The notes beneath the pieces were generated by a model. The model was not told the DNA's origin, made no database searches, and saw nothing but the letters and a program-made list of their open reading frames with translations. Positions 1 through 64,000 of a DNA stretch of 64,000 nucleotides are shown in pieces (position 1 is the stretch's first letter; the number at the start of each line of letters is the position of its first letter). The DNA is from a virus. Made by a program: the position numbers and the translations under genes. The DNA is taken from the IMG/VR virus record IMGVR_UViG_3300023049_000574, positions 1-64,000 of that record, one strand, 5' to 3'.

Positions 1-2
1 TA

Positions 3-206
3 AAATTTGATAGAGTGAAAGATATAAACGGAATTGAAATAACAGAAGGGTGTGAATTACAATACAGTAGTTATACGCCAAGTGAGAATGTAGAAAAAGG
101 TAAAGTTTACACTCATAAAAAATATGGCGGATTGTGGGTAAATAGTGTGCCTGTATCGTTATTGAATTCTCACGGATTAGATTACAGAAAATTGAAAGTG
201 TTGTAG
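3..206 (+). CDS. YopX-like hypothetical protein, probably 5'-partial; putative cassette gene
   Basis: Frame is open from the window edge. KDINGIEITEG resembles the YopX KDKNGKEIYEGD motif. Followed by inverse-core-like GCATTACACACAAC. Confidence 0.5.
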   Translation, partial: KFDRVKDINGIEITEGCELQYSSYTPSENVEKGKVYTHKKYGGLWVNSVPVSLLNSHGLDYRKLKVL

Positions 207-208
207 TA

Positions 209-353
209 GCATTACACACAACGTTTTGTGTATGGTTTGAAAGCCTATAACTAAAACTAATAAATGGCACTAAATTATGTTTACTGCCGAAACATAGAAA
301 ATAAACAATAACCTTAATTGGCTTTTTAACTATACACGTTGTTATAGCCAGTT
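209..353. mobile_element. attC-like recombination site (imperfect long hairpin)
   Basis: AAC at 220-222 and GTT at 341-343. Arms GTGTATGGTTTGAAAGCC (228-245) and GGCTTTTTAACTATACAC (320-337) pair at 15/18. Inner hairpin TATGTTT/AAACATA (276-296). Confidence 0.65.
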
Positions 354-370
354 ATTTAATAAACGAAAAA

Positions 371-592
371 ATGAAAGACTTGAAATTATTTATTTGGAAA
401 GATGTATTGACTGACTATACAAGTGGAATTGCTTTTGCATTAGCCGAAAATGCAGAAGAAGCAAGAAAAATAATTTTTGCAAAGTTTGAAAAAGAAGAAC
501 AGTATTTAAGTGACACACTAAAAGCTGATTTGTCTGACGAACCTGAAATAGTAGATACTAAAGCTGGTTTCTATGTTTGGGGTGGGGGCTAA
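371..592 (+). CDS. hypothetical protein; putative gene cassette
   Basis: 73-aa ORF bracketed by the inverted repeat GTTATAGCCAGTT (341-353) / AATTGGCTATAAC (591-603), 12/13 match. Confidence 0.7.
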   Translation: MKDLKLFIWKDVLTDYTSGIAFALAENAEEARKIIFAKFEKEEQYLSDTLKADLSDEPEIVDTKAGFYVWGGG

Positions 593-619
593 TTGGCTAT
601 AACTATTATGTATATACAC
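591..619. mobile_element. attI-like primary site next to the integrase start
   Basis: GGCTATAAC followed by TATTATGTATATACAC, which reuses the TGTAT/TATACAC arm words without a long hairpin. Lies about 40 nt upstream of the integrase ATG. Confidence 0.45.
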
Positions 620-655
620 CTTTTTGTAAAACAATAATAATCAATTAATTACACT

Positions 656-1459
656 ATGTTAAATCAGAAAATTGTTAAGATCTGTGAACAAAAGTTTACA
701 TATCTTAACTATTCAAGTAGAACCAAAGATACATACATATTTTATATTAAACAATTTGTAAAGTGGTGTGGCGATAAAAGAGTAACCCATATTAGTTCGA
801 AAGATTTTCAATCATATCTTGATAATTATAAATTCACTTCTATATCACAACAAAATCAAGTAATAAATGCAATTAGATTTCTATATAAATTTGGTCTTAA
901 TAAAAAATACGATAAAGTGTCTTTTGGAAGACCAAAGAAAGAAAACAATCTACCAAAAGTTATTGATGGGGAGTCAATAAAAAAGAAACTACTCGATATT
1001 AAGAACCTAAAACATAAAACTATATTAACACTTACCTATTCAATAGGGCTTCGTGTTTCAGAGGTAGTTAACTTAAAAATAGAAAACATTGACTCCAACC
1101 GAATGTTGATCTATATCAAAAATGCTAAAGGAAGAAAAGATAGAATCGTACCACTATCTGAATATGTGTTGAAATTATTGAGGGAATATTGGAAAGAATA
1201 TAAACCTAAAATATATTTATTCAATGGTCAAAATTCTCTTCAATATTCGGTTAGTAGTTGTCAAAAAATATATAAGAAATATATTGATATTAATTCCTCT
1301 ATCCACACATTGAGACATTCATCATTTACTAATATGTTGGAGGGTGGTTGTGATCTGAGAGTAATACAGAAAATAGCGGGGCATTCATCAACTAAAACCA
1401 CTGAGTTATATACACATGTGTCAAATAAAATATTAAGTAATGTTGTCTTACCTATCTAA
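656..1459 (+). CDS. tyrosine recombinase/integrase (XerD/IntI-related, N-terminal SAM-like domain)
   Basis: Intact catalytic motifs GLRVSE, KGRKDR, HTLRHS, AGHSS, TELYTHV. Confidence 0.95.
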   Translation: MLNQKIVKICEQKFTYLNYSSRTKDTYIFYIKQFVKWCGDKRVTHISSKDFQSYLDNYKFTSISQQNQVINAIRFLYKFGLNKKYDKVSFGRPKKENNLPKVIDGESIKKKLLDIKNLKHKTILTLTYSIGLRVSEVVNLKIENIDSNRMLIYIKNAKGRKDRIVPLSEYVLKLLREYWKEYKPKIYLFNGQNSLQYSVSSCQKIYKKYIDINSSIHTLRHSSFTNMLEGGCDLRVIQKIAGHSSTKTTELYTHVSNKILSNVVLPI

Positions 1460-1491
1460 GTTAAATGATAAATAATATAGCTTGTATATTT

Positions 1492-1499
1492 AATATATA
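1492..1499 (+). promoter_or_regulatory. putative late-promoter element AATATATA, 4 nt before ATG (representative copy)
   Basis: Same AATATATA-N4-ATG arrangement at 7062, 9801, 12590, 12799, 20877, 41226, 43923 and 52771 (+), and at 27046, 27617, 46041, 49223, 55325 and 55890 (-). Confidence 0.75.
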
Positions 1500-1503
1500 A
1501 GTC

Positions 1504-2673
1504 ATGCGATATATAATAGAAAGAACAGAGTGGCTAGAACACAGAAAACAAGATTGGAGTAAGGGGATTTCAGAATTACTTACCCCCCTTTCTGATAGTA
1601 TTTTAGATATGATAGAAGACTTAAAGGAGGAATATAACGATAAATCTGATCCTTTTAAAGTTCATAAGTCTTATATAGAAGGGTTGGATTCGGCTTTAAA
1701 TCAGTTAAGAGATGATATATCAACGGTAAAGAAAAAGGAAACTTTATCTAAACTATGGGATGAGTTAACACTAAATCTTACGTTTTGGAAAGAACATTTT
1801 AAAAATTTATCAGAAACATTAGATAACTACGGGTCTATATTCAAATTAGGTTACGAGATATTTAGTTTGATAACTAGATATAACACAAAGAAAATAGGGG
1901 TAGATTATTATAATAATTTAGAGTCTGAGGAATTAGATACGATAAGAACTGATATTAGTAAATTCTTAAAAAACTTTAAGAATGATATATTACTGAGAGT
2001 AACAGAACTATCCGCAGATGATATATTTGAGATAGGTAATCTAGAAGATAAACCTGATATAGATTATGGCGATTACGTAGGAGATGAGATAAGATATTAT
2101 ATGCAAGACGGAGAAGAAAACAAAGCTATAATATCATATAACCAAGATGATTTAGATGAAAATAAGATCAGAATAGTTTCCAAGAAAACGGGAGAGAAAT
2201 TTGAGATCGAAAAGAGAGAATTGATCGAAGTTATTCCACAGGAAAAATCACTTAATCAAGAAGTGTTTGCTAAATTAAAAAAGATCAAAGACGATCCCGA
2301 TAAGCTAAAGGACTTAAATACCTACTTAGATAAAATAGATGAAAGTATAGATTTTAAAAATAAACTTAGTGTAGTTGATGTTATTTCTGATATATTTGAT
2401 AATATTTCTAATATAGAATTCGATGATCCTAAGGTCTATTTTACAAAGAATGGTAAAAACAAAGAATTAGAAATAATAGAAGTTAGTGGAGTATTTAAAG
2501 AGAAATCTGATTACAGAGTAGTTGGGTTACATAATAAGTCAATAACAACGGACTATGTAGCGTTCCTAACAAATTCAACTTTATACTTCTTTGATAGTAG
2601 TGGGGTATCTGTACTAGAGAATAGTGACCTATTGTTCAGTATGAATAGCATCATAAAGAGCTACAAATTTTAA
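1504..2673 (+). CDS. hypothetical protein, CTS-like N-terminus (MRYIIE)
   Basis: 389-aa ORF preceded by the late motif. Confidence 0.75.
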   Translation: MRYIIERTEWLEHRKQDWSKGISELLTPLSDSILDMIEDLKEEYNDKSDPFKVHKSYIEGLDSALNQLRDDISTVKKKETLSKLWDELTLNLTFWKEHFKNLSETLDNYGSIFKLGYEIFSLITRYNTKKIGVDYYNNLESEELDTIRTDISKFLKNFKNDILLRVTELSADDIFEIGNLEDKPDIDYGDYVGDEIRYYMQDGEENKAIISYNQDDLDENKIRIVSKKTGEKFEIEKRELIEVIPQEKSLNQEVFAKLKKIKDDPDKLKDLNTYLDKIDESIDFKNKLSVVDVISDIFDNISNIEFDDPKVYFTKNGKNKELEIIEVSGVFKEKSDYRVVGLHNKSITTDYVAFLTNSTLYFFDSSGVSVLENSDLLFSMNSIIKSYKF

Positions 2674-2760
2674 TAAAAAAGAAGAAAAAGGGACTTTTAT
2701 ACTTAATATATAGAATAACTTATTTTATATAGCTATAAAAATAAAAAAAAAGTTTAAACT

Positions 2761-3045
2761 ATGAAATTAAATGTAACATGCGCAGGATGCGAAATCACAG
2801 TAGAAGAGGTGGACGGAAAATGTGTTGTAATGGCAATGAAAGATGGTGAATTAGTAGAAGAATTCGCTGTTGATTGTGAAGAAATGGAAGAAGAAGCTGA
2901 AGAAGCGGAAGAAGAAATGGAAGACGCAGAAGACGCAGAAGAAGAAGAAGCTGATGAAATGGAAGAAGAATCTTTAGAGGAATCTAAAGAAGAAGTTAAC
3001 GAAAGTGTTAAAAACTTCGGGGATTTTATGAAATCTAGTAAATAA
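2761..3045 (+). CDS. small very acidic protein ending NESVKNFGDF (possible head/scaffold peptide)
   Basis: Glu/Asp-rich GAA low-complexity tract; TAATATATA at 2704; followed by a terminator. Confidence 0.7.
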   Translation: MKLNVTCAGCEITVEEVDGKCVVMAMKDGELVEEFAVDCEEMEEEAEEAEEEMEDAEDAEEEEADEMEEESLEESKEEVNESVKNFGDFMKSSK

Positions 3046-3067
3046 GATGTTTATTAACATTTTATGG

Positions 3068-3103
3068 AAAGGGAACTAAATAAACATTTAGTTCCCTTTT
3101 TTT
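3068..3103 (+). terminator. intrinsic terminator
   Basis: Perfect 14-bp stem AAAGGGAACTAAAT/ATTTAGTTCCCTTT, 4-nt loop, T-run. Confidence 0.85.
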
Positions 3104-3114
3104 ATATATACTAC

Positions 3115-3573
3115 ATGAGAGTAAAGAATTATACAGAATATATCACCGAGAGCTTAGATACTAATAGTCTTAAAACAAATCAGAAAAGACTTAGAGAATA
3201 TATTAAAGTACTAAAAGATAACGATGAAATAGTATCAAATAAAGAAGATCCTGAATATAAGTATAACAAATATGAAGTTTATATCACATATTTTACTATA
3301 ATCCACAATGCTTTATTATTAGAACAGAGGTTCTATAACCTTTTTAAGCTAAGTAATAAGGAGGTCAATAAATATTTAGATCTACCTGAGTTAAGTGATG
3401 TAAAGGATATTATTGATAAGTTTAGTGAATTATATGATTCACACAACAAGGTTAGGTTCGCAGTAGAAACTATGGATAGTATAGAAGAAGTGAGGCAATA
3501 TTTTAAAAAATTAGAAGAAGTGAATAAAAGAGGTAATTACTACTCTAAGATCTTTTTTAAATTACCTGTCTAA
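3115..3573 (+). CDS. hypothetical protein, CTS-like N-terminus (MRVKNYTEYITES)
   Basis: Start moved from 3064, which would read through the terminator, to ATG 3115, 4 nt after TATATATA. Confidence 0.75.
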   Translation: MRVKNYTEYITESLDTNSLKTNQKRLREYIKVLKDNDEIVSNKEDPEYKYNKYEVYITYFTIIHNALLLEQRFYNLFKLSNKEVNKYLDLPELSDVKDIIDKFSELYDSHNKVRFAVETMDSIEEVRQYFKKLEEVNKRGNYYSKIFFKLPV

Positions 3574-4026
3574 ATTTCTAAATTCTTCGAAAACAGAATC
3601 TTCTGTTCTTTTGAATATTTCCCCCTTAGGGCTTTGTGTCCAAGAAGGAGATATATAATTCCAACAAGACATATCGTTTCTTTCATCTAAGTCTTTCAAT
3701 ACATTATACATATCATCATCATAAGGAAGTAATATTGATAAACACATATAGGGGGTATCATCACCATCGAATCTAACTAATGGGACAATGTTTCTTGCTA
3801 GGGTAATTCTATCAAATCCGATAATCTCACCTACCTTTAAAGAATTGGCTTGGTTTGATACCGATATTATTCTGCTACCTATGTATAGTGGGTATCTAAC
3901 TTCTTTATCATTCTCAATATAATAATGGAAGTCGTCTTTAGTAACAGGCTCTTCAGTTATCTCTTTAGGAGATGATGTTGTTTCTTTTTCTTCTTCTTTT
4001 AGTAATCTCTTAAGTATTCCAAACAT
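3562..4026 (-). CDS. hypothetical protein
   Basis: 154-aa ORF. Confidence 0.7.
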   Translation of the reverse strand: MFGILKRLLKEEEKETTSSPKEITEEPVTKDDFHYYIENDKEVRYPLYIGSRIISVSNQANSLKVGEIIGFDRITLARNIVPLVRFDGDDTPYMCLSILLPYDDDMYNVLKDLDERNDMSCWNYISPSWTQSPKGEIFKRTEDSVFEEFRNLDR

Positions 4027-4054
4027 AGTTTTAATTTTTAGTAAATATACACAT

Positions 4055-4579
4055 TTATTTTAGTTTAAAAACGATTTTAAAGCTATTGAAACCATCTTCT
4101 TTTTCTGAATTAACAAAGTTGAATTGTATGTCTTCTTTTTTAACATACCCATCTTTGAAATAAATGCCATCAAATGAGTTAATTATCTTAATACAGGCAA
4201 TTTGTATATCCTCTTGACCTTCGATCAGTTTAGATAAAAAGTTATTATACCTATTTTTTAAAATATGATCTACATAAGTATTAAAGGTTTTCTGTAATTT
4301 ATCAATATCTTTTGTGGTTACTTTTAAAACAGGTTCTGATAAAGTTTTATATTCCTTAAAACTACTTTTGGGTAAACTTTTAACTATGATTTTTTTATCC
4401 CCTTTTATATAATCATACCTTTCTAAGCTAGATTCATCTATATCGATTTTAAACTCAGAGGGATTATAATTAACAGTCTTTATCTTATCAAAGATATTAC
4501 CCCCCTCTACTACCCATTCTATCTTAGGGTAAGTATTAGATTTATTCCATTGTTTCAGGTCTATTTCCATAAAATTCAT
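4055..4579 (-). CDS. hypothetical protein
   Basis: Start shortened to Met28 to reduce overlap with 4542..5126. Confidence 0.6.
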   Translation of the reverse strand: MNFMEIDLKQWNKSNTYPKIEWVVEGGNIFDKIKTVNYNPSEFKIDIDESSLERYDYIKGDKKIIVKSLPKSSFKEYKTLSEPVLKVTTKDIDKLQKTFNTYVDHILKNRYNNFLSKLIEGQEDIQIACIKIINSFDGIYFKDGYVKKEDIQFNFVNSEKEDGFNSFKIVFKLK

Positions 4580-5126
4580 TTTTTTGGTTCTCCACGTAGT
4601 TCGTACAGCTATCATATTTTGATAGTATACCACCTTTAGTATCATCGAACCAAGATTCAATTATATGATCATAACAATCACTATAGCCTCCAAAGTTATT
4701 ATAATTTTCTGAAAATTCAAAAAGTTTATCATAAATATATTTATATGAAAGCATTATATGGTAGTTAGTTGGGGTTAATTTAAATATCTGATCATTCATT
4801 TTATACATAGAACTAGATGATATTGTTTCTGTTACAGAATTTATATTACCATTAACCATCTCTTTTATGAAGTAAATATCACATTCGTATATAATAGGTT
4901 CGCCTACTTTGTAATCGAAATTAAGAATATCACTATCATTTTCTAGTATTTGGTCTACATTATGTTCTCTTAGATAGTCCTTTGTTATAATATGGTAATA
5001 ATTATTATCAAAAACTATCATAATTCCATTCGGTAAATAGTCTTCATACTCATCTACTACAGTGATTATCTTATTTTCATCATAGTCAAGTTTTTTTATT
5101 ATATTTGTATAATTAAGCTCAGGCAT
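4542..5126 (-). CDS. hypothetical protein
   Basis: 194-aa ORF. Confidence 0.7.
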   Translation of the reverse strand: MPELNYTNIIKKLDYDENKIITVVDEYEDYLPNGIMIVFDNNYYHIITKDYLREHNVDQILENDSDILNFDYKVGEPIIYECDIYFIKEMVNGNINSVTETISSSSMYKMNDQIFKLTPTNYHIMLSYKYIYDKLFEFSENYNNFGGYSDCYDHIIESWFDDTKGGILSKYDSCTNYVENQKNEFYGNRPETME

Positions 5127-5127
5127 T

Positions 5128-5155
5128 TAAACATTTTTATTATAAGTTATATAAT
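5128..5155 (+). promoter_or_regulatory. putative phage promoter AAAC-N(15-18)-TATA (representative copy)
   Basis: Similar element before genes at 27674, 30581, 31325, 38805, 40913, 41969, 50005, 53299, 55930 and 58261. Confidence 0.5.
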
Positions 5156-5174
5156 AAAAAAATAAATACCCATT

Positions 5175-6032
5175 ATGCAGTTAACAGAACTTCTAGATTT
5201 AGCAAAAGATATACGTGAGTATCTAAACGAAGAAAGAGGAAGAAGAAAAATTTCTTTTCGTGAGGAAGATCATATCTATAATATCTATGATCCTAATAAG
5301 GGTGATATGGTTAATGACTTACCTAGTGTGTCTACGGTACTAAAGAATTGGTATGAACCATTCGATAGCGTGAATAAATCGTTACAAATGATGAATGGTG
5401 ATGTTAAACTAGCAGAAGATCTAAGAAAGAAGTGGGAAAAAAAGGGTGATGATGCCAATAGTATTGGATCTTTTGCACACTATAAGTTAGAGCAATATAT
5501 TTGGTCTATATTCGATATAGATAAAGAAGTGAGAAGACCTTACTATGATCTAAAAAGCACCGAATTACTTACCGCACAAGAAATGACTAGGAACGGTATC
5601 AATATGATTAATATGATACTTGATAATGGTTTTGTACCTATTGATACAGAAGTAGTGATGGGTTCTACTGAGTTAGGTTATGTGGGTCAGTGTGATAATA
5701 TGTGGTTAGGTCAACATAAAGGTAAAATAGTATTTTTAATGACTGATCACAAAACTAATCAAGAAAAGAACTTTGAAGCTGCAGCTTATAATATGCCTAT
5801 GAAAGAGCCTTTTGAAGAATTGCTCGATACAGCTTTATATAAATATTATATACAACAACCTTTATATGCACAACTGTTTAAAGATATGTTAAAAGATAGT
5901 CCTTATAAAGATATCGAATTTATAGGATTTAGGATCTTACACTTAAGAACAGAGAAATCACATAAGATTCCACTTTGGGTATATAGAGAAGTTAAAAAAT
6001 TATATCCAATAAAAGAACATGAACAAGTTTGA
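5175..6032 (+). CDS. PD-(D/E)XK exonuclease (Cas4/YqaJ-like)
   Basis: PSVSTVL, GSFAHYKLE, GQCD, DHKT, YYIQQPLYA motifs. Confidence 0.8.
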   Translation: MQLTELLDLAKDIREYLNEERGRRKISFREEDHIYNIYDPNKGDMVNDLPSVSTVLKNWYEPFDSVNKSLQMMNGDVKLAEDLRKKWEKKGDDANSIGSFAHYKLEQYIWSIFDIDKEVRRPYYDLKSTELLTAQEMTRNGINMINMILDNGFVPIDTEVVMGSTELGYVGQCDNMWLGQHKGKIVFLMTDHKTNQEKNFEAAAYNMPMKEPFEELLDTALYKYYIQQPLYAQLFKDMLKDSPYKDIEFIGFRILHLRTEKSHKIPLWVYREVKKLYPIKEHEQV

Positions 6033-6423
6033 TTTAATTAGTGATATCCACACGAGGATATCAGAAACCTTAGAGATAGATGGTATTAAAGTTGAGCTAT
6101 ATAATGGCGAAAAAGTGTATCAGAAATATGGTAAATATTATTCTGAGATCGACGGGAGTGTAAAACAGATAGAAAAAGATTTTTATATTTATCTATGGGA
6201 TGCGTTGAATAACTTTGATTATTGGGAAAAGGAATCAGGTGCTAAAATGGAGTTAAACCAAATGTCAACTACCCATTTATCTAGAGCAATCGACTATTTG
6301 AAAAGAAGTAAAATAAACCCTGAAGGCGTTTTACCTAAAATGGAAGCCATATTAAGAGATAGAAAAATCGATACTATACTAAACGACCCCACCGAAGAAA
6401 ATTTTGGATTAGATATAGGATGA
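6019..6423 (+). CDS. hypothetical protein with LRDRKIDTIL tag
   Basis: ORF; motif near the C-terminus. Confidence 0.7.
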   Translation: MNKFDLISDIHTRISETLEIDGIKVELYNGEKVYQKYGKYYSEIDGSVKQIEKDFYIYLWDALNNFDYWEKESGAKMELNQMSTTHLSRAIDYLKRSKINPEGVLPKMEAILRDRKIDTILNDPTEENFGLDIG

Positions 6424-6440
6424 TCTTTCATATATAGTAT

Positions 6441-7070
6441 ATGAAAGAATCAGAATTAGCAGAAGAAATAATCAAACTTTATGAGAAAGATGGTTATGAA
6501 ATATATTCAGAGGTGATCCATAGAGCAGGTTCTAAACGCTGTGACATCATTGCAGTAAAGAACGGAGAATATATTGCTATAGAAGTAAAAAAGTCTATGA
6601 GCCTTACTTTAATAGAACAAGCTCACTTTTGGAAAGATAAGAGCCATAAGACTTATATCTTTTTCCCATCACAAAGAAAACTTAATTGGTTTGGAATAAA
6701 CCTATGTAGAGATTATGGTATAGGTGTTTATATCTATAATAAACACAAGGGCGTTAGGATAATAAACGAAAGTACATATTGTGATAACCCTGACCTACCT
6801 AAGTTATATGAAGGTCAAAAAGATAGTGTATCAGGAAGTAAGGGCGGTGGATATATTACACCGTTTAGTATTACTAAGGATAAACTAATTGACCATCTTA
6901 AAGAGGTTAAAGAATGTTCACTAAATTCAGCAGTAGAAGATATTGATCACCATTACAGTTCTAATAACAGTGCTAAACAAGCATTAAGAAAGCTTATTGA
7001 TACAAATGTTATAAAGCCTATCTCTTGTTATAAGAAAGGAAGAGTGGTTTGGGTGAAATATAATATATAA
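6441..7070 (+). CDS. PD-(D/E)XK restriction-endonuclease-like protein with probable C-terminal wHTH
   Basis: E...SEV...RCDIIA...IEVK...EQA motif. Confidence 0.7.
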   Translation: MKESELAEEIIKLYEKDGYEIYSEVIHRAGSKRCDIIAVKNGEYIAIEVKKSMSLTLIEQAHFWKDKSHKTYIFFPSQRKLNWFGINLCRDYGIGVYIYNKHKGVRIINESTYCDNPDLPKLYEGQKDSVSGSKGGGYITPFSITKDKLIDHLKEVKECSLNSAVEDIDHHYSSNNSAKQALRKLIDTNVIKPISCYKKGRVVWVKYNI

Positions 7071-7073
7071 CCT

Positions 7074-9797
7074 ATGAATTTATCGGGTAATATAGGATTT
7101 AAAGAAATTTATTCAGTGGATGATGTTACATGGGACTCTGTTTTCGCAGAAGATCGTGGTAGAAAGAAAATATATGTAGGTTCAGGAAGACCTATTTTTG
7201 AAGGTAGTAACCCAACCGAAGATAACACTCCTATAATATATAAAACTAACTATGATTTAACATATGATCCATTAGAAGATGTTTATACTTTACCAACAGG
7301 ATACGCTGCCGATTATAACTCAGAAGAGTGTTATCTAACAGAAGATAATAATCACATACTAATAAATGTTCGGATTCTTGATGAGTTTATAGGAGCGTCT
7401 ACGGTAAATGGTTGGAGAAATTATATAGCGAAAGTTACTATTAACCATGATAGCTTTACAGGATCTACTACATCTTTCATAGATCTAAATCATGGTGGTG
7501 GTCCAGGCGTAACTCAATATCTTTATGAAATAGATAACGAAGTATATGTAGTAAAGGGTTCAGATCCAAGAGATATCAATAATCTATACCCCGTGACTAT
7601 AGTAGATTATATAGCTTCGACAGTATCATCTACCACATTTTCTGTACCTGAGGTGAATTATTATAGTAAAACTAAAATAAGCGATACTGAATATGTATAC
7701 GGAACAGGGTTTAGGGATAGTAGTTTAATGTATAAACACGCATTAATTAAGATAGATACTGAAAATAAAACATATGCAACAAGTTCTAATATTATAGAAG
7801 GAAGAGGATTATCTTATATTAGAGAAGTAGGGGATGACTTATATGAATTTGTTTATACGAATAGAGATGATGATACATTAAACATTAGTTATACTGATTT
7901 TAATTTAAATGTTATAAGTAATATAAAATCCGAACCTAATACTGTATTTGAAACAGGTGGTGGTGGTTTTAATACTATGTTAAAGATTAATAATTTATTT
8001 TATTTATCAAATTTTAGTGGTAATGTAAGTGCTTTCATAGCTGAACAAAAAGACATAACGAAACCAATTTTTTCGGGTGATCTAACTTTATCTATAAAAT
8101 CTTCCGTAAATATAGGAGCATTAAATAGCGGTAGACATTTAGCTGTAGATACAAATAAAGGTTTCGCTTATATATTTTCAGGAGAGATGCAATCAGGGGT
8201 TGGTACACAATCTTGTATATTAAGGAGATATGATTTAGATCTTAATATAATAGAAAGTATTACTTTAACTGATATACGAGCAGCAGAACAACACAACAGA
8301 CCGTTTTTTGATTTCGAACGAAATAAATTAATATGTTTTCAATATGCTCAGGATTCTTATACAGGAGAAACTACGACATTTAATAGAAGTTATAGGTTTT
8401 TTGAAGTGGCTCTTGATAGTGGATCATATAGTGATTTAGGTCGTGCTACACCATCAGCCCCACTAGAAAGCGATAGTGATTTATATACAATAGTATCATA
8501 TGATTTTGATAATCAATTATGTTATTACCAAAAAGGAGAAACAAATGTTTCGAGTACTTACTTAAAAAGAGATTTTGACTTAGATACAATAACATCAAGT
8601 ACCATAGCTACTGTGAATGGGGATACATATCCTATTTATTTCGATAGAAAAGATTTAGTATACTATCACTCACTCGATAATAGTTATAGTGGAACTAGGG
8701 TTAATATGTTAGCTACTTTTGATTACTCTACTATGACATTAGTAGGCACGTCTTCGAATACATGGATTAGTGGGAGATCATTAAGACCCGCTAGATTGGA
8801 TTATTTTACTAATACATTTAATCCCAATGCTTTTAAAAATATTTATTATACACCTAGTCCTACTTCCCTGTCAACATTTTATTCCGATATGAATTTAAAC
8901 ACAGGGGGGTTAACTGCTAGTTATAATAGTCCTAGTTTAATTGGTTCTAATTACCCCACAGTAGATAGTAGAGAGAACTATTATTTATTAGGAAGTTCAT
9001 ATAGAAATGTTTTAACGTTTGAGGAAACACAACAAACTAATAATAGAGCTAGAGTACAAAAAAATGATAATTTAGAATTATTTAGGATAGATGCTGATAA
9101 TATTAAGACTGATATAACTAATAGGATAAGTAGAATAAAAAACTTATCCCCACAAGGAAACGATTTAATACAACCTGATTATAACAGAAGACTTAGGTAT
9201 GTTGAGAACCCTGCTTCTCCTATCAACTTACCTGTGATATCTACTGATATTGGGTTTCGTGAGTTTATGAGTTGTAGTATTGACTTATTTAAATTTACTA
9301 AACCGAATAATTCTTTTTGGATTCTATTCTTAATTAAAAACGACACAAATAACCAAGTTCGTTTATTTACTGACCGTGAAATTCCTGCGGATAGGGCGCA
9401 GTTTATTGTAGGTCTGTTCTTTGATCAAGTTCTTTTAACTATTAAAAGGGGATATGGATACGAGTTCAACCCCTCTATTTCAGTCAACCCTCCTGGTGGG
9501 ATCACAGACTTTCACTTTTATGCAGTAAGATTTGAGCCATACACAGAAGGTGAATTGTATATATGTAACACCGATGGTACTTTATTCGGCTACACTGCTT
9601 CTTTTTCTGATTCGGGTAATCCATATTTGGGATATAAATTATTCTCAGATGATACGACAGGTTATGCATATGAGTTAAGAGAATTACAGATTATAGATAC
9701 ATCTGATTTAACATATAGTGAAGAAATAACTGAAGTAAACAGTAGAATGAATGATATGGCAAGTGGTACAGGTTTTACTTGGAGTAACATTACTTAA
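7074..9797 (+). CDS. large beta-propeller-like virion/adhesin protein, MN[LV]SGN family 1
   Basis: Beta-rich T/S/N/Y composition; C-terminal domain shared with 9813 (DTSDL...TWSNIT); late motif upstream. Confidence 0.65.
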   Translation: MNLSGNIGFKEIYSVDDVTWDSVFAEDRGRKKIYVGSGRPIFEGSNPTEDNTPIIYKTNYDLTYDPLEDVYTLPTGYAADYNSEECYLTEDNNHILINVRILDEFIGASTVNGWRNYIAKVTINHDSFTGSTTSFIDLNHGGGPGVTQYLYEIDNEVYVVKGSDPRDINNLYPVTIVDYIASTVSSTTFSVPEVNYYSKTKISDTEYVYGTGFRDSSLMYKHALIKIDTENKTYATSSNIIEGRGLSYIREVGDDLYEFVYTNRDDDTLNISYTDFNLNVISNIKSEPNTVFETGGGGFNTMLKINNLFYLSNFSGNVSAFIAEQKDITKPIFSGDLTLSIKSSVNIGALNSGRHLAVDTNKGFAYIFSGEMQSGVGTQSCILRRYDLDLNIIESITLTDIRAAEQHNRPFFDFERNKLICFQYAQDSYTGETTTFNRSYRFFEVALDSGSYSDLGRATPSAPLESDSDLYTIVSYDFDNQLCYYQKGETNVSSTYLKRDFDLDTITSSTIATVNGDTYPIYFDRKDLVYYHSLDNSYSGTRVNMLATFDYSTMTLVGTSSNTWISGRSLRPARLDYFTNTFNPNAFKNIYYTPSPTSLSTFYSDMNLNTGGLTASYNSPSLIGSNYPTVDSRENYYLLGSSYRNVLTFEETQQTNNRARVQKNDNLELFRIDADNIKTDITNRISRIKNLSPQGNDLIQPDYNRRLRYVENPASPINLPVISTDIGFREFMSCSIDLFKFTKPNNSFWILFLIKNDTNNQVRLFTDREIPADRAQFIVGLFFDQVLLTIKRGYGYEFNPSISVNPPGGITDFHFYAVRFEPYTEGELYICNTDGTLFGYTASFSDSGNPYLGYKLFSDDTTGYAYELRELQIIDTSDLTYSEEITEVNSRMNDMASGTGFTWSNIT

Positions 9798-9812
9798 ATA
9801 AATATATAACTT

Positions 9813-12590
9813 ATGAATGTTTCAGGTAATACTTTTCTTAATACAGTTTCCTTTGAAGATAGGAATAGTTCGGGTGCTTTTCAAGTACCTAATTATAAAG
9901 TATATGATAGAAATTATAGTTGGTATTGGGATATCGGGGTTAATTTTGCCCCACCAAACGAGTTGATAATATATGACATAGATGCTCAGAATATATATCA
10001 AACAGTTAGCTTAACCGCTAGTTATCTAACCTATTTTAGAAAATCTAATGTATATTTTGACGAAGATTTAACTTTCGTCACCACATTAAGAAGAATAGAT
10101 GATGGTAACGCTATTCATTATGTGAAAGTTGAATTAGACCCTAATAATAATTTTGAGGCTACTATAACCGACTTAGGTAATGCCACCGCATCTAGCTCAA
10201 ATGGTATAACTGTTATATATGGTTATGATAAAAAAGAAGAAGATCTTTATATATGTACAACAGGATCAAGTGGTAACTTTGCTAATGGTGGTAGAGGAAC
10301 TAGGTTTATGATATACAATACTATAAGTGAAACTACTACTTTTTATAGTCAAGATTGGAGAGGCGCAAGTTTTAGTATAGTAGGTGCAGGTGGAGTATTT
10401 AGATTTAGGGGTTATGATATAGATTTTAGGGGTGATCAAGAATTATTTTTCGCAGGAAGAGATCAAGAAGCAGACACAACTCCTTCTTTAGCTAGGTATA
10501 GCTATAAAACAGATACAATGACATATAGCACTGATTATATACAGGAGACTGCGCCATATGGCAATATACTCAACAACAGTTTATATTATTCAAAGAGGGA
10601 GGAAGCAGTAATGATATCATATGCAAGTTGGAATAACCCAAATGATATAATTAATCTAAGGAAATATTCCAAAACTGATTTTTCTATATTAGATGAAATC
10701 AAAAGTTTTACAAACCCCCATTTCAGTTACGTGATTCTTATCAATTATGATGAAAGTAGAAACACCTTAGAAACAATAGGAGATATTTCTTTCGGTAGTA
10801 GAAGATATATTTATGAATTAGGATTCGAACAAGAAAATAATACTATTCCAATAGTTTCAGGAGAAAATAAATATACTTCTGAGTACACTAATACTGTTAG
10901 TCGTTCTAACTCTTCAGATGTGATTGAGCATATGATAGATCCCGAAAGAGAAGTAATATATTTATCTATAAGCTCTAATAACGAAAACGCTCCAATATTA
11001 ATTGAGAGATATGACTTTGATTTTAATTATTTAGATAGTTGGAGCGAATCTAATTATTTATTAGGAATGGAAAGAAGAACACAACCCAATTTAAATTATG
11101 ATAATACTAAAATATTAATAGGTGGGAAAGATTCTAATATAGACGGAACGGGTAATGGGGGTATATTTAGAACAGGTTACATAGATATAGATTTTGATGA
11201 TTTTTCTAATAGTATAATCACTTTATCAGACCAAAGAGAAAGCCCTATACCTAATATACAAACACAATTTGAGACGATTGATCATAATTCTGATTATTAT
11301 TTTTTCACAAAAAGTTCAATAGATGTAACAGCCTTAGATATAGAATTCCATAGGATGGACTTCCCCTCTTTAACTAACTCTGTTAGTTATGATACTAATA
11401 TAAGAGGTAAAGTTATTGGTTCGGAGGTAGATAGAAAGAATAATACGATTAAGTCAGTAGTAGTGACCAATGGTAATAACATAGAATTTTTCCAATATGA
11501 TTTTGACGCTATGACATTTTCTAGATCAGCAACGGGGGTTTCAATTAGTTATATAACAGGTGCTGATAATACGGATTCGCAAATATTTGTAACCGATATA
11601 AGAGATGATTCATTTGATATCGCATATTTACAAGACGGTGATACTAATTTTAAAGTAGAAACCTTTGACTATGATATGAATAGTTATAGTAATCCAATCG
11701 AATTTGATATTACTAATACAGTTGGTATTGATAGAATAAGCGTAGAGCCATATAATAATTCTAGTAAAGATTTATTATTTGTTAGAAACACTACATGGGA
11801 TAAATTAGAGTTAACACAAAGTGATAACACTAGACCATTTATACAAAATTATACAGCATCTATATTCCGAAATTATTCTGCTTCTAATGTGCAAACAGTT
11901 GGTAGTGATAATAGAATACTTAAAATATATGATTCAGCAAGAGGTATAAATTTAATTCAACCTAGTCCAAGAATAGCGGGTACATTAATTGAATCCGATC
12001 CTAATTTTAACGGTGAACCATCTATGGATATGGACGGTGAACAAAATAAATTAGATTTTGGACTTAGTTATAGAACTGCAGTGTATAAGGGAAGTTTCGA
12101 TAATAGAAACCAAGATAAATCTTGGTATTTATTTATAGCAAGGTGTCCATACTCAAATAAGCTTAGTAGATTTTTTGATTTAAATGATGGATCAGCATAC
12201 CTTACTGTCGATAGAGCTAATACTCGTGTAATTTTTGTTTCAGGTTCACATAACGTCATATGGACTTCTTCTGTTCTAAGTCATGATTTTGGTGACACTA
12301 CTATATATGCTATCAAACAAGTAGATGGAGAAATGGGTAAACTTTGGATAAATGGAGGCACTGTTATAGAAAATGATAGTGGTACAGATGGTACATCGTC
12401 GGTATTTAAATCAGCCAATAGACATCCTCATCAAACATTTTTCGGTGGGACGGATCGTGCGGTTGTAATTTCTGATTTTATAGCACTTGATACAAGTGAT
12501 TTAAACACAACAGAAGAATATAATTTAGTTAATGGTCTAATGAACCCACTTGCTACTAAATACGGCTTAACGTGGTCTAATATAACTTAA
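9813..12590 (+). CDS. large beta-propeller-like virion/adhesin protein, MN[LV]SGN family 2
   Basis: As above; possible LamG/ConA-like C-terminal domain. Confidence 0.65.
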   Translation: MNVSGNTFLNTVSFEDRNSSGAFQVPNYKVYDRNYSWYWDIGVNFAPPNELIIYDIDAQNIYQTVSLTASYLTYFRKSNVYFDEDLTFVTTLRRIDDGNAIHYVKVELDPNNNFEATITDLGNATASSSNGITVIYGYDKKEEDLYICTTGSSGNFANGGRGTRFMIYNTISETTTFYSQDWRGASFSIVGAGGVFRFRGYDIDFRGDQELFFAGRDQEADTTPSLARYSYKTDTMTYSTDYIQETAPYGNILNNSLYYSKREEAVMISYASWNNPNDIINLRKYSKTDFSILDEIKSFTNPHFSYVILINYDESRNTLETIGDISFGSRRYIYELGFEQENNTIPIVSGENKYTSEYTNTVSRSNSSDVIEHMIDPEREVIYLSISSNNENAPILIERYDFDFNYLDSWSESNYLLGMERRTQPNLNYDNTKILIGGKDSNIDGTGNGGIFRTGYIDIDFDDFSNSIITLSDQRESPIPNIQTQFETIDHNSDYYFFTKSSIDVTALDIEFHRMDFPSLTNSVSYDTNIRGKVIGSEVDRKNNTIKSVVVTNGNNIEFFQYDFDAMTFSRSATGVSISYITGADNTDSQIFVTDIRDDSFDIAYLQDGDTNFKVETFDYDMNSYSNPIEFDITNTVGIDRISVEPYNNSSKDLLFVRNTTWDKLELTQSDNTRPFIQNYTASIFRNYSASNVQTVGSDNRILKIYDSARGINLIQPSPRIAGTLIESDPNFNGEPSMDMDGEQNKLDFGLSYRTAVYKGSFDNRNQDKSWYLFIARCPYSNKLSRFFDLNDGSAYLTVDRANTRVIFVSGSHNVIWTSSVLSHDFGDTTIYAIKQVDGEMGKLWINGGTVIENDSGTDGTSSVFKSANRHPHQTFFGGTDRAVVISDFIALDTSDLNTTEEYNLVNGLMNPLATKYGLTWSNIT

Positions 12591-12601
12591 ATATATAGGT
12601 T

Positions 12602-12799
12602 ATGGTACATATCAAAAAAGTATATGTTAGATTAACTAACGAAGGAAACACAATAGAACTTTATAGCACCAAAGAAAAGGATGGGCTTATTGAAATAGAG
12701 AATTATCCTAAAGATTATCCACAAGTTCCTATGAAATATATTATCACTGAGGTAGATAATGAATACATATTCACTATCGTCCCTGAATGGGAATTATAA
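12602..12799 (+). CDS. small hypothetical protein
   Basis: 65 aa; preceded by AATATATA-N4-ATG. Confidence 0.7.
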   Translation: MVHIKKVYVRLTNEGNTIELYSTKEKDGLIEIENYPKDYPQVPMKYIITEVDNEYIFTIVPEWEL

Positions 12800-12810
12800 A
12801 TATATAGAAC

Positions 12811-15801
12811 ATGAATTTATCGGGTAATATTAAAATTGAAAACATAGAAACATTTGATCTAAGTGGTTTAGGTTTATCTTATGATAAGGGTTCGTTCTTC
12901 GCAGACAAAAGAAGAGGGTGGTATTACCAATTTGATACAGGCGTTAGTATGGGTACATTAAGTGATCCTATGAGACTTTATAGATATAACTTAGATTTCA
13001 CATTAGAAGAAGATTGGAGTCCTGATGATACTTATGGTGCTTCTCAATACGGTGCTTCATATAGAGAAGGTAAACCTTATTATGATGAAGAATCGGGTGA
13101 TTTTTTCGCAATAATGTCAGTAAATGATGATATTTTGGGTGGAACTCCATCACCAAGTAATCAATACCAAAGATGGGTGAGATGGCATATAGATCAAGAT
13201 AATTTAGATAGTACCACAGTTTCTATTTATTCTTTATATGGGGGTGGGGAGGCTCAAACAATAGTCAGGAGAATCACCCCGATATATATTGATATACCAA
13301 AAGGAAAAATATATTACCAAAGAGGTGAAGTAAATAAACCCGAAAACCAACTTGTAAAATTTGATGTAAATACAAACACAACAGACGTAACTTTCTCTGA
13401 TACTTATTTAGAAGGAAACATAAAGGGGTTTACTTTCGATACCCAACAAGAAACACTTAAAGGATTACTTGTTAGATATGGTAAAGTAGGTACAAATGTA
13501 TATGATACAGTATATTTCGAATTTGATTTTAAAACACAGGCAATAACCTTTACTGCTTCTAATACATTAGTAGGGTTTAATTTTAATGATGTTGATTTTA
13601 ATGTTTATGACGACATAATTGATACTACTATTTGGACAAATCCATTTAACGCAACCCAAAGTATTCCTGTTAGTAATTTAGGTATACAGCGATATACCTT
13701 CGATAAAAATTTAAACCTATTAGATGTTAGGGCAACATCAGATCCTGACACATTTGCTTCTCCTGCTTTTTTAGATAAAGTCGATGGTGAAATAATTGGC
13801 TTTAATAGCCTTGGTAGGTTTTTTAGAAGGTTTGTGGAAGTACAAAAGGATACGACAGTATCTGTAATAAGTGGTGATGAATCATATACTAAGGTATTAT
13901 ATGATGAAGATACTAACATTACGGGAGCATCTAATTCTGCGGCATTCTATGTTTTTGAATATGATTATGCTTGGGGGTGGGGGGTTGGTTCAGGAAACGG
14001 TGGCACTGTGAGTAGCTTTCGAACATATGATGGATATAGTCAAACATTATTACACACAATAGATTTTCCCGAATATGAGACGTATTTTAGGTCTTCTAAT
14101 AACGAAATATATTTCGATGGAACAAACACATTTATCAATACTTTAGCGAGAAGATCTGATAGCTCTTTGAGGTATGTTAAAATAGAAGTAGATTTAGAGA
14201 ATGGATTTTCTCTAACATATTCAGAATTAGGAACTGTTATAGCTCCTAATGGTGCTACTCAGTTTGGTGCTAGTTATAACGGTGCATATAGAATATTTGA
14301 TTACGTTGAAGAAGATAATCTAATATATGCGCTTAATATAGGGTTCAGTGGTAATTATGGTAATGGTACTAATGGTAATAGATTTCTGAAATATGATATT
14401 GCTACAGAAACAAACACATTTGTTAGTCAAAATTGGAGAAACAATACACCTGAAATAACAGGGAGACAATATAGATTTAGGGATCTAAGAGTAGATCCGC
14501 TAACAGAAAAAATAACTTTCCCTGCTAATAACCAAGAAGATGGAATTCGTGGTTACTTTGCTGAATATGATTATAAAAATGATATATTAGCCACATATAG
14601 TTTTTTCCAAGGATCAGAAAGGATTGCATATGTAGACTTAGATAGTTCTAATTATATTTTTTTTACAAATGTTGCCAATAAATTAACTGCTTATGTTTAT
14701 GATAATAATACATACGAATTAATAAATGAAATCCAAAGTGAAGTAATACAAACTTATATAAATGGTACAGTTTATGACCAAGTAACTAAAGATGTCTTCT
14801 TTGCATATTCTAATGTTTTCCAAGATGGTAGGTATAAAAGAAGACAGGGGTTATTACAGGGAGATAACACAATCCCTTTATATGATGATGATCGTTTTGA
14901 AATATTAGCAACCGCATCAACTGTTTCTGTTTTTGGTACAGCAGGTATTATAGGCGGTGGTAATATAGACACTATGGGGTTTGACGAGGCTAATGATACA
15001 ATTTATATATTAGTCAATGGTCAACCATCAACACCAAGGGCTAAGGTTGTGAAGACAGATCTTGATTTTAACTTAATTGATACCTTTGATATAGATTCTA
15101 CACCTTATAATAATTTAGATTCTCGTGAAGTAAAGGGGTTTTTTGACTTAGAAACTTTAACCTTTTATACTTTATTAGAATTGGATTCAGGTGGCTTAAG
15201 AAATCTTGTTAGGATAGAAGTTGATGGTATGACATTATCATCTACTACAGTAAGCACGATAGATACTATAAATCCACTCGGAAACGGAACATTTAACTAT
15301 ATGTTTGGTGTAGTAGATGATATCTTATATTGGAATCATGGTTACTTGGAGGAACAAGTAGGTAAAGAGTTATATTTCAGAACACATAATATTGCAACTG
15401 ATACTGAAACATCTGCTGTCTTTTTGGGAACATACAGCCATATAACAAATTACTACTTTGATCAAGATAATTTATCAGTATATTATAACTTGGCTTCAGA
15501 TGATAAAAGGTATAAATATGATTATAATACATTAACATCTTCTGTTATTAACCCGTATACGAATAATACTATTCCTCGACTTAGACATTTAGGCACAGCC
15601 TCTGTGTCTAATTCAAATAAATTAGTTGGTTATCCAACAGGTGAAACATTCAAGGAAGTAACTGCTAATTATGTATCAAATACATATATGACAAATATAG
15701 ACCCTCAGTTCGAAGAAGGTGTGATTATAGAATATATATCTAACGATATTTTATATGGTTATAATGGCGGTGGTGTATTATATAAGATACGAAAGAAATA
15801 A
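12811..15801 (+). CDS. large beta-propeller-like protein, MN[LV]SGN family 3
   Basis: Shares the module TYFR.S...GNY/F..G..G.RF..Y....T.TF.SQ.WR with 9813. Confidence 0.65.
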   Translation: MNLSGNIKIENIETFDLSGLGLSYDKGSFFADKRRGWYYQFDTGVSMGTLSDPMRLYRYNLDFTLEEDWSPDDTYGASQYGASYREGKPYYDEESGDFFAIMSVNDDILGGTPSPSNQYQRWVRWHIDQDNLDSTTVSIYSLYGGGEAQTIVRRITPIYIDIPKGKIYYQRGEVNKPENQLVKFDVNTNTTDVTFSDTYLEGNIKGFTFDTQQETLKGLLVRYGKVGTNVYDTVYFEFDFKTQAITFTASNTLVGFNFNDVDFNVYDDIIDTTIWTNPFNATQSIPVSNLGIQRYTFDKNLNLLDVRATSDPDTFASPAFLDKVDGEIIGFNSLGRFFRRFVEVQKDTTVSVISGDESYTKVLYDEDTNITGASNSAAFYVFEYDYAWGWGVGSGNGGTVSSFRTYDGYSQTLLHTIDFPEYETYFRSSNNEIYFDGTNTFINTLARRSDSSLRYVKIEVDLENGFSLTYSELGTVIAPNGATQFGASYNGAYRIFDYVEEDNLIYALNIGFSGNYGNGTNGNRFLKYDIATETNTFVSQNWRNNTPEITGRQYRFRDLRVDPLTEKITFPANNQEDGIRGYFAEYDYKNDILATYSFFQGSERIAYVDLDSSNYIFFTNVANKLTAYVYDNNTYELINEIQSEVIQTYINGTVYDQVTKDVFFAYSNVFQDGRYKRRQGLLQGDNTIPLYDDDRFEILATASTVSVFGTAGIIGGGNIDTMGFDEANDTIYILVNGQPSTPRAKVVKTDLDFNLIDTFDIDSTPYNNLDSREVKGFFDLETLTFYTLLELDSGGLRNLVRIEVDGMTLSSTTVSTIDTINPLGNGTFNYMFGVVDDILYWNHGYLEEQVGKELYFRTHNIATDTETSAVFLGTYSHITNYYFDQDNLSVYYNLASDDKRYKYDYNTLTSSVINPYTNNTIPRLRHLGTASVSNSNKLVGYPTGETFKEVTANYVSNTYMTNIDPQFEEGVIIEYISNDILYGYNGGGVLYKIRKK

Positions 15802-15814
15802 TATATAATTTTAT

Positions 15815-18800
15815 ATGAACGTTAGTGGAAATTTTGGTATAAAAAAACAAAAACTTATACAGAGTAGTGATATATCACTTAACTATATCGATGATGAGAG
15901 AGAAGTTATAATATCATTCTTTTCTAATGATGATAACCCTCCTGTTTATAATTTTTATAACTATGATAACCAAAAGATAGGAACATTCACTTTGGATAGT
16001 GCTAATGTTCACCCAACTAATGATTTCTTAGAAGCGGATGATAGAGATAGTGGTTATTATAACGCAGAAGAAGGATATTTATTATCACTTGTTAGAATAT
16101 ATTGGGAATTAACACCATATTCAGCATCATATACTACACAAAGTTATTTAAATGGTTTTGTTAAAATAGAATTTGATTATAATGATTTTGCTTCATCCAC
16201 ATATTCTATTGTTGGTTACTATGGAAATGGTGGAACACCATATCTTAATAGAGTGACTTATGCTAATACACATATACATTATTATGATGAACCAAATAAT
16301 TTAGTATACTTAACAAGCGGTCATCCAAATTTGAATGCAAAATTTGAAATAATTGATGCGGGTAGTCCTAGTATAACACAGTCGAGAGGAACAACCGCTA
16401 ATGGATATACGCATATTATAGACGTAGATAAAGAAAATTTAATATCAGAAATAAGAATAGCAGGTATAGACGCTACTGATAATTTGTATCATAATTATAG
16501 ATATAATTGGAACACTGATACATTAGTGATGTCTGCCACCTCAGGTAACGGACCTACCGTATACAAGGACGGTAGCAGGTATATCGAAATAGACGCAATA
16601 AGTTCTCAGAGTTCAACCCTTATAGTTAGGTTACAAGACTTTGACTGTAATGATATTACAATATTAGCACAAGAAGATAGCATATTAAGTTCAACACCGA
16701 ATAGAGTATCTAGTTCAGAAATAAGAGGGGGGAGGTTCTTTGATGATACTACAAGGTTTATGATGTCTGATTCAACAGGTACTTATATTTATACTATGGA
16801 TCAAAAAGATATAACAAAATTGATTACTTCGGATGATCTTACTTTTAAAGAATTATATGCAACAACTAATGATTTTGGAAATAACTCTGTTGTCGTGGAC
16901 GAAGACAGGGGATATATCTATATATCTAATAATGGGGCTGCAACAGTTTTCTCAGGTGCGATAATCATAGAGAGGTATGATTTAGACTTCAACTTTATTG
17001 ATCAATTTGCACCTGCTACTTATAATTGGGGCTATAACTTTATGGTATTTAGAAATTTTGCGAATGAAAAAAAATCTCAGTTTATCATACCTTTTAAAAT
17101 CGGTGCAGGTACTGTTCAAATAGGTATTTTAGATATTAATTTTGATACTTTTTCACAATCAGCTTTTGTGTCAACAGCAACAGCGAGTGTAACTAATGGT
17201 GGTAGTGTATTTACTGCTTTTTATTATGATGATAGATTAAATAAGGTATATTATTCCGAAGGTTTATTCACTGCTCAAAACCTATGGTTCAAAAAATTAG
17301 ATATGGAGACAGCAGCAGTTGATGTTAATTATAATACTACAGCAGTTGCACACGTAGGGGATATTATTTTTGATCCACTTTCTGAATCTTTATATGGTGT
17401 TATTAGTTATTCGGGAAGTAGTTATTCTATAGCTACATTCGATTATAAAACAACAACCTTTACAAATGTTACATATAATTTACCAAAAAGAGGTATCTGT
17501 TTATCATCAGTTAATGATAGAGTTATTACAATATATTATGTTAACATAACAGAAGATACTTTAAGCTTAGAGATATATACAAACAATAACTCATTCGATT
17601 TAGAACAATCGATATCTGCTCCTGTTAGTGCTTTTGTGAGTCGAGTAAAATCGGATGATATGGTACATTTTTATGCATATGGAGTAGGTGGTTCACATAA
17701 TGGCATCGGAAGGTATTTACTCACTTCTAAAAACGATAGAAATCCTGTAAATAGTGATTGTACGTATCTAAAAGAAGTTGAATATACCACTCTTTCAACA
17801 ATTGAAGGAGAAATGGTAATAGGTATAGATAATAGTGATAACTATTTATATACGATGAATACTATCGATAATGATGGGATAGCACTTACTATCAGACAAT
17901 ATGTTATGGGGGCTACCTTATCCTTAACCCAAAGTTGGTCACCTGCATCTAAAATAGGTATAAGATATAGTACATCTCCAATATGGGATCAGGATAAAAG
18001 AACATTTTGGGTAACCACAGTATCGGGAGGTAATCTTGTTTTGAATAAAATACAGATCAATGAAATCACACTAACCGCTTCAACATTCTTAGAAGAGATA
18101 TCATATAATTTCCCATCAGGTTATGGAAGTAGTATAACAAAGGTAGCATACTTAAAAGAAGAAGTCAATGATATTATTATATCCCTTTCTACTACGGATA
18201 ACGGATTGAATAATGTATACTATGTAGATAAAGATTTAGGAACGACTTCTACAACAGTTGACCTTTCGTATATCTCTGATTCTTTTCAATTAAGAGAAAA
18301 TCTATATTTAAGTGATTTTAATGTTTCATATTTCAACACATTGGGCTATGGTATAGCAGGTATACCTAGTTTAAATGTGAGGTATGATTTTAATACAGAC
18401 ACGGCAGAGACATTATATTCAAATATTGATAGGGATAATTATATATTTGAAACATATTTAAGTAAAAAATTACAAAGAGTTCTATATAAAGATATCACTG
18501 ATGATTACCTAAAATACTCGGTTTTCGATTTCAAAAATGATAATGAGTATAGTATAATAAGAAGCGGAGCTACTGTTTCATCGTCTTTAAGTCATATTAT
18601 AAAAAAGGATGGCAATATAGCTTCTTTTGATACAGGTAATGGAATATACCAAGAATTCAAGATCGATAATAAGGTATTCGAAATAGCTAGTGATCCGTGT
18701 GGTGAGGAAGAATTAGATGTGTCTACTATATCCCCTTTCATAATAGAAATGGTAACCAATGGTAGTAACCAAGTATCTATACCTATAGAAGTAGATACGG

Positions 18801-20869
18801 GTATAGGGGATTTTGATGTGAATTGGGGGGATGGTGTAGTGGAAAACATTACTACTACTTCTACTATAACACATACCTATAATCAATCAGGTATATATGA
18901 AATAAGGATGTATGAGGGGATATCAGGGTTTGATTTCACATCTGTGGGGTTTGATCAAATAAGATCCATTATTCAATTTGGTGATATAAAATGGAAAAAC
19001 TCATTTAGTTTCAGAAATTGTAGTGATCTTGTTGCAAAATATACAGATGCCCCTGATTTCTCACAACACATTAGTGGGAATTTGGGTTATTGTTTTGCGG
19101 GTTGTGTAAAATTCAATGGCGAAATGAATCATTGGGATATGAGTAATATTAATAACTTAGTGGGGTTCTTATCGGGCGCAAGTTCTTTCAATCAACCATT
19201 AAATAATTGGGATGTCTCAAATGTGACATCTATGAGAGTATTATTTTTTGGGTGTGATTCCTTTAACCAACCATTGAGTAATTGGGATCTTTCTAGTTGT
19301 ACAAATTTACAATCCACGTTCTACGGTGCTACATTATTTAATCAACCATTAAATAATTGGAACACATCTAATGTGGCTGACTTTTCGAATTTGTTTAGAG
19401 ATGCGATAACATTCAACCAACCATTAGATAAATGGGATACCTCAAATGTGATAAGTATGAGTAATACATTTAATAACGCAGAAGCATTCAACCAACCTTT
19501 AAATAATTGGAATGTATCAAAGGTTACAAATATGGATAACCTATTTATTAATACTGACTCATTTAATCAAGATTTAGATAATTGGGATACAGGTTCTGTT
19601 TCTTCTATGGTAAATATTTTCTTTAATGCAATAAGCTTTAATGGGAAAGTAAATACTTGGGATGTGTCTAATGTTACAAATTTTTCGAGTGTGTTCAGAA
19701 ATGCATTTGTATTCAACCAACCATTAAATAATTGGAACACAGCATCAGCAAGTACTTTTAACTCAATGTTTACATCTGCTGATAGATTTAACCAAAATAT
19801 TGATAGTTGGACAACTTCTAATGTTACTAATATGATTTCTATGTTCTCACCAACAGATGATTATAACCAACCTATGAATAGTTGGGATGTTGGTAGTGTT
19901 TCTTTGTTTAATCGTATGTTCTTTAATGCTGATAGTTTCTCCCAAAGTTTAACGAATTGGGATATGAGTAGCGCAGATAATATCTCACTTATGTTAGGGG
20001 ATGGGGTATTTAACGGTGATGTTAGTACTTGGGACACTTCAAATATTACAAATATGGCAGCAACATTTAGACTATCCCCATTTAACGGTGATGTTAGTGG
20101 TTGGGACACGTCTAATGTAATTAATATGGATTCTATGTTCTTGAACTTGGTGAATTTTAATTCAGATATCAGTGGATGGACAGTATCAAGTGTAACAAAT
20201 ATGACAAGTATGTTTGCTGGTAATGTATCTTTCTCCCAAGATATAGGTGGTTGGGATACTAGTAGTCTAGAAATTACGAGTGGTATGTTCTTTAATTGTG
20301 AATCCTTAGGTACACAAAGTTTAAATAATTGGGATGTGTCTAATGTAACTAATATGGCAGCAATGTTTAGGAGAGCTAATTTTGATGGAGATATCAGTAG
20401 TTGGGATACTACGAATGTTACTAACATGTCATTTATGCACGAACGTTTAACAACTAATACATTGTTTTTTAATCAAGATATCAGTAGTTGGACTGTATCA
20501 AATGTTGAGAACATGAGCTTTATGTTTAATACTAATGAGGAGTTTAACCAAGATATCAGTGGATGGGATGTTGGAGCTGTTACTAACATGGATAGTATGT
20601 TTAGTAACGCTGATGCGTTTGATATAGATATATCTTCTTGGGATATAAACCAAATTACAAATTTCTCGGACTTCTTAGTTGGTGCGCCTGGTTTCACCAC
20701 ATCAAACTATGATGCTATATTAATTGGGTGGGAATCCCAAGCACCAACATCAGGTCTTAGTATTGACTTTGGTAATAGTAAATATACAAGTGGTGGTACA
20801 GCAGCCGCAGCAAGAGCTTCGCTAGTCGGAACATATAGTTGGATAATATCAGATGGTGGTATTGCCTAA
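15815..20869 (+). CDS. MN[LV]SGN family 4: propeller modules + PKD-like domain + BspA/DUF285 surface repeats
   Basis: VNWGDG...THTYNQSGIYEI (PKD-like), then more than 20 FNQPLNNWDVSNVTNM.xMF repeats. Confidence 0.85.
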   Translation: MNVSGNFGIKKQKLIQSSDISLNYIDDEREVIISFFSNDDNPPVYNFYNYDNQKIGTFTLDSANVHPTNDFLEADDRDSGYYNAEEGYLLSLVRIYWELTPYSASYTTQSYLNGFVKIEFDYNDFASSTYSIVGYYGNGGTPYLNRVTYANTHIHYYDEPNNLVYLTSGHPNLNAKFEIIDAGSPSITQSRGTTANGYTHIIDVDKENLISEIRIAGIDATDNLYHNYRYNWNTDTLVMSATSGNGPTVYKDGSRYIEIDAISSQSSTLIVRLQDFDCNDITILAQEDSILSSTPNRVSSSEIRGGRFFDDTTRFMMSDSTGTYIYTMDQKDITKLITSDDLTFKELYATTNDFGNNSVVVDEDRGYIYISNNGAATVFSGAIIIERYDLDFNFIDQFAPATYNWGYNFMVFRNFANEKKSQFIIPFKIGAGTVQIGILDINFDTFSQSAFVSTATASVTNGGSVFTAFYYDDRLNKVYYSEGLFTAQNLWFKKLDMETAAVDVNYNTTAVAHVGDIIFDPLSESLYGVISYSGSSYSIATFDYKTTTFTNVTYNLPKRGICLSSVNDRVITIYYVNITEDTLSLEIYTNNNSFDLEQSISAPVSAFVSRVKSDDMVHFYAYGVGGSHNGIGRYLLTSKNDRNPVNSDCTYLKEVEYTTLSTIEGEMVIGIDNSDNYLYTMNTIDNDGIALTIRQYVMGATLSLTQSWSPASKIGIRYSTSPIWDQDKRTFWVTTVSGGNLVLNKIQINEITLTASTFLEEISYNFPSGYGSSITKVAYLKEEVNDIIISLSTTDNGLNNVYYVDKDLGTTSTTVDLSYISDSFQLRENLYLSDFNVSYFNTLGYGIAGIPSLNVRYDFNTDTAETLYSNIDRDNYIFETYLSKKLQRVLYKDITDDYLKYSVFDFKNDNEYSIIRSGATVSSSLSHIIKKDGNIASFDTGNGIYQEFKIDNKVFEIASDPCGEEELDVSTISPFIIEMVTNGSNQVSIPIEVDTGIGDFDVNWGDGVVENITTTSTITHTYNQSGIYEIRMYEGISGFDFTSVGFDQIRSIIQFGDIKWKNSFSFRNCSDLVAKYTDAPDFSQHISGNLGYCFAGCVKFNGEMNHWDMSNINNLVGFLSGASSFNQPLNNWDVSNVTSMRVLFFGCDSFNQPLSNWDLSSCTNLQSTFYGATLFNQPLNNWNTSNVADFSNLFRDAITFNQPLDKWDTSNVISMSNTFNNAEAFNQPLNNWNVSKVTNMDNLFINTDSFNQDLDNWDTGSVSSMVNIFFNAISFNGKVNTWDVSNVTNFSSVFRNAFVFNQPLNNWNTASASTFNSMFTSADRFNQNIDSWTTSNVTNMISMFSPTDDYNQPMNSWDVGSVSLFNRMFFNADSFSQSLTNWDMSSADNISLMLGDGVFNGDVSTWDTSNITNMAATFRLSPFNGDVSGWDTSNVINMDSMFLNLVNFNSDISGWTVSSVTNMTSMFAGNVSFSQDIGGWDTSSLEITSGMFFNCESLGTQSLNNWDVSNVTNMAAMFRRANFDGDISSWDTTNVTNMSFMHERLTTNTLFFNQDISSWTVSNVENMSFMFNTNEEFNQDISGWDVGAVTNMDSMFSNADAFDIDISSWDINQITNFSDFLVGAPGFTTSNYDAILIGWESQAPTSGLSIDFGNSKYTSGGTAAAARASLVGTYSWIISDGGIA
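19090..20680 (+). repeat. about 75-nt (about 25-aa) tandem coding repeats of the BspA/DUF285 type
   Basis: Recurrent TTCAACCAACCATTAAATAATTGG-like units; boundaries approximate. Confidence 0.85.
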
Positions 20870-20888
20870 AAATATTAATATATAGTCT

Positions 20889-22670
20889 ATGAGATATATA
20901 CTTCTATTAGAATATTATAATGATTTACAAAACGAATATTTCTTTTTGAGAAAAGAACCTAAGTATTTAGATATTTTTAAAAAAATGAAAGATAACGGAG
21001 CGTCCTTAGAAGAACTAGAAGAACTATATAATAGAATCAAAGGACATAAGAATACGTTAAAGCAACAGGATGTGAACCTTTTGGAATTAGACTTTGATGA
21101 AGAAGGAACAGATATCTACGAAAAAATAATTGACGTATTACAAGAAATTAACCTTACTGAAAAATTCAATAAATTCTCAAAATTACTTCCGAAACACCTA
21201 AGAGATGATATTAGAAACAAAAAAGAATATAGATCTAGGTTCAAAGAACTAATTATAGAATTTGATTACGATTATTATAAGAAATTCTTATCAACGGTTG
21301 CGAAGATAAAGGATGTTGATACACTTATTAAAAATATCGAGAAGTTCTTAGATAATAAAGATAGACATCAGATTATTAAGTCTATTGGAGAAATAGATGG
21401 TGTAGAGGTGTTCTTAAACAATAAAGATTATATAGTAGCCATAGTTTATAGTAGAGAAGCTTCGTGTGAATTAGGCGTATCACAATGGTGTATATCAACA
21501 CCCCAAAATAGTATGTGGAATCATTATGTAGAACACAAATCAGGTGTGCAATATTTTATGTGGGATTTAACATTAGGATCAACTAACCCATTATCTAAGA
21601 TAGGGATAACTATTTATAAAGCTGATTTCGATGCTTTCGATAAGGCTAATAACCGATTTAACGGAGCAATGGAAACTAAGTGGTGGAAAGAATTAAAAGA
21701 CGTTACAGAGCTTAATGACGATCAGCTACTCAAATATTTAAAACATAATACTAATAAAGACGCTTTTATACAATTAAGTGATGATAAGAAAAAGGAAGTT
21801 ATTAGAGAAAAACCACAATATTTATCTTACACATTAGATAGTATATATACTAAGGAAGAATTAAACGAATTAATAATGTCTAACCCTAATGTATTATTAT
21901 ATTTAGACGAACAATTTTTCGAAAGAGTTAAAAAAGAAATGGGCAATAAAATAATGGATCTTGTTATTAAAGCACCCTTACTTTTGTTGAAACAAAGCTC
22001 TATGGTAAAAGATGCGACACCCGATCAAAAGGCAGAGTATATTTGTAGTTATTTTAGTTTTGATAATTACCACACTGATAAATTAGAAGCACATTTAATT
22101 AATATTAAACACATATTTAATGAAGAATTCCAAGATCACAAATTCTTATTGCGATTATTAGATTGTAACCCAAGTATAATACATTACTTGCAAAATATAT
22201 ATCAAAGGGATTTGAAAAACGGTTTGTTGTTAATTTCTGATTTAGTAGATAAGTATGAAAGTAATAAAGATCATTGGAACGAATCTTTAAGTATATTAAG
22301 CGATAACTCTTTAATGAAAAGGTATTTTATAAACGGTGTTTATAAAGATTATGTAGATCAAGACTTATATATCTTTAATGGATCTATGGAAAAGAAAAAA
22401 GTAGGGACTAGTGATAGTGGTAGAGACCTATTTGAAGAAGTATTGGACATCGAAAGAATGGTTAAATACAATCCCCTTATAACTGAGCATGAAGCTAGTG
22501 GTATGAAAATGAGATCTAAGTTCGAGAGTTCTAAAAAACTAAAAACATATGGAATTTGGACATCTAAGAATATGTTCGCAGAAGAAGGACAACTATTTGT
22601 TGATCGTGATGTATATGAAGGCGACCAAATGATACAAGACTTGATTCAGGAAAAGATGTTTGAGATTTAA
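20889..22670 (+). CDS. hypothetical head-protein candidate (ASCELG..WCIS motif; MRYILLLE N-terminus)
   Basis: 593 aa; late motif upstream; WC-motif domain typical of jumbo phages. Confidence 0.65.
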   Translation: MRYILLLEYYNDLQNEYFFLRKEPKYLDIFKKMKDNGASLEELEELYNRIKGHKNTLKQQDVNLLELDFDEEGTDIYEKIIDVLQEINLTEKFNKFSKLLPKHLRDDIRNKKEYRSRFKELIIEFDYDYYKKFLSTVAKIKDVDTLIKNIEKFLDNKDRHQIIKSIGEIDGVEVFLNNKDYIVAIVYSREASCELGVSQWCISTPQNSMWNHYVEHKSGVQYFMWDLTLGSTNPLSKIGITIYKADFDAFDKANNRFNGAMETKWWKELKDVTELNDDQLLKYLKHNTNKDAFIQLSDDKKKEVIREKPQYLSYTLDSIYTKEELNELIMSNPNVLLYLDEQFFERVKKEMGNKIMDLVIKAPLLLLKQSSMVKDATPDQKAEYICSYFSFDNYHTDKLEAHLINIKHIFNEEFQDHKFLLRLLDCNPSIIHYLQNIYQRDLKNGLLLISDLVDKYESNKDHWNESLSILSDNSLMKRYFINGVYKDYVDQDLYIFNGSMEKKKVGTSDSGRDLFEEVLDIERMVKYNPLITEHEASGMKMRSKFESSKKLKTYGIWTSKNMFAEEGQLFVDRDVYEGDQMIQDLIQEKMFEI

Positions 22671-23092
22671 ATCAACTGATCGATAAAGAAATCCCTCAAT
22701 ATATGTTTATAATCTTCTCTATGTAATAGATTAGTATAAAAATCTATTTTGTTTATCCTTGCTTGGTTCGTATATTCATATTTTTTTTTCTTATAAACAC
22801 CTATGTCTGTTTTACCATCTACGGTTCTAAAGCTTATAAACTTCTCATTTATTTTAGTTATCACAATAGTAATAGAACCAATAAAGAACCTTTTATTATT
22901 AAAGTTAAAATTTTTAATGATATTGTCTTCTTGTACCATTTCCATATCACTTAACTTTTCTGAAAATTCAGAAATCATTTCCTTGGTTTTATTATGGTTA
23001 ATAAAGAATTCCTTTCTATGGTATTCTCTATTGTCCAACACTTCTTGGAATTCAGGGAATAATTTATAAAGCACCTTTTCTCTACTATTCAT
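22667..23092 (-). CDS. hypothetical protein with LRDFFIDQLI tag
   Basis: ORF overlapping the stop of the HD gene. Confidence 0.7.
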   Translation of the reverse strand: MNSREKVLYKLFPEFQEVLDNREYHRKEFFINHNKTKEMISEFSEKLSDMEMVQEDNIIKNFNFNNKRFFIGSITIVITKINEKFISFRTVDGKTDIGVYKKKKYEYTNQARINKIDFYTNLLHREDYKHILRDFFIDQLI

Positions 23093-23615
23093 ATACCGTT
23101 ATTTTGCTTTCTATTTTACTAATAAGTTCTTGGTGTGTTTCAGATAAAAATCTATCTTTTAATTTGTCTAAAATATACCTTGTTTCACTAACATACTTTT
23201 CTCTAAAACTATCAGAAGCTTTAGGTAAATCAGAACAGTTATGTAATCGATCTGCTAGTTTAATTACTAACGCATAGCTAGTCATTTTAAGCATTTTCCT
23301 AGAAAGATATTCTTTCTTTCCTATTTTCTCTATCTCATCTTTATCTGATGTCAATTCATATACGATTGATGCAACAGATTCACCGAACTCTTTTTCAATA
23401 TCTTCTAAGGTAACATCTGTGTCTTCAACAGTATCGTGTAACAAAGAAGCAATAAGTAACTTAATTATCTTATTACTTCTTTTGTGATCTTTCACAATCT
23501 TAGCAACTGCAGCAGGATGGTGTGCATATTCTAATTTTGAATACTTTCTGAATTGACCCTCATGGGATACAATCATTAGCTCTAACGCCTTTCTTAGCTC
23601 TGACTTAGGTTTCAT
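23085..23615 (-). CDS. HD-domain (p)ppGpp hydrolase (small alarmone hydrolase, Mesh1/SpoT-HD-like)
   Basis: HEGQFRK, Y.HHP..VA, LLHDTVEDT, IKLADRLHN. Confidence 0.9.
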   Translation of the reverse strand: MKPKSELRKALELMIVSHEGQFRKYSKLEYAHHPAAVAKIVKDHKRSNKIIKLLIASLLHDTVEDTDVTLEDIEKEFGESVASIVYELTSDKDEIEKIGKKEYLSRKMLKMTSYALVIKLADRLHNCSDLPKASDSFREKYVSETRYILDKLKDRFLSETHQELISKIESKITVYE

Positions 23616-23619
23616 AGTA

Positions 23620-23627
23620 CAAAGATA
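23620..23627 (-). promoter_or_regulatory. Bacteroidota-type -7 promoter element TAnnTTTG
   Basis: TATCTTTG 4 nt before ATG 23615. TATATTTG also at 25699-25706 (-), 49726-49733 (-) and 39137-39144 (+), each 1-4 nt before an ATG. Confidence 0.65.
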
Positions 23628-23650
23628 CGAATTTTTTTATATATATTATA

Positions 23651-23983
23651 ATGGATATTACTAATAAATACCTTAGCGTTCTCTCCGAATGTGTGTTCAT
23701 CTCTAAAATGAACAACGGATTTATAACAAATTGCAATTGTACATTAGAAAACCTAACAGATGATTATGATCGGGATAAGATCTTCAAAGAGAATAGAGGT
23801 ACGTTCAGAGGCTTAGTTAATAAATCGAATGGTCGAAAGTATATTACTTTGTTAGACAGTAAGTTGTGTGAATTGAAAGATTTCTATATAATAGATAAGA
23901 ACAAAAAGGATATATCAGATTTAACATTCGCTCAATACAAGGCATATTTAAGAGATAAGAAAATAGACGATATATTGGACTAG
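23651..23983 (+). CDS. hypothetical protein with LRDKKIDDIL tag
   Basis: ORF. Confidence 0.7.
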   Translation: MDITNKYLSVLSECVFISKMNNGFITNCNCTLENLTDDYDRDKIFKENRGTFRGLVNKSNGRKYITLLDSKLCELKDFYIIDKNKKDISDLTFAQYKAYLRDKKIDDILD

Positions 23984-24033
23984 AGAAGAAAGACATTTTC
24001 TAATATATAGTTTATAAAAATAAGATTAAAATT

Positions 24034-24264
24034 ATGGAATTTATTAAGTGGGCTTTAGGTCACAAGAAACATTGGTATAAATTAGTAATATTATTTCCTA
24101 TTGGTTTAATAGGATGTATATTCCTTTTACCCGAAGCGTATAGTAGCGATTCTGCATTGGTTGCTAAAATTATGATCACAGTAGCCTTAGTAGGATTTAC
24201 ATCTGCGATTGTATATCAGCCTTATACTATTTACAAAAGGCTCAAAAGAATGGGTGAACTGTAA
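24034..24264 (+). CDS. small two-TM membrane protein
   Basis: Two hydrophobic segments. Confidence 0.7.
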   Translation: MEFIKWALGHKKHWYKLVILFPIGLIGCIFLLPEAYSSDSALVAKIMITVALVGFTSAIVYQPYTIYKRLKRMGEL

Positions 24265-24387
24265 GGAAGAATATATTATTTACTATATATTGAGTTGATT
24301 ATTTAATGTCCTGTTATCATAGGGTAACAGTCGAGAAATACTTAGTGTTTCGAAGATATTAAAATAAAAAAAAATAAAATATCAATT

Positions 24388-25197
24388 ATGAAAAGTTTTA
24401 ACAAAAAACCGAGTGCATGGATATGTACTAATGACAAAAATCGTCAAAACAGAGGTAGGGCAAAGATCTACCAACCACAATCAAAAGTTTACCTTAACGA
24501 CAACGAAGAATTCGAAATAGAACTATTTAACCCTAGTTCCTATAACGTAAAAGCCGTTATTAAGATCGATGGTAAAGCAATTATGCAAGGTGGTTTAGTA
24601 TTAAGATCAGGAGAAAGAGTTTACTTAGAATGTTTCCCTGACAACAAAAAGAAATTTACTTTTAAGACATATGAAGTAGAAAACTCAAATGAAGTTATTG
24701 AAGCTATTAGTGAAAATGGTAACGTTGAGATAAATTTCTATAGAGAAAAGATTATCGATTATTATTTCTATAATAGTACTAATTTTGATACATCAATTAA
24801 TATCGGAAATACAAGATGTTTTGATAACTCATCAAGTACTGTTTTTGGGTCACCAACAACTACTTTAACTAACTTTGGTTCTTCTTCGGATACAGTTTCT
24901 ACTGCTTATTTTTCAAGTAATATTGAAACAGGGCAAGTGGACGGTGGTTTACAGTCGGATCAAAATTTCACACCTGTGGGTATGGACTTCGAAACATGGG
25001 TATTATCATCTTATAGTTTTAAACTATTACCGATGAGTCAAAAACCTGCCGAACCTAAACAGTTTAAGGTCGATAAGGAAAAAGTCAATACGATAGGTAA
25101 TAAAATAAAACTATTGTCTGAGTTAAATCAACTTAAAGAAAGTGGCACAATAACCCACAAAGAATTTAAGGAGATGAAAAGTGAGATCATGGACTAA
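24388..25197 (+). CDS. hypothetical protein with C-terminal SHOCT-like helix
   Basis: EFEIELFNP beta domain; LSELNQLKESGTITHKEFKEMKSEIM. Confidence 0.75.
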   Translation: MKSFNKKPSAWICTNDKNRQNRGRAKIYQPQSKVYLNDNEEFEIELFNPSSYNVKAVIKIDGKAIMQGGLVLRSGERVYLECFPDNKKKFTFKTYEVENSNEVIEAISENGNVEINFYREKIIDYYFYNSTNFDTSINIGNTRCFDNSSSTVFGSPTTTLTNFGSSSDTVSTAYFSSNIETGQVDGGLQSDQNFTPVGMDFETWVLSSYSFKLLPMSQKPAEPKQFKVDKEKVNTIGNKIKLLSELNQLKESGTITHKEFKEMKSEIMD

Positions 25198-25200
25198 GTG

Positions 25201-25228
25201 AAAAGGAGGGTATATCCCTCCTTTTTTT
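25201..25228. terminator. bidirectional intrinsic terminator
   Basis: AAAAGGAGGG-TATAT-CCCTCCTTTT(TTT) between convergent genes. Confidence 0.85.
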
Positions 25229-25694
25229 ATTCTTCTTCTTCTTCTTCTTCGTCGCTTAATATACTATCGATTGTACGATCTCTTAATATATCTTTAGATA
25301 AATGTTTAACTACCATATTGGGTTTGTTCGTAAATTTCATAGGTTTATTGCTATGTACGTTCCACGTAGATCTTGCGCCTTCCTTCTCTAAAACCTTCTG
25401 TCTACTGTGTATAATATCTTTATACATTTCATAAATATGATCTGTTTCGGGATCTTTACCTACCCCCATATTTTCGTGTTCGTGTAAATCAGGAAATAGA
25501 ATAGATTTAATTCCCTTAAAATGCTCCATTAGTTTATCACGATCTTCTGTACTGATACTACTCCGTAATATCATATCATTGTATGGATATGACCTATCGG
25601 GCATTTTACCTAACTTGATATCAACAGCAGTTTCTAAACAATTTGCTATAATGAAAAGTTGCTCATCATTAAGCGTAATTTCATATTCTTCCAT
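25227..25694 (-). CDS. hypothetical protein with LRDRTIDSIL tag
   Basis: ORF; TATATTTG upstream. Confidence 0.7.
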   Translation of the reverse strand: MEEYEITLNDEQLFIIANCLETAVDIKLGKMPDRSYPYNDMILRSSISTEDRDKLMEHFKGIKSILFPDLHEHENMGVGKDPETDHIYEMYKDIIHSRQKVLEKEGARSTWNVHSNKPMKFTNKPNMVVKHLSKDILRDRTIDSILSDEEEEEEE

Positions 25695-25711
25695 ATTACA
25701 AATATAGTAAA

Positions 25712-26560
25712 TTATATTCTTTTATATGCTTTCACATAATCAATATAATAATTAGTAGGATATTTAGCTTTCTCAGGGTTCTCGTTAGCTAGTACTGCAC
25801 CGTTTATAATAATGTGCATTTTATATTTAAACTCTTTTAAAACATCTCTTTCAGTTATTTTCCTAATCAATATTTTATCATAAAAGAATTTCATATAGCC
25901 CTCTTCCCATTCTAATGAATAGTTGTGGAAATCTTTAGATACGTCTTTAACTCTATGTGTATAAGTATTCCTTTTATTATCAGGTGTTTTTCCCCAATGT
26001 ATTGTAGTCGCTAGTTTATTAAATCCCTTAGTAGTATTCACTTCATAGATATCTATTTTTGAGGGATACGCATCGATGGTAGTCAAACAAAACGCAGGGA
26101 ACTGTCCGATCTGATCAGGCATCTTACTTCTTATCTCATAATACCCATATTTTTGTCTAAAATATTGACTTGAATCTATTTGTCCTGTTCTATAAAGTAT
26201 CTTAAAATACCCCCAATCCATACCATTCCAATCTACATGTTTTATTTTAATGGATTCATCAGTAGTGATTATATCTAATATACCGTCTTTTTCAGCAAAT
26301 GCGTTATCAGCAAAATATATTGATGGTGCTTTATTATCACCTTCTATTGTTCCCGAATGATACCTATAACCCTGATAACTCTTAGTTATCCATTTCTTTC
26401 TATCTAATGATCCTTTATTGAATCCATCGATAAAAGTAAGTTTATATTCCAACATATGTCGATCATCTATATCTATATTAAGTTTTAATATAACGAATAG
26501 TCTGATTTGTAAGTATAAGTTTACGACATAATCTTTTATTTTATCTATTTTTAAATTCAT
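25712..26560 (-). CDS. GH16 laminarinase-fold protein with degenerate active site
   Basis: YGYYEIRSKMP, FPAF, KIDIYE (canonical EIDIxE), DFHNYSLEW, FFYD, IDYVKAY. Confidence 0.8.
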   Translation of the reverse strand: MNLKIDKIKDYVVNLYLQIRLFVILKLNIDIDDRHMLEYKLTFIDGFNKGSLDRKKWITKSYQGYRYHSGTIEGDNKAPSIYFADNAFAEKDGILDIITTDESIKIKHVDWNGMDWGYFKILYRTGQIDSSQYFRQKYGYYEIRSKMPDQIGQFPAFCLTTIDAYPSKIDIYEVNTTKGFNKLATTIHWGKTPDNKRNTYTHRVKDVSKDFHNYSLEWEEGYMKFFYDKILIRKITERDVLKEFKYKMHIIINGAVLANENPEKAKYPTNYYIDYVKAYKRI

Positions 26561-27041
26561 TTAGCTTTTTTAAATATTTGAAATTCTCCTGTTTGAAAAA
26601 AGGATGTAATGCTATATTTTCTAATATATGTAATAGTAATGAGAGGTCTATATCTTCCTCGCTTTCGTTTAGAAATACTTCTACTCCATCTACATTAACA
26701 TAACTATATCTAAAGGTAAGCCTCGAATATTCTTCGCTTTCTAATATAACAGATTGTAAAGTCTGTAAACTCATTCCACCTTTCAATAAATTTACACTTT
26801 CTAGATTTATTAAATTAGCAAACGCAGTATGATTATTATTGTCTTTATATAAATAAAGGTCTGTTATATTTGCACCATTTGGTGATCCCCTTCTTACTTT
26901 AGCCATTATATTAACAAACATAGCAACTAATAGTTCAATTAGTTCTTCCCTATGTTTATAGCCAACTTCGTCTATTTTTTTATATAATGCTTCTTTTTCT
27001 TCGAGTAATTTGCCTACTTTCTTCTTTATGTCCTTTATCAT
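26541..27041 (-). CDS. hypothetical protein
   Basis: ORF; late motif upstream. Confidence 0.7.
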   Translation of the reverse strand: MIKDIKKKVGKLLEEKEALYKKIDEVGYKHREELIELLVAMFVNIMAKVRRGSPNGANITDLYLYKDNNNHTAFANLINLESVNLLKGGMSLQTLQSVILESEEYSRLTFRYSYVNVDGVEVFLNESEEDIDLSLLLHILENIALHPFFKQENFKYLKKLNEFKNR

Positions 27042-27051
27042 GTATTATATA

Positions 27052-27612
27052 TTAAAGGAAGTAGGTAGAAAAGCTTTCCAAGTATTTGAATTTATCTTTA
27101 TTTTTACTAGGTATTACTTGGTTTTCGTGTCTTAGAAAAACTACTTCTATATCATGTTTTTCTTCGATATAGTCTTTCACTTCTTTCAATGTCTTTGCTT
27201 TAATATTAAAGACGTGAACAAACCATTGTAATATAAAATGTTTCCTGTCTTCAGATTCGAAAAAGTATATCTTTTTCACTAATTTATTATCAAGTGGGAT
27301 TTCTCTTTTCAGTATTATTTCCTCGCTTTCAACGGTCTCAGGATTAGACTTATAATCATCTTCATCATTAAAATAGTTAAATGGATATAATTTATATCGT
27401 CTTTTAAGTTCTTCTCTATCAATCTCTAAACAAGCCCTAGTATTAATAGCCGTACCCATTATATTAAAATTCCTTGTGAAAAATATAGCAGGTTCGTTCT
27501 CGCCTTTAAATGATTGATGGTTATGGAAATTAGTATCCCTAATAGTTCTTAATGTACCTGATTTAAGTATTCTGAACATTTTAACATAGTCTGTGAAGTG
27601 GTATAAATTCAT
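27052..27612 (-). CDS. ADP-ribosyltransferase-fold-like protein (LYHFT...FTRN...ESEE family)
   Basis: Paralogue of 45371 and of the N-terminal domain of 61856. Confidence 0.55.
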   Translation of the reverse strand: MNLYHFTDYVKMFRILKSGTLRTIRDTNFHNHQSFKGENEPAIFFTRNFNIMGTAINTRACLEIDREELKRRYKLYPFNYFNDEDDYKSNPETVESEEIILKREIPLDNKLVKKIYFFESEDRKHFILQWFVHVFNIKAKTLKEVKDYIEEKHDIEVVFLRHENQVIPSKNKDKFKYLESFSTYFL

Positions 27613-27673
27613 GTATTATATATTAAAACAATTCTCATTAATTTTATATATAAGTAAAATATAATTTAAGCAT

Positions 27674-28783
27674 ATGAGCATAATTAATTTACCATCACAA
27701 ACAGACTTATCGGGGTTTTACGTAGTATACAAAGGATCTACTAATATTGAAGAAAAAGGAAACCTAGGAATAAGCCATTTAATGGAACATCTAGTATGTA
27801 AAGCATTAGATCCTTATCAAGATGATTTAGACCGTTTGGGTATAAATAGCAATGCATATACATCTAATAATGAGATCGTATTTCATATGAAAGGATTGGA
27901 AGAATCTTTAAACAAGTGGAGAACTAAGTATGTAGATCTATTATCTAACTTTGATGTTACGAAAGAAGAATTCGAGAACGAAAGAAACATCGTATTACAA
28001 GAGTATTATGATAGTTTTAACGATCAACAAGCAAACCATTGGTTAAATTTAGATAGGAAAACCTTTGGTAACTACAATGCGATTGGTTCAGGTGAAGATT
28101 TGAAAAATTTAACATACTTAGATTGTCTAAACTTCTTTGAGAAGCAATATATTAAACCTAGTTTTATTATCAATGTGAGTAAAGAAATTGAATTCGGTAC
28201 TGATATTAGCTTTAATAATATTGATTCGGATTTAGTATATACTAAGAAAGATCATCAGTTTGAATTACAGAGAAACAATGATTATAATAATAAAGTGTCT
28301 CTTATAATGAATTCAGAGTTGATGGACAAAGATTTCAATAAGATCAACTTTATAAACAACATGCTTGCTTCGGGTTTACAATCACCATTTTATCAAGAGA
28401 TAAGAGAGAAAAGAGGATTGGTCTATTATATAGGGGCTTCTTGTACTCAGTTAAATAAACAAGGATATAATAGTATTTATACAATGACTACTGAAGAAAA
28501 CATAGATAAGATTGTCGATATCACCTCTACTATATTTGGGGATATTGATAAATTCTTAACTAAGGAAAGGTTTAACGTAGTGAAAGAATCAATTCAGTTA
28601 CAATTAAAAGAAAGTGAGATTAATAGATATAAGAGTGTTAATAGATGGATCACACCTGATGGTTGGTCATTGGCTGAGATAGTTGATGACTTAGAATACT
28701 TAGAAGTTTTATCTATTGCTAAGAAGCATTTTAATATGGATAACTATACTGTTTCTAGGGATGATCAAGAATTCAAATCGTAA
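27674..28783 (+). CDS. M16 family zinc peptidase
   Basis: GISHLMEH (HxxEH), NAYTS, ERNIVLQE, QEIREKRGLVY. Confidence 0.92.
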   Translation: MSIINLPSQTDLSGFYVVYKGSTNIEEKGNLGISHLMEHLVCKALDPYQDDLDRLGINSNAYTSNNEIVFHMKGLEESLNKWRTKYVDLLSNFDVTKEEFENERNIVLQEYYDSFNDQQANHWLNLDRKTFGNYNAIGSGEDLKNLTYLDCLNFFEKQYIKPSFIINVSKEIEFGTDISFNNIDSDLVYTKKDHQFELQRNNDYNNKVSLIMNSELMDKDFNKINFINNMLASGLQSPFYQEIREKRGLVYYIGASCTQLNKQGYNSIYTMTTEENIDKIVDITSTIFGDIDKFLTKERFNVVKESIQLQLKESEINRYKSVNRWITPDGWSLAEIVDDLEYLEVLSIAKKHFNMDNYTVSRDDQEFKS

Positions 28784-28785
28784 AA

Positions 28786-28953
28786 ATGGATAAATCAATT
28801 CTTGACTATTTTAAAACAGTTATGGATTTTGATAATGAATCAAAGGAATATTGTGAAGTTACTGAGAAAGAATTCAAAGAAGAATTAGAGAAGTCACTAA
28901 ATTGTAATGGATCTACTAACAAGGAAATTGTTTGGGTAGATACCTTAATTTAA
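28786..28953 (+). CDS. small hypothetical protein (55 aa, not in ORF track)
   Basis: MDKSILDYF...VWVDTLI; fills the gap after the peptidase. Confidence 0.5.
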   Translation: MDKSILDYFKTVMDFDNESKEYCEVTEKEFKEELEKSLNCNGSTNKEIVWVDTLI

Positions 28954-28957
28954 TATT

Positions 28958-29092
28958 ATGGGAGAAGCATATTTAATAACGATAAGAGATTTTGAAATAG
29001 CACAAACACACACCGAATGGTGGAGGTTTAAAAGAATTAACTATTTACAAAAACAAATAGATCATTACGAAAAGTTACTTAATGATCTCTGA
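28958..29092 (+). CDS. small hypothetical protein (44 aa, not in ORF track)
   Basis: MGEAYLITIRDF...LLNDL. Confidence 0.45.
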   Translation: MGEAYLITIRDFEIAQTHTEWWRFKRINYLQKQIDHYEKLLNDL

Positions 29093-29124
29093 TAGTAATA
29101 TTTCAAACATCAAAAGAAATTGAT

Positions 29125-30135
29125 TTATTTAAAAGAGAAACATTTTTGGTAACGATCAGGATCTAAGTTTATTTTTTTATTTCCTTTTAGTTTCACTTTT
29201 CCTTTCTTAGATTTGTTTATGTTAACCTTATGTTTAGCTTCACTGTCCATTACTTTATAATAAACAGTAACAACATTTTCTTTAACCTCAACATCTTTCT
29301 TACCTGCTTCTTTCTTAGTCATCTTAAGTACTACTTTGTTATATCTCAATGCTTCATTTTCGCCCGAATCTTCATTCCATTGAATTCTTTGAGTAACTAC
29401 ACCGTCCTCTATTTGTGTCATATTAACTAAGATATTCTTCATAGCATCGTTTCTAGCCTCACTAAGACCTTCATTATTGCCTTCGTATCCATCTTTTTCT
29501 AAAGAACTTGATAAGTTATTAGATAGCCCTTGTCCATCTGTACTACTTTCTACTATAACATTTTCTAAACCATATCCTTTCTGTGAAATAGCATTAACTG
29601 TATCTTTTACATTTTGTACAAGTGGATTAGTTTTACTCATTTTATAGCTTCCGCTTTCAAAGAAGGCTTCTTCATACAGATCGATATAAATAGTACTTGG
29701 TTGTTCTTGGGTAATCAAAGTATCATAAGTAGTAATCTCAGCTATTTTTTCATATCCCGATCTCTCATAATCTTTAACAAATATTACGGGATCTTTCATA
29801 TCTTTAGCTTCTTCTACGAATTGTTTAGCAAGTTTAACCATTGTGTTTTGGTCAAATTCACCGTCTTCATATTTATCCATGATCTTCTCTAATTGGAATA
29901 TCATTTGTTTAGAGTTCTTATATCCTTTCTCATTTTGTTTAATAAATTCAATCAGTTTCTCGATATAATTAGTAGCTTCGGTTTCTGATAATTCAGCAAC
30001 TTCTTTATTATCGATAGTATTTGGATTACTATTCGCATATGACATAGACGGTGCTAATAACATTAGACCTGCTAAAAGGTTATGATACCATTTTTCATCT
30101 ATTCTTTCGAAATCTTTATATTTTTTAATATACAT
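29125..30135 (-). CDS. OmpA-like domain protein with CTS-like leader followed by a hydrophobic segment
   Basis: Start at Met10 (MYIKKYKDFERIDE); FFESGSY...VESSTDG...NEGLSEARNDAM resembles the OmpA C-terminal domain. Confidence 0.6.
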   Translation of the reverse strand: MYIKKYKDFERIDEKWYHNLLAGLMLLAPSMSYANSNPNTIDNKEVAELSETEATNYIEKLIEFIKQNEKGYKNSKQMIFQLEKIMDKYEDGEFDQNTMVKLAKQFVEEAKDMKDPVIFVKDYERSGYEKIAEITTYDTLITQEQPSTIYIDLYEEAFFESGSYKMSKTNPLVQNVKDTVNAISQKGYGLENVIVESSTDGQGLSNNLSSSLEKDGYEGNNEGLSEARNDAMKNILVNMTQIEDGVVTQRIQWNEDSGENEALRYNKVVLKMTKKEAGKKDVEVKENVVTVYYKVMDSEAKHKVNINKSKKGKVKLKGNKKINLDPDRYQKCFSFK

Positions 30136-30512
30136 TATTCTTCTAACATTTTTCTGAAGCACTCTTGGATAGAAACCTTTGTACTTTTAATAATATAGTC
30201 GTATATACTTGTGTTAACTGATAGATCAGCAGGAGATTTTTCAAAGTGATCTACGTTTGATAAAATCATATCGATTTGGTTTCTGTGTGTTAAATAAAAA
30301 TCAAAGACATCACTATCATTCACTAAACCAATAATTGTAGTAGAATCGTCTTCTATGTATGATCCCATTGTTTCTTTTTTCAATGTATCATCATCAGAAT
30401 TCACACTATTGTCTATTATTTCTAATAGACTAAGTTGTAGATCTTCTAATTCGGGATCTATATTAAGAGAATTCTGTAGACTCTCATTTATTTTAGTGAA
30501 TTTTTTAAACAT
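30135..30512 (-). CDS. hypothetical protein, CTS-like N-terminus (MFKKFTKINES)
   Basis: ORF; TAATATATA upstream. Confidence 0.75.
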   Translation of the reverse strand: MFKKFTKINESLQNSLNIDPELEDLQLSLLEIIDNSVNSDDDTLKKETMGSYIEDDSTTIIGLVNDSDVFDFYLTHRNQIDMILSNVDHFEKSPADLSVNTSIYDYIIKSTKVSIQECFRKMLEE

Positions 30513-30580
30513 AAGTCTAAGGTTATTTTACTTATATATTAAAATATTTCTTTAGTATTTGAAACATACTTGGATAGTTA

Positions 30581-31237
30581 ATGTATAATTATATGATAAA
30601 CTTATTTTATAGTTTTTATTTATCCGAAGATCGGGTTAGAAATAGTGAGTTATTACAGGCTTTAAATCATTCTATTTCTAATCAAATGATAGATAATATC
30701 TATCTAATGTCAACCTCAGAGTTATATGAAAGTATAAAGTATATGAGTAACAAATTAGTGTTTATTGAACAAGGGGGGATACCATCTTACAAAAAGGTAT
30801 TTAGTTTAATAGATGTATATACAGGTGAATCAGATATTAATATTATCACTAATTCAGATTGTTATTTTGATACAAAAACGTTTTATTATATTGATCAGAT
30901 AAAAGAAAACGAAGCTTGGTGCTTAACTAGATGGGATTATGATAAAGAAAAGAAAAAATCAGAGTTCAGAAATAGTAGTCAGTCTCAGGATGCTTGGATA
31001 ATAAGAGGTAAACCTAAAGAATTTAATGATATAGGTTTTCAGTTTGGGCGAGTAGGATGTGATAATAGAATAGCTTATGAGTTAAAAGAAGCAGGATATG
31101 ATGTTAAAAATCCATCAAAGACTATAAAGTTAGTACATCTACATAATTCCGATATTAGAACCAATGGTAGTAGTTATTCTAATAGGGAACATTTTAGAGT
31201 AAGAGGTGAATATTTATTTGTCGAACCAACGTTTTAA
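30581..31237 (+). CDS. GT-A fold glycosyltransferase-like protein
   Basis: ITNSDCYF, LTRWD, SQDAWI, GRVGCDNRIAY, HLH. Confidence 0.65.
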   Translation: MYNYMINLFYSFYLSEDRVRNSELLQALNHSISNQMIDNIYLMSTSELYESIKYMSNKLVFIEQGGIPSYKKVFSLIDVYTGESDINIITNSDCYFDTKTFYYIDQIKENEAWCLTRWDYDKEKKKSEFRNSSQSQDAWIIRGKPKEFNDIGFQFGRVGCDNRIAYELKEAGYDVKNPSKTIKLVHLHNSDIRTNGSSYSNREHFRVRGEYLFVEPTF

Positions 31238-31324
31238 TAAACTATTAAGTCAGATTTTTTATATACTTATATATAAAAAATCTAAATTCAAACTAAACAA
31301 TATTAATTTTCTATATATAAAGGT

Positions 31325-32098
31325 ATGGGTGATAAAAAAATTATCATAATATGTGGATCGAAAAGGTATGACAATATTAACTTTAATAATATTGTAGATG
31401 GGTTTGATATAATACAACGCTGTAATATGAATATTAATAAAAGTGGTTATGGGACGAGAGAATCTGATATACAGGTATTAAACATACACGCAAATCAAAA
31501 TTTCAAACACGCAGATAGAATGAGGTCTGTTTATAAAAATTTTGCTAGTGGAGATGTTATTGAAGCTTTTATTGAATATGTCAGAAAAGCAAAAACAGAA
31601 TATGTGTCATTTCCTAAAAATAATACAGATAGAATTCAACGGTTTTTGAATGATAATAATATAAAATTCAAAATGAATTTAAAGAAAAAGGAACTAAGGG
31701 GAGGGTTTGCTTATATACCAAAAGCCCATGACTGTAAATATGAAATTTACCTTATTGGGTTTTCTTTAACTAAGGAACAGTACACAACCCATCAGGTAAA
31801 TTTTGACGAAAATAAACTTAAAGTCAATGATGATATACATGATAGGGATATTGAAATAGAATTATTAAAAACATTACACAATAACAACATATTAGATGCT
31901 ACATTATGTGCTATTGTAGATGAAAAAGATTTAACAATAGATTGTTCTTTAATTTCACCAAAGGTTGAATCTTTATTATATATATTACAAATATATAATA
32001 ATATGTGGTTAAAAAATTATAAAGATTTTACTAATATATTAGATACGAATAATATTAATTGGGAAAAAGATAATGATAAAATAAAATTAAGTATATGA
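31325..32098 (+). CDS. putative sialyltransferase (GT29-like)
   Basis: IIICGS...IVDGFDIIQRCN...GYGTRESD resembles sialylmotif L; IYLIGF and a downstream His; adjacent to neuB. Confidence 0.55.
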   Translation: MGDKKIIIICGSKRYDNINFNNIVDGFDIIQRCNMNINKSGYGTRESDIQVLNIHANQNFKHADRMRSVYKNFASGDVIEAFIEYVRKAKTEYVSFPKNNTDRIQRFLNDNNIKFKMNLKKKELRGGFAYIPKAHDCKYEIYLIGFSLTKEQYTTHQVNFDENKLKVNDDIHDRDIEIELLKTLHNNNILDATLCAIVDEKDLTIDCSLISPKVESLLYILQIYNNMWLKNYKDFTNILDTNNINWEKDNDKIKLSI

Positions 32099-32949
32099 AA
32101 ATAATAGCAGAAGTGGGATGTAACCATATGGGAAATATAGAGACCGCAAAGGAACTTATAGATATCGCATCAGATTTTTGTGAAGTAGATGTAGTTAAAT
32201 TTCAAAAAAGGGATAATAAAGAATTATTAACTGAGGAACAATACAATTCTCCACACCCTGTGCCAAGTAATTCATATGGGGATACTTATGGTGAGCATAG
32301 AGAATACCTAGAATTTAGCTTAGAACAACACAAGGATCTTAAAGAGTATTGTGAAGAAAAGGGAATAATTTATAGCACTTCTGTTTGGGACTTAACTAGT
32401 GCTAAAGAAATAACATCTCTAAACCCACAACTAATAAAAATACCTTCAGCATGTAATAATAATTTTGAAATGTTATCTTGGTTATGTGATAACTATACAG
32501 GAGAAATACATTGTTCTTTTGGGATGACTACAAAAGAAGAAGAACGTAATATTGTTGGACTATTTATGGAAAAGAAAAGAAACAAAGATTTAGTTATATA
32601 TAGTTGTACTAGTGGCTACCCTGTAGATTTTGAAGATGTGTGTCTTTTAGAAATAACAAGACTTAAAGAAAATTATGGGAACTTTGTAAAAGAAATAGGT
32701 TTTTCGGGACACCATTTAGGGATTGCAATTGATGTGGCAGCATTAACATTAGGTGCTAGTGTAATTGAAAGACATTTCACTAAAGACAGAACATGGAAAG
32801 GAACTGATCATTCCGCAAGTTTAGAACCTGAAGGAATGAGAAGATTAAAGAGAAATATGGTTGCTACAGAGAAAAGTTTAACATATAAATCTAAGGATAT
32901 ATTAAATATTGAAATACCACAAAGAGACAAATTAAAATATAAAAAATAA
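32095..32949 (+). CDS. neuB: N-acetylneuraminate/KDN(-9-P) synthase, no C-terminal SAF domain
   Basis: IIAEVGCNHMG, VKFQKR, KIPSA, CTSGYP, GFSGH, IERHFT, GTDHSASLEP. Confidence 0.93.
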   Translation: MKIIAEVGCNHMGNIETAKELIDIASDFCEVDVVKFQKRDNKELLTEEQYNSPHPVPSNSYGDTYGEHREYLEFSLEQHKDLKEYCEEKGIIYSTSVWDLTSAKEITSLNPQLIKIPSACNNNFEMLSWLCDNYTGEIHCSFGMTTKEEERNIVGLFMEKKRNKDLVIYSCTSGYPVDFEDVCLLEITRLKENYGNFVKEIGFSGHHLGIAIDVAALTLGASVIERHFTKDRTWKGTDHSASLEPEGMRRLKRNMVATEKSLTYKSKDILNIEIPQRDKLKYKK

Positions 32950-32950
32950 T

Positions 32951-33643
32951 ATGGAATTGAGTGAGTTGATTATAAATAAAGAAATGGGGATCACTAAAGA
33001 AAACATTATGAATTCTTTAGTAAGAAATGGTATAGTGATATTAGAGGATTATTATACAAATGAAGAGGTGTCTAAAATGGAAGAAGAATTTAATTCTGTG
33101 TTTGAGAAACATGGTGATGTGGTTGATATATTGGATAAAGAAGATTGTTCAAAGGATGAAAGAATATTTCATGCAGAAAAGTTCTCTCCTTACTTGAAAC
33201 AGAGAATATCCGATGATAAATTGTTTGAAACAATAGTTACCGAATATACTAAAGTGAATAGAAGGAATAAAAAAGTTCTTTTGAATAAAGTTGAGTATAA
33301 AGAGGGTGAGGTTAGAAATAGTGGCGCAGGTTGGCACAGAGATAACCATGATTGTCAATTCAAAGTTATTGTTTATCTAAGTGATGTGAATGAAAGAAAT
33401 GGTAATTTTCAGTTTTTGACTAATTCTTCGAAGCACCATATAGGCTATCCCACACCTAGAACTACTTCTTATAATACTAGGTTCTCAGATGAGGTAGTAG
33501 AGGGTCTAATAAAAGACAATGTTGAATTAATTAACATCGTTGGTAAGAAAGGAACAGTCTTGTTAGCTAATACTATTTATATACATAGGGGTAATATCAT
33601 CCAAGAAGGTGATAGAAAAGCCATAACACAATATTATTTTTAA
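32951..33643 (+). CDS. PhyH-like Fe(II)/2OG dioxygenase
   Basis: GWHRD, VYLSDV...NG, IHRG...R. Confidence 0.85.
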   Translation: MELSELIINKEMGITKENIMNSLVRNGIVILEDYYTNEEVSKMEEEFNSVFEKHGDVVDILDKEDCSKDERIFHAEKFSPYLKQRISDDKLFETIVTEYTKVNRRNKKVLLNKVEYKEGEVRNSGAGWHRDNHDCQFKVIVYLSDVNERNGNFQFLTNSSKHHIGYPTPRTTSYNTRFSDEVVEGLIKDNVELINIVGKKGTVLLANTIYIHRGNIIQEGDRKAITQYYF

Positions 33644-33645
33644 AC

Positions 33646-34317
33646 ATGGAAAAGAAAAAAATCGATAATTATTACAGTGAAAATAAAGAAAGTCTTATTA
33701 ATTTTTACAATGAAATTGAGAATAAGATAGAGGGTAGGATTTGCCACTCTTCTGTTATCTTAATCAAGATCGTTTGTGATCTAAATAAGATAGAAAACTA
33801 TTTAGAAATAGGCGTACATAACGGGGGTTCAATGGGTCTCATAATAGGTGATGATAATGTGAAAAACCTATATGGGCTAGATCTATTTGAAGACATGTAT
33901 GATCAGAGTAAACATCTGAATAAAAGTAAATTTGATAAATATCAGTATTTCAAAAGAGATAATTTATCAATGGCTAAAACAATTAGAAACCTAGAAAAAA
34001 TCGATAACACTAAAAACCTAAATCTAATACAGGGTAATACATACTTTGACGAAACGGAAGAAAAATTACAAGAAGTATTGGGTAATAATAAATTGGATCT
34101 AATACATATTGATGGTGATCACACATTAGATGGTGTTTCTAATGATTTTAAACGTTATTTCAAATATTTAAACACGGGTGGGTTCTTAGTATTTGATGAT
34201 TATCATCATAGTATAATAAAAAAATATGTTGATTCTATTGGAGGTGATAATATATCAAAAATAGGTAGCTTTAAGTTTAATTCGGAAGCAGAACAATTTT
34301 TAATAAAGAAGGTATGA
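33646..34317 (+). CDS. class I SAM methyltransferase (Methyltransf_24-like)
   Basis: YLEIGVHNGGS, DLIHIDGDH, GGFLVFDDY. Confidence 0.88.
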   Translation: MEKKKIDNYYSENKESLINFYNEIENKIEGRICHSSVILIKIVCDLNKIENYLEIGVHNGGSMGLIIGDDNVKNLYGLDLFEDMYDQSKHLNKSKFDKYQYFKRDNLSMAKTIRNLEKIDNTKNLNLIQGNTYFDETEEKLQEVLGNNKLDLIHIDGDHTLDGVSNDFKRYFKYLNTGGFLVFDDYHHSIIKKYVDSIGGDNISKIGSFKFNSEAEQFLIKKV

Positions 34318-34970
34318 ACTATAAAGTAGATTTATCAAAGAAATGGGATTACGAAAACGGGTTTTATCTAACTTGTGACACAGGTAGAATAGGTAAGTTT
34401 TTGAATCACTTAGAAATATACAAACAGATTATCGACCTACCAGGTGATGTCATGGAATTTGGTGTGTACAAAGGAACTTCTTTTGTTAGATTAATTTCAT
34501 TCAGAGACCTATTAGAGAACAAAGATTCTAGAAAGGTGATAGGGTTTGATGCTTTTGGTAAATTTCCTGATCAGTTATCCATTGATAGTGATAAAGATTT
34601 TGTAGGTAGTTTCGAAAATGACGGTGGATACGGAATCAATAAAAGTGACTTAGAATCTTTACTTTTAGAAAAAGGCACATCCAATTTTGATTTAGTAGAA
34701 GGTGATATAAATGAAACTTTAATTAAGTATATAGAAGAGAATCCACAGTTGAAAATATCATTATTACACATAGACGTAGATGTTTATGAGCCGACTAAAA
34801 TTATACTAGAACACCTTTGGGATAGAATAGTACCGAAAGGAATATTAATGTTAGATGACTATGGGACAATTGAAGGTGAAACGAGAGCAGTTGATGAATT
34901 CTTCGAAGGACAAAACATTGAGATAAAAAAACCTAAACATTATCATATACCATCATATATAATTAAATAA
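34314..34970 (+). CDS. TylF/MycF-family sugar O-methyltransferase
   Basis: PGDVMEFGVYKG, GFDAF, LHIDVDVYEPT, LDDY. Confidence 0.88.
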   Translation: MNYKVDLSKKWDYENGFYLTCDTGRIGKFLNHLEIYKQIIDLPGDVMEFGVYKGTSFVRLISFRDLLENKDSRKVIGFDAFGKFPDQLSIDSDKDFVGSFENDGGYGINKSDLESLLLEKGTSNFDLVEGDINETLIKYIEENPQLKISLLHIDVDVYEPTKIILEHLWDRIVPKGILMLDDYGTIEGETRAVDEFFEGQNIEIKKPKHYHIPSYIIK

Positions 34971-34980
34971 CAAATAAACC

Positions 34981-35634
34981 ATGAAGATATATGCATTCAT
35001 ACCATTAAGAAGCGGGAGTAAGGGAATCATAAAGAAGAATATAAAACATATGGCAGGTAAACCACTTGCGCAATGGGTAATAGATTCAGCCAATAAATCT
35101 TATTATGTTGATGAAACTTACATATCTACGGATTCAGATGAAATATCAGATCCTTTAAGCGAGTGTTATGTACATAAAAGGTCGGATATAAGTGCTACGG
35201 ATGAGGCATCATCCGAAATAGTGTTATTAGAATTCTGTGAAAATCTAGAAGATGATGACATAGTAGTATTTATACAAGCTACTTCACCATTACTCGAACC
35301 TTCTGAAATAGATGAAGGTATTGAAAGTATTATAAAGGGTGGATACGATTCTGCTATAAGTGTAGTTCGACAAAAAAGGTTTATTTGGGAAAATGGAAAT
35401 CCGATTAATTATAATTTAAACAATAGACCAAGGCGACAAGAATGGGATGGGTATTTAGTTGAGAATGGTGCATTTTATATAAGTAAGGTGAAGAATATTA
35501 AAGATTCTAAACTTAGAGTTTCTAGTAAAATATCAACAATTATTTGTAGTGAATATAGCTACTTTGAAATAGATGATATATCTGATTGGTATATATTAGA
35601 ATCGATAATAGAAAATAAGAATATAAAAAAATAA
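34981..35634 (+). CDS. neuA: acylneuraminate cytidylyltransferase
   Basis: IPLRSGSKGIIKKNIK, STDS, QATSPL, RPRRQ, ENGAFY, EIDD. Confidence 0.93.
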   Translation: MKIYAFIPLRSGSKGIIKKNIKHMAGKPLAQWVIDSANKSYYVDETYISTDSDEISDPLSECYVHKRSDISATDEASSEIVLLEFCENLEDDDIVVFIQATSPLLEPSEIDEGIESIIKGGYDSAISVVRQKRFIWENGNPINYNLNNRPRRQEWDGYLVENGAFYISKVKNIKDSKLRVSSKISTIICSEYSYFEIDDISDWYILESIIENKNIKK

Positions 35635-35644
35635 AAGAAAGAAA

Positions 35645-36814
35645 ATGGCATTTATATTAAAAAACCCCACACAAGAAAACAAAGGCATTATTATGTTGAC
35701 TCATAAAGAGACCAATCTTAATAACTTATTAAAAAAATACAGAAGTAGATATTTAATAGGTGTCCATGTAGGTTGGGATTTATCAAACAATAGTAACTCA
35801 GTTATGTCATTTAAGCCTGACTTTGTATTATCCTCTTTTAGTCATTTAGGACATAATGTTCCTAGAGATATAGTAATAGAATTAAATGCTAGGAACTTCT
35901 TACCTAATCACTTTAATTTCGAAAATAAAGATAAAAACCAATTATTAGAATCGATAATTAAATTAAACGAAGCCTCAGACCCTCAAATAGCTAAAAGGAT
36001 TATAGATAAGGTTAATGTTACTGAGGATGCGAATGTTTGGGATATTATATGGGTAAATAGACCAACAATTAACAAACAAATAAAAAGCTTTTTAGATAAT
36101 TTAAAAAGGTTATTTGAAGTTTATGGTATGTATGAAACATTAATAGTATGCGGTTACACAAAAGCAGAGAAAGAAGATATTAATCATAAATCTTATTTTG
36201 ATGTAGAAACATATATTAATAAAATATTTACAGAAAAAGAAAGAGAATATATCTCTTTATCTCGACCTTGGGCGGGAGAAGGATGCTTAGGTATTTCTAC
36301 ATATTATATAGCTCCCCTATATCATTGGTCAAAGGTTTACACATTTTATTCGGGGGTAGAGGGAGATGCTAGATCTTTACATGAAGCATTGTGTGGTAAA
36401 TGTAAGGTAATATATTATAAAAATTTAAAAGGCGCAGGTAAAGATTATTTAGATAAAGATAACTCACTGTATTTTGAAAACTACAGCGAATCATATAAAA
36501 CATTATACAACGCTATACAAGATGATAAAGAATTCGATCTAGATTTTATAAATAGTAAATGCTTCCAATCCAATTCTTTTAAAGTATTAAAAGATGAATT
36601 AGTAAAAATATATAAAAAGAATGGAGAAGATTTTGATGGTATTTTAAACGAAGAATACTCTTTAAACTTGGAATTAGCAGCACATAATGAAAAAACCGCA
36701 CCTTGGAAAGACCCTAGTAAAGTAACAGCAGATCTAATCCCTAAAAACTTCGATAAATTTGTTAAACATTCTACCATACTAATGGATGGTGATGGTAACG
36801 AAATAATTTTTTAA
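35645..36814 (+). CDS. putative GT-B glycosyltransferase
   Basis: SGVEGDARSLHEAL resembles the GT-B E-x7-E motif; cluster context. Confidence 0.55.
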   Translation: MAFILKNPTQENKGIIMLTHKETNLNNLLKKYRSRYLIGVHVGWDLSNNSNSVMSFKPDFVLSSFSHLGHNVPRDIVIELNARNFLPNHFNFENKDKNQLLESIIKLNEASDPQIAKRIIDKVNVTEDANVWDIIWVNRPTINKQIKSFLDNLKRLFEVYGMYETLIVCGYTKAEKEDINHKSYFDVETYINKIFTEKEREYISLSRPWAGEGCLGISTYYIAPLYHWSKVYTFYSGVEGDARSLHEALCGKCKVIYYKNLKGAGKDYLDKDNSLYFENYSESYKTLYNAIQDDKEFDLDFINSKCFQSNSFKVLKDELVKIYKKNGEDFDGILNEEYSLNLELAAHNEKTAPWKDPSKVTADLIPKNFDKFVKHSTILMDGDGNEIIF

Positions 36815-36816
36815 TA

Positions 36817-37926
36817 TCAACTATATTCTTTTATTAATGGATCTAGTTCATAAATACTACTTAATTTTCCCGAAAATATACTTATAAAAAAGGTATCGTT
36901 TTTGTTTTGATTAATATCAATTGATACTAATCTACTATCATCGATTTCCGAATTAGAATCTAAAACTTTTATAGTATAAATAGATTTTAGATAATTGATA
37001 TCGACATCTATAAAATTATTAACAACTCCCAACATTTTATCATAATTACTTTTTGGTACAAAAGGACAATTATTACAATTATCTAGTTGTAATATATCAC
37101 ACTTATCACTCTTTATCTGACAGGGCATATTAGGATATTTATCATACACCGAGTAGTGTGGTGTATATTCTACGGAAGATAGTGAGTAAGTATTTTGTAA
37201 ACCAAATGGCATCAATGAAAAAAACAACCCATCCATTACAGTTAACCCATAGTTCCCTAGATCTATTGGTGGGTCACATATTACCATCTCACATAACTGA
37301 TATTTAGTGGAAAATTCTTCAAAATTAAATAATTTCTTTATTTGGTTAATACTACTATATGTTGTATTAAAAACACCTCTACATGATATAGTATCACCAT
37401 TATTTAATTTAATTTTATAAATATCTGATTTTTCTTCTACTTGTGTTATATATGTGTTATATGAAAAGTTAGTATTATTATCTTTTAGTAATTTTTGTTT
37501 GATTATAGATACATCCATTGAACACTCTTTAACTAGATATTCATCTGTTATACTACCAGGTTTAAAAATACCACTATCTACCTTTGTGTAAGGAATTGAT
37601 ATATCGTCACAGAAGTATTCAAATTGCTCTGAGTCTATTTTACTGCCCTCTGTGGATATAGAGTATATGTGATCAAAACTATCATTTATAGAGTCTTTAA
37701 AATCATTTATGAATTTATCATAATAATTAGCTGAAAGTTCTGCTGTTTCTTTACTTCTCGGATAATGGTATCCATTGTGTAACCTTGCTTGGTTTACATA
37801 TGTTGATCTAGTAAATAAATCATTATCTATCTCTATTAACAAAACTTTCTTATCTTTAGATAAATATTTAGATAGATATAAACCATATATACCCCCACCT
37901 ATTATCAAATAATCATACTCTTTCAT
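36817..37926 (-). CDS. FAD-dependent oxidoreductase (DAO-like)
   Basis: IIGGGIYG; NQARLHNGYHYPRS. Confidence 0.85.
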   Translation of the reverse strand: MKEYDYLIIGGGIYGLYLSKYLSKDKKVLLIEIDNDLFTRSTYVNQARLHNGYHYPRSKETAELSANYYDKFINDFKDSINDSFDHIYSISTEGSKIDSEQFEYFCDDISIPYTKVDSGIFKPGSITDEYLVKECSMDVSIIKQKLLKDNNTNFSYNTYITQVEEKSDIYKIKLNNGDTISCRGVFNTTYSSINQIKKLFNFEEFSTKYQLCEMVICDPPIDLGNYGLTVMDGLFFSLMPFGLQNTYSLSSVEYTPHYSVYDKYPNMPCQIKSDKCDILQLDNCNNCPFVPKSNYDKMLGVVNNFIDVDINYLKSIYTIKVLDSNSEIDDSRLVSIDINQNKNDTFFISIFSGKLSSIYELDPLIKEYS

Positions 37927-38761
37927 CCAAGTCTTCTATAAATTTTGTTATCTTTAAAGAAACATTTTTACTGATGTCATCTTTATTTAACCTATTAAAC
38001 ATATAATTGATATTATCACATACTTTGTTTATATAAACATTCTCCTTATTTATTAAAAGTTCACCACTCAGTTCATCCCATATTATATGATTATTATCAG
38101 TTTTAATACGTATAACTCTTTTTTTATTGGTATTATATTTAGATACTATTTTCACCTTATTACTTCTTAAAAAACAGCTTTCAAATTTTTTGTGTTCTAT
38201 ATTTATATTTGATAGATTATCTACGTTAAATAAATAATCATAGATATACAAATCGTGATACATTAAATTCCCTATTATAGAACTATCGAATGTCGAGCAT
38301 TGACCGTTATATCTATATGCTTGATATTCTAACAGAATATCATTTTTTATAATATCTTTAATGTAATTTATTTCAGGGCAGAAAGTATAGATGTGATCAA
38401 CATATAATTTTCTATTCGATTCTTTTGACAATTGTACCATTTCATATACTTGATCATATGTTAAGCACATTGGTTTTTCGACAAAAACATCCTTTCCATT
38501 TATTAAAAATTCTTTAATATATTTATAATGATACTTAGTTTGGGTAGTTATAATAACTAAATCGATATTATCGGAGTTCAACAAATCTGTATATTCTGTC
38601 GAATAGGTACAATTATCTATTTTATCTACATCATTTAATCTTGATATCTTTCCTTCTCTGCCAATAACATATTTAATAGAATAATTATCATTGCCTTTTA
38701 AGGAGTTATGTATAATATTACCCCAATAACCAAATCCTAGTATTCCGATATTTTTCTTCAT
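37913..38761 (-). CDS. Gfo/Idh/MocA NAD-dependent oxidoreductase
   Basis: GILGFGYWG; VFVEKP; HD. Confidence 0.88.
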   Translation of the reverse strand: MKKNIGILGFGYWGNIIHNSLKGNDNYSIKYVIGREGKISRLNDVDKIDNCTYSTEYTDLLNSDNIDLVIITTQTKYHYKYIKEFLINGKDVFVEKPMCLTYDQVYEMVQLSKESNRKLYVDHIYTFCPEINYIKDIIKNDILLEYQAYRYNGQCSTFDSSIIGNLMYHDLYIYDYLFNVDNLSNINIEHKKFESCFLRSNKVKIVSKYNTNKKRVIRIKTDNNHIIWDELSGELLINKENVYINKVCDNINYMFNRLNKDDISKNVSLKITKFIEDLDERV

Positions 38762-38804
38762 ATTTTAAACTTTTATATATATATGATATATAAAAAGGGA
38801 ACTA

Positions 38805-39131
38805 ATGTTTAAAATTATGACGATTTATATAGATATAGATCATACTATTTGTATGACAGATGGTATGAAATATGAAGCAGCAGCACCCATCCCTGAGGCA
38901 ATTAAAAAAGCAAATAGTTTATATGATGAGGGTCATACTATTGTTTATTGGACAGCAAGGGGAACAATGTCAGGTATCGATTGGGTAAAGGTTACAAAAA
39001 AGCAATTTAAAGAGTGGGGTGTTAAATACCATGAGTTAAAAATGGGTAAACCCGCATTTGATTTATTTATAGATGATAAGAATATGAATAGCCAAAATTG
39101 GTGGAATCTAATCGATAATATATTAAAATAA
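38805..39131 (+). CDS. minimal HAD-family phosphatase (capsule-locus type)
   Basis: DIDHTI, WTARG, MGKP, FIDDK. Confidence 0.85.
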   Translation: MFKIMTIYIDIDHTICMTDGMKYEAAAPIPEAIKKANSLYDEGHTIVYWTARGTMSGIDWVKVTKKQFKEWGVKYHELKMGKPAFDLFIDDKNMNSQNWWNLIDNILK

Positions 39132-39145
39132 TTTCTTATATTTGT

Positions 39146-39364
39146 ATGGTGGAATGGATAAAGATAGATATAAATCATAAAGACGTTAAAACGGGTCAAA
39201 AAGTAATTGGTGCGTTTCAACACTTCTATACGAAGAATTATCGTTATCACGAAGTCAAGAAAGCAGATGAAGACGATTGTACTTTTAGAACAGTAGATGA
39301 TAATAGTGAAGTGTCCTATGATTGGACTCTTACGCATTACATTATTCCCGAAACACCCCAATAA
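39146..39364 (+). CDS. small hypothetical protein
   Basis: ORF after TATATTTG. Confidence 0.65.
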   Translation: MVEWIKIDINHKDVKTGQKVIGAFQHFYTKNYRYHEVKKADEDDCTFRTVDDNSEVSYDWTLTHYIIPETPQ

Positions 39365-39367
39365 GCC

Positions 39368-39553
39368 ATGAAAAAAATGTTAGTAGAAATTGAAGTATAC
39401 TCAGTTGAAGATTTGAGTGAGGGTGCTGTAAACAAAGGTAGTTATATTGAATATAAAGATGAAATCTATAAATTCGATGGCTATGATTTTGGTACATACC
39501 CCATGGCGACCAACATTAAAACAGAGGAACAGATACAACTTCCTCACTATTAA
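39368..39553 (+). CDS. small hypothetical protein
   Basis: ORF. Confidence 0.6.
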   Translation: MKKMLVEIEVYSVEDLSEGAVNKGSYIEYKDEIYKFDGYDFGTYPMATNIKTEEQIQLPHY

Positions 39554-39558
39554 ATAAC

Positions 39559-40560
39559 ATGAACGAATTATTCATAAATAAAAAAGTTTGGAAAGAGTTT
39601 AGTGAAGAAGAACTCGAAGATTATATTAATAAAGTTTTCAACTATTATAAGGAAAGAGGATTCCCATATTTCGAATTGAGTGAGGAAGCAATATTAAAAG
39701 TCTTTGAAAAAATGAAAATCTTAGATACTTCTACGTTAGATCTAGAAGATGATTGCATTAAACAAATAATGATTGGGTTGAATGTAGTTAATTATTATAT
39801 GCCACATATCTTTGAAACTCGTTCGGGTAAATTTAAGACACCTTTAGAATGTTTCAACGATGATGAGATGCTTCTCAAAGCTATTAACAAAAGAATTAGT
39901 TTTGGTGATAATATATCTGATTCGGCTATGAGAAAAGCACTTAGTTGGACACATGGTACACATAGAGTATCTAACTTTAGACCATCTGTTGCTAAATTCA
40001 TTTATGATAAATACGCAGGAGAAGGAACTGTATTAGATTTCAGTTGTGGATTCGGTGGTAGGTTGTTTGGCGCACTTTCATCTGATAAGATTAAGAAATA
40101 TATTGGAACTGATCCTAATACTAAGACACATAAGTATTTACTAAAAATGGAAAAGGATCTAAGTCCATATCATGATAAATACGTAGAGATACATGATAAA
40201 CCGATAGAAGATCTTGACTTTGAAGTTAAGTTTGATCTATCTTTTTCATCTCCTCCCTATTTTGACACAGAACAGTATAGCCATGAGGACACACAAAGCT
40301 TTATTAGATATAAAAGCAAGGAAGAATGGCGTGATGGTTTTCTAAGACAACTGATCGAAAAAAACTATGATTGGGTCAAAAAAGGTGGTTACTTTATAAT
40401 TAATATAGCCAATGTTAAGAATTATAAAGACCTAGAAACAGATACCGTAGAAATAGCTAAATCTGTTGGCTTTAATCTAGAAAGGACTCATAAGATGTTA
40501 TTATCATCATTAATGAGTGGTGGTTATAAATTTGAACCCATATTTGTATTTAAGAAGTAA
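39559..40560 (+). CDS. DNA amino-methyltransferase (motif I before SPPY)
   Basis: VLDFSCGFGGRL; FSSPPYFDTEQY. Confidence 0.85.
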   Translation: MNELFINKKVWKEFSEEELEDYINKVFNYYKERGFPYFELSEEAILKVFEKMKILDTSTLDLEDDCIKQIMIGLNVVNYYMPHIFETRSGKFKTPLECFNDDEMLLKAINKRISFGDNISDSAMRKALSWTHGTHRVSNFRPSVAKFIYDKYAGEGTVLDFSCGFGGRLFGALSSDKIKKYIGTDPNTKTHKYLLKMEKDLSPYHDKYVEIHDKPIEDLDFEVKFDLSFSSPPYFDTEQYSHEDTQSFIRYKSKEEWRDGFLRQLIEKNYDWVKKGGYFIINIANVKNYKDLETDTVEIAKSVGFNLERTHKMLLSSLMSGGYKFEPIFVFKK

Positions 40561-40850
40561 TGTATACTGAATCAGAAATAAAATTATATGTTAAACGGGT
40601 AATATTAAACGATGTTATACCACTAAGTGATATAGTAGTTGATGTCAATAATGATTGTAATTACTTTACTTGGAAACGGCTTTTTGGATACGAATATAAA
40701 GATAAAACAAGAAGTTATAGTGATCCATTACCTAGTAACGGAAAGGGGTCATTTCGTAGTATTTCGGACTCAGGATTCGATAAATTCCTAATTATTTCGA
40801 AAAGAAGCCTCTATATTAACTCAATGTTAAGAAATATCGAAGAAAGTTAA
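40560..40850 (+). CDS. hypothetical protein (degenerate tag KRSLYINSML)
   Basis: ORF. Confidence 0.6.
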   Translation: MYTESEIKLYVKRVILNDVIPLSDIVVDVNNDCNYFTWKRLFGYEYKDKTRSYSDPLPSNGKGSFRSISDSGFDKFLIISKRSLYINSMLRNIEES

Positions 40851-40912
40851 GAAATTGTTAAACTTTCGGTATATTTTTTAATATATAATATAGAGAAAAA
40901 TATACAATAATT

Positions 40913-41203
40913 ATGAAAAATTTAATAATAATACTAGTGATGTTTATGATGGCTTCTTGTTCTATTATGAACTCAACGTCAGTTAACCAAGAAATATCAA
41001 ATGACGGAAACGATATTTATCACAAAGGAAAGAAGGTTGCTTATATAGAGAATATATCTTATGTGTACCACAAAGGAAAAAAAACAGTTGGGATTAACAT
41101 TATACAATACCAACCAGGTTTTAATGATGATACAGATTTGATCGTAGAATATGTTGCGAATAAACACCCCAAAGCAAAGGTTGAAATAACTGCTTTGAAA
41201 TAA
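40913..41203 (+). CDS. putative lipoprotein
   Basis: MKNLIIILVMFMMASC signal with lipobox-like Cys. Confidence 0.7.
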   Translation: MKNLIIILVMFMMASCSIMNSTSVNQEISNDGNDIYHKGKKVAYIENISYVYHKGKKTVGINIIQYQPGFNDDTDLIVEYVANKHPKAKVEITALK

Positions 41204-41237
41204 GAAAAAATGAACTTTACTTCTTAATATATAGTGT

Positions 41238-41660
41238 ATGAGAATACAAAAATTTAACGAATTAAACAGCAGCCCTGAAGCAGCTTTAGTAAAAGGTAAA
41301 AAATTTGAACCTGATTTTGCTAAGATAAAATCTACTTTTAATGAAATATTAGAAGATAATCATATCGATCTAGTTAAACTAGAAGGTTTGAAAAAAATAG
41401 TAAAAACCGAGCATAAAAGAGCAGAGGCTATACATTCTGTATTAAAAACAGAAATAAATAAGATCCATGATGAGTATAAGAAAAACCCAACAGATGATGA
41501 AGAATCTGAAAAATTAGTTGGTGATCTAGAAAATACTGAGATGGATATCTATGAACAAATAGATAAACTAGAAGATTACTTAGAAATACTTGAAGAATTA
41601 TCGGAGGTAGTAGACCAAGAAAATGATCTTGTTACAAGCTTAAGGAAGTTTAAATTTTAA
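41238..41660 (+). CDS. coiled-coil protein, CTS-like N-terminus (MRIQKFNE)
   Basis: Late motif 4 nt upstream. Confidence 0.75.
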   Translation: MRIQKFNELNSSPEAALVKGKKFEPDFAKIKSTFNEILEDNHIDLVKLEGLKKIVKTEHKRAEAIHSVLKTEINKIHDEYKKNPTDDEESEKLVGDLENTEMDIYEQIDKLEDYLEILEELSEVVDQENDLVTSLRKFKF

Positions 41661-41917
41661 TCACCACAATCCTCTGAGTACTTTTTACTTATACTTTCTA
41701 ATAAATGATCTACATCATAGACCATGTATTGGTTAGTTGTGTCTGATTCAGATACTATTTCTTTTTCCAATTCCAAGAAATACTTTAAATTTAGGTCTTC
41801 TGCTAATTGATTGGCTTCTTCAACATTGTTGAAATTTCCCATAACATATTTACTGATGTTACCTACATCATAGTTTTTATGTATTATGACAAATGTTTTT
41901 GATAAGTTTGTTTCCAT
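41657..41917 (-). CDS. hypothetical protein
   Basis: ORF. Confidence 0.6.
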   Translation of the reverse strand: METNLSKTFVIIHKNYDVGNISKYVMGNFNNVEEANQLAEDLNLKYFLELEKEIVSESDTTNQYMVYDVDHLLESISKKYSEDCGD

Positions 41918-41968
41918 AGTTAAACATTTTTGCTTAATTTTATATATTAATTAAACGAACGGTAAAAA

Positions 41969-42307
41969 ATGGAATTAGATAAAGATAAAAATGGTAATAT
42001 TATACTCAGAAAAGTATACAATGGTGTAGGTTTTGAAACAGAAGGTGGTGAAAAATTGTCTGTCTGTATGAGAGATTCGGGTTATGAATTCACTTATAAT
42101 GATATTACCTACGAAGCCAAAGATGGTGAGATATCATTGCTAGGTAGCGACGAAGACATCTTAATGGGCATCTTAGAACGAAAGTTAAAAGGCGTTATGG
42201 ATAACCCTAAAGTAGAAAAGAAAGTAAATGAATTTAAAGAAAAACTTGTTAAAGAAGGGGTAGATACTATCTTTAATACGTTCCTAAAAAAGAAAAAGAA
42301 AACATGA
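41969..42307 (+). CDS. hypothetical protein
   Basis: ORF. Confidence 0.65.
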   Translation: MELDKDKNGNIILRKVYNGVGFETEGGEKLSVCMRDSGYEFTYNDITYEAKDGEISLLGSDEDILMGILERKLKGVMDNPKVEKKVNEFKEKLVKEGVDTIFNTFLKKKKKT

Positions 42308-43068
42308 AAAAGATAAGAAAATCAGTATTTGAAACAAATAGTTCTAGTTCCCACGTGCTTCATATCGATGAAGAAACAGAACTAATGGACATATCACTTG
42401 TGCCTAGAGAAGATGGGGTGATAGAAATAACGCCTTCTGATGACTATGGTTGGGAATGGGAAAAGTATAATACGGCTAGAGAGAAAATTATGTATTGTAT
42501 CGTAGACCAAGGGGATAACAATAACTATATGGATATGCTCAAAGAAGTCATCAAAAATCAGACAGGAGCTAAAGAAGTTATTCTACATACTGACCATGAT
42601 TGTTATTTAGATCACGAAAGTGTGGGTACATCACAAAGAGCATTTAACTCCAAGAGCTTACTAAGAAATTTTATTTTCAATAGGAAGTCTGCTGTTTTCA
42701 CAGGTAATGATAATGGTGATCCTGAACCTGAGTTCTATTGTGATAAATACACAGCACCATATAAAATCAGATTGGTGAGTTTGGTAGAATTAAGAGATAA
42801 TCTAATAAATTCAGTTGTTGGTGAAGAAAAAGAAGTGGAGTCAGTAAATGAGTGGATGTATACTTTAAACAAGCCTGAAAACGATTATAATTGGTCAGAT
42901 GATTACATACCCTTTCTAAAAGATTTTGTAGGTACTAGTCCTTGGCTGCGTAATTATGATAGTGAAAATAAGACTATCGAAATCACTGCGGGTAATGACG
43001 GGAGTGTAATTAAATATAAAGTTCAGGTTGAATTAAACGAGGAAAAAAATGAATCTATTCCAATATAA
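42304..43068 (+). CDS. FETNSSS-motif protein, radical-SAM partner
   Basis: IRKSVFETNSSSSH; YLDHES; overlaps the rSAM gene. Confidence 0.7.
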   Translation: MKKIRKSVFETNSSSSHVLHIDEETELMDISLVPREDGVIEITPSDDYGWEWEKYNTAREKIMYCIVDQGDNNNYMDMLKEVIKNQTGAKEVILHTDHDCYLDHESVGTSQRAFNSKSLLRNFIFNRKSAVFTGNDNGDPEPEFYCDKYTAPYKIRLVSLVELRDNLINSVVGEEKEVESVNEWMYTLNKPENDYNWSDDYIPFLKDFVGTSPWLRNYDSENKTIEITAGNDGSVIKYKVQVELNEEKNESIPI

Positions 43069-43924
43069 AAACGGAAACACATTTGTAACGATTAAGGAAG
43101 ATGGTACAAAGATCAGGGAATATGACTCTGATCCTTGTCCATCTTTTCCTGAATCTATGGATATTAAGATAACAAACTATTGTTCTCTTTCTAATTATTG
43201 TAAATGGTGTCATGAGGCATCTGATACTAATGGTAAACACGCTGATCTAGATTTCGTGATCACTAAGTTAAATGAACTACCTAGTGGTGTTGAACTAGCT
43301 ATTGGTGGCGGTAATCCATTAGATCATCCTCAGTTAGAAGAATTTTTGACTAAGGTTAGAGATCTTGGTATTATTGCTAATATTACTGTTAACCAACTTC
43401 ACGTTAAGAAGCATTTTGGTCAGATCGTTGACCTAATTGAAAACGATTTGATTAAAGGTCTTGGTATTAGCTATAATGGCAATAATATAAAGGAAACTAA
43501 AGCTTTAGTTAAGATGACTAATAATGTAGTATTCCATGTTATCGCAGGTGTTAATACATTACAAGATCTTCAAGACATCTCTGAAATACATAATAAGGTA
43601 TTGGTACTAGGATATAAACAATTCAGAAAAGGAGAGAAATATTTTTCTGATGCTGTCCAAGATAATATTGATCAGTGGTATAGGAGGCTTCCATTATTTT
43701 TCAAGAAACTTATTATCAGCTTTGATAATCTAGCAATTACCCAATTAAACCTAAGAAGGTATTTCACTGATAAGAGTTGGGAAACCTTTTATATGGGCGA
43801 TGACGGAACATTCACATATTACATTGATGCCGTAAATAAAACATATGGGAGGAATTCTACTTCTAGTGAAACTTTTGATCTGACTACTAAATCTATAAAA
43901 GAAAGTTTCGGAGAGTTTACTTAA
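43049..43924 (+). CDS. radical SAM protein
   Basis: DIKITNYC-x5-CKWCHE (Cx5Cx2C variant); ELAIGGGNP. Confidence 0.88.
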   Translation: MNLFQYKNGNTFVTIKEDGTKIREYDSDPCPSFPESMDIKITNYCSLSNYCKWCHEASDTNGKHADLDFVITKLNELPSGVELAIGGGNPLDHPQLEEFLTKVRDLGIIANITVNQLHVKKHFGQIVDLIENDLIKGLGISYNGNNIKETKALVKMTNNVVFHVIAGVNTLQDLQDISEIHNKVLVLGYKQFRKGEKYFSDAVQDNIDQWYRRLPLFFKKLIISFDNLAITQLNLRRYFTDKSWETFYMGDDGTFTYYIDAVNKTYGRNSTSSETFDLTTKSIKESFGEFT

Positions 43925-43934
43925 TATATACTGT

Positions 43935-44978
43935 ATGTATATGTTTGAAACGTTTAAGTCACAAAAAGACTTAGAGAAATTAGCCAATGAGATATTATTA
44001 AAAGTAGCAGAGAAAACCTTTGACTACCATAATAAGATTTATTGGAATCCGAAAGTAAATTTTGATGGTGAGTATTGGAAAGACCGTGACTTCAATCCTG
44101 AGGATATGCTTAATATTAAGTATAGAGCATATGGTGTACCCGAAGGTTGGGTAGATGGTGCTATATATCAAGTAGCCTACTGCAGTTCATCACAATTATA
44201 TTTTCACGGATATAATAAAATATTCAATCACGGAGATCTTAAATTAGAATGGGCAGAAGAAAATAAATACGTTTTCGCTAAATTAGAACCTGTTTATCTA
44301 AGTGAGACAAAGGTTGATTTGGATGAAATAAGTAATATGTTACTTGTTAAAGACGTTAAGATAAATTTTTCTGAAACTAAATCAAAAGATAATAAAGGAA
44401 CTTTTATAGACGGTGAGTTTCCTTCCATTTACTTATATTATAACCCTAATGTTTTTAAATCTCTAAGAGATAAAAAAAAGAGATCCGATAATTTCACATA
44501 CAAAGATATATACTTTGATATCTTCTATGATTTCTTTTCTTCCCTATTACATGAATTACAACATGCTTACGATAGTTATAGAAGCGGAGGGGAAGCTTTT
44601 GATAAACAGATTAAGGACGAAAAATATAGAGAAGAACTTAAAAAGAAACAAACCCTTTTACAGAGGCGTGAAGAATTGGTTGAGGATGAAATAAACTTTG
44701 TTAACAGTGTTTCTAAAAAATACCTTAATTTCCCACATGAAATAAACGCAAGATTCACACAAGCAGTTAAGGATACTAGTTTTTGGGAATTTGATGTTGA
44801 TGTTGAAAAAGAAGAAGAAATTTCCAAGATGATAGATTTCAGAAAAGTGTTCAAAGATTTCAAAAGAAAATTTGATGGGTGGAATATATTAAGCGAAGAA
44901 GATAAATATAAACTCAGAAGGAAACTATCTCAGTTTTGGTATTTAGAAAAAGATTGGATAAAAAAGAAAAATATATAA
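43935..44978 (+). CDS. putative zincin metallopeptidase (HExxH), late gene
   Basis: LLHELQHAYD...PHEINARF; late motif; MYMFETF start. Confidence 0.65.
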   Translation: MYMFETFKSQKDLEKLANEILLKVAEKTFDYHNKIYWNPKVNFDGEYWKDRDFNPEDMLNIKYRAYGVPEGWVDGAIYQVAYCSSSQLYFHGYNKIFNHGDLKLEWAEENKYVFAKLEPVYLSETKVDLDEISNMLLVKDVKINFSETKSKDNKGTFIDGEFPSIYLYYNPNVFKSLRDKKKRSDNFTYKDIYFDIFYDFFSSLLHELQHAYDSYRSGGEAFDKQIKDEKYREELKKKQTLLQRREELVEDEINFVNSVSKKYLNFPHEINARFTQAVKDTSFWEFDVDVEKEEEISKMIDFRKVFKDFKRKFDGWNILSEEDKYKLRRKLSQFWYLEKDWIKKKNI

Positions 44979-44984
44979 ATCATA

Positions 44985-45359
44985 ATGGAATATATTAAAG
45001 AATATAATAGTAGAGTAACAATAGAATGTGCTAATAAATATAGTGGTCATGGTGAACTAGCACAGGGGTATGATTTTGATAAAATGTATAAACAAGCCAT
45101 CCGTGATAAAAAAAGAACGATCCAAGAAGAATTAAATAATGATGTAGTAGATTATACTACTTATATCGGGGTTAATTCTAACGATAAATTTGCTATTGTT
45201 TATATGACAAGGGAGTATTTCGATTACATAAAGACACTTCCTTCCGATAAATACACTGACCAATTTGTAAACGCTGCTAAAGATTTCATGGAATCGGGTG
45301 GCGAACCTAAGGTTTATTCTTATAGCGACCAAACTGAAATGAGATTATTTGAAGATTAA
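44985..45359 (+). CDS. hypothetical protein, CTS-like start (MEYIKEYN)
   Basis: ORF; AATATATA 7 nt upstream. Confidence 0.7.
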   Translation: MEYIKEYNSRVTIECANKYSGHGELAQGYDFDKMYKQAIRDKKRTIQEELNNDVVDYTTYIGVNSNDKFAIVYMTREYFDYIKTLPSDKYTDQFVNAAKDFMESGGEPKVYSYSDQTEMRLFED

Positions 45360-45370
45360 ACATAATAATT

Positions 45371-46036
45371 TTAATTTAGGTATTGGTCATTTATCTTAGA
45401 TCCCATTTTCATTTTGATTTTTTGAATCATATTATCATATATTAACTTAAGTTCTTTCGTGCCGCCTTCTTTCTGATCATTAACAATATCTTCTACACTG
45501 ACATTTATATCAATATTTAAATCCGCTAATACTTCTTCCGTAAACATATCTAACATATACCTATAATCTTCTCTATAACTGTAAATTTCTTTCACGAATA
45601 ATCCATAAGTAGGTAAAGTTATTGATTTAACATATTTTTTGAAACCAATATGGTTTACTCCCTTTCTTAAGAGAATAGCTTCTTCGCTTTCATCATCTAC
45701 GTGTTTTTCTTTATCTAAACTTGAAAACCAATTAACAGGGAGTACTTTAAAATTATCTGTTAACTTATCAACATCAAGTTCAACCATACTGCTTAGGGAA
45801 TTTAAAATCCCATGATTCTTTTTATATAAATATTTGTTTCTAGTAGTAGATATATACAAAGGATACTTTTCTTCTAAATCCATCATCCTTTGTTCGTTTC
45901 CTATGTTATCTACATATAGGTCATCTAGTGGTTTACCCGTTTCTATCTTATCGGATTCGATGATCATATAAAGAGCCGTTAATGATGTAAAATGATATAA
46001 CGAGCCGTAATTTTTTCTTTCTAATAAAAATTTCAT
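45371..46036 (-). CDS. ADP-ribosyltransferase-fold-like protein (LYHFTS...STTRN...ESEE)
   Basis: Paralogue of 27052; MKFLLE start; late motif. Confidence 0.55.
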   Translation of the reverse strand: MKFLLERKNYGSLYHFTSLTALYMIIESDKIETGKPLDDLYVDNIGNEQRMMDLEEKYPLYISTTRNKYLYKKNHGILNSLSSMVELDVDKLTDNFKVLPVNWFSSLDKEKHVDDESEEAILLRKGVNHIGFKKYVKSITLPTYGLFVKEIYSYREDYRYMLDMFTEEVLADLNIDINVSVEDIVNDQKEGGTKELKLIYDNMIQKIKMKMGSKINDQYLN

Positions 46037-46116
46037 AACCTATATATTAAATCTGCGTATAAACAATAATATATATAACACTATAACGGAATAGTTATAA
46101 CCAATAAAATGTTGAT

Positions 46117-47973
46117 ATGTGGGAAGGTGTAATAATATTAGCTGCGATAGCTTTCATTTTCGATGGTATAAAGGTACTTATAGAATCATATAATGAACCT
46201 ATTAAATATGAAGGTAAGAGAAATAAAAAAGAAACAACAGCAGTAGTTTCAGTATATAATAGCCTAGATATATTAGAATCAATAGATTCAATAAAAAGAG
46301 AATTCGGTTCTATTATTATTATAAATGATGGTAGTAATGATGGAACAGAGGATATCTTATTTAATATGGGTAAAACTATAGACAAAGAAGAAACACCATT
46401 TGGTTGGTTATATACTAAGAAATACAAGCGAATGAATATTAAACTTTTATTCAATAAAGAGAATAAAGGTAAAGTCAATTCTATACATAGCGGATTAGAA
46501 TATGTAGACACTAAATATGTATTTATATGTGATGATGATATAAAGTTATCGGAAGACTTCGAACTACCTGTTTCATTATTAGAATCTGATCAAGCAGATG
46601 CGGTTTCATTCTTTGTTTTACCTGAACCTAATAATAGCAAGCTGTGGTACAACCTACAACTTCATGAATATATCAAGTCTATGCAAATAGGTAGACGATA
46701 TGCAGCTAACTCTAAAACAGTTGAATGTGTATCAGGTTGTTCGGGTTTATTTAAAACAGAAAGGATACAAAAATTCTCAAAGGAACATAGTTCGAAATGG
46801 GAAGGAGAAGACTTAGAAAGAACATTAATAGAACTAACACATGGCGGTAGAATAGTTTATTCTGAACAATTAATATTTACTGATGTGCCGAAAACTTTTA
46901 TATCATTAGCTAAACAACGTATATTCTCGTGGTGGGGTGGGTTATATAGAAACTTTGGGTTGTTCTTAAAAATATTAAGATCAAAGAAACAACCATTAAG
47001 ACTTCGTTTAGAAGTGTTATACAACATCATTAGTTTAATATTAGATCCGATTAAATTATTTTCTTTGTTATATATGCTATATACACTTAATTGGGTATCA
47101 ATAACTACAGTGTATATAATATACGCATACTTTGAATCGTTTATGTGGGAAACCTATTCAACCGAAACTAAATATAAGCCACATTCGACATACACATTAA
47201 TATATCCGTTTTATGGTTTTTTCCAATTAATATTCAGAGCATTAGCAGGTTTGTATATGTTAAAGAACTATATGGATAAAAAACTTTTAACTACTTTAAT
47301 AACAATATTCATATCTTCTGTTCCTTTATTGGCTCAACAAGATAGTGTTGAAGTTAAACAAGATAGTGTTGAAGCTAAACCTGATTGGACTATATCATAT
47401 AATCATGCTCAGTACGGATTTGATAATGAAATAGGATCTCCTAATAATAATCTTTATGTGGGTTGGAGAAATTATTATGCATCTGTTAACAACGGGTTGT
47501 TTGATCAAGTAATGATTGGAACATATTATAAAAGGTTTCAGTTTGATATTAGTGTGGGTAGGGAAGTGATTATACCAACTTTAAGATATGAACAATGGTT
47601 TGGTGATAATACCCTTATGGCGATGGCTCGGTATAACCAAGGATATAATGGTATAAACACAAACTTATATCCAAATACTTCATTAACAAGTGTTGGTTAT
47701 GGTATGTATAGGGGGAATAATTTCTATTCATTAGAAATTATGCAAGAATTCGAAAGGGAATATGCTACTACATTAATTGCAACAGTGAAACAAGAAATAT
47801 TGAATGATTTCAGATCGAAAAGTAAAATATTTGTGAACAATAAAAAAGATTATGTACTCTCACAAGCATTTGAATATAAGATATTTGGATTAGGTTATAT
47901 ATACCACACAGATTTTGACTTCACGGGTAGAGAATTGAGTTGGATTAACGGATATGTTACTGTTAAATTCTAG
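46117..47973 (+). CDS. GT2 processive polysaccharide synthase (PgaC/IcaA-like) fused to a putative outer-membrane beta-barrel
   Basis: INDGSNDGT, ENKGK, DDD, VSGC, GED, QRxxxW and TM helices; then a signal-like segment and amphipathic strands ending YVTVKF. Confidence 0.8.
   Translation: MWEGVIILAAIAFIFDGIKVLIESYNEPIKYEGKRNKKETTAVVSVYNSLDILESIDSIKREFGSIIIINDGSNDGTEDILFNMGKTIDKEETPFGWLYTKKYKRMNIKLLFNKENKGKVNSIHSGLEYVDTKYVFICDDDIKLSEDFELPVSLLESDQADAVSFFVLPEPNNSKLWYNLQLHEYIKSMQIGRRYAANSKTVECVSGCSGLFKTERIQKFSKEHSSKWEGEDLERTLIELTHGGRIVYSEQLIFTDVPKTFISLAKQRIFSWWGGLYRNFGLFLKILRSKKQPLRLRLEVLYNIISLILDPIKLFSLLYMLYTLNWVSITTVYIIYAYFESFMWETYSTETKYKPHSTYTLIYPFYGFFQLIFRALAGLYMLKNYMDKKLLTTLITIFISSVPLLAQQDSVEVKQDSVEAKPDWTISYNHAQYGFDNEIGSPNNNLYVGWRNYYASVNNGLFDQVMIGTYYKRFQFDISVGREVIIPTLRYEQWFGDNTLMAMARYNQGYNGINTNLYPNTSLTSVGYGMYRGNNFYSLEIMQEFEREYATTLIATVKQEILNDFRSKSKIFVNNKKDYVLSQAFEYKIFGLGYIYHTDFDFTGRELSWINGYVTVKF
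47338..47379 (+). repeat. 21-nt tandem duplication (QDSVEVK/QDSVEAK)
   Basis: CAAGATAGTGTTGAAG(T/C)TAAA x2. Confidence 0.9.
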
Positions 47974-48451
47974 AACAGTTTGTTATTATTAATTCATCTC
48001 TTAGAAAAAAGGTATCACCACTATATTTGATTATATTGAAATCCTTATATAATTCTCTGATAAATTTACAGTCTTGATAAGATAAGAAAAACTCACCCTT
48101 TATGCCCTTTAAAACATTTCTTAGTTCTGTGTGGAATACACCATCACCCTTTATTAAATCGTATAGATGTTCTTTGTTATAGTACGGTGGGTCTAAATAA
48201 AACACAGTTTGTTCTGAATCAAATTCAGCCATCACTTTTTTGTAGTCTTGGTGCGATTTGATATCTGCTTCTATATCAAAATCATATTGGTGTATATCAT
48301 TATACACAAGAGTGTCAGGTCTATTCTCTAAATAAGTAGACATATTAAATGTGCCACCAAATGGCTCAACATATGTTTTGATATTTTTTGGTAAATATTC
48401 TTTTAGGAAATCAGTGTAATGTGGTTTTCTTTTTTCGCCTACTAGTTTCAT
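47963..48451 (-). CDS. compact Dam/D12-class adenine methyltransferase
   Basis: YVEPFGG, VYND, FYLDPPY, LSY, ELIITN; target-recognition region largely missing. Confidence 0.8.
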   Translation of the reverse strand: MKLVGEKRKPHYTDFLKEYLPKNIKTYVEPFGGTFNMSTYLENRPDTLVYNDIHQYDFDIEADIKSHQDYKKVMAEFDSEQTVFYLDPPYYNKEHLYDLIKGDGVFHTELRNVLKGIKGEFFLSYQDCKFIRELYKDFNIIKYSGDTFFLRDELIITNCSRI

Positions 48452-49218
48452 TTGATAACTCGGTTTAAGTCCTTAATCATATTCTTTAGTTTGTTAGAAC
48501 CTAAATGTCTATCAAGTTCAGCAAAAAATTTACTATCCTTATATAATCTAAGAATTATATTTTGGATAATTTCTATATTGTTATTATCGATCTTTATACG
48601 AAATTGGTTCAATAAACACTTAACTTCTTCTATATCTCTTATAGCAGTTGTATAATCTAATCTACCTTCTGTTACATCGGGATAACAATGTACTAAATTT
48701 TTTAAATACATAGTACCACTTAATAGCCCTACGTCTTCAATCGTTGTTGGGAAATTTGATAACACTTCCATGGGATAATAATCACTGAAAAAGGAATATT
48801 CTAATGCGTATGGTATTTCAACAACAGTGCCGATAAGTTTAGAATCTTCTATGTAGTCTTCATGATCGGTATCTATTTTACCATTGCCTTCTTCGTCTGT
48901 ATAGAAATAACTATCTTCTACTTCTTCTTTCGTAAGTAATTTACCTAACTCTAATCTATACTCCGTACCAACTTCATTTGGTAAAATGATACCGTTTTTT
49001 TTAGTATAATCTCCTTGATTAACACTAAGTACACCTAGATTATTATCAGCAAGGACTGATCTAATGTCTTTAACCATTGGCATATTAGTTATCTTATCTA
49101 ACTTTTTTTGAATTTCTTTTCTTTTAGTGGGGCTAATAGTTTTACCTGACCAACCATCTAGACTGCTCTTGTTAACAACTTTCATATTTTCGTTAAATGT
49201 ATCGATGTGTTTTCTCAT
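48448..49218 (-). CDS. hypothetical protein, CTS-like start (MRKHIDTFNE)
   Basis: Late motif 4 nt upstream. Confidence 0.75.
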   Translation of the reverse strand: MRKHIDTFNENMKVVNKSSLDGWSGKTISPTKRKEIQKKLDKITNMPMVKDIRSVLADNNLGVLSVNQGDYTKKNGIILPNEVGTEYRLELGKLLTKEEVEDSYFYTDEEGNGKIDTDHEDYIEDSKLIGTVVEIPYALEYSFFSDYYPMEVLSNFPTTIEDVGLLSGTMYLKNLVHCYPDVTEGRLDYTTAIRDIEEVKCLLNQFRIKIDNNNIEIIQNIILRLYKDSKFFAELDRHLGSNKLKNMIKDLNRVIK

Positions 49219-49228
49219 GTATTATATA

Positions 49229-49522
49229 TTAATCTCCAATTATAGAACTAATTTTATACTCCCTTAGTGCTATTTTTAGTTCTCTGTTTACTTTCTCTGT
49301 TATATCATTGGGTGCGTGTAATTGGAAGTATGTAACATCACCTGTTGCAAAATTGAAGTAAACCCTACTGTCTATATATTTCTGAGAAGAAAAAATCTGA
49401 ACATCGTAAATGAATTTTAGATAGTTGATCCTTTCATCTGTAGCCCCACCATGGCTATATTCATCTTCTAGACGAAAACCATTCTTTATTAATATACCAT
49501 AATATACTTCATATTCTTCCAT
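49229..49522 (-). CDS. hypothetical protein with LREYKISSII tag
   Basis: Start moved to MEEYE (49522). Confidence 0.65.
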   Translation of the reverse strand: MEEYEVYYGILIKNGFRLEDEYSHGGATDERINYLKFIYDVQIFSSQKYIDSRVYFNFATGDVTYFQLHAPNDITEKVNRELKIALREYKISSIIGD

Positions 49523-49721
49523 AATTAATCTTACCGATATTATCTTCGTCTTCAAAGGTAGGAGTAACACTAATTATTTCAGCTACCCCATCTCCCATAC
49601 TACCCATAGGAACAGCTTCTTCGACTTGCCATTCTTCCCAATCACTTGGGCATCTAGCAGTAGTCTACCTATAATTACCCTCACAAGAAGTATATTCTAT
49701 CTTCCAATATTCGTATTCCAT
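49509..49721 (-). pseudogene. 70-codon ORF interrupted by one in-frame TAG (49665-49667)
   Basis: MEYEYWKIEYTSCEGNYR*TTARCPSDWEEWQVEEAVPMG...NYGRI; TATATTTG-N4-ATG upstream. Confidence 0.6.
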
Positions 49722-49734
49722 TAAGCAAATATAG

Positions 49735-49956
49735 CTAAAATATGCGCATGAATCCCTTATTTACGCCTAAAAAATCACCTATTTGATAATCATAACCATA
49801 TTCCTTGATACAACTAATAACTAGATCTTTCATATCTTCTGAGTTACCTGTTATAATTATAAGCTCGTTTCTATCATAATACTTACATATAAACTGATCA
49901 ATCTTACTACTTACCTCACTATGTCTTGTATTATGTAAATCTAATTCAGGTATCAT
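49735..49956 (-). CDS. stand-alone Smr domain protein
   Basis: ELDLH...IITG...N.G. Confidence 0.8.
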   Translation of the reverse strand: MIPELDLHNTRHSEVSSKIDQFICKYYDRNELIIITGNSEDMKDLVISCIKEYGYDYQIGDFLGVNKGFMRIF

Positions 49957-50004
49957 TAAACAAATTACTTATTTTTTGATATATAGTAAAAAGTATAATT
50001 CATT

Positions 50005-51123
50005 ATGGGTAAAGTCTATTTATCGACTGATTGGCACTTCGGTGTATATAAAGTAAACTTAAATAAATGGTTGAATATCCAACTAGATTATTTTTATAAA
50101 GAATTTATACCACACCTTAAAAAAACATCAGAGAAAGGAGATATTCTAATTATGTTAGGTGATCTATTTGATGATAGAACAAGTGTGCCGATTATTGTTC
50201 AAAATAAAGTAGAGCAATTATTAATAGATATAGCTGATATCTTACCGATTCACTTAATCGTTGGAAACCATGATTGTTGGAACAAAGGTAATAATGAGAT
50301 TAATAGCCCTAGACTATTCAGACATTTAGATAATGTACATATCTATGATAGTACACATGTTCTAGAAATGGGCGGTAAGAAATTAGTACTAATGCCTTGG
50401 GTTGAACATAGAGATGATATGATCCAAGCTATTAAAGATAACCAAGGAGATTATTTATTTTGCCATAGTGATTTAAATGGGTGTAGAATGCACTTATCAA
50501 GTGTCGCACATAGAAACAGTAGTAAGATAGAAGTTGATGAATTTAGTGGGTATATAAGGGTGTTCAGTGGTCATATCCATATACGTCAAATACATAAAAA
50601 CTTTGAATTCATTGGCGCACCATATCAGATGGATCGTAATGACTATCATGATAATAAGGGTATGACTATATTAGATCTCGGAACAGGTGAAACTGAATTC
50701 ATAGAAAACACAATTAGCCCAACATTTAAGAAACATAAGATTGAGAAAGACGGTGATATTCTTTTATTAGCTCATATTGATACCAAAAAACATTTTGTTG
50801 ATTTAGAAATAAATAACTCTGTATTAGTTGGTAAGAGAAAGAATAGAAAGTTATTAGAGGAACACTTGAGTAATAAACAATTTTCTTCTGTTCAGTATAT
50901 CAATGATTTGGTTAAGGAAAGAAAGAAGAATGATGAGGTTGAGATAGAAGATGTAGATATTGCGGATCTTCAATTTGACGACTTCGATAAAACTATTATT
51001 AAGTATGTTGAACATCAATCCTATGAAACAAAGGATATTAAAGAAGGTGTTGGATCGGAGCTAGAGAAAGTTCTAAATATATATAATAAAGAACATAAAT
51101 TTAAAAGTGATGAACAACAATAA
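50005..51123 (+). CDS. SbcD/Mre11-like recombination nuclease (T4 gp47-like)
   Basis: TDWHFG, LGDLFD, VGNHD, FCH, SGHIH, GAPYQ. Confidence 0.9.
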   Translation: MGKVYLSTDWHFGVYKVNLNKWLNIQLDYFYKEFIPHLKKTSEKGDILIMLGDLFDDRTSVPIIVQNKVEQLLIDIADILPIHLIVGNHDCWNKGNNEINSPRLFRHLDNVHIYDSTHVLEMGGKKLVLMPWVEHRDDMIQAIKDNQGDYLFCHSDLNGCRMHLSSVAHRNSSKIEVDEFSGYIRVFSGHIHIRQIHKNFEFIGAPYQMDRNDYHDNKGMTILDLGTGETEFIENTISPTFKKHKIEKDGDILLLAHIDTKKHFVDLEINNSVLVGKRKNRKLLEEHLSNKQFSSVQYINDLVKERKKNDEVEIEDVDIADLQFDDFDKTIIKYVEHQSYETKDIKEGVGSELEKVLNIYNKEHKFKSDEQQ

Positions 51124-51286
51124 AGAAAAGATAAACGCAGAAGACCTATTATCGAAAACACTAGCAGGGGAGCTTAGTAAAGAAATAGATAAAATGATAA
51201 TCGAGGATTTGAAAGAAATGGCAACACAAATGAAAATCGAAGACAGGGATAAGTTTATCGATAGTATATTAAAGGGAAAGAAATAA
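51110..51286 (+). CDS. 58-aa protein with capsid-like helix and RDKFIDSIL tag (not in ORF track)
   Basis: MNNNKEKINAEDLLSKTLAGELSKEIDKMII...EDRDKFIDSILKGKK. Confidence 0.7.
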   Translation: MNNNKEKINAEDLLSKTLAGELSKEIDKMIIEDLKEMATQMKIEDRDKFIDSILKGKK

Positions 51287-51287
51287 A

Positions 51288-51428
51288 ATGAGGAATAGGA
51301 AAAAGAAATTAATAATGGGTGGATACACACCTAAGGCTGCTATATTAGCCAAGAAGGTGAAAGAACGTAGGTTAAAAATAGCCAAACGAAATAAAATAAT
51401 AGATCGGATATTAAATGATAAAAAATGA
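51288..51428 (+). CDS. 46-aa basic protein with KRNKIIDRIL tag (not in ORF track)
   Basis: MRNRKKKLIMGGYTPK...KRNKIIDRILNDKK. Confidence 0.65.
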   Translation: MRNRKKKLIMGGYTPKAAILAKKVKERRLKIAKRNKIIDRILNDKK

Positions 51429-51792
51429 GACTTGTTTAATTGTAAATGGTAATAAGTATATCGAAATAATGATAAATGATATTACTATACGCCAAGATCA
51501 AGAACAATTTTCCTATTTCAATGAAAATAAAATGGAACTAGCTATTTCCACTTGGTGGAATATAGACCTTTTAGATTTTTTAAACGCAGGTGAACGTGTG
51601 GATATCTATTTTCTACATAGGGATTGTGTTGAACGAAACCTACTATTAAATTCATATAGCGTTGAGAGTGATCTAATATCGATAGACCTAGTAACTTATG
51701 ATAGACAAATAACAAGCTACAAGAAAGATTTTATCTATATAGCTTATATGAGAGATAAAAAAATAGATAACTTACTAGATGGAGATGGATAG
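51415..51792 (+). CDS. hypothetical protein with MRDKKIDNLL tag
   Basis: ORF. Confidence 0.7.
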   Translation: MIKNETCLIVNGNKYIEIMINDITIRQDQEQFSYFNENKMELAISTWWNIDLLDFLNAGERVDIYFLHRDCVERNLLLNSYSVESDLISIDLVTYDRQITSYKKDFIYIAYMRDKKIDNLLDGDG

Positions 51793-52219
51793 CACTACTG
51801 CAGAAACTGAGGATATTGTATTTATGGTATCTAAACACAGACTTACTAAAAATTTCTTCATAGAAGATGTGTATTACCAATTAGATGATTATAATAATAT
51901 TAGAATAGAAATACATTACGAAATTCAACAAGATAAAGAAGAACAAAGAGATATTATCATAACTGAATTATTTGATCATTTAGAATCTGAGTTCTTCTTG
52001 GATTCCATTTATTTTATGGAATCAAGTATCTATATAAGCAGAGTAGATGTATTTAATGGGAATAAAGAAAATGATGGTAAAATTTGGTTAGATATAACAG
52101 CAACAAGCAGGAAATACTCTACGAAGTTAGGTGATTTAAACCTTTTAGATACAAATGAATATAATATTTACAAAGCTAGTAAAAGAAACAAATTTATAGA
52201 TAATATAATCAATGAATGA
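51779..52219 (+). CDS. hypothetical protein with KRNKFIDNII tag
   Basis: ORF. Confidence 0.7.
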   Translation: MEMDSTTAETEDIVFMVSKHRLTKNFFIEDVYYQLDDYNNIRIEIHYEIQQDKEEQRDIIITELFDHLESEFFLDSIYFMESSIYISRVDVFNGNKENDGKIWLDITATSRKYSTKLGDLNLLDTNEYNIYKASKRNKFIDNIINE

Positions 52220-52394
52220 AATAGAAAGGTTAAAAGACGAACTAAGAAATATTGATGCTAAAAAAAGACGTGCTATCGAACATCAACAATATGAGACAGC
52301 AGCAGAAGCAAGAACAGAGGAAAAAAGACTAACAGAAATTATAGAAAAGTTAGAAAAAAGATACGATATAATAGATAGTATATTAAATGGATAA
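52212..52394 (+). CDS. UVR (UvrB/C coiled-coil) motif protein with KRYDIIDSIL tag
   Basis: KRRAIEHQQYETAAEARTEE. Confidence 0.7.
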   Translation: MNEIERLKDELRNIDAKKRRAIEHQQYETAAEARTEEKRLTEIIEKLEKRYDIIDSILNG

Positions 52395-52779
52395 TTATAT
52401 ACACGTATTAGAAGATAATAATGGATTTTATCCAATTGGTAAAGGTATATGCTCTCCTGTTGATCTGATACCGATGGACGAAGATCCTTCTAATATGAGA
52501 ATGCTTATGTTGATACGTATTCAAATATATGAAGATGCAGAACATATGCACGAAATTTTCAATAGGTTGGAAAAGTTTAATATCTATACAACAGATCCTA
52601 ACGATAGGCATTATTTTAGTGGCTGTGAACTATCTGATCTATATAGTAGAGAGTCTTTATCGGTATACTTAACGTATAAACAATATGAATATTTAAGTGA
52701 TGAAGAATTTAAAAACAAGATGTCGTACTTCAGTTCTATAATAAGAGATGATAAAATAGATGGGATATTAAATATATAA
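52387..52779 (+). CDS. hypothetical protein with IRDDKIDGIL tag
   Basis: ORF. Confidence 0.7.
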   Translation: MDNYIHVLEDNNGFYPIGKGICSPVDLIPMDEDPSNMRMLMLIRIQIYEDAEHMHEIFNRLEKFNIYTTDPNDRHYFSGCELSDLYSRESLSVYLTYKQYEYLSDEEFKNKMSYFSSIIRDDKIDGILNI

Positions 52780-52782
52780 GGT

Positions 52783-53268
52783 ATGGATTATATGAAAAGC
52801 TTTGAGTCGTTTGAAACAGATGATATAAAATATATGCTTAAAAGAGCAGAAAAGAATGGTGATATTGTTATTAAAACAAATGCTGATTCTGTCTTAAAAA
52901 ATTTACATGAAATAAAAATAGGTAGCTTTGAATCTCTTATTTTGAAAAACCCCAATAACTCAGTTGTTTATAAGTGGTTATATAAAGAACATATAACAGA
53001 GTTAATTGATAAATTTGGTGGGATGGGACTAGATGTTTCTGAGTTAAAGAAACTAAATAAAGGATATTTGGAAAGGCACTTTAATATTGATGAAAGGATA
53101 TCAGAACTTCTTTATGATGGTGATCCTGATTTCGAAACCGAAGAAGAAAGAGATAAGGAAGTTGAACGACTTCAAATAGAGTCTGATCAAGCTGAGACTA
53201 AAATGGAAGAAGTTAAAAAGGAGATCATAAAGCTCAAAGAACAAGCCCATAAAATATTAACTGATTAA
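52783..53268 (+). CDS. hypothetical protein, CTS-like start (MDYMKSFESFE)
   Basis: Late motif 4 nt upstream. Confidence 0.75.
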   Translation: MDYMKSFESFETDDIKYMLKRAEKNGDIVIKTNADSVLKNLHEIKIGSFESLILKNPNNSVVYKWLYKEHITELIDKFGGMGLDVSELKKLNKGYLERHFNIDERISELLYDGDPDFETEEERDKEVERLQIESDQAETKMEEVKKEIIKLKEQAHKILTD

Positions 53269-53298
53269 ACAATTATTCACTTTTAAACTATAAGGCTA

Positions 53299-54480
53299 GT
53301 GGAAGGACTAGAAATTAATATAGGATATATCAAAAGTGTGCTACAACAGATAGTTAATAAAGCACATACTCACCCCCAAAAGAAGGAAGTTAGAGAGAAA
53401 TCCAATGGCAAAGGTTTCCAAATAGCTTGTCCTTACTGTGGTGATAGTGATAAAAATCCCAATAAATATAGAGGTAACATAAACAGTATCTTATTTTACA
53501 AATGTTTCAACGATGGTTGTTTCAGAACAACTCACTTTACAAGTATGTGTAAAGACTTCGGTATAGATATCGATGGGGAAACAAAGAGGAATATCTATGA
53601 TTATTTAGATAACTATACAGATAAAGTTGATACGTTACAAGACGAACTATCAGAACATGGGTTAAATAACTTAATCGATTTGGATCAATTATCTAAATGT
53701 ATTAATGAAAACCTATGTGATTCCTCTTTATCTGATTTCAAACCAATAGAGAAGGGTTCTGCCCAATGGTATTATTTAGTTGAGAATAGAGGCTTAACTG
53801 ATCCAAAGATGTGGAAAAATATATATCAAGCCAATTTTCATATCACAGGCGATTGGATAGAGAAGAGTATTATCTTCCTAAATAAGCGTGGTAACAAAGT
53901 AATAGGCGCACAGATGCGTAACTTAAAGGATGGATATAAACGAAAGTTTAAGATCTATACTTTCTCTGATCTATATGAATGGGTTGGTGATAAAGAGTTA
54001 TCTGATGGTCAATTAATGATGTATAACAAACTAAGTTATTACTACGGTATATTAGAAGTTGATTTTAGTAAAGACCTTACTATATTCGAGGGATATGGTG
54101 ATGCTGTTCTTTTCCCAAATAGTATTGGATTAGCAGGTGTGAACACAGAATTGACATTTTTAGAAAATAATGGACTTAAAATTAGATACTTCTTTGATAA
54201 TGATGAAGCAGGATCTCCTAAAACAGAAGAAAAGATAAGAGAAGGGTTTCCTTGTTTCTTATGGAATAAGATGTTTGAATTTGTTGTTGATAAGAAGAAG
54301 TCTAGTGATCCATATTATCACGAAAGACAAATAAAGAAAGTGAAGGATTTAACTAACTTAAATAAATTAGTACCTAATTGTTATATTAAATTAGAGATGG
54401 AAAGTTATTTTTCAAAAGACGTATTTGATTTAAGATATGTCCCTAAAGCTGAAAAGAAAAAGTATTATAAGAAATCATAG
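53299..54480 (+). CDS. DNA primase (T4 gp61-like)
   Basis: CPYCGDS...CFNDGC zinc finger; TOPRIM IFEGYGDA, FDNDEAG. Confidence 0.9.
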   Translation: MEGLEINIGYIKSVLQQIVNKAHTHPQKKEVREKSNGKGFQIACPYCGDSDKNPNKYRGNINSILFYKCFNDGCFRTTHFTSMCKDFGIDIDGETKRNIYDYLDNYTDKVDTLQDELSEHGLNNLIDLDQLSKCINENLCDSSLSDFKPIEKGSAQWYYLVENRGLTDPKMWKNIYQANFHITGDWIEKSIIFLNKRGNKVIGAQMRNLKDGYKRKFKIYTFSDLYEWVGDKELSDGQLMMYNKLSYYYGILEVDFSKDLTIFEGYGDAVLFPNSIGLAGVNTELTFLENNGLKIRYFFDNDEAGSPKTEEKIREGFPCFLWNKMFEFVVDKKKSSDPYYHERQIKKVKDLTNLNKLVPNCYIKLEMESYFSKDVFDLRYVPKAEKKKYYKKS

Positions 54481-54517
54481 TTTATGAACTATTCTTGATA
54501 GGTTTTTAATACTATCT

Positions 54518-54676
54518 CTAAATCCTTCCATCTACTTCTCTACTCGGTTTAGTTTTACTATTAACGAATTTCATCATTTTTCTCGCTAATCTATCTTGAC
54601 CTAATACACTTGCTTTAGCTGCTGATTTTATATAAGTATCAGTGTTTAACTCGTTTATTTTCTTTAAATATTTCAT
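54518..54676 (-). CDS. 52-aa truncated paralogue of the 54673 N-terminus (not in ORF track)
   Basis: MKYLKKINELNTDTYIKSAAKA vs MEYLRKINELNAETYKNAAKKV. Confidence 0.6.
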   Translation of the reverse strand: MKYLKKINELNTDTYIKSAAKASVLGQDRLARKMMKFVNSKTKPSREVDGRI

Positions 54677-55320
54677 AATCTATCGTAATACTTTCTAGGT
54701 TGGATATTAGATTTGAATTCCTTAAAACTCCCAAAGATATTATTTATAAATTCATTGAACTCACCGTTTTCTATATCAGGTACTTCGGTGTCGTTTAACT
54801 TACCCATCATTTTAGCTACGGTATTTCTATCTTCCATCTTATAATACTTTTCTAATATAGCTATAAATGTATTAAAGTCCTTTCTAGATGCAAATTTATT
54901 TTTATCTCCTGTGAATTCCATATCGACTTTACCATTATCTTCTGTAATAGCACAGTTTAAACCTATGTGTTCATCGGGGTGTTGGTGTCCTATATCCTTT
55001 CTAAATTGTTCTAAATCTGCATTTAAGAAAATAAAACATATATCGGGTTCAGGTACATCTATATCAGCCATATTAACGTCCAATATTTTAGAACTTACCT
55101 TATGTAGATCCCCCTCATATAAAACTTCTTCGATATTCATCTTGAAACTATTTTGTTCTATTAAAGTTTGTTTAAGTCTATTCTCTTGGCTCATTGATCT
55201 AAACCTATACATCTTCATTAGATCTTGGTAGGTTTTCATTTGACCCATTTCTTTAACTTTCTTAGCAGCGTTTTTATACGTTTCTGCATTTAGCTCATTT
55301 ATTTTTCTTAAATATTCCAT
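54673..55320 (-). CDS. hypothetical protein, CTS-like start (MEYLRKINE)
   Basis: Paralogue of 55331 (FAS..DF..FI.IL.K.Y..ED...A.M.G.L.DT). Confidence 0.75.
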   Translation of the reverse strand: MEYLRKINELNAETYKNAAKKVKEMGQMKTYQDLMKMYRFRSMSQENRLKQTLIEQNSFKMNIEEVLYEGDLHKVSSKILDVNMADIDVPEPDICFIFLNADLEQFRKDIGHQHPDEHIGLNCAITEDNGKVDMEFTGDKNKFASRKDFNTFIAILEKYYKMEDRNTVAKMMGKLNDTEVPDIENGEFNEFINNIFGSFKEFKSNIQPRKYYDRL

Positions 55321-55330
55321 ATCCTATATA

Positions 55331-55885
55331 TTAAACCCTATTATGTTTTTTTAAAGTTGTTTCGAATTTATCAAAATTATCAAAGTTAGTTTTCACAAAC
55401 TCAAAAAACTCACCACCTTGTATATTATGGTCTTTTAGATCCGTATCACTTAATCTCCCAATCATAGTAGCAATAGCTCCTTTATCTTCTGATAAATAAA
55501 ACTTTCTTAATATGTTTATAAATTTTTGGAAATCTTCCTTTGATGCAAAGTTATTATCTCCTTCGCCATCATTATGTACTATTACTCCATCATGGTATAT
55601 ATCTAAATCAAATGATAATGAGTAATTTCCATTATAGCCTATCTTATCTTCTATTTCATTTTCTATATATGTATCTACAAATCCTAAAAATACATTAGCA
55701 CGATCTTCAACAGAAGAATCAACACCCGTTATTTTAATATCTACTATCATATCTATATCGGTATAATAAGTATCTGCTGTTATCGCATCTAATTTATATT
55801 TAAAACTTTCCTTTCCTAAAAATTCCCTAATTTCGTCCCTGTGGGATTCGTTTATAAATTGGTCGAATTTTTTTATAACTTTCAT
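55331..55885 (-). CDS. hypothetical protein, CTS-like start (MKVIKKFDQFINES)
   Basis: Late motif; paralogue of 54673. Confidence 0.75.
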   Translation of the reverse strand: MKVIKKFDQFINESHRDEIREFLGKESFKYKLDAITADTYYTDIDMIVDIKITGVDSSVEDRANVFLGFVDTYIENEIEDKIGYNGNYSLSFDLDIYHDGVIVHNDGEGDNNFASKEDFQKFINILRKFYLSEDKGAIATMIGRLSDTDLKDHNIQGGEFFEFVKTNFDNFDKFETTLKKHNRV

Positions 55886-55929
55886 ATAATATATATTAAA
55901 CTTTTGGATAATAAAATGATATTATATAT

Positions 55930-56121
55930 ATGGAAGATTATTACCAAGATTTAGAATTGATGAAATTGTACAAAGAAGGTAATTTACAAATCTTAACAGA
56001 TGGTTCTGTTTCTATTATAAACAAAATACAATATGTTCACTATAGAAAGGGTTCACCATTTACTAATCGATGCAAAATACTCATAAGAGATACAAAAATA
56101 GACCAAATACTAAATGATTAA
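55930..56121 (+). CDS. small protein with IRDTKIDQIL tag
   Basis: ORF. Confidence 0.7.
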   Translation: MEDYYQDLELMKLYKEGNLQILTDGSVSIINKIQYVHYRKGSPFTNRCKILIRDTKIDQILND

Positions 56122-56944
56122 GGCAGACGAATATTACCTAAACAACTTAAAAGAGATCCTAGAAAACGGATCATGGGATAAAGACCCTAGACCTTCTTAT
56201 AAAGACGGAACAAAAGCACATTCAAAATTCATTACACAAGTATTCGAAAAGTATGATATTTCTAAAGGGGAATACCCGATTACTACGTTAAGAAATACTG
56301 CAATTAAAACAGGGATAAAGGAAATGTTTTGGATCTACCAAAAACAAACTTCTTCATTAGAGGTAGCAAGGGAACTCGGTATCAATTGGTGGGAAGAATG
56401 GAACGTTGGTGATGGCACTATCGGTACTAGATACGGAGAAACTATTGCACGTTATGACTTGATGAATAAATTATTATGGGGTCTTAAAAAAGATCCGTTC
56501 TCAAGAAGACATATAATTGATATGTATCAATATACTGATCTAGAAGAGACGGATGGTTTATTTCCTTGTGCTTATTTGACTGAGTGGAGTGTTAGAGAAA
56601 AAGACGGAAGAATGTATATAGATATGACATTAAACCAAAGATCTAATGATTATATTATGGCAGGTTACATTAATAAGATACAATATGTAGCACTAATGGA
56701 AATGGTAGCAGCACATTTAGGTTATGAGGTGGGAGTATTTGCACATAAGGTACAAAATTTACATATCTATGATAGACATCTAGATGCGGCAAGAGAGATT
56801 TTAGACCGAGAACCATTAGATGTACAGCCATCCATTCTTTTAAAATCATATAAAGGTTTTTACGATTATACGATTAAAGATTTCGAAGTACATAATGTAA
56901 CAGGAATTAAAAAAATAGAATCAGAATTAGAAATAGCAATTTAA
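56114..56944 (+). CDS. thyA: thymidylate synthase
   Basis: PITTLR, SRR, LFPC, QRSND...N, NLHIYDRH. Confidence 0.93.
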   Translation: MIKADEYYLNNLKEILENGSWDKDPRPSYKDGTKAHSKFITQVFEKYDISKGEYPITTLRNTAIKTGIKEMFWIYQKQTSSLEVARELGINWWEEWNVGDGTIGTRYGETIARYDLMNKLLWGLKKDPFSRRHIIDMYQYTDLEETDGLFPCAYLTEWSVREKDGRMYIDMTLNQRSNDYIMAGYINKIQYVALMEMVAAHLGYEVGVFAHKVQNLHIYDRHLDAAREILDREPLDVQPSILLKSYKGFYDYTIKDFEVHNVTGIKKIESELEIAI

Positions 56945-56955
56945 TAATTAAAGAT

Positions 56956-57195
56956 ATGATAGAAGAAATAATAGAACAATATTCCGACGAAGAATTTTTA
57001 ATAGCTGATGGATTTGATGATGTTATTATAGGAATAGACGAAAAAGAAATGCGACTAATATATTCAGTGTCCTTATGTTTAGCGATATTAGAGGAAGAAA
57101 TGGATGAAGTAGATGCTATAGAATATTTCACCTTTAATGTGAGTGGTGCTTATGTTGGTGAAAAAACCCCAATATGGTGTTGGGATATTTACTAA
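56956..57195 (+). CDS. conserved phage hypothetical protein
   Basis: ADGFDDVIIG...EYF.FNV.GAYVGEKTPI. Confidence 0.7.
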   Translation: MIEEIIEQYSDEEFLIADGFDDVIIGIDEKEMRLIYSVSLCLAILEEEMDEVDAIEYFTFNVSGAYVGEKTPIWCWDIY

Positions 57196-57207
57196 TAAAA
57201 TATAGTT

Positions 57208-58179
57208 ATGAAATTACTTAATAAAATACATTTAATTGATAATTTAGAATTATCTAAAAAGATACCTGATAATTCTATTGCGTTGATATATGCCGATGTT
57301 CTTTATGGAACTAATAGCAAAGACATTAAAGATTATGATGATACTACATTCAATAATCCACAGGAAGCATTAGAATTTTACCGACCAAGATTTATCGAAT
57401 ATAAAAGGATACTCAAAAATAACGGGTCTATTTACATTCATTGTGATTGGCATTTATCTCATTATCTTAAAGTATTGATGGATGAAGTTTTTGGAATCGA
57501 TTGTTTCAAGAATGATATTATAAGACAATGCACAAATGCTAAAAACAACTCTAAGAATTGGGGTAGGATATATGATAACATCCTTTATTATACAATGGAT
57601 GAAAAAGATTATACCTGGAACTATGTTCAGGAAGTGAAATCAGAAGCTGAGTTACAGAAACAATATAATAAGGTAGATGATGAGGGAAGAATATATACTA
57701 CTGTTCCATTACATGGAAAGGGTGGCTCAAATGGGGTAACAGGTTTTGATTGGGAGCATCCCGAAAGAGGCACTATTAGTTTACCCAATGGTAGACATTG
57801 GGCTACTACTCCTGATAAACTACTTTTATTAGATCAAGAAGGTGGTGTTTCTTGGAGCAAGAATAACGTACCTAGAAAAATTCAGTATGCGGATGATTAT
57901 GATAGTAAGCATATTCAGAATATATGGGATATGAAATCAATCGGAACAAGACAGAAGAATAAAGATATGGTATATGATACACAGAAGCCATATGAATTAT
58001 TGAAGCGAATCATATTACAGTCTTCTAACGAAGGTGATATAATCTTTGATCCATTCGTGGGATCGGGTTGTACATGTGAAGTAGCTAGAGATCACAATAG
58101 GAAATTCTTAGGCTGTGACATCACAGAGAAGTCTGTTAATATATGTGAGAAGAAAGACTTTGAAATAATTAAACATTAG
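57208..58179 (+). CDS. beta-class DNA methyltransferase with atypical catalytic motif
   Basis: IYADVLY in place of DPPY; GSIYIHCDW; TQKP..LL.RII; DPFVGSG. Confidence 0.85.
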   Translation: MKLLNKIHLIDNLELSKKIPDNSIALIYADVLYGTNSKDIKDYDDTTFNNPQEALEFYRPRFIEYKRILKNNGSIYIHCDWHLSHYLKVLMDEVFGIDCFKNDIIRQCTNAKNNSKNWGRIYDNILYYTMDEKDYTWNYVQEVKSEAELQKQYNKVDDEGRIYTTVPLHGKGGSNGVTGFDWEHPERGTISLPNGRHWATTPDKLLLLDQEGGVSWSKNNVPRKIQYADDYDSKHIQNIWDMKSIGTRQKNKDMVYDTQKPYELLKRIILQSSNEGDIIFDPFVGSGCTCEVARDHNRKFLGCDITEKSVNICEKKDFEIIKH

Positions 58180-58260
58180 CATCTTAAAAAATATATAGCT
58201 AAATCATTAAACTAAAGTGGCTTTCTAATATATAAGAATACAAAAAAGAAGTAAACATGT

Positions 58261-58788
58261 ATGTCATTAGTTATCAATTTATTGGGAGGTCCAGGGATCG
58301 GAAAAAGCACATTAGCTGCAGAAATATTCGTCAATTTAAAAAAGAGAAGAATTAAATGTGAATATATCACCGAGTATGCGAAGGATAAGACATGGGAAGA
58401 ATCAAAAATGACATTAGAAAACCAAATATATGTATTTGGAAAACAACAACATAAAATGTTTCGAGTAAATAATAAAGTCGATTACTTAGTATGTGATTCG
58501 CCACTTATATTAAGTATTATATACGGGGATCTAACACCTGAATCAAATTTCTATAAATTGATTATGGAAGAGTTTGATAAATATAGAAATTTAAATATTT
58601 ACCTAACAAGAAAAACAGAATATGATCCTGTCGGTAGAAACCAAAATGAAAGTGGTGCAATTGAATTAGATGAGTCTATTAAGAAAGTGATAGATGAAAA
58701 CAATCTACCTTATATCGAATATGATATTAATAGTGATATCAATGTACTAATAGAAAAAATAATTAAAGAACACGAACATGGTCAATAA
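58261..58788 (+). CDS. P-loop kinase/ATPase (NadR/AAA_28-like)
   Basis: GGPGIGKST; EYAK; CDSP. Confidence 0.8.
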   Translation: MSLVINLLGGPGIGKSTLAAEIFVNLKKRRIKCEYITEYAKDKTWEESKMTLENQIYVFGKQQHKMFRVNNKVDYLVCDSPLILSIIYGDLTPESNFYKLIMEEFDKYRNLNIYLTRKTEYDPVGRNQNESGAIELDESIKKVIDENNLPYIEYDINSDINVLIEKIIKEHEHGQ

Positions 58789-59326
58789 CAATAAGAATAC
58801 TTTAGTGGATATCTTTAAACAAATATACCCTGATACAGAAATCAAAAGGATAGAAATACAAAAAGAGATTAATACAAAATACGAAACCGATTGTAAAAAA
58901 AGAAGGGAAGCGTGGACAAAACAAGTAAAGGAAGTAATGTCTGTTACTAATAACTATAACTTTAGTTTAGGTAACTCTAAACCCATAATCGATGCTCAGG
59001 CTAAATCCCTTAATTATAGACAAGCATTAAATGCAGAAATAGCAACTTATATGAAACGTCTAAGTGGTGTGAGAGTAGAGTTAAAGGAACTAGAGCAACA
59101 GAAAACCGTTTTCTACTTAACTGCAAATATTAGTCATCTAAATGTTAAACAAAAAGGGGAGAGAGATAAGATGATAGAAGGTAATCTTAGGGAGAATATT
59201 AGGACTGCCGAGATATTAGAAACACATATTGAATTCTTACGTGGTACTAGAGATCAATTAAATAACTTCCAATTCGCATTAAAGAATGTGATTGCGTTAG
59301 TAGATGTACTAAGTGGAAAAAGTTAA
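58778..59326 (+). CDS. helical protein, possibly UvsY-like
   Basis: Coiled-coil with C-terminal FALKNVI; weak resemblance only. Confidence 0.35.
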   Translation: MVNNNKNTLVDIFKQIYPDTEIKRIEIQKEINTKYETDCKKRREAWTKQVKEVMSVTNNYNFSLGNSKPIIDAQAKSLNYRQALNAEIATYMKRLSGVRVELKELEQQKTVFYLTANISHLNVKQKGERDKMIEGNLRENIRTAEILETHIEFLRGTRDQLNNFQFALKNVIALVDVLSGKS

Positions 59327-59381
59327 TCTAAACTATCTATTATAATATCCCTATTATGTTTCTTAATAGTTTTCCATAGTA

Positions 59382-59597
59382 TTATAGTCTTTCGAATTCT
59401 ATCTTGTGGTTAAAGGAATCTCCGTTTCCACTAGACCGCACTGCGTATTTATTACCTTCCTGATCAACTATCTCTGCATAGGTGGTATCTACTATTAGAA
59501 TTTCATATTCTTCGTCCATATGGTTATTTAAATAGTCTAACATAGTAATAGAATTGTCACTATGGTATTCATCGGTTGTCCAATAATAAGTATTCAT
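59382..59597 (-). CDS. hypothetical protein
   Basis: ORF. Confidence 0.65.
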   Translation of the reverse strand: MNTYYWTTDEYHSDNSITMLDYLNNHMDEEYEILIVDTTYAEIVDQEGNKYAVRSSGNGDSFNHKIEFERL

Positions 59598-60028
59598 TTC
59601 TTAACCTTTATTTTGAAACTTTCATGATACCTTCTCACTAAATAATTTTTTAAGATACTGAATAGTGTAAATAATATCGTGATCTCAGTGATATCTATTA
59701 GAGTAACACTGATATCAAACATTGGGTATATGACAAACGATGCTGAGAAACTAACAATAGTTCCTATTCCTGTTTGTAAAACAGATTCAAACATTGATTG
59801 ATGTTTCTTTTGTGTAGTTTGTAAATAATTAAAAAACCTTCTTATCCCATAGTTCTTCACTATGGCGATCAACATAAATATGAAGTTAACGCCTGCTATT
59901 TGTTGTATATTCGCTTCAACACCACATAGGGGAAATACTATAAACGCCATACTGAAGCCAACAATAGTTCCTATAAAGGTTTGTATAATACTTTCTAAAA
60001 ACGATTTTAATTTACTTTGCTGACCCAT
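59594..60028 (-). CDS. membrane protein made of two tandem two-TM repeats
   Basis: Q.K..S..ES..QT.IGTIV.F....+.P......KNY.+RR occurs twice. Confidence 0.75.
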   Translation of the reverse strand: MGQQSKLKSFLESIIQTFIGTIVGFSMAFIVFPLCGVEANIQQIAGVNFIFMLIAIVKNYGIRRFFNYLQTTQKKHQSMFESVLQTGIGTIVSFSASFVIYPMFDISVTLIDITEITILFTLFSILKNYLVRRYHESFKIKVKK

Positions 60029-60962
60029 TTAATACTTTTTCAACATATTCTTTTGTATAATTATCTCCTTCTGCTGTACCTAAGATGTCCTTTTTCTTAT
60101 TAACTAAGGATACAAATTTTCCTTCTAAGTGAAGCACATACTTAGATTCATTCTTAGGGTTACTATACACGAATAATTCACCTAAATCATCATCATCGGT
60201 TGGCTTCTTAGAAACCTCAGTGTATCCGTGTTTGGAAATGATACTGTTGATCATCCCAGGGTCATTCTGATCTTCCTCATATTTATCAAGAACTTCTTTA
60301 ACATTACTCAACGTATAGTCTTCGCCTGTCAACGATTCAATCACTTTTCCGTTAGAGTTGCTTACGATAACACCCTTTTTTTCAAAGTGATCCACAAAAG
60401 ATAAATAATGTGAATATCTTTTGTGTCCTTCATTAGTTTCTTTTCCTTCTCCTAAATATCTATCTAAGTATTCATCGATTTCAGAAACGTGATTTCCGAT
60501 ATTCTGCTTGTGGAAGATTTCCTCAGAAGATTTAGTGGGTTCTTTCTTTTTGGGTACTTCCTTAGGTACTTCTGATCTTTCGGGTACATCTACTGTTTCA
60601 CTGTTGTTCTGTAGATCTTTTAGGTTCTTATGTGGGTCGAATATCTTTTTTCTTTCATATAGAAACGCTTCCATTAATTCGTGTTTCACGATTAATTCAG
60701 CACATACCCAAGCGGTTTTAACTAAACCATCAATAGATATATTTTGAGGCACATACATCCATCTACCATATCCTCTTTCTATTTCCCCGCTATTAATATC
60801 AGGACGCATAAATGTAGTTCTGATAGAAAATCCTTTTTCTAATACTACGTTACTTTCATCATATATCTTTGTTGGTTTAATATCCCATTCCCAACCCATA
60901 TCTAAATTAGATGGTGCAAATGATACATTTTTTAACGTGTCTTTGATTTCTTGAATATTCAT
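60012..60962 (-). CDS. hypothetical protein
   Basis: 316 aa; GRW...KTAW...HE..E.F.Y...IFDPH N-terminal domain. Confidence 0.7.
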   Translation of the reverse strand: MNIQEIKDTLKNVSFAPSNLDMGWEWDIKPTKIYDESNVVLEKGFSIRTTFMRPDINSGEIERGYGRWMYVPQNISIDGLVKTAWVCAELIVKHELMEAFLYERKKIFDPHKNLKDLQNNSETVDVPERSEVPKEVPKKKEPTKSSEEIFHKQNIGNHVSEIDEYLDRYLGEGKETNEGHKRYSHYLSFVDHFEKKGVIVSNSNGKVIESLTGEDYTLSNVKEVLDKYEEDQNDPGMINSIISKHGYTEVSKKPTDDDDLGELFVYSNPKNESKYVLHLEGKFVSLVNKKKDILGTAEGDNYTKEYVEKVLNGSAK

Positions 60963-61225
60963 TACAGTATTTCTTTTAAGTTATCGGAATATAAAAGATT
61001 TCCCTTTCCGTCATTTAATACAAATATACCACTTTTCATCTTACAAATAGTAACCTTTGCTATACCCTTTTTTGGAACATTTTCCAAAATGTTCTTTTCT
61101 ATTTGATTTTCCCCCACTTTAAATTGAGTTTTTGTTGATCTTAGATTCCCCCATTTAGTGTTCATTATATTTTCTTGTATAGAAATTATCTCATTGGGAT
61201 CAAACTGTGAATCGAATTTTCTCAT
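60962..61225 (-). CDS. hypothetical protein
   Basis: ORF. Confidence 0.6.
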   Translation of the reverse strand: MRKFDSQFDPNEIISIQENIMNTKWGNLRSTKTQFKVGENQIEKNILENVPKKGIAKVTICKMKSGIFVLNDGKGNLLYSDNLKEIL

Positions 61226-61231
61226 TAAATA

Positions 61232-61777
61232 TTATTTCTTATGTGGGCTTAACACCATAGTCATAGCTCTTCCTTTCATAGAAGGTAATCCATCAGGTTT
61301 CCCGTGGTCTTCTAATTCTAGTGCAGTTTTAAGTAAAACTGCTTCACCAACTTTCTTGTTGTTTACTATCATTCTGCCCTTAAAGCGCATATCTAATTTT
61401 ACTTTATGTCCATCTTCTAAGAATCCGATCATTTTATTTTTCTTAACTTCTAGATCGTGTTCAGAAATATTAGGAGATAGTCTAATCTCTTTTAAAGGTT
61501 TATTATTTTCCTTTTGTTTCTTTACTTCTTCTTCTTTCTTCTTCTTCTCTATATAAAGAAATTTATTATAATCACACATTCTAACTACGGGAAGGTCTGC
61601 TTTCCCTGTAACTAACATTAGATCCAATCCTTCTGATTTGGAAATCTGTCTTGCTTTTTCGAGATCCATAATTTCTGCCTCTCTGTCGTCAGAAATTAAT
61701 CTAATTTTATCACCCTTAATTCTATCGTTTAGAATGTGGTTAGGTTTATCACTTGTGTAGTGTCTTTTGTTTTTCAT
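61232..61777 (-). CDS. infC: translation initiation factor IF-3
   Basis: NDRI...IRLI, GLDLMLV, PVVRMCDYNKFLY, KEIRLSPNISEHDL, FLEDGHKVK...FKGR. Confidence 0.93.
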   Translation of the reverse strand: MKNKRHYTSDKPNHILNDRIKGDKIRLISDDREAEIMDLEKARQISKSEGLDLMLVTGKADLPVVRMCDYNKFLYIEKKKKEEEVKKQKENNKPLKEIRLSPNISEHDLEVKKNKMIGFLEDGHKVKLDMRFKGRMIVNNKKVGEAVLLKTALELEDHGKPDGLPSMKGRAMTMVLSPHKK

Positions 61778-61855
61778 GTACTTATAGTTTTTTTGATCAT
61801 TTGCTTTATATATTAACGAACAAATAAATCTTTACTATTTAATATATACAAATAT

Positions 61856-63427
61856 ATGAAGAAAGTTTACTCTAAAAAAATATTTGAAGCTAAAAATTAT
61901 AGTAAGTTATACCACATATTGGATTTCAAGAAATTGAAATATGTATTTGAAAATAACCATTTTAAGCCATATAGAGCAGCTAACGGTGCATATATCAGTT
62001 TCACGAGGAACAAGATGATGAATAGTTATCTAGGTGATAATACTACTTCTTTTTTTAAGCTAGAATTAGATGGGGAGAAACTTTCTAATAATCACAAGAT
62101 AAAACCATTCTCTTATATATCAGCTACAAACGTTAGATTTCAAGAATGGGAAGAAATAGTTAAAACTAATAAAGGGGGATTAATTACTAATATAGATAAG
62201 TATGTAACAAAGCTTATTATTATTAAAAGTAAAATAGAAAGCCTTATGGAAGTCCATTCTTGGTCAAGGAGCGATACGCCAAGCGATTACTTCACAACAG
62301 CAGGAACACGTAATGGCACAATGCCTGAGATATTTAAATACGTAGTGGAAAATTCTCCATTTGATATCTATGTTCAAGAAGGATCAGTAATTAAAAAGGA
62401 TGATGAATATATTAAAAGTATTATCAATTATGATTTACATAAAGTAGAATTTAAATATGATATTTGGTATAGAGGCAACATTAAACAAAAAAGAACTACA
62501 TTTGGGTCAACAGATGCTTTAGTAGATAGCGAAGGGAATGTTTATCCGAATTGGGTAGTTGGACATACGTATAATAATATTGAACTTAAGGACAAGGATG
62601 AATTAGATATTAACCAAGAGCCTAAAGAATTCAAAGGTGGTAATTTCATCGAAGGAGAAAAGTATAAACCATACATCTTAAAGTTTAGAAAAACCCCCAA
62701 AGGATATTATATGGAAGATGCTAGACCATTAGATTGGTTAAAACCTGATCAATTTTTCGAATCATTAAATGAAAGCTATGTAGTAAATCCTGAATTAGTA
62801 AAACACCATATTAGACAAATGATTAAAAGTATACAGAAGAAGTCTAAAAATAAGATAACAAATAGCCAACTTAGAAAAGGTATAGCTACAAGGCATATAG
62901 AAGTTAAATTTAATGATATAATAGATTATCAAGTATTTGAAAAAGTATTAAAGTCTTACCAAAAGAAATTACTTGATTATAATATAGTAATAGGATATGA
63001 TATGAAAGATGGATATGATACTAAGTTAGGAAATGATCTAGGTGATATCAAATCTATACCCAATGGTAAGAAAGATTTCTATATCCACATTAAGGATCTA
63101 CATACCATGAGAGTTAAACCACCTAAATACGTTTATCATTTCAGTGATAAAAAGAATAGAGAAAGTATATTGAAAGATGGACTAAAACCAATGGCACATA
63201 AAGATAGTGAAAGATGGAAAGAAATAAGTCTTACATATCCACCTGCTGTATTTGCAACACTTGATAGAGATATTATGTGGCATCACGATGAATGGAAAAT
63301 TGACACAGAAGGATTAGATAATAAGTGGTGGAAAGATATTAACTTCTTTATTCCAAAATCTGAAACTAGTGCTATAATGACTTTTGATAATATTCCGAGT
63401 GAGTGCTTAACTCTTGTTAATCCTTAA
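61856..63427 (+). CDS. two-domain protein: N-terminal LYH...SFTRN...EWEE ART-like domain and C-terminal Tpt1/KptA-like ART domain
   Basis: C-terminal YVYHFS...RESILKDGLKP...AVF...IPSECL; internal FFESLNES; late motif. Confidence 0.55.
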   Translation: MKKVYSKKIFEAKNYSKLYHILDFKKLKYVFENNHFKPYRAANGAYISFTRNKMMNSYLGDNTTSFFKLELDGEKLSNNHKIKPFSYISATNVRFQEWEEIVKTNKGGLITNIDKYVTKLIIIKSKIESLMEVHSWSRSDTPSDYFTTAGTRNGTMPEIFKYVVENSPFDIYVQEGSVIKKDDEYIKSIINYDLHKVEFKYDIWYRGNIKQKRTTFGSTDALVDSEGNVYPNWVVGHTYNNIELKDKDELDINQEPKEFKGGNFIEGEKYKPYILKFRKTPKGYYMEDARPLDWLKPDQFFESLNESYVVNPELVKHHIRQMIKSIQKKSKNKITNSQLRKGIATRHIEVKFNDIIDYQVFEKVLKSYQKKLLDYNIVIGYDMKDGYDTKLGNDLGDIKSIPNGKKDFYIHIKDLHTMRVKPPKYVYHFSDKKNRESILKDGLKPMAHKDSERWKEISLTYPPAVFATLDRDIMWHHDEWKIDTEGLDNKWWKDINFFIPKSETSAIMTFDNIPSECLTLVNP

Positions 63428-63999
63428 CCAATTCTTTGTATATTAAGTGATGTTTTTCTAGCATCAGCACCATTTACTATTGTCCATACAGTACCTGTTG
63501 TACCCGAAGGTGTGGTTTTATCAGTAAACCATAAAGCGGGAAGGGCAGCTAAAGCAGGGAAATCATTATCAGGTGTAATAACTCTTTTAATAATTGTTGC
63601 ATTTGTAATATCTACTGTGTCTAACACAAGATTATTTCCTACTATTGCGTATATTTCCCAAACTGTTTCAGAAACAATTGATCTTATTCTACCGAAAATA
63701 TACCCAAACCCAACACCACTTGGCATACCACCATATACAGTCTCTTCCATAGTATCGAAGTTAAAGGTTCTGAATGTTAGAGCGTTATTACCCACTCTTC
63801 TTTGTATGAAATATAATTTCTTAGTCCTAACATCAAAATAAGTATTGAAGCCTCGTGTTGATAATGGTAATGTTTCAGCATCTGTTCTCTGTTCAACTAC
63901 TCCCGAATTCTTATTTATAACTAACCACTCCCCTGTGCCATTATTCAATGAATAATTACAATAAATATAATGTCCATATATTTTATTGATTGTAAACAC
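63424..63999 (-). CDS. 3' end of a beta-propeller-like protein, 5'-partial
   Basis: ORF runs off the window edge. Confidence 0.6.
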   Translation of the reverse strand: MFTINKIYGHYIYCNYSLNNGTGEWLVINKNSGVVEQRTDAETLPLSTRGFNTYFDVRTKKLYFIQRRVGNNALTFRTFNFDTMEETVYGGMPSGVGFGYIFGRIRSIVSETVWEIYAIVGNNLVLDTVDITNATIIKRVITPDNDFPALAALPALWFTDKTTPSGTTGTVWTIVNGADARKTSLNIQRIG

Positions 64000-64000
64000 A

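Follow-up and report, generated by a model that had tools for sequence, protein, structure and literature searches.

Introduction

To our knowledge, integrons are the textbook device for the capture of gene cassettes, and they are thought to be IntI-dependent and essentially bacterial. The additional domain of IntI, which reads extrahelical bases, is considered necessary for attC recognition. Xer recombinases serve other kinds of mobile DNA: CTX-type phages integrate as folded single strands via XerCD, and pdif modules are known from Acinetobacter plasmids. PeSLs are promoter–stem-loop regulatory cassettes of the hyperplastic regions of T4-type phages, which shuffle by homology between repeats. 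Clusters of attC-type sites (CALINs) around small genes and DNA methyltransferases were described in virulent phages, including a Polaribacter phage, and with IntI1 supplied, one phage site underwent recombination with attI1 (Qi et al. 2023, PMC9892861). That paper describes no dedicated non-IntI recombinase or docking site, and Xer and Bacteroidota-related terms have zero occurrences in it.

Here, we analyse the window, a 64,000-nucleotide stretch of viral DNA (IMGVR_UViG_3300023049_000574). An earlier note had read its first 1.5 kb as an integron-equivalent gene-capture platform driven by a non-IntI recombinase. The underlying observation is confirmed and the gene-capture interpretation is supported: window positions 1–1459 probably form the part nearest the integrase of an integron-like gene-capture array carried by a large phage. 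No published description of such a system was found in the literature searched.

Results and discussion

Layout of the array tip

The left end of the contig carries the tip of a cassette array directly upstream of a Xer-type recombinase gene; all features described in this section lie on the + strand. As the window comprises the first 64 kb of its record, the sequence to its left is unreadable in this record, and the array is interrupted by the contig end, leaving cassette A incomplete. The 3′ part of cassette A (1–222) consists of a near-complete small ORF (3/15–206) and a closing core, TTACACACAAC, at 212–222. It is followed by a 118-nt attC-like hairpin site (223–340), the opening core (R′) of cassette B, GTTATAGCCAG (341–351), a 73-aa cargo ORF (371–592, phrog_34232), and the closing core (R″) of the same cassette, TTGGCTATAAC (593–603). 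Hairpin, R′, leader, ORF and R″ together would form the mobile unit (223–603), and cassette B is the one complete cassette within the window. The attI-like docking region (604–655) starts with TATTATGTATATACACC and ends at the integrase start codon, placing the junction about 52 nt upstream of the integrase start. The recombinase itself (656–1459, 267 aa) is the putative cassette integrase. Neither terminal repeats nor a second copy of the first 3 kb were found in the record, public phage records gave no nucleotide match to the first 6 kb of the window, and a PHROG search with its seven largest ORFs returned no named function.

As claimed in the earlier note, the cassette B ORF is bracketed by inverse cores: GTTATAGCCAGTT (341–353) and AATTGGCTATAAC (591–603) form inverted repeat I13 (14 nt, 93% complementary). 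Within them, 341–351 and 593–603 are complementary at 10 of 11 positions; the remaining one is the position at which the whole family has G·T. The different inverse core ascribed to the preceding ORF, GCATTACACACAAC, was likewise found at 209–222, directly after the stop codon. Taken alone, the inverted repeat of cassette B is not beyond chance, and 42 inverted-repeat pairs were listed in 1.6 kb of this DNA of 28% GC. Its placement is non-random, since one arm abuts the 3′ end of the hairpin and the other abuts the conserved pre-integrase junction; a match of at least 7/8 bases between such fixed core positions occurs in 1.5% of control pairs.

The hairpin extends from AAC (220–222) through the spacer GTTT (223–226), a 19-nt arm (227–245), a loop (246–319), the second 19-nt arm (320–338) and the spacer TT (339–340) to the GTT that starts at 341. 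Its stem is paired at 18 of 19 positions, three of them G·T wobbles, and shares the conserved G·T of the family at stem positions 8 and 13. The structure is the one previously described as having 15/18 pairs and 5/3-nt spacers, albeit in a register that was slightly off. When both strands were folded, as had been suggested, the folding energy was not significant alone (z = −1.1 for the + strand and −1.4 for the − strand, DNA parameters), and both strands fold about equally well. The hairpin passes the strict architecture rule. The site adjoining the integrase start has the core and lacks the hairpin, in agreement with the earlier reading.

Could the inverted cores and the hairpin be chance features of AT-rich DNA? 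The 42 inverted-repeat pairs and the z value of only −1.1 would fit, and shuffled sequence yields many GTT…AAC pairs (48.7, compared to 154 observed). Against this, a strict-rule search of both strands of the 145.5-kb record (291 kb) returned the window hairpin as the sole match on the + strand and one other match on the − strand. Moreover, the window site fits the family register, including the conserved G·T positions, and both cassettes recur elsewhere with the same cores. The probability of a chance origin is considered negligible, and this candidate was ruled out on the combined grounds of core complementarity, rarity of strict-rule matches, alternative cassettes at the same junction and recurrence of both cassettes.

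The recombinase

The protein carries an R..K..HxxR..H..Y catalytic domain and an N-terminal SAM-like domain, which places it in the tyrosine recombinase superfamily (PF00589, Phage_integrase, 110.6 bits, cut-off 27.1; PF13495, Phage_int_SAM_4, 51.2 bits, cut-off 27). Its alignment with XerA (4a8e) runs end to end, with the motifs GLRVSE, KGRKDR, HTLRHS, GHSS and LYTHV aligned. Still, it scores below every NCBIfam cut-off, and the equivalog scores of XerA_Arch (the best model, 170 vs. 220 bits), XerD (147 vs. 330) and XerC (133 vs. 335) were not reached. The IntI models score lower than their cut-offs as well (TIGR02249, 144 vs. 265 bits; PRK15417, 105 vs. 435), and a miss by the IntI HMM had been anticipated. 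Residues 178–209 (32 aa) lie opposite residues 180–259 of IntI4 (80 aa) in 2a3v. The proposed absence of the IntI-specific insertion therefore stands, whereas the accompanying statement that YLFNGQ leads directly to HTLRHS does not, as 24 residues lie between these motifs.

Conservation of sites across related loci

A related set of 23 loci with integrases at least 47% identical was compared to a control set of 14 loci with distant recombinases. Sites are present in all 23 related loci and in none of the controls. A permissive hairpin rule (8-nt arms, 7/8 paired) was dropped as too noisy, with 344 matches upstream vs. 176–220 in controls, and the strict rule was used instead. The latter identified 101 sites upstream of the integrase on the integrase strand, and none on the opposite strand or downstream. 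In two complete genomes of 310 kb and 362 kb, strict sites occur on the integrase strand only and reach about 30 kb and 10 kb upstream, respectively, up to the integrase.

The units of the family comprise a hairpin of 40–125 nt, a core GTTAnnnnCAG, a short leader, a small ORF and an inverse core TTGnnnnTAAC. They are stacked head to tail, and at all loci the direction of the cassette ORFs is toward the integrase, which bears out the orientation noted for the window. In about 20 relatives, a variable stretch of 7–8 nt and the TAAC precede a conserved sequence of the type TAT(T/A)ATATATA, 45–55 nt before the integrase start. An opening core and the next closing core match at ≥7/8 positions in 37 of 80 cases, compared to 1.5% of controls (binomial p ∼ 1e-45), whereas the two cores on either side of one hairpin match only at background level.

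Stem positions 1–19 pair ungapped in 33–44 unique sites, and single-base bulges are absent; in their place, the sites show a 5/2 asymmetric internal loop and a conserved G·T at position 13 (32 of 33 sites). Positions 8–19 are paired in 94–100% of these sites, which were called on positions 1–7 alone, and most of the positions 8–19 show two to five types of pair. Of 55 sites, 47 fold better on the + strand than on the − strand. Hairpins within one array mostly differ in sequence, and a few types are repeated many times, e.g. in five copies in L006. Some hairpins enclose both the start codon of the following ORF and its ribosome-binding site. An Rfam search of the hairpins identified no known RNA family, the sole match being a tRNA-like element in L064 (introduced below) that was not called by ARAGORN.

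It should be noted that the strand bias and the G·T pairs would fit RNA structure on the mRNA strand equally well. The hairpins could be regulatory RNA or DNA elements, i.e. terminators, processing sites or PeSL-like promoter stem-loops, with turnover via homologous recombination between intergenic repeats rather than site-specific exchange. Their location on the mRNA-sense strand, tolerance of G·U-type pairs and better folding on that strand are in line with this proposal, as are the enclosed translation starts, the recurrent hairpin types and the association of one hairpin with different ORFs in the window and in L064. It leaves the cassette-specific complementarity of cores 150–1000 nt apart (at the binomial p given above) unexplained, as well as the recurrence of the homology break at one 4-nt core throughout the comparisons, the presence of a conserved docking site that lacks a hairpin, and the strict tie to one recombinase family; moreover, most hairpins of an array differ in sequence. 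We regard a purely regulatory role as highly unlikely and retain the gene-capture array as the preferred reading.

Gene content differs widely around the conserved enzyme. The integrase is 70–82% identical across relatives, far above any neighbour gene on either side. The neighbour genes of the window, on both sides, are absent from the 23 related loci, ORF sharing among 15 of these loci is almost nil on either side, and 97 cassettes have almost no common content. Such near-absence of sharing demonstrates diversity, not mobility as such. The cassette cargo includes DNA methyltransferases and otherwise mostly small genes of unknown function.

Exchange at the docking junction

The integrase and the DNA downstream of it are shared, at 99.3–99.9% identity, by eight further contigs of this phage, which come from other samples. 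Four different cassettes, that of the window included, abut the junction in this phage population, with the closing cores TTGGCTATAAC, TTGTGCATAAC, TTACCGCTAAC and TTGTGCCTAAC. Homology among the contigs starts at about 592–600, at the shared TAAC core before TATTATG, and the docking region 604–655 is identical in all of them. Six of the eight are shorter than 2 kb and six start within about 200 nt upstream of the integrase, as expected of assemblies of a heterogeneous array. The 389-aa protein encoded downstream of the integrase has no relatives among viral contigs, so the contrast between a variable upstream and a conserved downstream side was taken from exact-protein look-ups and from the Freya phages described below.

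The presence of further units upstream had been set as a test beforehand. One of the contigs, L064 (99.3% identity), has about 15–19 further AAC–hairpin–GTT units in the 6.9 kb that precede its integrase gene, and consecutive cores match at 9–10 of 11 positions. The window hairpin is found there as well (316–433, 95% identity over 141 nt), and there hairpin and leader are followed by another core and another ORF. A single exchange point is insufficient to explain one hairpin with different cargo; reused hairpin families or a second exchange point are needed.

Both window cassettes recur in other contexts. Homologues of the cassette A ORF (64–68 aa, 84–90% identity) were found in L065 and L066/L067, bounded by GTTGTGTGTAG upstream and TTACACAC(A/G)AC downstream. 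The partner core predicted in the earlier note was located here, as GTTGTGTGTAGTGC before the homologues in L065 and L066/L067, with CATTACACACAAC after the L065 homologue. Homology of these contigs to the window ends at 223–232, and their downstream hairpins differ. In L071, all parts of cassette B are found together again, from the hairpin arms, core and leader to the ORF and closing core; the ORF there is 92% identical, the closing core identical and the hairpin loop different. This copy lies between a replication-gene block upstream and a different hairpin downstream, and no integrase was found within 4 kb. The cassette B ORF has 43 homologues, many on contigs of 0.5–2 kb, and the gene is present in unrelated viral contigs too, without sites.

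The cultured Polaribacter phages Freya_1 to Freya_10 are about 100% identical apart from units at the equivalent pre-integrase junction. Between 0 and about 12 small-ORF units are found at xxxxAAC|ACCCC before the integrase, and Freya_10 differs from Freya_9 in a single additional unit of about 305 nt. The earlier note had also expected gene content to vary next to the integrase, and it does so, beside identical integrases, both here and in the four cassettes at the window junction. Polaribacter phage P12002L, for which CALINs have been published, is not among the carriers of Freya-type integrases at E 1e-20 or better, and the CALIN study of that phage is linked to the Freya-type system by analogy only.

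In summary, otherwise identical genomes differ by whole units, and the break always falls at the docking junction. The exchange point accordingly appears to lie within TAAC or at its 3′ edge, as judged from the sequence comparisons. It is possible to ascribe real mobile units to another mover, such as a host XerC/D-like enzyme or another phage protein, the adjacent recombinase being a lysogeny integrase or dimer resolvase with its own site at the array end by chance. Folded single-stranded DNA of phages, e.g. CTX phage, can serve as a substrate of host XerCD. Furthermore, published annotation regards the integrases of Freya and Ingeline as indicative of temperate phages, cassette B of L071 has no integrase nearby, and the enzyme lacks the I2-type insertion of IntI. 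Conversely, the array ends 45–55 nt from the integrase start in the same orientation in 23/23 loci, and sites accompany 0/14 unrelated recombinases. The conservation of the integrase far above its neighbours is expected if it travels with the array, and the inserts are made up of small genes of phage type together with hairpins, rather than of host DNA acquired by imprecise excision. We therefore consider another mover unlikely and infer that the adjacent Xer-like recombinase catalyses cassette exchange.

Proposed mechanism

A unit would be excised as a circle through exchange between its two flanking TAAC junctions. In the circle, the closing core would meet its own hairpin; for cassette B, the predicted junction is TTGGCTATAAC followed directly by GTTTTGTGTATGG. 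Closing and opening core would then pair to an 11-bp stem, continued by the asymmetric internal loop (∼5 vs. 2 nt) and the 19-bp stem. It is in this folded form that the single strand, probably the one of ORF sense, would recombine with the docking site. The reaction would be catalysed by the adjacent Xer-like tyrosine recombinase despite the absence of the IntI domain that reads extrahelical bases.

On balance, we lean slightly towards the view that the locus represents a second, independently evolved integron. A Xer-like enzyme without the IntI base-reading domain would recombine folded single-stranded hairpin sites, and capture, store and exchange small accessory genes (probably for counter-defence and host takeover) among large, possibly virulent phages of Bacteroidota-like hosts, with hairpin–leader modules re-used to mint cassettes. 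If true, this would explain the fast exchange of small accessory genes among large phages as well as the assembly breaks beside the integrase, and it suggests that thousands of cassettes may be available as a catalogue of accessory functions in phages. The system would constitute a natural experiment, in which the same logic is realised with a short Xer-type enzyme, bulge-free hairpins, a reversed cassette orientation and a viral home. It could reveal which features are truly required for the recombination of folded DNA, and how integrons might have originated from Xer recombinases. The cultured Polaribacter phages make it testable.

Comparison with known systems

PeSLs resemble the present array in that stem-loops recur between small accessory genes, in intergenic positions within the variable regions of large phages, but they have no dedicated recombinase, cassette-specific inverted cores or fixed insertion point. 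CTX-type phages and pdif modules resemble it in that an enzyme of the Xer family acts on single-stranded DNA that is folded, or on modules with inverted recombination sites at their ends. They differ in relying on XerC/D of the host and on 28-bp dif-like sites whose sequence is conserved, and no array is stacked at a docking site beside the enzyme's own gene. Phage CALINs were found by IntI/attC models and described as integrase-less (PMC9892861), unlike the present system.

Integrons, in particular sedentary chromosomal ones with homogeneous attC sites, are similar in many respects. The docking site adjoins the recombinase gene, and an attI-like insertion site is evident from the junction conserved in about 20 relatives, the four alternative cassettes and the Freya differences located exactly there. 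Single-gene cassettes are stacked in one orientation, and few hairpin types are reused over many cargo genes, which are mostly small genes of unknown function and DNA methyltransferases. The sites are conserved in structure and diverse in sequence, with the R″–L″…L′–R′ hairpin layout and AAC/GTT cores of attC, and the inverse core complements the start of its own cassette, not that of the neighbour. Conversely, the recombinase is Xer-like, has 32 residues where IntI4 has 80 and falls below the IntI model cut-offs. Cassette ORFs face the integrase with the hairpin 5′ of its ORF, whereas integron ORFs are directed away from attI/intI, are followed by attC on their 3′ side and are expressed from the promoter Pc. 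Each core of the present system has 11 nt (TTGnnnnTAAC/GTTAnnnnCAG), and the 19-bp stem has the 5/2 asymmetric internal loop and the conserved G·T where integron sites have single-base bulges and strand-setting extrahelical bases. Finally, the system resides in virus genomes, of a lineage related to Bacteroidota phages.

Layout of the cassette region and its recombinase

The window covers the first 64 kb of its source record (145,521 nt, linear, IMG/VR, estimated 58% complete), which starts at window position 1 and holds no DNA further left. On the + strand, a partial cassette A consists of a small ORF (3/15-206) and its closing core TTACACACAAC (212-222). Cassette B follows with a 118-nt hairpin segment (223-340), an opening core GTTATAGCCAG (341-351), a 73-aa ORF (371-592; phrog_34232, function unknown) and a closing core TTGGCTATAAC (593-603). 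A docking region of 52 nt, starting TATTATGTATATACACC (604-655), then leads to the 267-aa ORF of the recombinase (656-1459). The strings quoted in an earlier note, which had read this region as an integron-like array, were all found in place. The cassette B cores appear in an inverted-repeat listing as I13 (14 nt, 93%), but since the same listing holds 42 pairs within 1.6 kb at 28% GC, I13 by itself is no proof. Positions 604-628 of the docking region resemble a hairpin site in its 5' half, with AAC, 5 nt, 4 nt and TAT in succession, and align weakly with the hairpin 3' of cassette B in the phage contig L071; this likeness may mark what the recombinase recognises. Elsewhere in the window, a 1684-aa ORF (15815-20869) hits large PHROG families (phrog_17273, E 8e-122) that have no known function, and the PHROG search gave no match for the six other ORFs >450 aa.

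The recombinase carries the catalytic domain of tyrosine recombinases behind an N-terminal SAM-like domain. Among curated models it scores best with archaeal XerA, XerD and the integron integrase, in each case far under the cut-off. Of the solved structures, Pyrococcus XerA (4a8e, E 1e-33) aligns with it over the full length, and Vibrio IntI4 (2a3v) in two pieces only. Here, residues 178-209 occupy the place of IntI4 residues 180-259, and thus the IntI-specific insertion is absent, as had been proposed; the accompanying claim that YLFNGQ directly precedes HTLRHS does not hold, as 24 residues lie between them. Related integrases were identified on 39 viral contigs, about 24 of them at 47-76% identity and several on contigs of 100-362 kb. 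In one case (L023/L024:6001-6802) the homologue was called as two separate ORFs of 137 aa and 118 aa, matching two tblastn pieces, and is probably a frameshifted or decaying copy adjoining an array with sites still present.

Arrays in related loci

Upstream of each related integrase, small same-strand ORFs stand in a row. The intergenic regions share one order: TTGnnnnTAAC, about 5 nt (mostly GGTTG), a long stem, loop, second arm, TT and GTTAnnnnCAG, with hairpins of 40-125 nt that are unlike one another in sequence. Every integrase start is preceded, at a distance of about 45-55 nt, by a variable 7-8 nt and TAAC; a conserved sequence of the type TAT(T/A)ATATATA, without a hairpin, comes directly after. 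One hairpin type (L006:3575-3692, L013:4214-4327, L023:5113-5240 and others) holds a ribosome-binding site and start codon together with about 25 codons. A recurring N-terminal peptide (...ENLNISDVS...) is encoded by its 3' arm and the GTT core, which puts the cassette-specific core within the ORF. A 156-nt repeat with 100% identity occurs at L008:2203-2358 and L008:2594-2749; the site at 2209-2328 overlaps the first copy and its loop carries the tRNA T-arm-like strings GGTTCGATTCC and GGGTTCGACTCCCAC. ARAGORN called no tRNA.

Sites were searched with a strict rule that takes no account of the cores: AACG, 4-6 nt, arms of 12 nt with 11 or more pairs, 1-3 nt and GTT. In the related loci this returned 101 sites upstream on the integrase strand and none on the opposite strand or downstream. 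The complete genomes of 310 and 362 kb likewise carry strict sites on the integrase strand and upstream only; the sites extend back about 30 kb in one genome and about 10 kb in the second. Sites were present in 23/23 loci with upstream DNA and an integrase at least 47% identical, and in 0/14 loci with recombinases of 21-28% identity. The window hairpin satisfies the rule as the sole + strand match in its 145.5-kb record; the other match (99024-99085 of the record, - strand, outside the window) is isolated, lacks cassette context and is probably due to chance.

The core after one hairpin and the core before the next are reverse complements at seven or more of eight variable positions in 37/80 cases, compared to 1.5% of between-locus control pairs (binomial p about 1e-45), and cores on either side of one hairpin match at background level only. 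A cassette end complementing its own start is the signature of an integron. Covariation was examined for sites called from stem positions 1-7 alone (33-44 unique sites): positions 8-19 pair in 94-100% of them, with 2-5 pair types at most positions and G.T at position 13 in 32/33. The integrase-sense strand folds better in 47/55 sites (Wilcoxon p 1e-7). In this register the window hairpin pairs at 18/19 positions, with G.T at 8 and 13; taken alone, its folding energy is unremarkable and both strands fold about equally. The strand bias and the G.T pairs would also suit a role of the hairpins as RNA on the mRNA strand, which is compatible with a role in recombination.

Turnover of cassettes

The window's exact integrase recurs on eight further contigs from other samples, with a near-identical copy on L064. 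All of these are 99.3-99.9% identical to the window over integrase and downstream DNA, and homology starts at window position ~592-600, i.e. at the TAAC core. Left of this junction stand four different cassettes, the window's included, with closing cores TTGGCTATAAC (window and L058), TTGTGCATAAC (L059), TTACCGCTAAC (L060-L063) and TTGTGCCTAAC (L064). Six of the eight contigs are <2 kb and six start no more than about 200 nt before the integrase, which is how an assembler behaves in a heterogeneous region. The further units that the earlier note expected upstream are present in L064: some 15-19 over 6.9 kb (about 15 without weak calls), with 9-10/11 positions matching between consecutive cores. 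One L064 cassette contains an Rfam tRNA match (6372-6502, 35.5 bits over 131 nt) between the cores gttataaattg and ttatttataac. ARAGORN called no tRNA there; the cargo may be tRNA-like or an intron-bearing tRNA.

Both window cassettes occur in other contexts. Homologues of the cassette A ORF (84-90% identical) in L065 and L066/L067 are preceded by GTTGTGTGTAGTGC, the partner core predicted for the first ORF, and followed by CATTACACACAAC, or by CATTACACACGAC in L066/L067; their match to the window ends at 223-232 and other hairpins come next. In L071, a different phage contig, cassette B is found again as a whole: the hairpin arms, core and leader, an ORF with 92% identity and an identical closing core, with replication genes upstream and another hairpin downstream. 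Remoter homologues of both ORFs lack cores and belong to ordinary operons or to unrelated viral contigs, which fits the capture of pre-existing genes. Among 83 cassette ORFs scanned against Pfam, two DNA methyltransferases and a few domains of unknown function were found; the remainder gave no match.

Among cultured phages, the closest carriers are Polaribacter Freya and Cellulophaga Ingeline (integrases 36% identical to the window's). Ten Freya isolates, ~100% identical elsewhere in the genome, carry 0 to ~12 small-ORF units before the integrase. Wherever these isolates differ, the boundary is xxxxAAC and then the same ACCCCTATAAC sequence, and Freya_10 equals Freya_9 plus one unit of ~305 nt. 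The original Freya paper gives the size range and takes the integrase as a sign of lysogeny; cassettes are not mentioned. Polaribacter phages Danklef_1-5 (MT732458-62; 47,186 to 48,177 nt) retain only the C-terminal two thirds of a Freya-type integrase (residues 96-271, 90% identity), suggestive of a degraded platform with residual variation.

Exchange point and relation to integrons

No hairpin follows the last cassette before the integrase, several hairpin types extend over the start codon and initial codons of the ORF that follows, and the homology breaks (Freya, same-phage contigs, cassette A comparisons) all fall at TAAC. Together these place exchange on the closing-core side, and the mobile unit therefore consists of hairpin, opening core, ORF and closing core. 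Circularised, such a unit would have its closing core beside its own hairpin and paired to the opening core, the only arrangement that gives the observed complementarity a role. The window hairpin and leader also occur in L064 (95% identity over 141 nt), there attached to another core and another ORF. This would mean either that cassette generation reuses a few hairpin-leader modules, comparable to the homogeneous attC sites of chromosomal integrons, or that a second exchange point exists. We infer that the adjacent recombinase is the enzyme of exchange and that the mechanism is single-stranded.

A full-text literature search returned no account of a phage integron-like array run by a Xer-type recombinase. 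The closest paper, Qi et al. 2023 (PMC9892861), describes integrase-less attC clusters in phages, one of them a Polaribacter phage, and IntI1 was able to recombine one such phage site. In summary, the initial observation is confirmed and its integron-like interpretation supported. The integron layout (intI, attI, G|TT..., cassette, attC) is that of the present array in reverse complement, except that the ORFs are inverted. Because the recombinase has no IntI domain, the cassettes are oppositely oriented and bulged bases are absent, the system does not belong to the integrons proper, yet it works like one.

Follow-up and report, generated by a model that had tools for sequence, protein, structure and literature searches.

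In phage T4, unrelated internal proteins carry common short targeting peptides: the CTS of IPI-III and Alt sits at the N-terminus of late virion proteins and is cut by the prohead protease. The clamp-binding tails of T4 and RB69 and the PIP box are short peptides too, with a spacing that resembles the one described below and often with acidic residues after it. The gene content of huge phages is largely genetic dark matter. Further background, on bacterial AAA+ proteases with their C-terminal degrons and adaptor-tethering peptides, is given in PMC7652416 and PMC6873191.

The stretch of DNA analysed here (the window, 64,000 nucleotides) covers the initial 64 kb of a contig fragment of 145.5 kb and 30% GC, whose source is an uncultured T4-like huge phage of Bacteroidota. 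Simple ORF calls gave 199 proteins for the contig; five related phages of 240-640 kb, including the published 642-kb LR756502.1, formed the comparison set. The clade has the T4-like genes gp20, gp23, gp17 and gp44 (clamp loader), and also encodes DnaK, GrpE, SmpB and tmRNA. In a comparison of five related genomes, 39 proteins proved to be conserved throughout.

An earlier note on this DNA had claimed that many unrelated small proteins share a C-terminal tag. The pattern proves to be R-[DN]-x-[K/hydrophobic]-I-[DN]-x-[IL]-[IL], followed by 0-14 polar or acidic residues up to the protein end (0-13 in the window proteins); this corrects the earlier note, the tag being near the C-terminus without being strictly terminal itself. 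Twelve window proteins carry it there. All six consecutive ORFs at 51110-52779 (plus strand) end in the motif as quoted, and so do those at 6019, 22667 (minus), 23651, 25227 (minus), 49229 (minus) and 55930. Two further copies, called degenerate and internal in the earlier note, are indeed so: the one at 40560 reads R-S-L-Y-I-N-S-M-L, and the one at 42304 lies 82 residues ahead of the protein end. The genes are:

6019..6423, plus strand: 134-aa orphan protein, no Pfam or PHROG match; tag codons 6355-6381, then a 13-residue acidic tail; matrix score 21.3
22667..23092, minus strand: 141-aa orphan protein, in an operon behind a TAnnTTTG box, 23085-23615; tag codons 22670-22696, adjoining the stop; F-F variant at positions 3-4
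23651..23983, plus strand: 110-aa protein of a tag-optional family; tag codons 23951-23977, then one residue and the stop
25227..25694, minus strand: 155-aa orphan protein with its own TAnnTTTG box; tag codons 25257-25283, then S-D-E8; a terminator-like hairpin, not a gene, comes after
40560..40850, plus strand: 96-aa protein; its tag (codons 40803-40829) is degenerate, below the 11-bit matrix cut and outside the strict pattern
42304..43068, plus strand: 254-aa protein with an internal motif, codons 42793-42819; score 14.9
49229..49522, minus strand: 97-aa orphan protein; codons 49238-49264; score 19.2; weak variant, E at position 2 and S at 6
51110..51286, plus strand: 58-aa helical mini-protein; tag codons 51245-51271
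51288..51428, plus strand: 46-aa mini-protein, basic; tag codons 51387-51413; the ATG of the next gene falls within the N-D codons that follow the tag
51415..51792, plus strand: 125-aa orphan protein, no match in Pfam or PHROGs; tag codons 51751-51777; score 24.8
51779..52219, plus strand: 146-aa orphan protein, no match in Pfam or PHROGs; tag codons 52184-52210
52212..52394, plus strand: 60-aa coiled-coil protein; it contains a UVR motif, the type known from UvrB/UvrC (PF02151, E 1.5e-4, slightly over the cut-off); tag codons 52359-52385
52387..52779, plus strand: 130-aa orphan protein with tag codons 52744-52770; the next gene, 52783, is untagged and has a AATATATA-N4-ATG element that overlaps the tail of this one
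55930..56121, plus strand: 63-aa orphan protein; tag codons 56086-56112

Across the whole contig, 29-30 of the 199 proteins (about one in seven) have the motif no more than 14 residues from their end. The comparison with shuffled controls that the earlier note had called for places this far above what composition predicts: 1000 composition-preserving shuffles of the contig proteins gave a mean of 0.12 motifs and a maximum of 2, against 30 in 199. A weight matrix trained on two other phages only, and applied to the contig at 12 bits, found 27 C-terminal and 3 other sites, versus 0.03 and 0.37 in shuffles. (A pattern match in a 250-aa protein at 90601, in the wider contig, was discarded as a false positive; the stretch lies within a conserved body.) The wider consensus spans some 15 residues, hydrophobic-K-x-x-hydrophobic-R-D-x-K-I-D-x-I-L-N-D, with an invariant Arg at position 1 and near-invariant Asp/Asn; information content is limited to positions -4 to +11 and is zero upstream of -5. 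Tagged proteins range from 46 to 622 aa, and their net charge does not differ from that of untagged proteins. In 75-90% of cases the tag is C-terminal, with occasional N-terminal or internal copies.

The related phages repeat this pattern. Two of them have 78 tagged proteins among 787 (0.37 expected) and 85 among 985 (0.78 expected), and three more have 28 of 338, 11 of 262 and 12 of 371, so that C-terminal enrichment is far over chance in six genomes. The tagged share is 8-15% in tag-rich genomes and 3-4% in two others. In 596 Gb of prokaryote genomes the tag is near-absent (one internal match); the cultured jumbo relatives PTm1, pT24, MA9V-2 and MaF61 all lack it, and none occurs in the 320 kb of Lak-A1 that were scanned. 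(The C-terminal motif of an array in MaF61 is a feature of an ordinary paralogue family, not the tag.) Two pattern scans of IMG/VR matched 44 stretches of low-GC viral contigs in total, three of them in both scans. The tag is restricted to one phage clade. Within it, each genome has its own dialect, with differences at positions 4, 5 and 6 (chi-square p 1e-5 to 2e-7), and orthologues from three genomes each appear in the dialect of their own genome. The earlier note knew of no description of such a tag, and a literature search likewise found none; in the huge-phage paper the terms 'C-terminal' and 'Clp' are both absent.

The bodies that bear the tag are unrelated, as had been proposed from their appearance. 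All-against-all BLASTP of 30 tag-stripped bodies returned one marginal pair and nothing else, whereas a positive control, the MaF61 ORF183-194 paralogue array, was readily detected by dozens of matches at 25-40% identity. None of 93 tagged proteins contains a Pfam domain, against 46 Pfam families among 93 size-matched untagged controls. A word-index homologue search found near-identical proteins only, and a locus search with a single protein gave no match. The family of the 23651 protein shows that the tag is portable: of 53 homologues, 31 were aligned, and about a third of these end just before the tag, the rest being tagged in varied dialects. One tag-less member has 15 neighbours, all untagged. 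The copy of the 23651 protein in a close relative, on a contig of 181.7 kb, is 88% identical. Because homologues of the same body go without the tag, the tag is dispensable for folding. In a 76-aa tagged family, by contrast with an overall identity of 53-80%, the 11 tag residues are invariant in 10 orthologues.

Structure models agree with the proposed helix: the tag is predicted to be the distal part of an amphipathic helix at the C-terminus, in which positions 0, 5, 8 and 9 are hydrophobic and the charges R1/D2/K4/D6 form pairs. In the model of the 76-aa family (pLDDT 90; Foldseek found no match to it), the tag is the last part of a long helix that spans residues 49-75, and confidence drops there; in the low-confidence model of the 23651 protein residues 93-109 are nonetheless helical.

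Selection acts on the peptide. The synonymous variation noted earlier is real: Ile at position 5 is encoded by ATA (12), ATC (8) and ATT (7), and the tag Arg by AGA, AGG, CGA or CGT. At the six conserved positions codon use equals genome usage (p 0.05-0.85), and it is this equality that points to the peptide, in line with the original proposal.

Two promoter types could be distinguished by consensus matching and general knowledge of such promoters, a host-type one that we take to be early and another that we take to be late. Tagged genes are enriched behind host-type promoters and strongly depleted behind the element that precedes large structural genes; the early:late ratio by promoter type is 74:17 for tagged and 417:564 for untagged genes (odds ratio 5.9, p 5e-13), with about half of the tagged genes left unassigned to either promoter class. 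The statement that no tagged gene has a AATATATA-N4-ATG element holds for most of them; 23651, which has a TATATATA run near its start, is a possible exception. The view of tagged proteins as non-virion proteins is consistent with the presence of the tag on non-late genes.

These results favor, at a probability of about 55%, a reading of the tag as a short linear motif that is portable and serves as a docking or address label for one lineage-specific partner. The tag would be attached to a large, fast-changing set of small accessory proteins, most under host-type (early) promoters. One common reader, phage-encoded or host-specific, would bind the helix, so that unrelated proteins would be handled as one class, and would co-evolve with the tags to give genome-specific dialects. 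We infer such a reader from the sequence pattern alone, and concerted dialects could also come from tag-tag binding. The partners that the earlier note had named, a hub or compartment, a protease or adaptor and RNA polymerase, stay at the level of candidates.

A quite different reading places the signal in the nucleic acid, as an element in DNA or RNA where genes end (promoter, translational operator, recombination box or coupling signal), or derives the tagged genes from one diverged paralogue family. In the arrays, the next start codon is often inside the A-A-T-G-A-T codons right after the tag, and the array at 125332-126646 resembles diverged paralogues, with common M-S-K-Y starts and similar lengths (these five genes probably are paralogous). 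However, third codon positions of the tag vary according to genome usage, Arg and Leu vary at first positions too, and the tag also occurs on genes that precede a terminator or a convergent gene; a DNA or RNA signal was rejected on the codon statistics and on the tagged genes without a downstream gene. Both forms also have to face proteins of 46-622 aa, dissimilar bodies, and gain and loss of the tag within one family; the last two, with the zero information upstream of -5, eliminate a single paralogue family, and the reading as a whole is exceedingly improbable. Capsid targeting, in which the tag would correspond, at the C-terminus, to the T4 CTS or to the cargo peptides of encapsulins and load proteins into the prohead for injection, can draw on the T4-like morphogenesis genes and on huge capsids with room for cargo. 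It fits poorly because packaged proteins are expected to be late and tagged genes are mostly early; moreover, the tag shows no protease-site pattern, and 8-15% of all genes would be very much cargo. We consider it highly unlikely. Little better are the prospects of a sliding-clamp-binding peptide, a PIP-box-like or gp43-like tail that would load many proteins on a gp45-type phage clamp. The clade is T4-like and has a gp44-type clamp loader, and the tag has a hydrophobic-x-x-hydrophobic-hydrophobic spacing with acidic residues after it. Yet the DNA polymerases of five genomes end in a conserved tail, R-L-S/T-V-(V/I/L)-(M/V)-D-I-F plus a few small residues, in a different register; the terminase end is similar to this polymerase tail, and a few proteins end in an L-D-F-L-F type. 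Those tails follow the classical register and include an aromatic residue. The tag contains one additional residue, lacks aromatics (I or L, rarely F, at positions 8 and 9) and bears the invariant Arg upstream. Pfam models revealed no clamp gene, and at least 80 clamp clients, none with a DNA-related domain, are implausible. That the polymerase bears a different tail led us to reject this candidate.

Self-association would have the tags bind each other into homo- or hetero-oligomers, or serve as a generic stabilizing or solubilizing helix cap with no reader. An amphipathic helix with paired charges would suit it, concerted change of dialect within a genome is the pattern expected of mutually binding tags, and the search gave no reader. 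On the other hand, the conserved span extends over no more than about four turns of helix, the invariant Arg and near-invariant Asp/Asn suggest specific recognition over generic packing, and a mere stability cap would be expected beyond one phage clade and on other genes than early orphans; we regard this reading as rather improbable. Scheduled degradation is a further reading: the tag would direct early accessory proteins to a Clp protease of the phage, composed of ClpP plus an N-domain-less ClpC-like ATPase or host unfoldases, which would unfold and degrade them. A ClpC homologue of 698 aa is encoded on the contig; it has no N-terminal adaptor domain and keeps the M-domain and the V-G-F ClpP-docking loop; at 58% identity, it is the best-conserved protein between the contig phage and a 508-kb relative. 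The UVR motif on one tagged mini-protein is of the type found in the ClpC M-domain, DnaK, GrpE, SmpB and tmRNA are present in the clade, and most tagged genes are early. True ClpP genes (E 1e-55 to 1e-78) occur in five of five near-complete tag-bearing genomes with tag counts and in none of the four tag-less cultured relatives. Against this, three tag-bearing contigs of 89-90% completeness, G009, G014 and the tag-rich G010 (28 tags, 89% complete), lack the ClpC-like gene, and LR756508.1, which is tag-less over 150 kb, has it. This distribution contradicts a strict dependence on the phage's ClpC-like unfoldase, which was rejected. ClpP tracks the tag better than the ClpC-like ATPase does, but it is also present in Lak-A1, tag-less over the 320 kb scanned, and all the co-occurrence evidence is confounded by common ancestry, these genomes being related. 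The tag itself is, by prediction, a helix that runs on from the body, with no floppy tail; the 0-14 residues after it are polar or acidic, as opposed to the nonpolar free ends of ssrA-type degrons; and N-terminal and internal copies exist. A tmRNA-type tag was rejected, the tmRNA tag peptide of the 508-kb relative being unrelated to the motif. So was a likeness to the C-terminal segment of ClpP (Y-G-hydrophobic-I-D-E-I-hydrophobic), which has only I-D-x-I-L in common with the tag and is superficial, given its Gly versus a continuous helix. On balance degradation seems unlikely.

For the docking label itself, the outcome of binding can be assigned only tentatively. The tag may bring its proteins to another conserved hub, of phage or host, though the odds are against it; timed removal or other handling by the phage proteostasis machinery (a protease built on ClpP, together with unfoldases that are ClpC-like or come from the host) is unlikely, and tag-to-tag self-association somewhat more so. 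Extended to the infection cycle, the second outcome would become a phage-run timed-proteolysis network, a speculative proposal in which a phage ClpP-based protease would read a helical degron on early host-takeover proteins; early proteins would then be cleared as a long infection cycle proceeds, an analogue of cell-cycle degrons. Equally speculative is the notion that tag and reader form a virus-encoded addressing system over about a tenth of the proteome in the largest known phages.

The tag puts many domain-less orphans, mostly early, in one class, which would suggest that a single machine handles them. Identification of the reader would provide function-level information for hundreds of orphan proteins together, and could reveal how megaphages organize or schedule host takeover. 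The tag is a simple sequence marker of the clade and of its accessory early genes, and a possible by-product is a short, portable, orthogonal docking peptide for Bacteroidota.

Among known systems, the T4 CTS offers a likeness in its roughly 10-residue peptide on unrelated, fast-evolving accessory proteins with one phage reader. The tag, however, is C-terminal (rarely internal), belongs for the most part to genes of the early type and has no pattern of cleavage, whereas the CTS is N-terminal, on late virion proteins, and removed by the prohead protease. Encapsulin cargo peptides, the T9SS CTD and T4SS effector tails are likewise portable C-terminal signals on unrelated cargo; they have no sequence likeness to the tag, and no shell or secretion machine is linked to it. 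The T9SS CTD, moreover, is a 70-100 aa domain, a beta-sandwich (PF18962/TIGR04183), compared with a tag of about 15 residues, and none of the 93 tagged proteins matches any Pfam model. (PF18962 does match one protein in these phages, which has no tag.) The tails of T4/RB69 gp43, gp33 and gp55 and the PIP boxes are short terminal peptides by which many clients dock on one hub; the tag differs in its occurrence on orphan proteins without DNA-related domains, in phages whose own polymerase has a separate, classical tail. The ssrA tag and the SspB XB tail, finally, are short C-terminal peptides that impose a common fate on unrelated proteins, and the likeness to AAA+ protease degrons extends to the ClpP, and often the ClpC-like unfoldase, that these phages encode. 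In ssrA-type recognition an unstructured tail with its free carboxylate is bound; the tag, by contrast, is predicted to be helical, bears variable polar tails, does not have its free end as the determinant and does not track the ClpC-like gene.

The tag is a C-terminal motif on small proteins, R-[DN]-x-[K/hydrophobic]-I-[DN]-x-[IL]-[IL], with Arg as position 1. Translation confirmed that it ends all six consecutive ORFs at 51110-52779, as first noted, along with all six of the further window ORFs for which the same had been claimed. Across the whole contig, with the simple ORF calls used throughout, the tag lies within 14 residues of the end in 30 of 199 called proteins; shuffled controls average 0.12 and never exceed 2 (1000 trials). 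Copies at other places in a protein number just four. (Gene 90601 outside the window, counted among the 30, is a false positive: its motif stretch belongs to the conserved body.) A weight matrix built solely from two other phages finds 27 C-terminal sites and three others in the contig.

The single viral contig (145,521 bp, 30% GC, the window being its first 64 kb) is 58% complete by CheckV. The closest public relatives are huge phages that have not been cultured. Its SbcD-like gene (50005-51123) shows 68-70% nucleotide identity to LR756502.1 (642 kb) and LR745206.1 (635 kb). Al-Shayeb et al. 2020 give these two genomes as 642 and 634 kb and assign them to the 'Mahaphage' clade, for which Bacteroidetes hosts are predicted (PMC7162821). 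Related near-complete contigs contain T4-type portal, major capsid, terminase, and clamp-loader genes. Only 35 proteins, with a median identity of 38%, are common to the contig and the 508-kb phage G005 (IMGVR_UViG_3300049793_000366).

Scans of IMG/VR with two degenerate nucleotide patterns coding for the tag matched 7 and 39 stretches, three of them common to both scans. All matches are low-GC; contigs of 80-508 kb carry most of them, and the tag copies are mostly C-terminal. The stricter pattern matched once in 596 Gb of prokaryote genomes, at an internal site. Counts in five related near-complete genomes, among them the contigs G010, G009, and G014, are as follows.

Tagged proteins in related huge phages, with shuffle means
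G005 (508 kb): 78 of 787 proteins; shuffle mean 0.37
LR756502.1 (642 kb): 85 of 985 proteins; shuffle mean 0.78
G010 (271 kb): 28 of 338 proteins; shuffle mean 0.18
G009 (249 kb): 11 of 262 proteins; shuffle mean 0.13
G014 (242 kb): 12 of 371 proteins; shuffle mean 0.15

No C-terminal enrichment was found in the whole genomes of four capsid-gene relatives (Tenacibaculum phages PTm1 and pT24, Chryseobacterium phage MA9V-2, and Flavobacterium phage MaF61), and no tag in the 320 kb scanned of Prevotella phage Lak-A1 or the 150 kb scanned of LR756508.1. Five of these six have no copies; MaF61 has one, within the shuffle range. The enrichment in related huge phages, with none in these six, therefore places the tag in one sub-clade of environmental huge phages.

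Selection was proposed to act on the peptide, and codon usage supports this: at the six conserved tag positions it equals genome-wide usage for the same amino acids, and the first codon positions of Arg and Leu also vary. Moreover, the tag also ends genes that lack a downstream co-directional gene: a terminator-like hairpin follows 25227, and a convergent gene follows 22667. Together these observations place selection on the peptide rather than on a nucleotide signal.

When the proteins are aligned on the motif, information content is limited to positions -4 to +11, with nothing conserved further upstream: a hydrophobic residue and Lys precede the Arg; N/D and then D/E follow the final Leu. 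In the arrays, the next ATG sits inside the A-A-T-G-A-x codons (N-D or N-E) after the tag, and consecutive genes overlap by 8-14 nt. This overlap may partly explain the N-D preference.

Next-gene ATG within post-tag codons
Window 51413-51428
Window 52210-52219
Window 52385-52394
Window 56112-56121
Contig 125586-126360

The contig's tagged proteins are 46 to 539 aa long and, taken together, do not form one family. With the tag removed, the bodies show no BLASTP similarity to one another, in a test that readily detects a genuine paralogue array in MaF61. The claim of unrelated bodies is thus upheld for the set, five ORFs at 125332-126646 (probably diverged paralogues) being the exception. The array in MaF61, a cultured lake phage, lies near one record end (PQ858689.1, 161748-167563) and comprises ~12 members of 106-246 aa, some with a duplicated body; most end in a helix R-x-x-F-L-x-K-L-I. 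That terminus was considered as a tag and rejected, the array being an ordinary family of true paralogues.

Structure models of a 76-aa family and of window protein 23651 both place the tag within a predicted C-terminal helix. In the former (pLDDT 90) it would form the far end of helix 49-75, at a confidence of 67-77; in the latter, modelled with low overall confidence, residues 93-109 are predicted to be helical. The 76-77-aa helical protein is conserved in at least 10 huge-phage contigs. Its orthologues are 53-80% identical, and the last 11 tag residues are invariant and form the longest such block; this protein may offer the best starting point for structural or binding studies of the tag.

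Other placements of the motif occur. At contig 103103-103886, a pair of neighbouring and possibly paralogous proteins (139 and 124 aa) carry it near the N-terminus (residue 18), not at the end, and internal or N-terminal copies in relatives are several-fold above chance. At contig 72436-72560, immediately past the stop codon of the tagged gene for the 539-aa protein, a second, tag-like coding stretch, out of frame and preceded by a run of eight A, ends R-Y-K-I-I-D-D-L-I, then stop. It may be what is left of a gene that was replaced, or else a slippery site.

Portability, also claimed in the earlier note, is borne out by homologues of 23651, among which the tag is present or missing. A profile search with this family found 53 homologues; about one-third of the 31 aligned stop exactly where the tag would start, and the rest are tagged in various forms. 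The one tag-less homologue placed in a contig has 15 untagged neighbours around it. No tagged protein of the contig has a tagged homologue in G005, though both genomes use the tag heavily. Residue preferences form genome-specific dialects: at position 4, most genomes have K/Q and G010 a hydrophobic residue; at position 5, this contig and G010 almost invariably have I, and the two largest genomes either I or L; at position 6, this contig has D and the others N (chi-square p 1e-5 to 2e-7). The 23651 orthologues each match the dialect of their own genome.

Tagged proteins are short (median 98-124 aa). None of 93 (at least 110 aa, from three genomes) matched a Pfam family, against 46 families matched with 93 size-matched untagged controls. 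Many genes are preceded, 3-10 nt before the ATG, by TAnnTTTG, which we take to be the -7 box of Bacteroidota sigma-A promoters; this spacing would imply near-leaderless early mRNAs. In about 45 genes, among them every one of the very large genes at 7-22 kb, TTAATATATA stands exactly 4 nt before the ATG; TTAATATATA is probably the late promoter of this T4-like phage.

Start-proximal elements, examples
Upstream of 25694 (minus strand)
Upstream of 23615 (minus strand)
Upstream of 7074
Upstream of 9813
Upstream of 12811
Upstream of 15815
Upstream of 20889

Operons were classed by the nearest upstream promoter-like element as 'early' (TAnnTTTG) or 'late' (AATATATA-N4-ATG), labels that denote consensus matches only. 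With about half of all genes classified in this way, the tagged ones divide into 74 'early' and 17 'late', and the untagged ones into 417 and 564 (pooled odds ratio 5.9, p 5e-13).

Together, these findings support the view that the tag is a portable address label acting at the peptide level, carried by early orphan proteins and co-evolving with something lineage-specific. As the earlier note had held, no description of it was found, either in full-text literature searches or in the huge-phage paper (PMC7162821). We put the probability that a common partner reads the tag at roughly 0.55; the main alternative is tag-to-tag association, which needs no reader.

The most concrete form of a common reader, and an unlikely one, is timed handling of tagged proteins by phage ClpP-based machinery. 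True ClpP genes occur in five of five near-complete genomes with counted tags (one to three per relative) and were not found in the four tag-less cultured relatives; Lak-A1 has ClpP but no tag in the stretch scanned. A 698-aa ClpC homologue (contig 73177-75273, outside the window) is the best-conserved protein common to the contig and G005. Its N-terminal adaptor/phospho-arginine domain is missing; the M-domain (UVR) and a V-G-F ClpP-docking loop are retained. Homologues occur in four contigs of 436-508 kb, LR756502.1, and LR745206.1. As a strict partner ClpC was rejected, since it does not track the tag: it was not found in tag-bearing G010, G009, and G014 (89-90% complete) and is present in LR756508.1, tag-less where scanned. 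DnaK is present in four of four related genomes searched, and GrpE and SmpB are among the untagged proteins of the clade (SmpB in a sample from three related genomes). With ClpC and ClpP, this is a sizeable proteostasis kit; because all the genomes are related, its co-occurrence with the tag is weak evidence.

A tagged 60-aa protein (window 52212-52394) contains a UVR motif of the UvrB/UvrC type (Pfam E 1.5e-4) and weakly resembles (E 0.008) the M-domain region of the LR756502.1 ClpC-like protein; it has no BLASTP match to the contig's own ClpC homologue. G005 also encodes a tmRNA (59956-60348, minus strand), whose predicted tag peptide ends L-E-I-A, not the usual A-L-A-A, and is unrelated to the C-terminal tag.

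The family-B DNA polymerase is split into exonuclease and polymerase genes (G005 274856-276301, with orthologues in four genomes); the polymerase part carries a clamp-type tail, and the G005 terminase ends similarly. This tail, which is conserved and of the classical type, reads (M/V)-D-I-F with a few small residues after it and differs in register from the tag, so a clamp reading fares worse than the Clp reading.
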